Source: Candidatus Jordarchaeales archaeon (GTDB taxonomy: Archaea; Asgardarchaeota; Jordiarchaeia; Jordiarchaeales; Freyrarchaeaceae). From it: a DNA stretch of 32,000 nucleotides. The position numbers were made by a program, and so were the translations under genes. Positions 1 to 32,000 of this stretch are shown one piece after another. Position 1 is the stretch's first letter, and each line of letters starts with the position of its first letter. The notes beneath the pieces are model-generated. The model made no database searches, was not told the DNA's origin, and was given only the letters and a program-made list of their open reading frames with translations. The stretch is taken from positions 284,356 through 316,355 of the forward strand of contig JAWAHN010000002.1 of NCBI GenBank assembly GCA_038889235.1, given 5' to 3'.

Positions 1-353
1 GCTTCCTCAGCTTTCCCGGCGATGGAAGCGCACTCTTTGGGGCTCTCCCCGAAAACGCTGACCACGACAGGAACCCCGCCTTTCTTGGCAAATTTTATCT
101 CCTCGACGAACTCGTCTATCCCCGGGTTAGGCAAGCCCATGCAGTTCAAGTAACTTCCCGGCATCACTTCAACTATAGTCGGGTTAGGGTATCCCTCTCT
201 CTTCTTAGATCCAACAGACTTTGTTACGACGGCCCCAGCTCCAGCTTCCGCCGCCCTCACCAAAAGCTTCCCAGTAGTTCCAATGACTCCAGAAGCGAGC
301 ATAACCGGGTTCCTCATCTTCAACCCGCTCAGCTCCACTTCAAGTTTCACCAT
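1..353 (-). CDS. pyrD: Dihydroorotate dehydrogenase family 1, catalytic subunit (5' part; runs off the window)
   Basis: Not in the ORF track. Manual translation from the ATG at 353 gives MVKLEVELSGLKMRNPVMLASGVIG...GAGAVVTKSVGSKKREGYPNPTIVEV...NCMGLPNPG, the DHOD class 1 N-terminal motifs. GAGGAG SD lies upstream. Confidence 0.93.
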   Translation of the reverse strand, partial: MVKLEVELSGLKMRNPVMLASGVIGTTGKLLVRAAEAGAGAVVTKSVGSKKREGYPNPTIVEVMPGSYLNCMGLPNPGIDEFVEEIKFAKKGGVPVVVSVFGESPKECASIAGKAEE

Positions 354-404
354 GCTTACTCCTCATCCAGATTATGTTCGCCGTGTAGAGCAAAGGTTCA
401 ACTG

Positions 405-420
405 GAAGTTTATAAACTTC
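405..420. promoter_or_regulatory. Perfect 16-bp palindrome centred on TATA box TTTATAAA between divergent pyrD and nop5
   Basis: GAAGTTTATAAACTTC is its own reverse complement, with TTTATAAA at 409-416. Confidence 0.6.
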
Positions 421-505
421 GTATTTTGAAAGTATTTTCACGGCGGGGTGCTCGAAGAACAATTCGCTTAAGGCTGAGGGAACCATTTAAAAGTCTCGAA
501 CTTGG

Positions 506-536
506 ATTTAAGGTTAGAGGGGTTTTAACCTTGAAT
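506..536 (+). promoter_or_regulatory. Hairpin enclosing the SD and pairing the TTG start of nop5
   Basis: ATTTAAGGTTA (506-516) pairs with TAACCTTGAAT (526-536): 11 bp with one G-U. The loop GAGGGGTTT contains the SD. Confidence 0.45.
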
Positions 537-1730
537 GTTTACCTTGTTAGTTGCATTTCGGGCGTTTTTGCGCTGGACGAGTCCGGGAATATATTGAGCT
601 TTTCGCTCACACCAGCTAGAGACGAAGAAGTAGCAGAGCGTCTATATGCACTGCAGAAAGGCGAGCTGACTCCCGAACTGAAAGAAGTAGTTGAATCACT
701 GGGTCAAGGGAACACGTATATAGTGGAGGACAGGCAAATCGGTGAAGCTCTAAAAAACAGCTTCAATGTCGAAGTGAAGGTTGAAAAGGGGAATGGCGTA
801 GCACGCCTTTTCAGGTCCCGCATTCGCGAGTACCTCGAAAAGGTTGGATTTACTCCGTCGGAAGAAGAGATTAAAGAGTTGACGAAACGCGCATCGTTAA
901 TATTGGCTCGTAGGAAAGTCAAGGAAGTCGGTAGCCGGAGGGATGAGCACCTAATACAGGCAGTGTACTGCCTTGACGATATAGAGGAAGTCTTAAATCT
1001 ATTCTCTATAAGAATCAGAGAATGGTACAGTCTAAACTTTCCAGAGCTTACCCGATTACTACAGTCTCACTTGTCATATGTACGAATAGTGGGCGAGCTT
1101 GGACCTAAAGAGGAAATAACGAGGGAGGATCTCTCAGAAAAACTAAACTTCCCGCCGGAAATCGTGGAAAACGTGATGGATGAAGTTTCTAGGTCTATGG
1201 GGGCTCCTATCTTAGAGGACGACTTCAAACCCTTAAGAGAGCTTGCCTCGATAACCCTAAACTTATTCGAGTTCAGGGACCTACTGAGAAACTACATTGC
1301 GAGCCTGATGCAGGAGATTGCACCCAACCTCACGGCTATCGTGGGACCCCTAGTAGGTGCCCGCTTAATATACCTCGCAGGTGGACTCGAAAAGCTAGCC
1401 CGCCTACCAGCGTCCAAGATACAAGTGCTAGGTGCGGAAAAAGCACTCTTCCGCAGCTTAACTATAGGTACACCGCCGCCTAAACACGGCGTCTTGTTCA
1501 GACATCCTGAAGTGAGCGGTTCTCCATGGTGGCAGAGGGGGAAGGTAGCGCGGGTTTTGGCGAACAAGGTTGCCATCGCTGCCCGTGCCGACGTATACAC
1601 CGGAAACTACATAGGCGATGAGTTACAAAAAGATTTAGAGAGAAAAATTGAAGAGATAAGGAGGAAGTTTGCTGCCCCTCCAGTCGAGAAACCTAAAACT
1701 CGCCCTAAGCCCGTGAAGAAGAGGAGGTAG
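531..1730 (+). CDS. nop5: Box C/D sRNP protein Nop5 (Nop56/58)
   Basis: Nop domain motifs APNLTAIVGPLVGARLI, IQVLGAEKALF and PPKHGVLF, plus a basic C-terminal tail. The start is likely TTG at 531 after GAGGGG (ORF track starts at 426). Directly upstream of fibrillarin. Confidence 0.95.
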   Translation: MNVYLVSCISGVFALDESGNILSFSLTPARDEEVAERLYALQKGELTPELKEVVESLGQGNTYIVEDRQIGEALKNSFNVEVKVEKGNGVARLFRSRIREYLEKVGFTPSEEEIKELTKRASLILARRKVKEVGSRRDEHLIQAVYCLDDIEEVLNLFSIRIREWYSLNFPELTRLLQSHLSYVRIVGELGPKEEITREDLSEKLNFPPEIVENVMDEVSRSMGAPILEDDFKPLRELASITLNLFEFRDLLRNYIASLMQEIAPNLTAIVGPLVGARLIYLAGGLEKLARLPASKIQVLGAEKALFRSLTIGTPPPKHGVLFRHPEVSGSPWWQRGKVARVLANKVAIAARADVYTGNYIGDELQKDLERKIEEIRRKFAAPPVEKPKTRPKPVKKRR

Positions 1731-1731
1731 A

Positions 1732-2430
1732 ATGTCTGAAAGGAAGCCACCTGTGGTAAAACCACACGACTATGAAGGAGTGTATTTAGTTATTTCTAAG
1801 GGTAAGAAGCGGCTTGCCACCAAGAACATATCCCCAGGGTTTAAGGTTTACGGAGAAGACTTGATCGAGTACAAGGGGGAAGAATACCGCATTTGGGATC
1901 CAAACAGGAGTAAGCTTGCAGCCGCCATACTGAAAGACCTCGAAATGCTACCAATAAGGCCGGGTGGCAGAGTCCTGTATCTTGGGGCTGCGACGGGAAC
2001 TACGCCAAGCCACGTTGCCGACATAGTTGGGAGGAAGGGTGTAATTTTCTGCGTTGAATTTGCACCTCGAGCGATGAGAGAACTCGTAATTGTGTGTGAA
2101 AAGAAGGGTAACATGGTTCCTGTGATGGCTGACGCTCGTTACCCTGAAAAATACTCCATGATTGTTGGCGAGGTTGAAACGATATACTGTGACGTGGCGC
2201 AACCTGAACAAGCGAAGCTCCTAGCAGACAACGCCGATATGTTTCTTAAAAGGGGGGGATGGATACTCCTAGCCATAAAAGCTAGGAGCATAGACGTAAC
2301 CAAGAAGCCGTCGGAAGTCTACAAGAAGGAAATAGCGGTTTTAGAGGATAGAGGGTTCACGGTCAGACAAACGATCAGTTTAGAACCCTTCGACCGTGCT
2401 CACTCCATGGTTTTGGCAAAATACTCGTAA
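1732..2430 (+). CDS. flpA: Fibrillarin-like rRNA/tRNA 2'-O-methyltransferase
   Basis: Motifs YRIWDPNRSKLAAAI, VLYLGAATGTTPSHVADIV, CVEFAPR and DVAQPEQA. Begins 1 nt after the nop5 stop. Confidence 0.97.
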   Translation: MSERKPPVVKPHDYEGVYLVISKGKKRLATKNISPGFKVYGEDLIEYKGEEYRIWDPNRSKLAAAILKDLEMLPIRPGGRVLYLGAATGTTPSHVADIVGRKGVIFCVEFAPRAMRELVIVCEKKGNMVPVMADARYPEKYSMIVGEVETIYCDVAQPEQAKLLADNADMFLKRGGWILLAIKARSIDVTKKPSEVYKKEIAVLEDRGFTVRQTISLEPFDRAHSMVLAKYS

Positions 2431-2449
2431 GCCGGGGAGAGTGTCTAGC

Positions 2450-2896
2450 TTGTCGTTTGAACGTTTCATCAGAGCCCTCTGGAAGTCCGAGATACAAAAA
2501 CTCAACGATCACTTACCCAAGGAGTACAAAACGCTCGCCCAGCTACTTAAGGAAGACAATCCCTCCGTCTCAACCGTCTGCGGGGATAAAATATTCCTGA
2601 AAAAGGCGGATCTAGAATACGTGGCTCGCATAGTCCCAGAAAAGTACCACGACAAAATACACCTCCCGCTTACCTTCATCAGAAGGATCGACATGGGAGA
2701 AGGCGTCTACAGTATAGGTGGAGGATTACTCGAAAGGCTCTTAGTATCCTCTCTCTTAAAGGACAAACCCGTTTTCACGGAAAACGAAGATGAAGCGCCA
2801 GAATACGTTTACAGGCTCCAACTTTGGTACCTAAAGAGGAAAATCAGGAGCCTAGTTGTCATAGGCTTCTTTCTACCTAAAGTGGAAGGAATTTAA
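2450..2896 (+). CDS. DUF61 (UPF0216)-like archaeal protein
   Basis: EIQKLNDHLPKEYKTLAQLLKEDNPSV resembles the DUF61 N-terminus. The start is probably TTG at 2450 (ORF track 2396 overlaps flpA). Confidence 0.7.
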   Translation: MSFERFIRALWKSEIQKLNDHLPKEYKTLAQLLKEDNPSVSTVCGDKIFLKKADLEYVARIVPEKYHDKIHLPLTFIRRIDMGEGVYSIGGGLLERLLVSSLLKDKPVFTENEDEAPEYVYRLQLWYLKRKIRSLVVIGFFLPKVEGI

Positions 2897-2901
2897 GGTT
2901 T

Positions 2902-3741
2902 TCATTTTCCAAACCTTCTCTCCCTCATTTGGTAGTCCCTAATCGCTCGCAGCAAGTCAATTTTCCTCACCTCAGGCCAATAAGCGCTGCAAAAGTAGAG
3001 CTCGGAATAAGCCGACTGCCATAGTAGGAAACCAGATAGTCTCTCCTCTCCCGAAGTCCTTATAATGAGGTCCGGGTCGGGTACCCCTGCAGTGTACAAG
3101 TGCTCCTCAATAATTTTTTCGTTTATGTCTTCCACGCGTAGCTCACCGTTGGCAACCTTCTGGGCTATTTTCCTAACAGCGTCAACTATCTCTGCTCGTC
3201 CTCCATAACCTATGGCGACGTTAAGGAGGTATTTATTGTAATCCTTCGTGGCTTCCTCAGCCCTTCTAATCGCTTCTCTAACCCTCTCGGGAAGCAGCTC
3301 AATCCTACCTATGGCTTTAACCCGAACTTTATACTTGTGAATCTCCTCGCTTTCAGCTATCTCATGGAACTTTTCCTCGGCGAGCTTCATTATTTTTTCA
3401 ACTTCCTCTCTTGGACGGTTAAAGTTCTCAGTTGAGAAGGCGTATAATGTAACAATCTTTATCCCAAGCTCCCAACACCACTCCAAAAATTCCCTAACCT
3501 TTTCCGCTCCGTAAAAGTGCCCAACCCAGCTTTCTAGCCCGAGGGAACGAGCATATCTCCTGTTGCCGTCAAGTATTACAGCTAAGTGTGTCGGCCTCTC
3601 CCCACTCATAACCTGCTTCATTAACGCTTTTTCATAGACATAATACACCGCTTCAAGCATCTTAGCGATTATCGGGATCCTCACTAAAGGCACGTTACGC
3701 CAATAGTGAACGAGAAATCTCGGAGTCTTAGATTTGACCAC
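2902..3741 (-). CDS. uppS: cis-prenyltransferase (polyprenyl diphosphate synthase, UppS family)
   Basis: Motifs HLAVILDGNRR, TLYAFSTENFNRP, YGGRAEI, PDPDLIIRTSGEERLSGFLLWQSAYSE and RRFG. Confidence 0.96.
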   Translation of the reverse strand: MVKSKTPRFLVHYWRNVPLVRIPIIAKMLEAVYYVYEKALMKQVMSGERPTHLAVILDGNRRYARSLGLESWVGHFYGAEKVREFLEWCWELGIKIVTLYAFSTENFNRPREEVEKIMKLAEEKFHEIAESEEIHKYKVRVKAIGRIELLPERVREAIRRAEEATKDYNKYLLNVAIGYGGRAEIVDAVRKIAQKVANGELRVEDINEKIIEEHLYTAGVPDPDLIIRTSGEERLSGFLLWQSAYSELYFCSAYWPEVRKIDLLRAIRDYQMRERRFGK

Positions 3742-3883
3742 TTAAAAACCCCCAGAATCGTTAAGCATTTTAAGATAAGATAAATTATCCCCTAGTTAAA
3801 AACGTTCTCATATATACGTTTATACCATTGTCTCATGTAAGCATGCAAAACTTATCTTTAAATCCAACTTTTTAGAAGCTTAA

Positions 3884-4540
3884 TTGGTGGTCTCCTTGAA
3901 CAACTTTGATTCATGGAATTTGGAGAAGGCTCGCTTGGCTGAACAAGCATGTCTACTTCTCTTCCAAATATCCGCTGTGAGGTTCGGCTCATTCAAACTG
4001 ACGTCCGGTAAAACCTCCCCGTTCTACATAGACCTAAGGGTGGTCCCGTCATACCCTAATGTGTTCGAAAAAATAACTGACATGTACGTAGAACTAATTA
4101 GAAACGAGATTGATGCATTCAACAGGATTGCCGGTGTGCCAACAGCAGGACTCCCCATAGCGACACTAGTGAGCTACAAGCTCAAAGCCCCACTGTTATA
4201 CGTTAGAAAGGAGGCGAAGGGACATGGTACCCAACGCATGGTGGAAGGAATACTCAACGAGGGGGAGCGCGTCCTACTAGTTGACGACATCGCAACCACG
4301 GGGTTAAGCCTTCTAAATGCAGCCCAAGCAATAAGGTCCCAGGGGGGAAAAGTAGAACACGCCGTAGTTCTCGTGGATAGGGAACAGGGAGGTGTCAGCA
4401 TACTCTCAAGCAACGGAATCCAGTTACACTCCATAGTTAGGGCGTCTCAGCTCTTTGAGGTACTCCACGGAAAGGGTCTGATAACATTTAAAGATTATCA
4501 GCGAGCCATAAAATATTTAAAAAGCGAGCAACAGTATTGA
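3884..4540 (+). CDS. pyrE: Orotate phosphoribosyltransferase
   Basis: Motifs FKLTSGKTSPFYIDLR, RKEAKGHG and the PRPP-binding VLLVDDIATTGLS. The start may be TTG at 3896 after GGTGG. Confidence 0.95.
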   Translation: MVVSLNNFDSWNLEKARLAEQACLLLFQISAVRFGSFKLTSGKTSPFYIDLRVVPSYPNVFEKITDMYVELIRNEIDAFNRIAGVPTAGLPIATLVSYKLKAPLLYVRKEAKGHGTQRMVEGILNEGERVLLVDDIATTGLSLLNAAQAIRSQGGKVEHAVVLVDREQGGVSILSSNGIQLHSIVRASQLFEVLHGKGLITFKDYQRAIKYLKSEQQY

Positions 4541-4600
4541 TCCCAAATCATAAATCAAACAATTAATCTTGTACCTAATTATAAATTACCGTCAAAAGTT

Positions 4601-4618
4601 TGAGAGAATCTTTATATT
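4601..4618 (+). promoter_or_regulatory. BRE/TATA promoter of the longin-GTPase operon
   Basis: Purine-rich GAGAGAA followed by TTTATATT (4611-4618), about 29 nt before ATG 4647. Confidence 0.55.
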
Positions 4619-4646
4619 ACCCGTTCTTCAAAGATTAGAATTAGTG

Positions 4647-5759
4647 ATGCCTGAAAGAAACTCGGAGAGTGTAAAGTTGCCCCTCGGAATGATCGTAGTT
4701 CGATGGGATAACCGGCTCGGAGCAGTACTAGAAGCCAAATACCCCCCTCAGCTCAGAGTGACAGAAGACCAGATAATGAAAATTTACACTGCTCATGCGA
4801 TGTCCATCGGTGAAGCTCCTGCAGGCTTCCTCTCACTCAGAGTAGGTGATTTAAACGTCGCATCTTATTATGGTGGATGGGACATAAACTACTACGTTGC
4901 CCTCATTTTAACACCTGAAGAAGATGCTGACAGTTATGAGGACGGATTGACTGAAATCGCATCTTATATCTTCTCGAAACTTGAGGACGAGGCGTATAAA
5001 GAAGAGCTCGAAGAGCTCTTCAACAAGCTAGTGCGCTTCCCCTCATTAACAGAAGAACAAAAAATGGCTGTGGCTCTCTCCGATCCTATTAGAAGGGCTC
5101 TCTTCGAAAAAATGACTGAAGAAGGCAGCTCCACGCTCTCAGACCTTGAAACATGGTTAAAGTACAAGTTCGAACTTAAATCGGTAGAACTCTTCTCCCT
5201 TCTCACCCCTCTGGTCAAAAATGGTCTCATATCCTTACGGTGGGTTGAAGGACTTCCAAGTCAGTGTGCCTTCTTGGTTAGAGACGTTTTCGTCGCTAGA
5301 GTTCCAGCTCGTGCAATAGTTAAGAAGGCCCAGTCTAATGAGTGGGGCGCCGAAGCCTCATCGGAATACTTGGACGAGGTCAAAGACTTCTTTAGAAACT
5401 ATGCTCTTACACCGCAGGACGCAGAAAATGTAATAAAAGTTCTTGCAGACCCAGACGTCTACGACGTCCTTGTATTACTCAGAGAGGACGTCTGCACGTT
5501 TGACAAAATAGTGGAACGTCTCGGAAAGAAGAAGACAGAAGTTGCCAGAGCGGTGAAACAACTGAAAGACTTGAACTTTATAACCGAGATAAAAATAGGT
5601 GGCGAAAAACACCTAGCGTTAAAATCAGACGCTAGAATAATAACGTTCTTCCCAGAATACATGGTCGACCAAATAGCTCTCCAATACAAGGATCAAATAA
5701 AACCACCCAGAATGCTGTTGTGGCATCTTAAAGCATTACGAGACAGCTACTTTATGTAA
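4647..5759 (+). CDS. Hypothetical protein: N-terminal uDENN/longin-like domain plus C-terminal winged-helix-like domains
   Basis: The N-terminal GMIVVRWDNRLGAVLEAKYP has the uDENN-type beta-hairpin pattern. Two ArsR-like wHTH-type segments follow (DPIRRALFEKMTEEGSSTLSDL; DPDVYDVLVLLREDVCTFDKIVERLGKKKTEVARAVKQLKDLNFI). The start is placed at ATG 4647 from TATA spacing. Fold calls are by eye. Confidence 0.65.
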   Translation: MPERNSESVKLPLGMIVVRWDNRLGAVLEAKYPPQLRVTEDQIMKIYTAHAMSIGEAPAGFLSLRVGDLNVASYYGGWDINYYVALILTPEEDADSYEDGLTEIASYIFSKLEDEAYKEELEELFNKLVRFPSLTEEQKMAVALSDPIRRALFEKMTEEGSSTLSDLETWLKYKFELKSVELFSLLTPLVKNGLISLRWVEGLPSQCAFLVRDVFVARVPARAIVKKAQSNEWGAEASSEYLDEVKDFFRNYALTPQDAENVIKVLADPDVYDVLVLLREDVCTFDKIVERLGKKKTEVARAVKQLKDLNFITEIKIGGEKHLALKSDARIITFFPEYMVDQIALQYKDQIKPPRMLLWHLKALRDSYFM

Positions 5760-5788
5760 TAAAAAAACATTATTTTAGGAGATCTTCA

Positions 5789-6643
5789 ATGATAAGGAAT
5801 ATTGAAATCTTTGATGCAAACGGGCGGTTAATGTTCAAAAAGAAGTACGGAACAAGTAACATAGCCGACGATATATTCGACGACTTCATGGCGCACTTTG
5901 CAAAGATGATTTCCAAGGTGAACTTAGACGGTGGAGTTGAATTCATGAACTTGAAGAGGACGCGTCTTTACTACAGCAACTTTGACAAGACAGTTTTCAT
6001 TTTTGAAGCAGATAAAAACGACGACATTAACGAGATGAAGACGAAGATGAAAAACATAATGCAAAACTTCATAGCAGACTATGGAGAGGCTATTCAAAAC
6101 TGGGATGGTGACCCATCGGTTTTCTCGTCGTTTAACGAAAAAGTGGATGAGCTAACAACGACTCTTCTAAAACTTTCACTAATAGGTTTCAGCGGCGTGG
6201 GCAAAACGACAATACTTAAACTCATCAGAGAAGAAGAGCTTCCAAAGGAGCACATACCAACCATAGGCGTTGGCATAAAAGGCGTCAAAGGAGCCATGAT
6301 AGGTAATACGCAGCTCGTCTGCTGGGATCTTGCAGGACAAGAGAGGTTCAAGATGACATGGGACAAATTTATCAAAGCGTCATCACTAATAGTAATAGTA
6401 ACAGACTCAACACTGGAGAACGTTGTGAAGTCGCGCTTTTTCGTGAGATTAGTAAAGGAAGAAGAACCCGAAGCGAACATGGTTGCGCTAGCCAATAAAC
6501 AAGACCTTCCAAACGCACTCCCCCCTGAAAAAGTGGAAGAAATATTAGGAGTGAAAACATACGGATTTGTAGCTATAGATCCTATGAACAAATCAAAGTT
6601 TTTTGAAATAGTTCGAAACGTTGTTATGGGCGTAGTAAGTTAA
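5789..6643 (+). CDS. Longin-domain/small GTPase (Arf/Rab-like) fusion
   Basis: G1 GFSGVGKT, G2 PTIG, G3 WDLAGQERF, G4 NKQD, G5-like VAID. The N-terminal ~125 aa (MIRNIEIFDANGRLMFKKKY...NWDGDPSVFSSFNEKVDEL) have an adaptin sigma/mu-type longin pattern. AGGAG SD. Confidence 0.85.
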   Translation: MIRNIEIFDANGRLMFKKKYGTSNIADDIFDDFMAHFAKMISKVNLDGGVEFMNLKRTRLYYSNFDKTVFIFEADKNDDINEMKTKMKNIMQNFIADYGEAIQNWDGDPSVFSSFNEKVDELTTTLLKLSLIGFSGVGKTTILKLIREEELPKEHIPTIGVGIKGVKGAMIGNTQLVCWDLAGQERFKMTWDKFIKASSLIVIVTDSTLENVVKSRFFVRLVKEEEPEANMVALANKQDLPNALPPEKVEEILGVKTYGFVAIDPMNKSKFFEIVRNVVMGVVS

Positions 6644-6656
6644 AGGAGGAAGAAAA

Positions 6657-6977
6657 ATGGGGTTAGTGGAAAAAGTAAAAGTCCTTTTTAAGAGGCTGAT
6701 TGGCGCGCCACCGACAATACCTAAACCCCCAATAACTCCAAAAGAAGCTGAAGAAATATCCAACCTCAAGAAGGTGCTTGAAGAGCTCAAAGCAAAAAAG
6801 GAAGAAATCAATTTACAGCTTAAAAAACTAGACGCTGACTTTTTCCTAGGAAAAATTGACGCTAAAAAAAGAGACCAAACATACATAAGGCTGATGCAAG
6901 AAACAATGAAAATAAACAGAGAAATCGCTACTATACGCCAACGCATAATAAGTCTAGGAGGAGCGATAGAAATATAG
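6657..6977 (+). CDS. Small hypothetical protein: amphipathic N-helix, Pro-rich linker, coiled-coil hairpin
   Basis: Strong AGGAGG SD, 13 nt after the GTPase stop. Sequence MGLVEKVKVLFKRLIG-APPTIPKPPITP, then two heptad-patterned helices joined by DFFLGKID. Confidence 0.75.
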   Translation: MGLVEKVKVLFKRLIGAPPTIPKPPITPKEAEEISNLKKVLEELKAKKEEINLQLKKLDADFFLGKIDAKKRDQTYIRLMQETMKINREIATIRQRIISLGGAIEI

Positions 6978-7012
6978 ATACTCCACCCGAGAGCATCTAT
7001 ATTTCTATTACC

Positions 7013-7567
7013 TCACCCTCTTATAATTCCTTTTTCGGCAAGGATCTCCATTATTTTGTCCACAGCGATGAAAATGTCCTCCTCGCGCTTTGCTCCTGTT
7101 ATGACAGCTTTTCCTGAGCCAAAAAGCAGTATGACTACTTTGGGGTCCTTCACCCTCCAGATTAGTCCTGGAAACTGCTCTGGCTCATAAAGTGTGTTCT
7201 CGAGGAGGAATGCTGCCTCCTCCAGGTTCAGCTCGACGCCCAAGTTTGCTGAAGCCACTATGTTTTGTACTTGGATTATCGGTTCATTTTTGATGTCTAT
7301 TCCTATCTCTTTCAGGTGCTCGATGATTTTTTTGACAGCTTTTACAGCGTCCTTCTCAGACTTGCTTCCTGTGCAAACCATTTTCCCCGAATTGAATATC
7401 AATGTCGCTGTTTTCGGCTGTTCAAGCCTAAGGACTAGCCCGGGGAACTGATCCGGGTCAAACTCTGTGTTAGGTAGTTTTTCAGCTATCAAGTTCAAGT
7501 CAAGTCTTTGGTTTAGCGTTACCGATGCTACAACATTTTCTATGTGAATCGATTTTGCCTTCGGCAT
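7013..7567 (-). CDS. tbp: TATA-box binding protein
   Basis: Two TBP repeats: IENVVAS...[12 protein letters not shown]...[12 protein letters not shown] and VQNIVAS...[12 protein letters not shown]...[12 protein letters not shown]. Confidence 0.98.
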
Positions 7568-7665
7568 CCTCCCCGCCTCTCTTTATACAAAGTTGTCTGC
7601 TAGTTGTCAATATATAAAGGTTTAGTCCCTTTTATTTTAATGCCCAATTTCGCTTATCATCAGGC

Positions 7666-8868
7666 TTAATGCGTTATTAATCTCTCTATAACCTCTATAT
7701 CCGGTTTTACCTGTATGGGTTTCTCGCACGTTTTGAGGGGAGTATCTGGGTCTTTTAACCCGTGCCCGGTCGTCACGCACACTATTTTCTCGTCTTTGTC
7801 AACGAGCCCCACGTTTAACGCTTTTATTAACCCAGCTATGGAAGCTGCTGAAGCCGGCTCAACGAATATGCCTTCCGTCCTGGCAAGCAGCTTTTGCGCC
7901 TGCAGTATTTCTTCATCTGTCACCACTTCGGCCGCTCCCTTAGTGTCGTAAATTGCTCTCAGCGCTTTTTCCCAGTTAACCGGCTTTCCAATCCTTATTG
8001 CTGTCGCTACCGTTTCCGGATTTTCAATGAAGGTAGCTTCCTTTCTTCCTTCCTTGTAAGCGCGCGCTATGGGAGCTGCCCCCTCCGCTTGGATCCCTAT
8101 AAGTCTGGGCATTTGCTCTATGAGCCCAAGCTGCTTCCACTCCACGAACCCTTTGTGTATAGCGCTTATGTTACCCGCATTCCCAACAGGAAGTATTACA
8201 ACGTCAGGTGTCTCCCCAAGCTGCTCCACAATCTCGTAAGCTATGGTCTTCTGTCCCTCCAAACGGTAAGGGTTCAGACTGTTCAACAAGTAAAGTCCAA
8301 GGCGCCTGCTGCTCTGCTCTACTAAACTTAAAGCCTGGTCAAAGTTGCCTTCAACAGCTAAGACCAGCGCGCCATACATTATTGCTTGTGCAAGCTTTCC
8401 TAGCGCTATCTTACCTGAAGGGATCATCACAACGCACTTCAACCCGGCCTTAGCAGCATAGGCTGCAAGCGACGCCGAAGTATTCCCGGTGGAGGCGCAC
8501 GCGACAACTTTGCTGCCTAGCTCCTTAGCAAGTGAAACTCCAACGGTCATCCCTCGGTCTTTGAAGCTCCCCGTAGGGTTTTCGCCTTCATTTTTAACCC
8601 AGAGCTTTCTCGCTCCCACTTTTTCAGAGAGTCTGTTGCATTTGTAAAGACTGGTTCCACCTTCGTTAAGCGAGACTTTTTCCCTTACTTTGGGGAGGAA
8701 GTCTTCATACCTCCAAACGGAGAGCGGCTTCTTCCACTTCTCCGGGTTAGGCTCTTCAAACTGGTATTTCACATCGAGAAGCGCGCCGCAGCGGTCACAC
8801 GTGTATATCACAGTGTCCCACGGGAATATCTTGTGGCACCTTATACATTCGAGCCACATTTTCTCCAT
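7666..8868 (-). CDS. thrC: Threonine synthase
   Basis: Motifs ENPTGSFKDRG (PLP lysine), ACASTGNTSASLAAY, LNSLNPYRLEGQKT, PVGNAGNI and EPASAASIAG. Confidence 0.95.
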   Translation of the reverse strand: MEKMWLECIRCHKIFPWDTVIYTCDRCGALLDVKYQFEEPNPEKWKKPLSVWRYEDFLPKVREKVSLNEGGTSLYKCNRLSEKVGARKLWVKNEGENPTGSFKDRGMTVGVSLAKELGSKVVACASTGNTSASLAAYAAKAGLKCVVMIPSGKIALGKLAQAIMYGALVLAVEGNFDQALSLVEQSSRRLGLYLLNSLNPYRLEGQKTIAYEIVEQLGETPDVVILPVGNAGNISAIHKGFVEWKQLGLIEQMPRLIGIQAEGAAPIARAYKEGRKEATFIENPETVATAIRIGKPVNWEKALRAIYDTKGAAEVVTDEEILQAQKLLARTEGIFVEPASAASIAGLIKALNVGLVDKDEKIVCVTTGHGLKDPDTPLKTCEKPIQVKPDIEVIERLITH

Positions 8869-9872
8869 AACTCTCCCTCCATTTTTCCTCTTCTTTCAGC
8901 TATTGCTATTATGTCTGACATTATGGCGCTTGCCGTTTCTTTTGGCCCAGCCCCCTTACCTATCAGTGTTAGGGGTCCGGAAAGTTCGGTGTTAAGTGTT
9001 ATTACGTTGAATGTTCCTCCAACGGCTAGAGGCGAGTTCTTGGGGACGAGTCTGGGGGCGACTTCCATCTTGTTTTCGTCTAGGTATGCCACGTGTTTTA
9101 CTAGGTAGCCGTCTTCTTCTGCTAGTTCTATCATTTCGGGCGTCACTCTGCTTATTCCCTCTATTTCGACGTCTGAAAGGTGCTTGTCCATTTTCATGAT
9201 GCCATTCGCTAGTATGACGAGCTTGCAGGCTGCGTCGATCCCCTCGATGTCATAAGTCGGATCTGCCTCGGCATAACCCATCTCTTGTGCCTCTTTTAGC
9301 GCGTCATCAAAGGAAACCTTATCCTCGCTCATCCTAGAAAGAATGTAGTTCGTTGTGCCGTTAAGTATCCCTTCAATGCTTATTATTTTATCGTGCTTCA
9401 GCGACTCTCTAGCAACCGTGAATACCGGTATAGCTGCACCGACGGTAGCCTCGTACATAAGGAGACGCCCCTTTCTCTCCGCTAGGGAGAGCAATGCCCT
9501 CATTGAAACGACTAGGGGGCCCTTGTTGGACGTAACGACGTCCTTGCCCTCTTCCAACGCCTTCTTTATGAAGCTTAATCCCGGCTCCCCATCCTTCACG
9601 TTCGTCGGCGTCATCTCTACCACTATGTCGCATGGTAGCTCTGCGATGTAATCTAGTGGGTTTGCGTTCGGGACCCAACTCTCGTGTTTTTCTCCTTTCT
9701 CAATGACCTCGCCTAGTTTGAGCCCATTGTGGTCTATGAAACCCCCCTTACTTCTAAATATGCCTGTTACGTTGATGTCTAGCCCTATTTTTTTCAATCT
9801 GTCTCTCTTTTCATGTAAAATGCGCGCTAATGCCCGACCGACATTCCCGAAACCTATCAGGATGAGGTTCAA
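8841..9872 (-). CDS. hom: Homoserine dehydrogenase
   Basis: Motifs GFGNVG, VVTSNKGP, YEATVGAAIP, GILNGTTNYIL, GYAEADPTYDIEGIDAACK and GKGAGPKETASA. Confidence 0.95.
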   Translation of the reverse strand: MNLILIGFGNVGRALARILHEKRDRLKKIGLDINVTGIFRSKGGFIDHNGLKLGEVIEKGEKHESWVPNANPLDYIAELPCDIVVEMTPTNVKDGEPGLSFIKKALEEGKDVVTSNKGPLVVSMRALLSLAERKGRLLMYEATVGAAIPVFTVARESLKHDKIISIEGILNGTTNYILSRMSEDKVSFDDALKEAQEMGYAEADPTYDIEGIDAACKLVILANGIMKMDKHLSDVEIEGISRVTPEMIELAEEDGYLVKHVAYLDENKMEVAPRLVPKNSPLAVGGTFNVITLNTELSGPLTLIGKGAGPKETASAIMSDIIAIAERRGKMEGELWRKCGSNV

Positions 9873-9876
9873 GCTT

Positions 9877-10362
9877 TCAGCTCCATGCGATGAAGAGGTC
9901 TTTTTCGTTAGCTACTTTTTTAAGAACTTTAAGAGTGCTCTCCAACCTCTCACTCGTATCTGCTTCAAGTACTATTTTAACCGTAGAAACCTCCTCCGCG
10001 CTTTTAATCCTAGCAACGAGCTTCTTAACCCTTACACCCCTCTCCAAAACCCTGTCCAAAGTATCCTTTATATTAGTCGCAAAAACGTGACCAACTAGTA
10101 TGACTACTTTCCTGTGTACCTCCATGAGTGGCTCTATACCTGTTACTTTTATCCCCGCAGTTTCCACGGCGTCTTTTATCTTGAAGAGCTGGTCCAAGTC
10201 TTTAACATCGAACGTTACGGTAACTGGAAGCATATTTCCTCTTTTCTCCTCCCTTAGATGTGAAACTTCCCTCACGTTACCCCCAAACTCAGCTATCGGG
10301 CGCAAAACCTTCAATAACTGGCCGGGTTCATCCGCTAAGTTAAAGCTCATCTTAACTCTCAC
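9877..10362 (-). CDS. Tandem ACT-domain protein, probable allosteric partner of homoserine dehydrogenase
   Basis: ACT start LADEPGQLLKVLRPIAEFGGNV and a second module VILVGHVFATNIKDTLDRV. The stop lies 4 nt before hom. Confidence 0.8.
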   Translation of the reverse strand: MRVKMSFNLADEPGQLLKVLRPIAEFGGNVREVSHLREEKRGNMLPVTVTFDVKDLDQLFKIKDAVETAGIKVTGIEPLMEVHRKVVILVGHVFATNIKDTLDRVLERGVRVKKLVARIKSAEEVSTVKIVLEADTSERLESTLKVLKKVANEKDLFIAWS

Positions 10363-10422
10363 GTTTCCTCCTCCATCTAGGAAGCCGGAGCTATTTACCG
10401 CTTTTCTCTCAAGAAATCAAAA

Positions 10423-11829
10423 TTAACCCTCTGAAAGCTTAAACTCATCGTGTATCGCTTTAACGGCTTCCTTCAGGTCCTTTCTCGAGACAACAAGCGT
10501 TATATTTAGCTCACTGCTTCCCTGAGCTATCGCCCTTATGTTTATCCCTTTCCTTCCTAGGGCAGAGCAGACCCTAGCAGCTATCCCCGGCGTGCTCTTC
10601 ATTCCGGCTCCCACCACGCTCACAAGCCCGATATCGTCTTCCACCTGTATTCTTATCCAGTGACTCCCAAAGAAATTAGACCTCTTTATGGCTTCAACAG
10701 CCTTATCTTTATCCGCCAAGTCTATGACAAGCGTTATGTTGTTTTCAGAGGACGACTGAGATATCATCTTTATGTTTACGTTTTCCTCCCCCATTATGGA
10801 AAAAAGTTTGGCGGCAGTTCCTGGCCTCGAAACCATAGCTTCCCCTTCAACAGTTATCATGGCAACCTTGTCCATTCCTGAAACAGCCTTCACCACGCTC
10901 GCCTTTTCCTCCACAACGTTCGATATAATAGTGCACTCTTCAGAGTCCATCTTCCAAAAGTTCCTTACCTCAACAGGTATATTCTTCTTTTCGGCAGGGA
11001 TCAAGCAAAGTGGGTGAAGGAGTTTAGCTCCGAAGAATGCGAGTTCCTTCGCCTCCGCATATGAGATCCCTCTAATTAGTCTCGCCTCTTCCACGTACTC
11101 CGGATTTGCCGTCAGCATTCCATCTACATCCTTCCAGAGAATCACCCTAACGTTGCTTTTCTCGTCCTTCAAACCGTAAGCTATTATTGTCGCAGTGAAA
11201 TCGCTTCCCCCTCTACCCAGGACACCAATTTTTCCATCAACGTTCTTGCATATAAATCCGGGGACGATAACCTTCACGTTCTTCTCAAGCAAAGGTATTA
11301 TCTTCTCTCTAACATTGGCGGCGGTCTCCTCCAGGAGCGGGAGACCGTTGAGGTAGCTGTTAAACGCAACTATAACGTCCTCGGCGTTAACAACCTTCAC
11401 GTTAAACCCTTTTTCCTTAAGGAATGATTCGAGCAGTGCCCCCGACAATCTTTCCCCAAAACCTTCTATGAACGCGACAAGTGAATCCTCCAACCCCTCG
11501 GCTGCAACTTTGCTCAAAGTCCTTGAAAGAACCTCCTTCATGTCATTTAATTTTCTAGTAAACGCCTCCCTCTCTTGTTTCAGTATTTCAACAGCGTTTT
11601 CAAAGTGTCTATTAATGAGCAAATCCAACTCGCGGCTAAACCCCTCACCTCTAGCAGCGCGCCCCGCCATATTAATCAAATAATCTGTCACACCAGAAAG
11701 AGCAGAAGGGACGATAACAAGCTGACTTTCCATACCATACTTACTAATAGCCTTCAAAACTCCATTAAATGCACTCGCGTCCCGCAAACAGCTTCCGCCA
11801 AACTTCATAACAACTCTATCTACTTTCAT
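10423..11829 (-). CDS. lysC: Aspartate kinase with C-terminal ACT domains
   Basis: Motifs VMKFGGS, GFGERLS, LGRGGSDFTA, KDVDGMLTANP, ISYAEAKELAFFGAKLLHP, ISQSSSENNI and IAQGSSELNI. Confidence 0.95.
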   Translation of the reverse strand: MKVDRVVMKFGGSCLRDASAFNGVLKAISKYGMESQLVIVPSALSGVTDYLINMAGRAARGEGFSRELDLLINRHFENAVEILKQEREAFTRKLNDMKEVLSRTLSKVAAEGLEDSLVAFIEGFGERLSGALLESFLKEKGFNVKVVNAEDVIVAFNSYLNGLPLLEETAANVREKIIPLLEKNVKVIVPGFICKNVDGKIGVLGRGGSDFTATIIAYGLKDEKSNVRVILWKDVDGMLTANPEYVEEARLIRGISYAEAKELAFFGAKLLHPLCLIPAEKKNIPVEVRNFWKMDSEECTIISNVVEEKASVVKAVSGMDKVAMITVEGEAMVSRPGTAAKLFSIMGEENVNIKMISQSSSENNITLVIDLADKDKAVEAIKRSNFFGSHWIRIQVEDDIGLVSVVGAGMKSTPGIAARVCSALGRKGINIRAIAQGSSELNITLVVSRKDLKEAVKAIHDEFKLSEG

Positions 11830-11971
11830 GAACTTTCTCCCTTTAGCGCGCTCTTAACGAGGGAAGATTGCCGTAAGAATATAAACATTACGCGTTTCAT
11901 GTAAACCTTAACTAGATTGAACGAAATGAAAAAATTAAAGTATTCTTTCACAGAAAATGGAACTCTAGCAT

Positions 11972-12376
11972 ATGTCTACCGTCTTTCCTGGGGGTTTGCT
12001 CATCCCAGCTGGAATAGTTATAATCGGTTGGGACAGAAAGTCCGGCGCTGTCGCCGAATACTGTTTTCCTGAATGCCTATCTCTCCCTCCAGATTTCGTG
12101 ACACAAGTGTTCTCAGCACACTTTCAGGGAAATCTAGAAAACTTCACCCCCACAGCCGCTCTCCAGGTTTCAGGTCGAAAAGTAGTCAGCTACCTTGTTA
12201 ACATCGGCGAGAAAAAGAAGTGCTTCGCAATACTCCTTCACAAGGAGGAAAAGACGAACGAGTGGATCGAACCACTTAAAACACTGGCATGCGAGATAGA
12301 AAAAAGAGGTGATTTAAAAGTAATCCCATCGCTTTATAAAAAACTCCTCCTAGAAAAGGGGAAAGCTAAACTGTAA
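11972..12376 (+). CDS. Stand-alone uDENN/longin-like protein, paralog of the N-domain of the 4647 ORF
   Basis: IPAGIVIIGWDRKSGAVAEYCFP aligns by eye with LPLGMIVVRWDNRLGAVLEAKYP. Similarity continues through FSAH/YTAH, LQVSGRKVVSY/LRVGDLNVASY and ILLHKEE/LILTPEE. Alternative start TTG 11996. Confidence 0.7.
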   Translation: MSTVFPGGLLIPAGIVIIGWDRKSGAVAEYCFPECLSLPPDFVTQVFSAHFQGNLENFTPTAALQVSGRKVVSYLVNIGEKKKCFAILLHKEEKTNEWIEPLKTLACEIEKRGDLKVIPSLYKKLLLEKGKAKL

Positions 12377-13106
12377 ATTCCACTTCTTTGTAAAAGGTTT
12401 TCCCGTCGACATTAACAGACCTTTTAACCTTTCCCTTTCTTTTCGACATAACTCTAAGTTCTTTCACTGTAAGTCCCTCCCCACATTCCGGAGGGATCAA
12501 CTTCTCTATTACGAACTCGTTTGCGACAAGCATCCTCTTGAAGTCACGGGGGACAACGTCCAAAAAGTCTGGCACCGTTTGTTCAAGCAGTATCTTTAGC
12601 CCATCTCCCTCAACTTTAACCCTGCCTACACAAAAGTTTATATCTCCACCTCCTTCCTCGCCTCCGAGGCTAGCCATCCAGTCTATCCTAGTCTTGCACT
12701 TAACACTCGCCCCCCGAGCAGTCTTAATGCTAAAAAGCATGGTGCACTCGTCGGAGTACTCTTCATATATCCTCCTCAACTCACCCGCCTTAAACGAAGA
12801 GTTCACCTTCACCTTGTACATCTCCCCCTTAGCCTCAACCTTATTCCCACTCTCCTTAAACAGCTCAGTGCACATTTTCCCCAACGCCACCCCACTAACG
12901 CTACAGCTTTCGTCGTCACCCATAAGTCTTACAACAAACCAGCCTATGAGATCCTCATATCCTAAATCGCCCCTCAAAGTCACATAGCCGCCCCTAACGC
13001 TAACTTCTAGTCGGGGACCACCAAAAGTCCCAGCCGAATACTTCACAAACCTCCTGTGGAGCCCCTCATCGCAAAGCCCACTAACAAGCCGAGCCAGCCA
13101 GTGCAA
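12366..13106 (-). CDS. Hypothetical archaeal protein
   Basis: Long ORF with protein-like composition. The likely start is TTG 13106 after GGTGGTGG (MHWLARLV...DEGLHRRFVKYSAGTF). No family recognised with confidence. Confidence 0.7.
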   Translation of the reverse strand: MHWLARLVSGLCDEGLHRRFVKYSAGTFGGPRLEVSVRGGYVTLRGDLGYEDLIGWFVVRLMGDDESCSVSGVALGKMCTELFKESGNKVEAKGEMYKVKVNSSFKAGELRRIYEEYSDECTMLFSIKTARGASVKCKTRIDWMASLGGEEGGGDINFCVGRVKVEGDGLKILLEQTVPDFLDVVPRDFKRMLVANEFVIEKLIPPECGEGLTVKELRVMSKRKGKVKRSVNVDGKTFYKEVEFTV

Positions 13107-13221
13107 GTCCACCACCGAGAGAAGAAAGAAGCCAATCAACATTAAAACCTTCCCCAAAAGTCAAACGTTATTAGGAGGCTCAAACAATACATGTTTAAAA
13201 ACAGGTGGAGGCTTAACCAAA

Positions 13222-13959
13222 ATGGCCGCCAGAAAATACCACCTCGCAGTAGGAATACTAATATTCGCGACATTCACCGCGCTCTACTACAAATGGTACC
13301 TTGGAATCTGGTCGCTCACACAAGTAGGCGAAACAGCTTTCTTTCACCTCCGCTCCATCACACTGAGAGACATTGTTTGGATAACCGTAGCGTTTTTCCT
13401 CTCCCTAACCGGAGCTGAAATCGCGGACTTTGACTATGCAGTAACATGGATGGATCACCGTGACTGGCTCACCCACTCCGCCATAATACCATCAATACCC
13501 GCCATCGTAGTTCTACTCTCAACGTTCAACGATACCTTCATGCAGGAACCACGCCTAGGTCTATCCCTCCTACTAGCAGTAATCCCCCTAGTACTCGCAG
13601 CAGCCTCCCATCTCATAATAGACATATTCCCCAGCATACCCATCGAGGAACTCGCCAAAAAAGGAAAATACGTCGAACTAGCAATCCGAATGGCTGACAG
13701 TGTAACCAGAGGAATGACCCTAACAGAGTTCAACAAAAGAATGTCCGGAGGCTACCTAATACACTTCTGGTGGAGCATCAAAACAGAGAAAGGAAAAAAG
13801 AAACGCACACTAAACGAAAAAGAAACAAAAACCTGGCTGATAACCAACGGACTCATACTGACAGTAGTAGCGCTAACCCTCCTAGCAAGGTACATCATAC
13901 TTGAAACACAAATACTCCCACTCCTTCAAATAACACACACCCTACCCGCCATCAGCTAA
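13222..13959 (+). CDS. Membrane metal-dependent hydrolase, YdjM/DUF457-like
   Basis: Ordered motifs HLAVG, ADFD, HRDWLTHS and SHLIID within hydrophobic segments. GGAGG SD and TTTAAAAA TATA upstream. Confidence 0.7.
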   Translation: MAARKYHLAVGILIFATFTALYYKWYLGIWSLTQVGETAFFHLRSITLRDIVWITVAFFLSLTGAEIADFDYAVTWMDHRDWLTHSAIIPSIPAIVVLLSTFNDTFMQEPRLGLSLLLAVIPLVLAAASHLIIDIFPSIPIEELAKKGKYVELAIRMADSVTRGMTLTEFNKRMSGGYLIHFWWSIKTEKGKKKRTLNEKETKTWLITNGLILTVVALTLLARYIILETQILPLLQITHTLPAIS

Positions 13960-14040
13960 AACACAAAAAGAACACAAATTCACAAAACAAGCAAAACCCA
14001 CACAACAGGTTCAAAACCAGAAACAAGCAAAACTTTAAAC

Positions 14041-14056
14041 GAGATAAATTTATATC
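14041..14056 (+). promoter_or_regulatory. BRE/TATA promoter of tRNA-Val
   Basis: GAGATAAA followed by TTTATAT (14049-14055), about 26 nt upstream of tRNA position 1. Confidence 0.6.
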
Positions 14057-14081
14057 AACAACAATCATAGATACCGAACAG

Positions 14082-14173
14082 GGGCGGGTAGTCTAGCCTG
14101 GTTATGACGCCACACGAAAAGGGCGAAGCTTACGACGTGGAGGTCCCAGGTTCGAATCCTGGCCCGCCCACCA
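14082..14173 (+). tRNA. tRNA-Val(TAC) with encoded CCA and a 14-nt intron at position 30/31
   Basis: Acceptor stem GGGCGGG/CCCGCCC plus A-CCA; D arm GTCT-AGCCTGGTTA-TGAC; T arm CCAGG-TTCGAAT-CCTGG. The anticodon stem CCACG/CGTGG with loop CT-TAC-GA is restored by removing 14114-14127. Confidence 0.93.
14114..14127 (+). other. Non-canonical tRNA intron (30/31) with relaxed bulge-helix-bulge motif
   Basis: Intron ACGAAAAGGGCGAA. The central 4-bp helix CGCC (14108-14111)/GGCG (14122-14125) is flanked by 3-nt bulges AC|A and AA|G, whose cut sites match both splice junctions. Confidence 0.85.
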
Positions 14174-14264
14174 AACAAACCCTTCTTCTTCAAACAAAAT
14201 TATTAAATTAAAAATTGGCAACTCGATAATTAAAATAATTTATTTTTTACTGGAAAATTACTTC

Positions 14265-14987
14265 TTACGTTTCACTGAATAATTTCTTCAACCTCTCCAG
14301 TTCAGCCAACATAGCACTTCTCAACTCATTAATCGACAACGCCTCTGAAGAAGGTGTACCTCCCGGAATAGACACAGAAACAGCTGACGGTACTGCAGAT
14401 GGTGCAACAGGCGTTGCTGGCATCGCTCTGGGCGGTGCTGCTGGCGGCGCCGCTGGTGGTGCTGCCGGTGGTGCCTTCGGCGCTGCTGGCGGTGCTGCTG
14501 GCGGCGCCGCTGGTGGTGCTGCCGGTGGTGCCTTCGGCGCTGCTGGCGGTGCTGCTGGCGGCGCCGCTGGTGGTGCTGCCGGTGGTGCCTTCGGCGCTGC
14601 TGGCGGTGCTGCTGGCGGCGCCGCTGGTGGTGCTGCCGGTGGTGCCTTCGGCGCTGCTGGCGGCGCCGCTAGGGGGGTTGTTACCGTGACTTCTTTTGTC
14701 TCTATTAGTGGTGTTTTTTCAGCGCGTTCTATGAACATGTCGAAGACTGTTTCTGGTTCTTTTATTGCGAATGTCTCTATTTCTGGTATTGTTGTGACTA
14801 TTTCTTCTATGGGTGTTGTTTCAATGCTTTTAGCTAGTTTCTCTATTTCTTTTTGGATTTTCTTGATTGAAGTTATGTAGGCATTGTGTATTTTCTGAAA
14901 GTTTGCGAAGTATTTTTCTGATGTACTTATGAGTGATTTGCAAAGGTTGATCATGGCTTTAAGGGCTTTCTCTTCCTTTCTAGGCAA
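14265..14987 (-). CDS. Hypothetical Ala/Pro-repeat protein with N-terminal helical region and C-terminal WH2-like helix
   Basis: TTG start after GAGGGG. Helical N-terminus, T/E-rich linker, (AAPKAPPAAPPAAPPAAPP)x4, then NELRSAMLAELERLKKLFSET. Confidence 0.8.
   Translation of the reverse strand: MPRKEEKALKAMINLCKSLISTSEKYFANFQKIHNAYITSIKKIQKEIEKLAKSIETTPIEEIVTTIPEIETFAIKEPETVFDMFIERAEKTPLIETKEVTVTTPLAAPPAAPKAPPAAPPAAPPAAPPAAPKAPPAAPPAAPPAAPPAAPKAPPAAPPAAPPAAPPAAPKAPPAAPPAAPPAAPPRAMPATPVAPSAVPSAVSVSIPGGTPSSEALSINELRSAMLAELERLKKLFSET
14431..14670. repeat. Four perfect 57-bp tandem repeats plus a 12-bp partial unit, in frame
   Basis: Unit GGCGGTGCTGCTGGCGGCGCCGCTGGTGGTGCTGCCGGTGGTGCCTTCGGCGCTGCT starts at 14431, 14488, 14545 and 14602 with no mismatches. 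Confidence 0.97.
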
Positions 14988-15178
14988 AGCAGTCCCCTCT
15001 CAAATACAATATTTCTCTTCTCAGTTCTACTTAAAGGTTATTCCTCCTGTGATTTTTAGTGGTATTTTTTATATATGAATTTTGTCGCAAAACGTTCTGG
15101 TTTGATCCGGGGGCTTTGCTGGGCGGAATGTCTCTCTGGTTTGTTTTTGCGTCTCTTACTGTGGGGTTTACATGGTTG

Positions 15179-16081
15179 TTAAAGGCTGAGTATCGTTACT
15201 AATATGATCATGTATGTTGCGTGGGCTGCTATCGTTGTTAGCAGCCTGTAGTCTCTTGCTTGGAAAATTGCTCCAAGTGTCAGGGAGAGCACGATGTATG
15301 TTGGAAGCGCTAGAATGATTCCTATGATTCCTATTTCCAGCAGCCCTGTGCTTGTTGCTGCCCTTTGTGGGTACAGTACTACGTGGATTAGGGAGAATAT
15401 TAGCGCGGCTGCTACTAGTCCCCTCCATCGCCCCCAGCTTTTTTCGAGTCCTCGCTGCAGGAACCCCCTAGTTGCGACTTCCTCGCATGGGGCTACAAGT
15501 AGCGTTACGGATGCCAAGAGTAGTAAGAGTTGTGCTGGGTTGGCTGCCATGAATGGGAGCGTGATCTCCGATAAGAATTCCTCTGTGAGCCATAGTAGGA
15601 GCGCGCCTAGTACTGTGCCGTAAAGTACCTGAAGCACTGGTAGTAGAACTAGTGACGTCATAATGGTAGTGATGGTTCCAGCTATTGTCATGCCCATCCC
15701 CGTTAAACATCCCACCGCTATATCTGTCAGTGCAACTCTTTTGCCCCCCGTTCTCAACCCCAGTTCACTGTACGGGATTCCTCTAAGCTTGAGGTATAGT
15801 AAGGGAGTGGCTAGAAGGGACAGTTCTCCAAGTGTGACGAAAAACAATAGTTCTGGCGGCGTCACAATCATCAGCTTAACTTCATACCCGCCGTAAAGTA
15901 TGTTGAAGCTTAGTCCCACCCTCAGGAGTAGAAATGGGTTCATGCTCATTATCATCGACAAGCCTACAATGAATAATATTTCTTGGAATAAGAAGAGGAG
16001 GAGTATCGACAAAGCATACACGAGCAGTGCTTCAAACCAGCCCCAGGTTACTCCACCGTCCGCTTCACGGCTCAAAATCAT
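15179..16081 (-). CDS. CPBP (Abi/CAAX protease-like) intramembrane metalloprotease
   Basis: Motifs APCEEVATRGFLQ, IFSLIH and IAAHATY in a multi-pass hydrophobic protein. The start is placed at ATG 16081 after GGAGGA (ORF track 16129). Confidence 0.85.
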   Translation of the reverse strand: MILSREADGGVTWGWFEALLVYALSILLLFLFQEILFIVGLSMIMSMNPFLLLRVGLSFNILYGGYEVKLMIVTPPELLFFVTLGELSLLATPLLYLKLRGIPYSELGLRTGGKRVALTDIAVGCLTGMGMTIAGTITTIMTSLVLLPVLQVLYGTVLGALLLWLTEEFLSEITLPFMAANPAQLLLLLASVTLLVAPCEEVATRGFLQRGLEKSWGRWRGLVAAALIFSLIHVVLYPQRAATSTGLLEIGIIGIILALPTYIVLSLTLGAIFQARDYRLLTTIAAHATYMIILVTILSL

Positions 16082-16112
16082 CAATCCTCCTACCCGTCTA
16101 ACTCGATTAGTG

Positions 16113-17873
16113 TCACATCTTAACGACACTAACGATTTTTTGTGAGTTCACATCTACGAGTCCTTTCTCTGTTATTTTCAGGAAGGGTATCACTGGAAGA
16201 CTTATAAATGACAGCGTCATGAACGGGTCATGCATTCTGCACCCAAGCTCCCTCACCGCCTTGAGTAATGCTCTCCTCTTTTCTATCACTACTTCTGCGC
16301 TCTCAGAGCTCATGAGTCCTGCCACATCTAAGGAGAGCGAGCCCAAGACTTTTCCTTCGTTGACGACGACCATACCCCCTTGCATCTTCACAACTTCCCT
16401 GACCGCCACAGCCATGTCCCTCCAACTGGCTCCAACAACGACTAAGTTGTGTGAGTCGTGGGCCACGGTCGATGCAAGGCTCCCCGAGTGAAGGCCAAAC
16501 CCTCTAACAAACCCCAACCCAACTTCCCCTGTCCCCTTATGCCGCTCTAGAACGGCAACCTGGAGCACATCGTCACTTGGGCTCGGCTCAACCACTCCCC
16601 TAATAACCTTCAGCTCCGCCTCTTCCTCCCGCGTGATAATGCTCCCCTCCTCGACCCTTATCACCCTCACCGTAGCGATGTCTCCTTGGTATCTCACCTT
16701 GAAGATGTCCTCACTTACCTCCCGTGGGACACGCACACTGCTCCTTATCCTATCCGAGTAGCTAAACCGTTTAAACTCAACAGTTAGCCTTCCGCCCTCA
16801 GCCACCAACCTACCCCCCACGAGCACCTTTTCAACGCTGACCTTTTCAAGACTGCTGACTACCGCGATATCGGCCCTCCTCCCCGGAGCTATACCGCCAA
16901 GGAAGCCGTCAACTCCCAGGTAGACTGCTGTGTTTAAAGTCGCCATCTGGTATGCCCTAACAGGATCAACCCCCTCCTCAATACTCCTCCTCACACGCAG
17001 GTTCATGTGCCCCTCTTTAAGATCTTCAGGGCTTATGTCGTCGCAAGCCAAGAGACAGTTTCTCGTGTCCAATTTCATTTTAACCACTGGCTTTAGTAGC
17101 TCTGAGAGGTTCTTAGACGCAGTTCCTTCCCTCACTATCAGAAACATTCCCCTCCTAAGCTTCTCAAGTCCCTCTCTGCCAGACGTGCTCTCATGATCAG
17201 ACCTTATCCCGGCAGCAATATAGGCGCACAACTCCTTCCCCAAGAGACCAGGACAGTGTCCATCGATAACCCTCATCCCCTGAGCCGCACTTAGTTTGGC
17301 CACAACCGACGAGTCTAATCCGAGAACCCCGGGGAAGTTCATCATCTCCCCAAGCCCTATAACTCCCTCCTCTTTTCTGAGGATCTCTATCTCCCTAACT
17401 CCTATCTCGCCACCAGCCCCTCCAAGCCGGGGGTCAGAGGCCGGGACGCAGCTCGGTATTACTATAAAAAAGTTTAGCGGGAGACCCCTGACTTCTCGAA
17501 GCATTTCAAGCACTCCGTTGACGCCCGCAACGTTAGCCACCTCATGTGGGTCCCAGACGACGCTAGTCGTACCATGTGGAAGGCAAAGCCGCGCAAACTC
17601 GGTCGGCGTAATCTGACTACTCTCAACGTGGACATGTGCGTCGAAAAACCCTGGAGAGATATACATGCCGCTTACATCCAGGACCATCGTGCCATTTCCA
17701 ATGTGCTCTTTCACGTCGCCGACGCAAACTATCCTGTCCCCCTTAATAGCAACGTCGGCTCTCTCCAACTCGCACGTGAAAACGTTGATGACCTCCCCAC
17801 CTAGCAAAACCAAGTCGGCTTTCACATGTCCCAGAGCGGCCCTAACAACATCCTCCAGTCTCACATCTACCAC
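16113..17873 (-). CDS. ade: Adenine deaminase
   Basis: Motifs DAHVHVESS, WDPHEVANV, LGEMMNFPGV, DGHCPG, SDHE, REGTASKNL and STVAHDSHN. Confidence 0.93.
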   Translation of the reverse strand: MVDVRLEDVVRAALGHVKADLVLLGGEVINVFTCELERADVAIKGDRIVCVGDVKEHIGNGTMVLDVSGMYISPGFFDAHVHVESSQITPTEFARLCLPHGTTSVVWDPHEVANVAGVNGVLEMLREVRGLPLNFFIVIPSCVPASDPRLGGAGGEIGVREIEILRKEEGVIGLGEMMNFPGVLGLDSSVVAKLSAAQGMRVIDGHCPGLLGKELCAYIAAGIRSDHESTSGREGLEKLRRGMFLIVREGTASKNLSELLKPVVKMKLDTRNCLLACDDISPEDLKEGHMNLRVRRSIEEGVDPVRAYQMATLNTAVYLGVDGFLGGIAPGRRADIAVVSSLEKVSVEKVLVGGRLVAEGGRLTVEFKRFSYSDRIRSSVRVPREVSEDIFKVRYQGDIATVRVIRVEEGSIITREEEAELKVIRGVVEPSPSDDVLQVAVLERHKGTGEVGLGFVRGFGLHSGSLASTVAHDSHNLVVVGASWRDMAVAVREVVKMQGGMVVVNEGKVLGSLSLDVAGLMSSESAEVVIEKRRALLKAVRELGCRMHDPFMTLSFISLPVIPFLKITEKGLVDVNSQKIVSVVKM

Positions 17874-18811
17874 CCCGAAGAGTATGGTCCAGCGAGAAAA
17901 GCCAGAATGCCAAAGAATGCACCAACCTTGTCCAGTAAGCTTGCCCTACTCTGAGCCTCACGAGAAGCATACTTCATTAAGATCAGCACGGTTGAAGCAC
18001 CTACAGCGGCGACGCCTGGAAAGCAAAACGGGTAAAACCAGAAACCGAGAGTTTTAACAGGCCAAGACCCAAGGCTGTCTAAGATTGGACATGCGATGAA
18101 ACACAGTATCCCTATGGCGTTGAACGCTGCGCCAGCGTAAGATGCGGTCCTTAATCCGTAAACTCTTGCAATGGTCCTAGCGCCTCTAACAGCATCCCCC
18201 TCCACGTCTTCCATGACCTTTATTATCTCCCTCCCCTGCAGAACGCAGAACGCAGTTAGGAAGAAGAGTAAAACCATTGAGGGGAGGTAAAACAGACCGT
18301 AATCACTAGACACCACAAGAGAGCCGTAAATGTACCCGAAAGCAAAGCTGAAGGAAACAACGAAGTTACCAAGCAAACCTAAAACCTTGACCTTTGCAGC
18401 ATAAAGCAGCCCCAGAGTAGAGAAAATGACGGCTAAGACGCCAGATGGAACGCTTATCATGAACGCTAAGACGCAGCCGGTGAACCAAAGCACCGCAGCC
18501 AGCACCTTAGCCTCCCTGACACTCATAGCCCCGCGAGGCAGGGGCCTATTGGGCTTATTGATCCTATCGACTTCCACGTCATATATGTCGTTTACGACAT
18601 TCCCAGCGGCAGCTATGAAGAAATAAACTAGGTAGGCGAGTATCCCCATCTCCCAAAACCTGTTAGGAAAAATCCAGAACCTAGGCCAAAGCCAGTTTAA
18701 GAAGAAGAAACCAAAGGAGACCTTTGAAACCTGAAGGGAGGAGATAACGGTCAACCCGCCCATAAAACAGTTATGCGGACGCGTAATTTCCAGCAAAGCC
18801 CGTAACTCCAT
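17867..18811 (-). CDS. UbiA-family prenyltransferase, probable digeranylgeranylglyceryl phosphate synthase
   Basis: Motifs ITRPHN, NDIYDVEVDRINKPNRPLPRG and REIIKVMEDVEGD; multiple TM segments. Confidence 0.85.
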   Translation of the reverse strand: MELRALLEITRPHNCFMGGLTVISSLQVSKVSFGFFFLNWLWPRFWIFPNRFWEMGILAYLVYFFIAAAGNVVNDIYDVEVDRINKPNRPLPRGAMSVREAKVLAAVLWFTGCVLAFMISVPSGVLAVIFSTLGLLYAAKVKVLGLLGNFVVSFSFAFGYIYGSLVVSSDYGLFYLPSMVLLFFLTAFCVLQGREIIKVMEDVEGDAVRGARTIARVYGLRTASYAGAAFNAIGILCFIACPILDSLGSWPVKTLGFWFYPFCFPGVAAVGASTVLILMKYASREAQSRASLLDKVGAFFGILAFLAGPYSSGW

Positions 18812-18988
18812 GATACCACCAGACAGTCGTAATCCTGTAAATGAGTAGTAAAAAGTTTTACGTCAAAACGTCCTCAAAACGCAGCTCTACTGGTCTCTTG
18901 CAATATCATCCCACATATATTCACATATTCACTATATATAATATTTCGGCAAAATATATATTGGATTTTTTATCCCTTTTATGCCGGG

Positions 18989-20662
18989 GTGATTGAAGTG
19001 GAAGTGTTGGAGTTAAAGAAACCTGGCAGAAAACTTACAGTGGTTATGGTTGAGAAAGAGTACAACGAGGTGATCAGGGAGCTCGAAGTTACTGGAAATG
19101 GTGAAGCGCTCGAGCCACGGGTTCCAACACCAGCCTTTAAGGAGTTCCTTAAGAAGCTTGTGATAGCGGTGAAGCCTGACTTCGCAACGGAGGAGTTAGG
19201 TGACCGTGATCCTAAGAAAAAGACTGAGCTTGCGGAGGTCTTCGAGCAGCTAAAAATCCCATTCTTCACAGTTGATATCGATGAAAACGCGAAGAACTAC
19301 TTGCTCCACGAACTAGACACGATGAAAGACAAACTGAAGGAAACACTTGAAACCTTGATAATGTTGAGAGAAAAAGGTGGACGCGAAGTAGACATAGACT
19401 ACCTGGCAGCTTACGCAGACTACTTGAAGGACATTTTAAAGGAGAGCGCTGGCCGCATTAAGCGCGAGGTCAGACCAGCCTGGATAGTTAAAGGCATAGT
19501 TGACGCCGCTGAGAGCATTGCAGGTGGCAAGAAGGACCTAACTGGTATTCATGTGTGCTCTCCAGAGCACTTAAACGAGGTCACAAAGCTCCTAGAATCA
19601 CTTGGTGTTAGGGTTGAAGTAGCTTCCATGAAAAAAGAATATGTTGTCGAGGAGGCTACGGGCAGCAGCCCTGCCTCCATAAAAGTTAAAGTTAGACCAG
19701 TTATTAGGGGAGCCGTAGAAAAATTTCCCTACATCCTTTTCTTTCTGACGACTGACGAGATAGCGAGTCCCTTCGACATATGCATGGCGTACGACGCTGG
19801 CTTCGACACCGTGAAGACCTACGAGTCTGTGACCCCTGAAAAGGCAAAGGTCATAGTTCAAGACGCAATATTTTCACGCGGGACGAAGGGAGTTAAGTAC
19901 ACGTGCTTCTTCGTGAGCGGAAGGGAAGTCGAGAAAGTTGAAGAGGTAGCTGAAGTAGTCAGAAAAACCATGTTCAAACCATTCAAGACATCGGTTGTCG
20001 TGGATCCAAGGGGGGCCTACACCACTGCGGCCGCTATGATAGCTAAAGCAGAAGAAGGACTTCAAAAAGTCGACCTAGGAGATCTTGCAGGTAAATCCTG
20101 CGTAGTTTTCGGGACAGGGCCTGTCGGAGTAATAGCCGCCGTGCTCCTGTCTAAGCTTGGATGCAACACTGTGATAGCTGAGCCATACGAGAAGCTTAAC
20201 CAGGCGTACGTTGACTCTGTCGTAAACAAGCTTAGAGAGAAATACGGGGTTAACGTTAAGGGAGTTTTCGCTCCAACCAAGCTTGAAAAATCAAGCATTG
20301 TGCAGAATGCGGACGTAGTTTTCGCCGCCACGGCAGCCGGAGTCAGAGTTATTGATGCATCAATAATTGAAAAGCTGAGAAAAGTCACGGTGTTCGTGGA
20401 CATAAACGCCGTTCCACCGTCTGGAGTTGAAGGCGTGGAACCCAGGGATGACATGAAAGAGATAAGACCAGGGATATACGGCATTGGTGCGCTAGCCGTA
20501 GGAGACCTGAAGTACAAAGTTGAAATGGAGATGCTGAGGGATGCCAGGCTAAGCGGTGACGGATTCTTCGACTACAACTACGCGCTTGAAAAAGCAAGGG
20601 AAATCCTTAGAAGGAAAGTAGAATTAGTGCAGCCATTCGCTCTCACGATCTCGCGTCAATAG
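18989..20662 (+). CDS. NAD(P)-dependent methylene-H4MPT dehydrogenase (MtdA/MtdB-like) fused to an N-terminal TraB/ChaN-like domain
   Basis: The C-terminal ~310 aa carry SPFDICMAYDAGFD, QDAIFSRG, DPRGAYTTAAA, GTGPVG and DINAVPPSGVEG. The N-terminal ~215 aa carry KPDFATEEL, IPFFTVDID, RPAWIVKGI and HVCSPEHLNEVTKLL. Confidence 0.85.
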   Translation: MIEVEVLELKKPGRKLTVVMVEKEYNEVIRELEVTGNGEALEPRVPTPAFKEFLKKLVIAVKPDFATEELGDRDPKKKTELAEVFEQLKIPFFTVDIDENAKNYLLHELDTMKDKLKETLETLIMLREKGGREVDIDYLAAYADYLKDILKESAGRIKREVRPAWIVKGIVDAAESIAGGKKDLTGIHVCSPEHLNEVTKLLESLGVRVEVASMKKEYVVEEATGSSPASIKVKVRPVIRGAVEKFPYILFFLTTDEIASPFDICMAYDAGFDTVKTYESVTPEKAKVIVQDAIFSRGTKGVKYTCFFVSGREVEKVEEVAEVVRKTMFKPFKTSVVVDPRGAYTTAAAMIAKAEEGLQKVDLGDLAGKSCVVFGTGPVGVIAAVLLSKLGCNTVIAEPYEKLNQAYVDSVVNKLREKYGVNVKGVFAPTKLEKSSIVQNADVVFAATAAGVRVIDASIIEKLRKVTVFVDINAVPPSGVEGVEPRDDMKEIRPGIYGIGALAVGDLKYKVEMEMLRDARLSGDGFFDYNYALEKAREILRRKVELVQPFALTISRQ

Positions 20663-21663
20663 AAACTCCTGTCTATCACTATCTCCGCCACGTCCACGGC
20701 ATATTCCCCTATTTTTTCCATCGACTTTTGTATAGAACACGTGGCGCATCCTATGTAAGGGTCTGATACGCTTACCAGTCCCTCTGAAACCTTAAGCGAC
20801 TTCTCCTGTACCTTTGGCCACTCTTCATCTATAATCACGTTCGCCACGTCTAGGTTCTCAGAGAAGAACGCCTTAACAGCGTCATCGTACATTTTTAACG
20901 TGTGTTTCCCAAGGTCTACAAGCATAGCTAACAAGTTGCCCGTCAACCTTTTACTACGCCCATGCAAAAGCATATGCGTTTTAGCTATTTCAGAGGCGCA
21001 GTCAGCGGCATGCTCTATTTTACTGATCAAAGTCTGGTAGTCTAAGCAGTCCACGCTTTCTATACCCAACCTCTCCGCGAGCATGGGATCATGCACTGCT
21101 TTTTTCAAAACCCTCAAGAGGAAGAATAGGAAGTTGTCGACGTCGTCGTCGAGAGTGTAAACAGCCTTAGCTATGTCTAAAGAGTCCTCTTCTAGTGCCC
21201 TAATGGCACTTTCGCACATAGAATAAGCCACGGAGTGCATACGTCTAATGCTCATGTTCAGCGAGACCTTACTTTCATCTAGTGCCGCCTCAAGGTACAT
21301 GTGCTTGGAAGTCGACTCCATGACCCTAAGGTAGAGCATCCTTGCCACTTTCCTTATCCCTTTTTGCTGCGCAGAAGACAGCACACCATCAGACTTAACC
21401 ACGATACTCTTGTAGCCGTTTAAGTAGCACGCTATTATCTTCCTTGAAAACGACGCAAATTGTTCATCTTTACCGACCACGATCTCTATGTGTCTATCCT
21501 CCCTCTCCGGGAAGGTGACGGGTGACAGAACTAACGCGCCGTCCCGTCTCACCGACAGAGAAACAGCATCCCCTTTCTTCAATTTGTGAAATTCAAGCCA
21601 CTTCTTCGGTAATGAGACGACGAGCGAAGACTTGCCAAGCGATATTATCCTACGGACCTCCAT
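20656..21663 (-). CDS. AbrB-N-terminal / PhoU-domain phosphate uptake regulator
   Basis: MEVRRIISLGKSSLVVSLPKKW (AbrB-like) followed by PhoU repeats (DDDVDNF, EHAADCASEIA, EKIGEYAVDVAE). The start is placed at ATG 21663. Confidence 0.85.
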   Translation of the reverse strand: MEVRRIISLGKSSLVVSLPKKWLEFHKLKKGDAVSLSVRRDGALVLSPVTFPEREDRHIEIVVGKDEQFASFSRKIIACYLNGYKSIVVKSDGVLSSAQQKGIRKVARMLYLRVMESTSKHMYLEAALDESKVSLNMSIRRMHSVAYSMCESAIRALEEDSLDIAKAVYTLDDDVDNFLFFLLRVLKKAVHDPMLAERLGIESVDCLDYQTLISKIEHAADCASEIAKTHMLLHGRSKRLTGNLLAMLVDLGKHTLKMYDDAVKAFFSENLDVANVIIDEEWPKVQEKSLKVSEGLVSVSDPYIGCATCSIQKSMEKIGEYAVDVAEIVIDRSFY

Positions 21664-21754
21664 CCAACCCACCGTGAATATGTCTCGAGAGACAAGGTAT
21701 ATATCTATTTTGCAAACTATTGGGTATATATACGAAGCTGGAAAGGTGTCGGAC

Positions 21755-22165
21755 ATGCGCGTCTACCTCTCGGCACCACTATTTTGCGAGGCTGAACGCT
21801 CCTTTAACGATAAATTGGCAACAAGGCTTCGTGAAGCTGGGTTCGACGTCTGGTTACCACAAGAAATAGCCGTTTTAGGGAGCTGGTCTGAGGAAGAGAA
21901 AAAACACATTTACGAGTCAAACATCTCAGCACTTGGGAGCAGCGATGTAATAGTTGCGGTGCTTGACGGAGCGAGTGTGGACTGCGGTGTAGCCTTTGAA
22001 GTAGGTTATGCCACCGCGATAGGAAAACCAGTAATAGGCCTAAAAACGGACCATCGCGTCTTCTCAAGATTCGAAGAAGTTAACCTGATGCTCGAAGTCC
22101 CCATGAAAGCCATTTGCAAGTCGATTGATGAACTAGTCGAGCTTTTAAAGTCTTTAAGCATTTAA
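21755..22165 (+). CDS. Nucleoside 2-deoxyribosyltransferase family protein
   Basis: Motifs VYLSAPLF, VWLPQE and DCGVAFEVGYATAIGKPVIG. Start ATG 21755 after AAGGTG. Confidence 0.88.
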   Translation: MRVYLSAPLFCEAERSFNDKLATRLREAGFDVWLPQEIAVLGSWSEEEKKHIYESNISALGSSDVIVAVLDGASVDCGVAFEVGYATAIGKPVIGLKTDHRVFSRFEEVNLMLEVPMKAICKSIDELVELLKSLSI

Positions 22166-22641
22166 CGTCCCGACTTCCTCTAAGCGCCCTTCTTATTCAT
22201 CAAAACTGAACGCCACATAAGGGACGACGTGCAAACGCAATGGAACAAGTACATATTCAGCGACGATAAAATGTTTATAACGAATGGCAACCGCGCCGGC
22301 TTCATAGTGATCTTCGCCTGGGCTCAAAAGGGCACAAGACAACGTGAAAATCATGTGCCTTCGCCACTCTACAAGACACAGAAAAGTCAAAGACTACGGC
22401 TTGCTCAAGAAGCTCGGATATAAAACATTTGCACAACGACAAAATGTAAGAGTTCCCGGCCGAGAACAGTAGCCCCCGAAAGAAAGCAGCTTACTCTACT
22501 AAATCTACGAAGACATGCTACACGTACAATGACACATATCGTCGAAGTATTCTGTTCAAGGAGTATCAAACAACGATGAAAGACTTTTAGTCCCCAACTT
22601 ATTTTTAGTCACTTAAGAAAAAAGGAAAGTTGCATGTACTG

Positions 22642-22800
22642 CTAGATTTTCTCGAACATGTCCTTGCTTGCGCCGCACACTGGGCAAACCCAGTCGTCAG
22701 GCAGCTTTTCGAAAGGCGTTCCAGGCTTGATGCCCGAGTCCGGATCCCCTTTCTTCGGGTCGTACACGTAGCCACAGACCGTGCACCGCCATTTCTCCAT
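22642..22800 (-). CDS. Rubredoxin (52 aa; absent from the ORF track)
   Basis: Manual translation gives [52 protein letters not shown], with two CxxCG motifs. GGAGG SD. Confidence 0.97.
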
Positions 22801-23099
22801 AACTAATCCTCCAAGCCGTCTACACTCACTAGTTTATCTTTTATACCTTTTTAGGTTTTCCTTAGCCAGGAAGTCACATCATAAAAGGTCAAATCCACAC
22901 CTGTCAAACAAAAAAAGAAACGAGCTAAGTAATCATAAACGTCTTCTTGCAACTCAAATTACTAGTCTTTTTCCATAGCAAGCCCTCAATTCGCTGTCTC
23001 TCTACTGGTGAACAGTATAAACCCCGAAAGTATATTTGCGGAAAATTTCTGTCACCACGCAGAACACCAAGTGGCAAAAATTATCTAACTGTCCCTCCA

Positions 23100-23522
23100 T
23101 CACTTCACTTTTTCAATTATTATTGCTGGGCAGACTCTGGTAACCCCTTGCATGTATTCAAGCTTCTTACAGAACTCGGCTAACTCTCCAGAGTTTTTAA
23201 ACCAGCACTCCACTAGGATCATGTGATCTCCGCTTGTAGCATAGACGCTCACGGTTTCCTTCATACCCTTAAGCTTCTCTACGACCTGCAGGTAACATTC
23301 AGGCTTAGTGTCTAGCCCTATCAATGTGTTTATTTCGAACCCCAGCTTCCGTGGATCTACTTCAACGGTGTACTTCTTTATCACTCCGCTTTTCTCGAGC
23401 TTCCTCACCCTCTTTCTAACGGCTGTCTCGCTCACACCAAGTGCGTCTGCGATCCTAAGAAATGGAGTTCTCGCATTTTCTCTAAGCATTTTCACCAATT
23501 CTATATCCGAAATTCGAACCAT
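23100..23522 (-). CDS. lrpA: Lrp/AsnC family transcriptional regulator, LrpA-like
   Basis: HTH ARTPFLRIADALGVSETAVRKRV. The C-terminal GLDTKPE, SGDHMI and GVTRVCPAIIIEK closely recall Thermococcales LrpA. Confidence 0.85.
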   Translation of the reverse strand: MVRISDIELVKMLRENARTPFLRIADALGVSETAVRKRVRKLEKSGVIKKYTVEVDPRKLGFEINTLIGLDTKPECYLQVVEKLKGMKETVSVYATSGDHMILVECWFKNSGELAEFCKKLEYMQGVTRVCPAIIIEKVK

Positions 23523-23844
23523 AAGTAGCCAAAATCAAAAGAAAGATATAAAATTATCGCACCATAATTCAATTCAAAAACTAACTTGGTTTATGGATAA
23601 AGGTTCACGATAAATGAATAAGTGGAAAAAGAGGCGATCGGTAGGTGTGTCGGAGTTAATAGAAAAGCAGGATTCGTGGATTTCCAGTAAGTGAAGAAGC
23701 TGAATTTGTCCTTTGAGATGAGAAAAGTTCTTAAAGTCTCCTTAGGAGGGCAGCTATTCCAATAGGTTGAGCTTATACCTGGGGGAGAAAAGCGTTCGTC
23801 ACGTGTCCGAGATTTTCTGTGGCAGAAACATGTCTTCTCCGTTT

Positions 23845-24666
23845 TTAAGTTCCCACCTTAAATCTTTCAGTCAGCTGTTTGAGTGTTTTGATGGCGCTTA
23901 GTGCTGCCAGATAGCTTGTTTCAGGGTTTTCGGGGGACGGAAAGTTCTGTGTTATGCAGGTGAGTTTTCCAAAAGCTCCTTCAACATATATCTCATGTAC
24001 GTTTTTCTTTATCGTCGGATCGGCGACTACTTTGACCTTAGTCTTGTCGGCTCCTATACCTGCTAGGCTTATGGTTAAGGCGACATTCATGCCTTTAGGG
24101 AAAAGTCTTGCAGCTTCCCTAGCAGTTCCCTCGAACAGGACTAGTGGTTCCTTCAGCTTGTCTAAGTCTACTCCTTTCTGCTTTACGTACTCGTTTCCTT
24201 TAAAAGCTGCTGGCGGCTTCCTTGTAACAAGCTCAACTCTTTCTATGCTTTCCATGGACGCAGCCTTAATAGCGTCTATACCGCTTACGGCTCCTGAGGG
24301 TATGTAAACGTGTACGTTCCTCTCTCTTACTATCCTAAGAATTTTCTCGTAAAAGTCTTGGTCGCTGAAGGCTCCTACACTCATCACCATGAGGTTCTTT
24401 CCCGACAAAAGGATCTTTTCACCATACTCTTTAACTGCTGAAGGAGCTGCCGCCTCAATAACTAGGTCGACTGAACGGTCACTTAGGATCTCATTCACAC
24501 TCTCAGCGACTTTTGGCTTCCCCTTAAGAGAAGACGCCAACTTGACCGCTTTCTCCCTATTAACATCGAAAAGGTAAATCAGTTTAACGCTTCCAGCCCT
24601 TCCTTCATCGATCGCTTTAGCAAGCGTGCTGCCTATAACGCCGCAACCTATTATGGCTACGTTCAT
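23845..24666 (-). CDS. nadX: L-aspartate dehydrogenase
   Basis: Motifs IIGCGVIG, VIEAAAP, MSVGAF, PSGAVSGIDA and NPETSYLAALS. The start is placed at ATG 24666 (ORF track 24684). Confidence 0.9.
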   Translation of the reverse strand: MNVAIIGCGVIGSTLAKAIDEGRAGSVKLIYLFDVNREKAVKLASSLKGKPKVAESVNEILSDRSVDLVIEAAAPSAVKEYGEKILLSGKNLMVMSVGAFSDQDFYEKILRIVRERNVHVYIPSGAVSGIDAIKAASMESIERVELVTRKPPAAFKGNEYVKQKGVDLDKLKEPLVLFEGTAREAARLFPKGMNVALTISLAGIGADKTKVKVVADPTIKKNVHEIYVEGAFGKLTCITQNFPSPENPETSYLAALSAIKTLKQLTERFKVGT

Positions 24667-24759
24667 CGAAATATCCCCCTTCATGGCAATGCATTATTAC
24701 GAATTTAGTAAAAAAGCTTCTCATTAGTAGAATAGGCCTAACCTTAAAGGGGTGCAGAC

Positions 24760-25404
24760 ATGTTTGAAGCGGTAGTTAAAGTTGGGGGTAGTCTCACCCG
24801 TTCAAAGCGAGTCTTTACACGTCTTTGCTCCACTCTCTCCGAGTTAGGGAAACGCCACAGATTGCTTTTTATTCCCGGTGGAGGCTCCTTCGCCGACGAG
24901 GTGAGAAAGGCATACAAAAGGTTTGGGTTGAGTGAAACGACAGCTCATTGGATGGCTCTAATGGCCATGAACCAGTTTGGCTTAATGCTTGCAGAACTTA
25001 TAGGAGTAGAAGCTGTAGAATTCATAACTCACGACCGGACAGTGGTGCTTCTCCCTTTCAAACTAATCTTCGAAGAAGACCCCCTCCCTCACTCCTGGGA
25101 AGCAACATCAGACTCCGTAGCTACATACATTGCTTGCAAGATTCACGCTCCGAAACTCGTACTGCTTAAGGACGTCGATGGAGTATTTTCCGCAGATCCA
25201 AAGAAAAGTAGTGATGCGAGGCTGCTGGAGAATCTTAAAGCGGAAGACCTCTTGTCCTTAGGTATCCCGACATGTGTAGACCCAGTGTCTCCCAGAATAC
25301 TAACCCGCTGTAAGGTTGAAGCATGGGTTATAAACGGAAAACACCCTGAAAGACTTGCAGAACTCCTTTCAAAAGGGAAAACTATAGGAACAAGAATCTG
25401 CTAG
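24760..25404 (+). CDS. mfnE: Amino-acid-kinase-family protein, probable [5-(aminomethyl)furan-3-yl]methyl phosphate kinase (methanofuran synthesis)
   Basis: Motifs VKVGGSL, PGGGSFADEVR, AHWMALMAMNQFG, LPHSWEATSDS and KDVDG; located near mfnB. Confidence 0.72.
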   Translation: MFEAVVKVGGSLTRSKRVFTRLCSTLSELGKRHRLLFIPGGGSFADEVRKAYKRFGLSETTAHWMALMAMNQFGLMLAELIGVEAVEFITHDRTVVLLPFKLIFEEDPLPHSWEATSDSVATYIACKIHAPKLVLLKDVDGVFSADPKKSSDARLLENLKAEDLLSLGIPTCVDPVSPRILTRCKVEAWVINGKHPERLAELLSKGKTIGTRIC

Positions 25405-25420
25405 ATTTGCAACACTATTT

Positions 25421-26125
25421 TCACGTAACCTTCAGTAGACTGTCAGGGTTCTCCAACGCCCTCTTTATAGGTGGGGTAAGCCAGAATACTCCAGCCCTCC
25501 AGTCGACTTCAACGTACCCCCTTAATTCGAGCCAGTTGAGCACCCTCCTCACAGATGACAGATCAAAGTTCATCATGTTTGCGAAACGACTGATGCCTCC
25601 AGCTTCCCCCTCAAACTTGTTAAGCAGGTTTAACAGCGGAGCTGCTTTTCTTATTATTGACACAAGCAGCAATCTTAACGCATACGGAAGGTTTAACCCA
25701 GTTAAGGCGCTAGTCGCGATTACGGGAACTTCATCTGGGATCCCAAAAACCTTCCTCACCACTTCTGGGGGGCGCGCTCCGTCCAGGTCCTGTTTGTTGG
25801 CAAGATACACGCGCACAGTATTGGGGAGAAACTCGTCCACCTCCCTCATCACGGCAATAGCCTCACCGTCTGATCCGGGGTTAGCGCTATCAATTACGAA
25901 AAGCACTCCGTCAGTTCCTTTCGAGAGAATTTCCCTTAAAATCTTAAAGTGTTTCATACCAGGAGTTCCGAAGAGGTGGATCTTTAACCCCTCAATGTCC
26001 GTTCTTCCGTAATCTAGGGCGACAGTGGTTCCATGTTTATCCACATGAATACTTTTCCCGCCTGAAAGGAACCTCACAATATTAGACTTACCCGAATGGT
26101 GTCCTCCAACAACCAGCACTTTCAA
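25421..26125 (-). CDS. MglA-like small GTPase with C-terminal winged-helix-like extension
   Basis: G1 GGHHSGKS, TTVALDYG, G3 GTPG, G4 NKQD, G5 SAL. The tail ISRFANMMNFDLSSVRRVLNWLELRGYVEVD...VFWLT is wHTH-like. Confidence 0.8.
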   Translation of the reverse strand: MKVLVVGGHHSGKSNIVRFLSGGKSIHVDKHGTTVALDYGRTDIEGLKIHLFGTPGMKHFKILREILSKGTDGVLFVIDSANPGSDGEAIAVMREVDEFLPNTVRVYLANKQDLDGARPPEVVRKVFGIPDEVPVIATSALTGLNLPYALRLLLVSIIRKAAPLLNLLNKFEGEAGGISRFANMMNFDLSSVRRVLNWLELRGYVEVDWRAGVFWLTPPIKRALENPDSLLKVT

Positions 26126-26217
26126 CCTGCCACACCATCACCGAATTTTTCACCAACTAACGGGGGACCGATGCGGGTTAAATCAAGCACAAGACGTCCC
26201 TAAAAACTCTTTGCCGC

Positions 26218-26952
26218 TCAGATCCCCACGCACCTTGGACAAGCCCCCCTAACTACCTCAACTAGTTCCCTCACCTTCGAACTTGTTATACGTCCCCTCA
26301 ACCTATCATTTCCATCACACGCGGCCCCCCTCACTCCGACTATGTCTGCTCCCAGCTTAGCAATCAACGGTAGCTCTTCTTTTCGAAGAGATCCAGCTAG
26401 GGCAACACTTAACCCTCTACTCTTTGCAAGTGAAACGAACCGAGTTATCCCACTTTCCCCCCAAAGGTCAACTAAACTGTTGCCATCCTTAACCGCAGTG
26501 TCAACCATAGCAACGTCGGCGCCAGCCTCCTCAACAACCGCCGGGATTAAAAACGGGTCTATTGCACCAACCCTCGCTGCATCAGCGTATCCGGCTATAA
26601 CTACCTTGACAGCTGGGCTAAATTCCTTAACCGCCCTAACAACTTGCTTAGACAAGTAGACTGCATCCTCAAACCTACTTACACCGTAAAGACCAACTTT
26701 CACGTAGTCTACACCACAAACTGCAGCCCCCAAAGCCGCAAGGGCAATTGTACCCGGCTTGAAAGGCACATCACCAACTGTAGCGCTCACCTCAACGCTT
26801 CTTGGAACAACTTTGCGCACCCTCCGGATAACCCAAGGAAAGTTAGCTCCAAGAGATCCCTCCGAAGGATTCTTAACGTCTATGATGTCTGCGCCTCCTG
26901 CAACGGCCTCTAAGGCCTCAACTTCATCAATAGGACTCACTAGAAGCTTCAC
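26218..26952 (-). CDS. mfnB: (5-formylfuran-3-yl)methyl phosphate synthase
   Basis: Motifs LLVSP, ADIIDVKNPSEGSLGA, YVKVGL, MVDTAVKDG, LAGSL and VGVRGAAC. The start is placed at GTG 26952. Confidence 0.92.
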   Translation of the reverse strand: MKLLVSPIDEVEALEAVAGGADIIDVKNPSEGSLGANFPWVIRRVRKVVPRSVEVSATVGDVPFKPGTIALAALGAAVCGVDYVKVGLYGVSRFEDAVYLSKQVVRAVKEFSPAVKVVIAGYADAARVGAIDPFLIPAVVEEAGADVAMVDTAVKDGNSLVDLWGESGITRFVSLAKSRGLSVALAGSLRKEELPLIAKLGADIVGVRGAACDGNDRLRGRITSSKVRELVEVVRGACPRCVGI

Positions 26953-27027
26953 AAAACCACCCAGTTTAAAAAATCGCCACACCTTTCTATTTAATCTTTC
27001 TTTTTTTATGAACGAAGATTAAATATG

Positions 27028-27098
27028 TGCAGACTCGACACTCAAGATCCTCATCATTCCTTAAAAGGTCCGCGGGGTCAGACCTCTCATCGTCTGCA
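27028..27098 (-). ncRNA. Candidate box C/D guide sRNA
   Basis: Minus strand: TGCAGAC/GTCTGCA terminal stem; C ACGATGA; 14-nt guide; D' CGGA; CCT-TTTA-AGG mini-hairpin; C' ATGATGA; 12-nt guide; D variant TCGA. A TATA-like AAAGTATT lies about 26 nt upstream. Confidence 0.6.
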
Positions 27099-27173
27099 AG
27101 AAAAAACATGGTCCACTAAAAGAAATACTTTTCTCTCATTAGAATAGTGGTGGAGAAAAACAGCAGCACTCGG

Positions 27174-27200
27174 AAACAAAAAGAAAGAGAAAGAAGAGGG
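27174..27200 (-). terminator. Pyrimidine/oligo-U tract after cdhA
   Basis: The minus strand reads CCCTCTTCTTTCTCTTTCTTTTTGTTT just after the cdhA stop, typical of archaeal intrinsic termination. Confidence 0.5.
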
Positions 27201-27205
27201 CTCGC

Positions 27206-29563
27206 TTACTTCTTGCGTACGAGTCTCGGCAACAACGTTGGGTCTGGGATTTCCGTCGGCTTCCAGCCTCTATCTTTCAACTCGCGTAAGAGGTCTTCCT
27301 TGTAAGTGATCGGAATGTCGCCTTCCACTCTGATGAACTTGTGGATGTCGTCTGGCCACTCTTTGCCAAGATACTTTCTGGTGAGGTCGATGTAGTGGCT
27401 TAGCTTAATCTGCCTTCCTTTAGTCGTGTCGTTTGGTCTCAGGCACAGTTTGGCTGTGAGAACAATGCATTCCTCTTTTGTCTCAGCTACCACTATCAAG
27501 TGCTCAGGTGTCGGTCCAACGTAAACTTTTTCGCCCGTCCTAGCGTTGTACACGTACCAGTCGTCGTCGATATCGCTTCTGCCTAAGTACTGCCGCCTAT
27601 ACTTGGCTCCGTGCGGCCCAACTATAACTGGTATACCCCACATGTTGACTCCAGTTGCAATACTTGCAGCTTTCTGCGAGTAGGCGCCCCATGCTACACC
27701 GACAGCGCCCACACGGTTGAGAATGTAGTCTGCTATCTCCTCAAAGTTTCCTCTTAGGTTTCTTCTGGCAAAGATGCTTGCTATCTTCACTGCGGCTCCG
27801 ACTATGTGGGAGTTCGCTACACATGAGCCAACGTTGACTAGGCCTCCAGCGTCAAAGACGCCAGGATACTTCTCGTAAAGTGTTAATCCCTCCTCATCTC
27901 TGTACCTGCCTAGGTCCATGGCAGCGCAACCGCTGGCTACCACAATGTACCTTCTTTTCAGGAATTCCTCTGCCATCTCGATGAGGTCCTTGTGCCCGTT
28001 TGGATAGTTAGCACAACCAACATAAGCTATAACGCCTGGAATTTCGCCAAGCACTATAGGTGAGCCAACAGTTCTAATTTCAGTGTCTCTTATCGGCCCT
28101 CTCCCAGTCCGCACCTTGTACTTATCTTCCTTAATCTGTTTCTCAGCCGCTTTAACTATGAGGTCGTGTACAGGTATATCTTGTGGACAAACCTGGCTGC
28201 ACCTGTTGCATGAGACACACGCCTCATACAAGTCTGCAAGCTTGTTGAGGTTTCCTTCGGCAGCAGCTTTAACGGCGTAACCGGTTGGCAAATCTTCTGG
28301 ACAAGCCCTTTGGCAAGTGTGGCAGAGAGTGCACTTGGAGGCGAGCTTAACAAGCTCCTCCTTGTCGGGTATTATCTTGTATTTCTTCCTCAAGGGTGCT
28401 AGTTTCATCGCCACCTTAACAGCTACTTCGCCAGCCTTCTCTGGGTCAGATATGAAGACGCCATTATTCGTCTGGCTGAGCGCTCCCTTAACCAAGTCCT
28501 CCACTATAGCGTCAACAGGGTCGTTCGTTCTGTCAGGTAGCCCTCCGATATTCTTGTCGGTTGTAGCTATGAACGCAGCTTTAACCTTCCTGGCTTCGAG
28601 GAGCACGTCAGTTCGTATGCACTGCTCGTCCACCATGACTACGTCGGGTGCACCAGACCTAATGTACCTCAGTTGCTTGCTTATTGTACCAACAATCTTG
28701 TACCTTGCATCATACCTCGTAATATCCCACGCCGTGCAGCATATACCTGCAACTTCGACATTGTCTTCTAAACCGTGCTCACGCAAGTAATCTATTATGC
28801 CAACTGAGGGTATGACGTTGTGCCCTATGACCAGTATCACGGGCTTTTCAAGGTCTACTACACCCATACCTATTTCAACCAGAGGCGCTTCAGGATCCCC
28901 TTTCGGGAACCCGAGGGTTGTTATTTGAATTATGTCCGCTACTTCCATCGCCAAAGTGTCCATCAAGCCGATGTGGAGCGCTTTGGCTTCGAAATCGAGG
29001 AAATTGCTTTCCTGGCCTGTGTGAGTTGCAGACAAGCAGTGAAGCACTTGCTCTTGAACATAATCGAGTACCGGAATGAAGTCCCTGAGAGTCTTCGGCC
29101 TAATCCCACAAACAGTCCTCGTTATCGGTGCCTCGACAGCTATATCGTCGCCCAGGTTTATTGGATAGTCCGGCCCGTATCTGCGGATTAGCTCATCAAG
29201 CATGTGTCTGGCGTGTCCAGCGTGGGCAGAGCAACCGATAAGACACGCCAAAAGGACTATGCGTCCTTGCTGATCTCCAATGTTTATTCCGCAGGCACCC
29301 CTCTTACCGGCAGTTAGGTCACAATGGCCGAAGGTACATAGACAGCATTTGTCACAGAATGGTGCGTAAAACGGTTTGTAACGTTTTAAAAGAGTGTGCG
29401 CCCAGTTTCTAGTGGTGAGCAAGTTAGGGAACGGCATTGGTCCCTGCGGTTCCCACTCTTCCTCTTCTTCAATTATCTCTCCTATGTACATTTCGAGGTT
29501 CTTGAACGAAGCCATCCCTGTGCTCAGTGAGTCGGCCTTTATCTTCGCGGCAGGCCTAACCAT
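27206..29563 (-). CDS. cdhA: CO dehydrogenase/acetyl-CoA synthase complex alpha subunit (archaeal type)
   Basis: Motifs CDKCCLCTFGHC, RGACG, AHAGHARH, GHN, ICCTA, DEQC, two extra 4Fe-4S motifs (CTLCHTCQRACP, CVSCNRCSQVCP), GCANY, SGCAA and GSCV. The start is placed at ATG 29563 after GGAGGG. Confidence 0.96.
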   Translation of the reverse strand: MVRPAAKIKADSLSTGMASFKNLEMYIGEIIEEEEEWEPQGPMPFPNLLTTRNWAHTLLKRYKPFYAPFCDKCCLCTFGHCDLTAGKRGACGINIGDQQGRIVLLACLIGCSAHAGHARHMLDELIRRYGPDYPINLGDDIAVEAPITRTVCGIRPKTLRDFIPVLDYVQEQVLHCLSATHTGQESNFLDFEAKALHIGLMDTLAMEVADIIQITTLGFPKGDPEAPLVEIGMGVVDLEKPVILVIGHNVIPSVGIIDYLREHGLEDNVEVAGICCTAWDITRYDARYKIVGTISKQLRYIRSGAPDVVMVDEQCIRTDVLLEARKVKAAFIATTDKNIGGLPDRTNDPVDAIVEDLVKGALSQTNNGVFISDPEKAGEVAVKVAMKLAPLRKKYKIIPDKEELVKLASKCTLCHTCQRACPEDLPTGYAVKAAAEGNLNKLADLYEACVSCNRCSQVCPQDIPVHDLIVKAAEKQIKEDKYKVRTGRGPIRDTEIRTVGSPIVLGEIPGVIAYVGCANYPNGHKDLIEMAEEFLKRRYIVVASGCAAMDLGRYRDEEGLTLYEKYPGVFDAGGLVNVGSCVANSHIVGAAVKIASIFARRNLRGNFEEIADYILNRVGAVGVAWGAYSQKAASIATGVNMWGIPVIVGPHGAKYRRQYLGRSDIDDDWYVYNARTGEKVYVGPTPEHLIVVAETKEECIVLTAKLCLRPNDTTKGRQIKLSHYIDLTRKYLGKEWPDDIHKFIRVEGDIPITYKEDLLRELKDRGWKPTEIPDPTLLPRLVRKK

Positions 29564-29717
29564 TATAGCCCTCCACTCAGCTCTCAACTTCAAGTCAACA
29601 AAAGTACATTTTTATTTTAAAAGTTTCGTTATAATGCTTCTGGGAAGAAGCGCCTTCAAATTATTTGGTTAAAAGAAAAATTAAAATGACGTTTTCCAAT
29701 GTGAACGCGCAAAAACG

Positions 29718-30599
29718 TTATAGTCCGAGCTCCTTTAGGTATATGAAGTACTTCCCCAGTTTCCCCTGGTAGTTTCCAGCTGTTATTTTAACTACACCGG
29801 GCATCTCTATTGCCGCTTTAATTCCTTCTTTCATTGCTTGTTTTACTTGGTCTAGTGTAAGTCCGTTTATCACTATTTCATAGACGCAGCCAACCCCTTC
29901 TGGTATCTCACTGTCCCCAACAACTCCCTTAAGAGTCGGACACAACTTGTGGTTGGTTGTCGCCTTCATGAACTTGTACTTCAGCGAGCCTACTTTGCTG
30001 CCGCTCCTGCATATTCCTCCAGGGAATGGGAGTATAACGTTGTCCACCTTTCGTATGGCTTCCACAGCTGCCTCGGCTGCAGCCAGCCCCTTCTCCCAGT
30101 TCTCCGCTAGTATCATGAAGTTTCCGCCCGCAACACCCTTCCTTATCCCTAAAGTTTCCTCTATTTTAAAAACTCCCTCCATGACTGGTATCTCGTGTAT
30201 CGTCCTCCCTTTAAGTTCAGTTTTCGTTTGGAACCCGTCTCCGAAGTACCTCATTTTAGCCCCTGTGTCGAGTTTCTCCTCGGGCTCTGGCATAGCGTCA
30301 AAAACAGCTGTTGTCGGACAGGTGAGTACACACTGTCCCAGTCTGTTCAAAAGCACGTGGTCGAGGTTCTTCTTGGGGGCGAAAAACATCACCACTACGC
30401 CTGGTCTACCGTCAGGGGTTTCAGATGCCGGAACAGCTTTTTCTATTCCAGCTTCGGCGTCACACCCTATCATGGACGTCGCGTACCCTGCAGCCACGGA
30501 CGCCGCAGTTCTAGCCCATTTCTCACTTGCAGCTGTTATGAGAACTCTGGCAGCCCAAAGGCTGAACGCCTCGGCAAAGGTATCTTCTATTACGACCAA
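29718..30599 (-). CDS. ftr: Formylmethanofuran-tetrahydromethanopterin N-formyltransferase
   Basis: Motifs IEDTFAEAF, TPDGRPG, GQCVLTCPTTA, GVAGGNF, FPGGICRSGSKVGS and ITAGNYQGKLG. Confidence 0.96.
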   Translation of the reverse strand: MVVIEDTFAEAFSLWAARVLITAASEKWARTAASVAAGYATSMIGCDAEAGIEKAVPASETPDGRPGVVVMFFAPKKNLDHVLLNRLGQCVLTCPTTAVFDAMPEPEEKLDTGAKMRYFGDGFQTKTELKGRTIHEIPVMEGVFKIEETLGIRKGVAGGNFMILAENWEKGLAAAEAAVEAIRKVDNVILPFPGGICRSGSKVGSLKYKFMKATTNHKLCPTLKGVVGDSEIPEGVGCVYEIVINGLTLDQVKQAMKEGIKAAIEMPGVVKITAGNYQGKLGKYFIYLKELGL

Positions 30600-30763
30600 T
30601 CTTAAAACCCTCCCTTCCGAGTTTAACCTAACTTTTTTAAATCTCTCTCATTTAATAGGTTTGCGCTTCTTATGGCCTCTTCCGGAGAAAATAGTGAAGA
30701 AAAACTTTTTTAGTTCATTGCTTCCCTTTTTGAGAGAATTCGCCGCATCTCTAGGTGGTTGTT

Positions 30764-31597
30764 ATGAGCGTCGTTAAAGTATGTGTTTTAAAGGCTGGAA
30801 ATATAGGTTCCGCCCCGCTACTGGAACTCCTGCTAGACGAAAGGGCTGACAGGAATGACATAGACGTGAGAGTTATCAGCTCTGGAGCTAAGCTTAACCC
30901 TGAGCAAGCCGAAGAGATCGCTGAGAAAGTTTTCGAGTTTAAACCGGATCTTGTAATCGTCGTGAGTCCAAACGCTGCACTTCCAGGGCCAAGCAAGATA
31001 AGGGAAGTAATGGCTAAAGCTGGGGTGCCAACCATAGTCATAACGGATGCTCCAGGGAAGAGGGCTAAGGAGGATATAGAAGGAAAGAAGCAGGGATACA
31101 TCATAGTCAACGCGGACGCTATGATAGGCGCGAGGAGAGAGTTCCTCGACCCAGTTGAAATGGCTTTGTTCAACGCAGACGTCATAAAGGTCCTAGCGAT
31201 AACTGGCGCTCTCTCGGTAATATACCGGGAGATTGATAAGGTCATAGACTCGATAAAGAAGGGAGTAACACCCGAACTGCCAAGGATTATAGTCGACAAG
31301 GAAGTAGCTGTCGAGGCAGCGGGCTTCAGCAACCCCTACGCTAAAGCCAAAGCTATGGCTGCATACGAGGCGGCTTCTAAAGTGGCAGACCTCAACGTTG
31401 AAGGATGCTTTAAGGTGCAAGAGCCGGAAAGATACATACCAATAATTGCAGCCGCTCACGAGCTAATGAGGAAAGCAGCACTGCTTGCTGATGAGGCCAG
31501 AGAGCTCGAAAAGTCGGGTGACACCGTCTTCAGAATGCCGCACAAGAAATCGGGCGAGTTGGTCTCCAAGAGAAAGCTTCTAGAGAAACCAGCATAA
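30764..31597 (+). CDS. mtd: F420-dependent methylene-H4MPT dehydrogenase
   Basis: Motifs KAGNIG, DERADR, SSGAKL, SPNAALPGP, DAMIGARREFLDPVEMALFNAD, FSNPYAKAKA and AAAHE. Start ATG 30764. Confidence 0.96.
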   Translation: MSVVKVCVLKAGNIGSAPLLELLLDERADRNDIDVRVISSGAKLNPEQAEEIAEKVFEFKPDLVIVVSPNAALPGPSKIREVMAKAGVPTIVITDAPGKRAKEDIEGKKQGYIIVNADAMIGARREFLDPVEMALFNADVIKVLAITGALSVIYREIDKVIDSIKKGVTPELPRIIVDKEVAVEAAGFSNPYAKAKAMAAYEAASKVADLNVEGCFKVQEPERYIPIIAAAHELMRKAALLADEARELEKSGDTVFRMPHKKSGELVSKRKLLEKPA

Positions 31598-31677
31598 AAA
31601 GCCTCTCCCTACCTTTTCCCTCCACAGTTAGTTTTCTAAGTTTACCTGCACGAGATGAATGAGAAAGGTGAGGGCTG

Positions 31678-31968
31678 TTGCTTTCGAAAATCCCTATCAA
31701 GTTAGATAAGGTTAACAAAGAAAATACTAACCGGGAAGTGTTGCGCGTCGCCATGATCGCTGAGTTGGATGCAATCAACCTATACGAGCAACTCGCAGCG
31801 ATGACAGAAGATGTAAACCTGAGGAAGCTTCTTCTAGACGTGGCTAAGGAAGAGAAGACGCATTTTGGTGAATTCCAAGCTTTGCTTTTGAGGCTCGATG
31901 GCGAGCAGGTTAAGGAGCTTGAGGAAGGACGCAAAGAAGTTGATGAGCTCATCGGGAAGAAGTCTTAG
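31678..31968 (+). CDS. Small ferritin-like (encapsulin-cargo Flp/EncFtn-type) protein
   Basis: Di-iron motifs IAELDAINLYEQ and EEKTHFGEF. GGTGAGG SD before the TTG start. Confidence 0.85.
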   Translation: MLSKIPIKLDKVNKENTNREVLRVAMIAELDAINLYEQLAAMTEDVNLRKLLLDVAKEEKTHFGEFQALLLRLDGEQVKELEEGRKEVDELIGKKS

Positions 31969-32000
31969 GGCATCTCACTTAGCGCCACCTCTAAGATCTC

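Follow-up and report, generated by a model that had tools for sequence, protein, structure and literature searches.

The locus that we analysed raises the question of what is done in an archaeal cell by a protein that joins a longin domain to two winged helices, a layout that recalls NPRL2 and NPRL3, which are subunits of eukaryotic nutrient signalling. Asgard archaea stand nearer than any other group to the ancestors of eukaryotes, and their genomes carry many small GTPases and longins, almost none of which, to our knowledge, has an assigned partner. The gene lies in the window (the whole stretch of 32,000 nucleotides that was analysed) from a Candidatus Jordarchaeales archaeon, and an earlier note on the sequence had read it as a possible prokaryotic relative of NPRL2/NPRL3 or as a longin sensor coupled to DNA-binding domains. 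The motifs behind this reading are all found in the open reading frame 4647-5759 (+): the hairpin WDNRLGAVLEAKYP (4704-4745), YYGGWDINYY (4866-4895), the DP-started winged-helix segments at 5082 and 5448, FFPEY (5646-5660) and HLKALRDSY (5724-5750). Judged by its relatives, the frame is a real gene, with 15 relatives at 64-100% identity, the close ones named Jordarchaeum, Freyarchaeum or Jordarchaeales, and 397 cluster representatives matching the protein at E<=1e-3. Homologues, the AlphaFold2 model and start conservation place the gene at 4677-5759 (+), and the protein most likely has 360 aa and starts at TTG 4677, because this codon and the GGAG ribosome-binding site 9 nt before it (4664-4667, +) are conserved in relatives, most of which start M-P-x-G at the same position and one of which has ATG there. 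ATG 4647, which would give 370 aa, was rejected as a start, because unlike TTG 4677 it is unconserved in four close relatives, one of which has an extra base between the ATG and the conserved frame; residues 1-10, which are counted from ATG 4647 like all residue numbers here, have a pLDDT of 58 in the model. Upstream, a block at 4599-4617 (+) is near-invariant in five Jordarchaeales loci while its flanks diverge, and it would serve as an archaeal promoter, with a TATA-like TTTATAT at 4611-4617 preceded by a purine-rich element. A sigma-70 promoter scan, whose model is ill-suited to archaea, stayed at chance level at this locus.

The AlphaFold2 model, built on a 94-row alignment (pLDDT 94.8, pTM 0.88), contains both folds of the architecture proposed in the earlier note, namely a five-stranded longin domain of the uDENN/NPRL type (residues 11-133; 4677-5045, +) and then two winged-helix units, whose mutual similarity (hhalign probability 98%, E 2e-13) marks them as an internal duplication. 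The longin domain is strongly acidic (net charge -11; family mean -8.5), and its best conserved part is the beta1-beta2 hairpin W20-D21-x3-G25...P33 (4704-4745, +), in which W is conserved to 90%, D to 81%, G to 95% and P33 to 99%. In the C-terminal half (pLDDT 96.7), the model and the repeat alignment delimit repeat 1 (5046-5405, +), consisting of a helix, a winged helix, a long strand with a near-invariant R218-x-P220 and two helices, and repeat 2 (5406-5756, +) has a helix, an ArsR-fold winged helix with a conserved L278-R279, the long strand FFPEY and two helices. The protein is a rigid longin joined to a duplicated winged-helix chain, and it belongs to an Asgard-wide family. Pfam matches to MksE, ParE and HEPPP synthase were below the cut-off and were rejected, as was a link to ESCRT-II, for which there were generic tandem winged-helix matches only (TM 0.15-0.22).

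The gene stands first in a three-gene operon, followed after 29 nt by a GTPase gene (5789-6643, +) and after a further 13 nt by the gene of a 106-aa protein (6657-6977, +); ribosome-binding sites are present, that of the 106-aa gene being AGGAGG, and the trio is kept in all Jordarchaeia loci with enough sequence. The GTPase is an Arf-like protein of 284 aa (Pfam Arf, E 7e-24) with the P-loop, DLAGQ and NKQD motifs and a catalytic Gln that is invariant across the alignment, and a longin forms its N-terminus instead of an amphipathic helix. The 106-aa protein, for which no Pfam family was found, consists of an MG-started amphipathic helix, a Pro-rich linker and a helical hairpin, and is a candidate membrane anchor. 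It adjoins the family gene in f1, f2, f6, f13 and f20 and takes extended forms in f8 and f15, and in f20 and f6, where the GTPase is missing from this position, a protein of this type still comes after the family gene. A metatranscriptome contig from a 97% identical relative spans 4682-6928, has no cover upstream, and fits a single transcript of the trio, short of proof; from three raw-read RNA runs, 0-2 reads were obtained, too few for a test. All 15 GTPases that adjoin family members, drawn from eight Asgard families (f1, f2, f7, f8, f11, f12, f13 and f15), fall in one Arf-like clade (support 99/98), which is separate from the Rab-, Rag- and MglA-like paralogues and also holds two more paralogues of this genome. 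Among the loci examined of the Loki type (f9) and from Odin (f3), none has a GTPase of this clade next to the family gene. The same operon with an 80% identical gene occurs in L071 (JAPDJY010000037.1), which bears a Thermoproteota label yet is probably a mislabelled Jordarchaeia genome. In the window, the operon is flanked upstream by housekeeping genes (426-4540; Nop5, fibrillarin, DUF61, an undecaprenyl-diphosphate synthase-like protein and pyrE) and downstream by a convergent gene for TATA-binding protein (7013-7567), an order kept in close relatives. Further away, 25421-26125 (-) encodes an MglA-like small GTPase of 234 aa, whose P-loop is unusual (GGHHSGKS) and whose C-terminal segment is winged-helix-like, and the 240-aa product of 14265-14987 (-) has a coiled coil at its N-terminus, a long Pro/Ala repeat and, at its C-terminus, a short helix that by eye recalls actin-binding WH2.

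Giant single-pass surface proteins form a second gene context of the family, equally strong as that of the GTPase. Family members adjoin them in f3, f7, f9, f13 and f23, with a multi-copy expansion of the family beside surface-protein genes in f9, and in nine fusions the unit is the cytoplasmic end, about 105 residues after a single TM helix. Fused and adjacent surface proteins have in common a homologous juxtamembrane tail (E to 1e-19) that starts I-P-x-F-V-K-K, and surface protein, family gene and GTPase occur together in some loci (L107, L109 and L111). The present genome encodes three such proteins (L121:8512-12810, L122:7655-11608 and L123:7597-10656), in which the conserved tail (E 2e-4 to 7e-4) directly follows the TM helix; their genes are unlinked to the longin and winged-helix gene. 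In Odin, Atabeya and f20, a gene for 140-160 aa often lies between family and surface-protein genes (L110:8308-8790, L112:6623-7042 and L114:5783-6211). Other arrangements of the domains also occur: P0134 (from Helarchaeota), P0136, P0154 and P0158 have the winged-helix pair but, in place of the longin, another N-terminal part, which is helix-hairpin-helix-like by eye, and in P0070 and P0101 the whole unit is fused before SIR2-like and TPR domains (by Pfam for P0070, from Helarchaeota). The family profile matches in 143 of 201 Asgard genomes, mostly at full length and often in several copies, including 43/43 genomes of f7 and 41/41 of f9, and the lineages covered are Jordarchaeia, Odin, Loki, Hel, Thor, Baldr, Atabeya and Asgardarchaeum. 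No full-length member turned up in f5 (including Heimdallarchaeum aukensis), f16 (Borrarchaeum), f14 or f21, nor by a deeper profile in five genomes. In clustering, proteins of f14 and f21 group with others that carry a Hodarchaeota or Heimdallarchaeota label; the label 'Hodarchaeota' is also borne by two member-positive lineages, and a Nop5 marker tree did not separate the placements.

In C9orf72, W33-D34 is required for Arf GAP activity and is followed by G38-P39, and SMCR8 supplies the arginine (R147) of the C9orf72-SMCR8 complex (PMC12290439). W20-D21-x3-G25 has the same spacing as W33-D34...G38, with WD in 66/88 members and WN in 9/88. Before strand 2, the G is kept in 95% of the family and GP is present in 12/88 (14%), the Jordarchaeales protein having GA; NPRL3 and FNIP2 likewise lack the GP motif (PMC12290439). 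By analogy, the conserved W-D-x3-G hairpin would fit a longin that contacts a GTPase and is not catalytic. This C9orf72-spaced motif, the link to the Arf-like GTPase clade and the link to the surface-protein tails had all been overlooked in the earlier note.

On balance, we lean slightly towards the reading that the protein is a non-catalytic adaptor or regulator of a membrane-bound small-GTPase switch, which most likely ties a single Arf-type GTPase to the membrane, with giant surface proteins as a further connection in relatives. From the fold, the motifs and the gene links, we infer each of the binding steps as follows. The family longin would pair with the one in the GTPase, in the manner of NPRL2/NPRL3 and C9orf72/SMCR8, and the hairpin, laid on the G domain, would position the GTPase or tune its nucleotide state without supplying a catalytic residue. 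The winged-helix pair would be a protein-docking platform for the membrane anchor, and the protein and its GTPase may reach the membrane via the 106-aa amphipathic protein or the surface-protein tails, a route proposed because the GTPase lacks the membrane helix of Arf. The protein would thereby play the part that C9orf72 or NPRL3 has in a longin GAP complex, and its net effect may be that of a GAP co-factor, an exchange factor or a plain tether. Against the adaptor reading stand the mostly absent Pro of the GP motif, the f9 and f3 loci without an adjacent GTPase of the clade, the non-adjacent surface-protein genes in this genome and the four related longins encoded here, in none of which the arginine finger of an SMCR8-like catalytic partner was seen.

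The gene contexts also allow the view that the main role of the protein is as a cytoplasmic adaptor for the giant surface proteins, in their anchoring, sorting or assembly, while the GTPase is co-regulated in the same pathway without direct contact. The in-frame fusions and tight adjacency to tail-bearing proteins in f3, f7, f9, f13 and f23, the expansion in f9 and the three tail-bearing proteins of this genome speak for it, but we regard it as unlikely, given that the link to a single GTPase clade persists across eight families, that the operon here holds a GTPase and no surface protein, and that the conserved hairpin serves GTPase contact in C9orf72. A predicted complex of the protein with the 5789-6643 GTPase, GTP and Mg also stands against it, though weakly: its ipSAE was 0.33 vs 0.00 for the best of three controls, the runs agreed in at least 84% of contacts, and partner pLDDT was at least 85. 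The ipSAE mark, which 58/80 solved and 2/110 mismatched pairs reached, is barely cleared by this value, and passes at <=0.60 comprised just 7 solved pairs yet both mismatches; a pass in this range is more often wrong than right unless the pairing is likely beforehand. Likeness to solved longin complexes may explain the score, and the prediction gives weak support to the pairing and moves the odds only a little. A catalytic GAP that uses a non-canonical arginine, R23 of the hairpin, R218 or R279, seems quite improbable to us, although R218 (95%) and R279 (89%), the conserved arginines of the repeats, are among the most conserved residues, position 23 is K/R in 70%, the GTPase keeps the catalytic Gln needed for Arf-type hydrolysis, and the best longin match is NPRL2, the catalytic subunit of GATOR1. 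The loop that bears the finger in known longin GAPs is short and Arg-free here, R23 is Arg in only 52%, and R218 lies in a winged-helix strand, far in sequence from the longin, where it is probably structural. The absence of Arg from YYGGWDINYY had already led the earlier note to doubt GAP catalysis, and this doubt stands, because the beta4-beta5 loop (GGWDIN; region 4866-4895, +) is short and has no conserved Arg, being 6 residues long in 56/88 family members with Arg anywhere in 15%. We take this loop to be the equivalent of the one that holds R78, the arginine finger of NPRL2.

A further reading is regulation of transcription by a single-chain ArsR-like pseudo-dimer whose DNA binding is under the control of a GTPase or which is released from a membrane tail. 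The arrangement of the winged-helix pair resembles that of tandem ArsR proteins (TM 0.52-0.54), a point against the adaptor reading. When 30 Asgard ArsR proteins were aligned to both repeats, however, their recognition helix read S-Q-x-T-I-S-x-H with 0.13 acidic residues per 8 positions, whereas both repeats lack this signature and have about 1.7 acidic residues in the same 8 positions. Wing net charge, with surface charge judged by residue counts, is +2.1 in ArsR vs -0.3 and -0.65 in the repeats, and the C-terminal half carries, on average, a net negative charge; the contrast is large, and its P values of 1e-11 or lower are overstated, since kin are not independent. The DNA-binding domains of the earlier note thus find no backing in the recognition helices or the wings, nine members are fused to membrane proteins, and we give little credence to a transcription regulator. 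Operator binding by the repeats appears unlikely on these residues, and the winged-helix pair is more likely a protein-docking surface.

The proposed adaptor, together with the Arf-like GTPase and the candidate anchor, is a specific small set of thermophile-derived proteins that is amenable to purification and assay. If the adaptor binds the GTPase via its WD hairpin, the non-catalytic half of the GATOR1, C9orf72-SMCR8 and folliculin complexes predates eukaryotes, and the surface-protein tails would connect the surface of the Asgard cell with a GTPase switch. Without GTPase binding, the family would still be among the most widespread unannotated Asgard families. In the literature that we covered, which included few subscription papers, no description was found of a family that joins a longin to duplicated winged helices, of its operon with an Arf-like GTPase or of its link to surface proteins. 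Asgard NPRL2-type longins have been called abundant, and one family with an NPRL2-like domain organisation was found in most Thor and a few Loki genomes (bioRxiv 10.1101/2020.10.19.343400), against 143/201 genomes for the present family; in the main text, by which the two were compared, winged-helix repeats, an Arf-like operon and a surface-protein link are unnamed. NPRL2-like longins of Asgard archaea also appear in PMC9834061, and the main text of a structure-based Asgard survey (10.1101/2024.07.03.601958) mentions neither NPRL, GATOR nor longin.

Among known systems, the ArsR/SmtB repressors share the winged-helix fold with the Asgard repeats, but their DNA-contact residues are replaced by acidic or variable ones, and the Asgard protein has two copies per chain, added strands and helices, and a fused longin. 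With C9orf72 it shares the WD five residues before the hairpin Gly, mostly without the Pro that follows, and its C-terminal part is winged-helix where C9orf72 has DENN. Asgard longins of the FLCN/SMCR8 type with both GP motif and arginine finger have been published (PMC12290439); the longin subfamily hairpin is common to both, and the present family keeps WD..G, mostly lacks the Pro and lacks the finger. Two longins on contig C1 (L124:6544-7185 and L124:7784-8458) have a true GP (FDYKLGP and FDYIVGP) and no visible arginine finger, and adjoin two KaiC-like ATPases, another longin and a roadblock protein. A stand-alone 134-aa longin in the window (11972-12376, +; E 1e-19 to the family longin profile) has a W-D-x3-G-A hairpin, neither winged helices nor an Arg finger, and is a possible dimer partner.

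NPRL2/NPRL3 (yeast Npr2/Npr3), in which a longin is followed by C-terminal winged-helix domains (PMC3747258), is the closest match, sharing the N-terminal longin and at least two C-terminal winged helices. A structural check against GATOR1 gave GATOR1/SEACIT chains as the top 10 Foldseek matches of the model and NPRL2 as the best longin match, so that the architecture proposed in the earlier note holds for the folds and this ranking; common descent of the whole chain does not follow from them. The whole-chain alignment is collinear with a TM of only 0.21-0.24 (rmsd about 20 A), and the C-terminal half searched alone finds ArsR/SmtB and MarR chains, NPRL2/3 being absent from the top 50 in both such searches, which does not imply a difference of fold. 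Pfam NPR2 (PF06218) and NPR3 were not among the families listed for 94 full-length and 100 longin family sequences, and PF06218 gave 7 weak matches in 201 Asgard genomes, 0 over the cut-off and 0 in this genome. PDB sequence searches with full-length and longin profiles returned no NPRL chain, and a longin profile search for longer proteins returned Asgard proteins only; in a feature search, an Asgard cluster with 19% NPR2 matches ranked second (0.82), which is a lead only. The family resembles the NPRL2 group yet lacks the sequence match, the arginine finger and the GP that would place it there, and this genome has one full-length member. It is a tentative and rather doubtful idea that NPRL2/NPRL3 have in this family their archaeal sister, the whole chain of both descending from a common ancestor, and that the family forms a membrane relay from surface protein via adaptor to Arf-like GTPase, a precursor of the GATOR1/C9orf72 longin GAP complexes from a time when neither the arginine finger nor the Rag substrate had been fixed; Heimdallarchaeum lacks the family, which argues somewhat against direct ancestry of NPRL2/3. 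Identity to NPRL2/NPRL3 is 7-12%, and unlike theirs, the C-terminal half of the Asgard protein is an exact two-fold repeat closest to ArsR. The GTPase linked to the Asgard family, its candidate partner, is Arf-like, that of NPRL2/NPRL3 is Rag, and the Asgard family is also linked to surface-protein tails.

Follow-up and report, generated by a model that had tools for sequence, protein, structure and literature searches.

A conserved gene beside a tRNA gene

The window, by which we mean the whole 32,000-nucleotide stretch that was analysed, carries on its minus strand a monocistronic gene for a 240-aa protein, which converges on an intron-bearing tRNA gene and is separated by a 190-bp gap from an upstream CAAX-protease gene. 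The gene belongs to a family whose two layouts we call type A and type B, and it is of type A. Its features, in coordinates of the window and with AlphaFold2 abbreviated to AF2, are as follows:

14265..14987, minus strand: whole coding sequence of the type A family gene (240 aa, TTG start, TAA stop at 14265-14267)
14994..14999, minus strand: Shine-Dalgarno-like hexamer GAGGGG, 6 nt 5' of the TTG, read from the sequence
14820..14981, minus strand: N-terminal long helix, residues 3-56 (AF2 pLDDT >90), a probable coiled-coil oligomerisation element
14715..14756, minus strand: short helix, residues 78-91, with the acidic-aromatic motif E-T-V-F-D-M-F (alignments A1 and A6; weak AF2 helix)
14430..14663, minus strand: Ala/Pro tract, residues 109-186, of (APPA)n type with a Lys every 19 residues; predicted disordered or PPII spacer
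14271..14333, minus strand: predicted C-terminal amphipathic docking helix, residues 219-239 (AF2 pLDDT ~88; alignments and profile searches)

The order of CAAX-protease, type A and tRNA genes is common only to the order to which this genome belongs (the Jordarchaeia/Freyarchaeia group), and within the window we found no actin, profilin or gelsolin gene beside the type A gene. The tRNA gene (14082-14173, plus strand) lies 92 nt downstream of the type A stop codon and scores 49.7 bits to the Rfam tRNA model, with ARAGORN naming no anticodon. One RNA-library contig (run X4) skips 56 nt of it, from 14096 to 14153, which is longer than the 14-nt intron proposed earlier; the skip may come from a related tRNA gene. 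Two further ORFs nearby, at 12366-13157 (minus strand, 263 aa) and 13222-13959 (plus strand, 245 aa), have no Pfam match and are conserved and syntenic in a congener locus (L022), and the second resembles a multi-pass membrane protein.

The TTG start, the GAGGGG hexamer and the spacing between them are all kept in three congeners (L002-L004), and comparison with three congeners gave pN/pS ratios of ~0.1-0.2 for the N-terminal helix and again for the final 30 codons. Because both ends show such low ratios and full-length homologs occur across the phylum, the ORF is not a chance one; judged by these comparisons, it is under purifying selection and is a real, conserved gene. A relative that matches the 5' part and the 3' part of the gene at ~95% identity is present on contigs of two metatranscriptome libraries from one study, and 7 of the 10 coding differences between the two are synonymous, including both of those in the end helix. 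Coverage in that RNA library ends ~10 nt upstream of the start codon and that of a DNA run continues across the intergenic region, an edge that hints at transcription of the gene; the contigs themselves are no proof of it, DNA carry-over being possible. RNA run X7 yielded zero raw reads on this stretch in the 3% of the run that was read.

Anatomy of the encoded protein

We modelled the 240-aa protein with AF2 on a 15-sequence alignment and obtained a chain that is disordered between the helices at residues 78-91 and 219-239. The helical N-terminus, the Ala/Pro tract of about 80 residues and the C-terminus quoted by the earlier note, which had been made from the letters of the DNA, were all borne out by the ORF and the model. 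In its best heptad register, the N-terminal helix places L, I, V, M or F at 10 of 15 a/d positions. A Pfam scan of the whole protein returned a single sub-threshold match to DUF713 over residues 4-58 (17 bits, against a cut-off of 24.5). Within the short second helix, F82 is invariant in alignment A1 and is kept in at least 90% of sequences in the wider alignment A6.

The Ala/Pro tract spans 78 residues, of which 49% are Pro and 46% Ala, with 17 PP pairs and a longest Pro run of two. It is encoded by a 57-bp tandem repeat at 14431-14670 (4.2 copies, 98% identity). No contig from the public runs spans the middle of this array (window 14434-14565), and the copy number in the window may be variable in the population or partly an assembly choice. 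Tract length differs between relatives: the four genomes in the genus have 35 to 100 residues and the order as a whole has 29 to 101, so that the tract behaves like a spacer of adjustable length.

No other part of the proteins in this Asgard-wide family is as conserved as the C-terminal helix. The protein ends in ...SINELRSAMLAELERLKKLFSET, and the family motif at this position reads L-R-x-x-M-[LM]-x-E-[LI]-x-R-[LI]-K-[KE]-[LI]-[FM], in which L222, M226, E229, R232 and K234 are invariant in both alignments, and R223 is invariant in A1 and nearly so (at least 90%) in A6.

Distribution in Asgard archaea

The genome (2.14 Mb, 95% complete) has one eukaryote-like actin gene, which scores 464 bits to the Pfam Actin family PF00022, and we found no second actin-family gene in it. 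The earlier note had pictured an Asgard host with actin, and the host, a member of the Jordarchaeia, is just that. The gene at 14265-14987 is the only motif-bearing gene in this genome. Type A proteins, at ~210-290 aa and including the window protein, combine four elements: a long N-terminal helix, a short helix bearing F82, a lineage-specific Pro-rich repeat tract and an LRxxM(L/M)xE(L/I)xR(L/I)K terminus. Full-length homologs with all four elements extend from the genus through the family and order to several further Asgard families; all four align with members from Freyarchaeum (the same-order genome G006, Candidatus Freyarchaeum deiterrae), Odinarchaeum (G011, Odinarchaeum yellowstonii LCB_4), Atabeyarchaeum and Loki-labelled metagenome-assembled genomes (MAGs). 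In the species-genome collection, relatives go under the titles Candidatus Jordarchaeales or Jordarchaeia.

Searching Asgard proteomes for the C-terminal motif, a check that the earlier note had proposed, gave matches to a 36-position C-terminal profile in 335 of 400 genomes (79 of 90 high-quality ones), and none in the 14 genomes of four families that have only divergent actin. The motif is rare: when 1.84 billion protein cluster representatives were searched with a 35-position C-terminal profile, only 67 matched at E<=1e-3. Every member with a named source is annotated "hypothetical protein" and comes from an Asgard MAG, and the source-named members come from actin-bearing Asgard only. The family is unnamed and Asgard-specific, and the window protein is an undescribed Asgard adaptor that is plausibly linked to actin.

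Paralogs and other carriers of the end helix

The second layout, type B, is shorter (~135-160 aa) and is found in many Loki-type genomes as well. Type B proteins (e.g. L075, L077 and L017) begin with a helical or coiled-coil head, contain true polyproline (PPPPPG runs) and share the helix core, after which comes a basic tail (K-R-R-T or K-R-K); the type B protein of genome G167 carries an additional acidic run. A search for longer proteins, such as gelsolins, that share residues 1-80 of type B found none. Set against WASP and VASP sequences, the type B tail has what we take to be canonical WH2 spacing, and it fits better than the window protein does. The second half of the type B motif is a non-amphipathic basic tail (moment 0.1-0.2). 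The conserved neighbour of the type B gene encodes an Elf1-like Zn-ribbon protein.

The end-helix motif also terminates multi-pass membrane proteins and follows PPPPP in small-GTPase proteins. In some small-GTPase proteins and in others it precedes a Cys-rich Zn domain (CPxCG...NH...GIPCCxC), with one to three copies in the latter. One protein (P0014) has three tandem N-terminal copies, and in a TM/TIR-like protein (P0039) the motif is internal, before the TIR-like domain. Its presence on membrane and small-GTPase proteins marks it as a mobile docking module, and this spread over unrelated carriers fits a portable peptide for docking a partner, one that is not tied to a single fold. Among metagenomic proteins, P0014, P0018, P0034, P0054, P0072, P0077 and P0078 carry the motif in other architectures. 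Membrane-anchored versions (L070:79-1590, plus strand, in G112; L016 and L014, in G028 and G047; P0058 and P0064) have several TM helices (one or two in G028 and G047) that lead into a coiled coil, then a Pro-rich arm and finally the end helix.

Genomic and phyletic links to actin

In family f9 (135 genomes, mostly labelled Lokiarchaeota by their submitters), the type A ortholog lies upstream of an actin paralog on the same strand; this paralog has 373 aa, scores 296 bits to PF00022 and is 43-44% identical to lokiactin. The order held in all seven f9 loci read, and hand-matched coordinates placed both genes on the same contig and strand in 101 of 104 f9 genomes from at least 11 genera. The gap between them is at most 1.3 kb in ~90 genomes, with the two genes either directly adjacent or separated by one PIG-L gene. 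This adjacency is limited to one clade and may reflect one evolutionary event.

The f9 genes form part of a conserved three-gene cluster of small alpha/beta protein, type A protein and actin paralog (L027:7433-10049; also L025, L026, L058, L067-L069 and L095), with a PIG-L deacetylase gene sometimes inserted between the type A gene and the actin paralog. The small alpha/beta gene is divergent from the type A gene in L025, L027 and L095 (91-97-aa copies) and co-directional with it in L058.

The end-helix motif is present in nearly all lokiactin-bearing families. In families f17, f19, f32 and f11, the best actin is only a divergent one (E 1e-116 to 1e-146; 52-56% identity in f17 and f11), and the 36-position profile matched in none of their 14 genomes. 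These four families may be interrelated, and the absence may therefore count as few independent events. The evidence for a link to actin is indirect throughout, consisting of the f9 synteny, the absence of the motif where actin is divergent, and the polyproline and more WH2-like tail of type B.

Comparison with WH2, Ena/VASP and other known systems

On monomeric actin, the WH2 motif occupies the cleft that separates subdomains 1 and 3. The earlier note had called the C-terminus WH2-like, and part of that description stood: there is an amphipathic helix, with M226, L227 and L230 on one face of the predicted helix and M226 invariant, and there is an M-L-x-x-L core followed by a basic pair. Membership in the WH2 family did not stand. 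The LKKT/V box of WH2 motifs consists of Leu, two basic residues and Thr or Val, in extended conformation a few residues after the helix (PMC9433394, PMC3034019). In the window protein, L-K-K-L lies two residues past the core, ends in Leu and sits inside the continuous AF2 helix 219-239; variants at this position in the family are LKKI, IKEI, LKKY, LREI and LKRL. At E<=10, Pfam WH2 (PF02205) matched neither residues 195-240 nor any of six further family members, and it matched none of 22 family C-termini, a null that excludes only a recognisable match, since HMMER filters lose very weak ones. As queries against the PDB, a distant member, a tail of 28 aa and the profile of the C-terminus drew only coiled-coil noise or trivial E-L-x-R-L-K matches. 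We therefore did not file the protein as a WH2 member, given the absence of a PF02205 match, the spacing, the Leu/Ile ending and the unbroken helix. Both caveats raised with the original claim, the two-residue spacing between helix and LKKL and the PP pairs in place of long poly-Pro runs, hold.

Compared with WASP, WAVE, WIP and thymosin-beta4, the window protein likewise has an M-L-x-x-L helix and then Leu and two basic residues, placed after a Pro-rich segment; it differs in its spacer (2 versus ~5 residues), in Leu/Ile rather than Thr/Val at the fourth position, in the continuous predicted helix and in having no HMM match. Asgard gelsolins contain LKKT-type motifs between their domains (LRRV, LKHV and LVDV/LKDV), and crystal structures show them in contact with actin (PMC9433394). 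Those motifs are extended linkers within the gelsolin fold, whereas here we see a free terminal helix on a carrier of coiled-coil/Pro-rich build, and no gelsolin domain. In the literature searched, WH2-like motifs in Asgard are described only inside gelsolins.

The G-actin-binding site (GAB) of VASP is itself WH2-like: its hydrophobic residues are conserved, and it has an LxxV/T box in which x is basic (PMC3034019). In Ena/VASP proteins the GAB, an F-actin-binding site (FAB) and a tetramerising coil belong to the EVH2 part, which accompanies the proline-rich region. Ena/VASP proteins and the window protein have three things in common: a coil for oligomerisation (a probable one in the window protein), a region rich in proline, and a short amphipathic helix that bears a basic patch. 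Unlike Ena/VASP, the window protein has the order inverted, its sole long coil being N-terminal and its helix C-terminal; it has no EVH1 domain and no recognisable FAB, PP pairs instead of GPPPPP runs, and no sequence match to any Pfam family. VASP and EVH1 profiles found no match in the protein, and VASP also none at E<=10 in the 22 C-termini. These likenesses do not show common descent with Ena/VASP, and the end helix of the window protein may still work like a WH2 or GAB helix.

We also considered an ESCRT-III MIM1 helix because of the R-L-K-K-L ending. The MIM1 consensus is (D/E)xxLxxRLxxL(K/R), carried on an ESCRT-III Snf7 core. The protein does not fit this candidate: there is no Snf7 match, and with R232-L233 taken as the RL pair, the -3 position is E229 rather than Leu and the last position F237 rather than K/R. 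A further likeness is to FtsZ, in which a variable disordered linker leads to a short conserved C-terminal peptide that docks partners. The window protein similarly has a linker of variable length ending in a conserved docking peptide (as predicted), although its carrier is not a polymerising GTPase and has no sequence relation to FtsZ.

Proposed mechanism and alternatives

The anatomy, its conservation, the reuse of the end helix and its ties to actin in gene order and phyletic distribution are the observations on which our proposal builds. The layout of heptad helix, Pro-rich arm and terminal amphipathic helix with an R-L-K-K basic patch counts in favour of a multivalent adaptor. The N-terminal 54-residue helix would pair chains into a coiled coil, the Ala/Pro tract would act as a stiff arm of variable length, and the C-terminal amphipathic helix would serve as a docking peptide that captures a conserved partner. 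That partner would be actin, meaning the single lokiactin here and actin or a paralog in other lineages (in f9 perhaps the adjacent paralog), with the end helix used like WH2 or the Ena/VASP GAB helix. An oligomer would then use its end helices to keep several actin subunits close together or close to a site, as a clustering or tethering factor. That the chains oligomerise, that the partner is actin and that polymerisation might be affected are our inferences. As a whole, an oligomeric Asgard adaptor whose end helices dock actin is the reading that we favour, tentatively and as a real possibility; that the end helix is a true binding element for monomeric actin or an actin paralog we hold to be credible and somewhat doubtful.

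Some published work on Asgard actin counts against this proposal. The text on its co-immunoprecipitation names profilin, gelsolins and an Arf, and no protein of the present kind (preprint 10.1101/2025.11.30.690169). Genome G167 is probably L. ossiferum B35, judging by three of its genes used for calibration (actin and two gelsolins), which follow one another as in the sequential gene numbers of the co-immunoprecipitation table; among the rows listed for that table, we found none at the computed weights of the G167 orthologs (29.08, 26.8 and 26.43 kDa). Likewise, the weights of the neighbour genes of the G167 orthologs had no match among the table rows listed (supplement 2, 10.1101/2025.11.30.690169). 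Loki and Odin profilins are reported not to bind VASP polyproline, and a Pfam search for profilin found no match in this genome, nor in the controls.

The alternative that survives best keeps the same adaptor and has the C-terminal helix dock a non-actin partner from the membrane-trafficking or GTPase machinery, for example a small alpha/beta protein of 84-97 aa. We consider this unlikely, if worth serious attention. The motif does occur on small-GTPase proteins, sometimes before the Cys-rich Zn domain, and the small alpha/beta protein is the sole neighbour common to four lineage groups (f9, f12, Freyarchaeum f2 and Odinarchaeum f3), at loci that include the following:

L062:7173-7427, plus strand: small alpha/beta protein
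L025:7452-7727, minus strand: small alpha/beta protein
L060:8267-8539, minus strand: small alpha/beta protein
L084:10035-10325, minus strand: small alpha/beta protein

However, only 181 of the 400 Asgard genomes yielded this protein, it was not found in many motif-bearing families (f5, f23, f25, f13 and f16), the copy in the present genome lies on another contig (G000:C1:695937-696197), and the loci compared show no conserved GTPase or trafficking neighbour of the type A gene. The small alpha/beta protein has no Pfam match, and its Freyarchaeum copy (WXG41239.1) is annotated as hypothetical. Its AF2 model (pLDDT 86) gave a best E of 0.31 in Foldseek against the PDB and a best Z of 4.1 in the wide VIA-align search, and an Atlas search with the protein gave no usable match.

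A homotypic role, in which the end helices of different carriers bundle with one another into a network, is close to the earlier suggestion of a VASP-like oligomerisation coil and strikes us as distinctly unlikely. Being amphipathic, 21 residues long and with hydrophobic residues at roughly heptad intervals, the helix could in principle bundle, E229 and R232 could form inter-helix salt bridges, and the helix is common to unrelated carriers and occurs in tandem in P0014. Yet 21 residues are few for a stable coil, the second half of the type B motif, being basic and non-amphipathic, is ill suited to bundling, and the N-terminal helix is a much better coiled-coil candidate; from the heptad register, a VASP-like coil at the C-terminus appears less likely than an N-terminal one. 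It is very improbable that the end helix targets membrane in the manner of FtsA or MinD and makes the protein a membrane-tethered spacer, as might be thought of a terminal amphipathic helix beyond a long linker in a family of net charge 0 to +4, since its mean hydrophobicity (-0.1 to -0.55) and hydrophobic moment (0.3-0.7) fall below Eisenberg's surface-seeking line, its invariant residues are charged, several carriers are already multi-TM proteins, and the motif can be internal or N-terminal.

Implications for Asgard actin biology

For their cytoskeleton, Asgard archaea are said to depend chiefly on profilins and gelsolins (preprint 10.1101/2025.11.30.690169). The literature that we searched describes no nucleator, elongator or membrane tether for Lokiactin and makes only generic mention of polyproline motifs in Asgard proteins. 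The family presented here is nearly universal in lokiactin-bearing lineages, is hypothetical by annotation and is laid out like eukaryotic actin-assembly factors. Its near-universality, its layout and the reuse of its helix therefore make it a ready set of peptides and proteins for asking whether WH2- or VASP-type regulation predates eukaryotes. If the partner is not actin, the family would still represent an Asgard-specific docking system that joins GTPases, membranes and coiled-coil adaptors. If the end helix does bind actin, Asgard archaea would already have had the eukaryotic logic of an oligomeriser or membrane anchor, a proline-rich arm and a WH2/GAB-like helix, deployed on free adaptors, multi-pass membrane proteins and small GTPases, and the family would fill a gap in archaea as a class of actin-assembly or actin-tethering factors additional to profilin and gelsolin.
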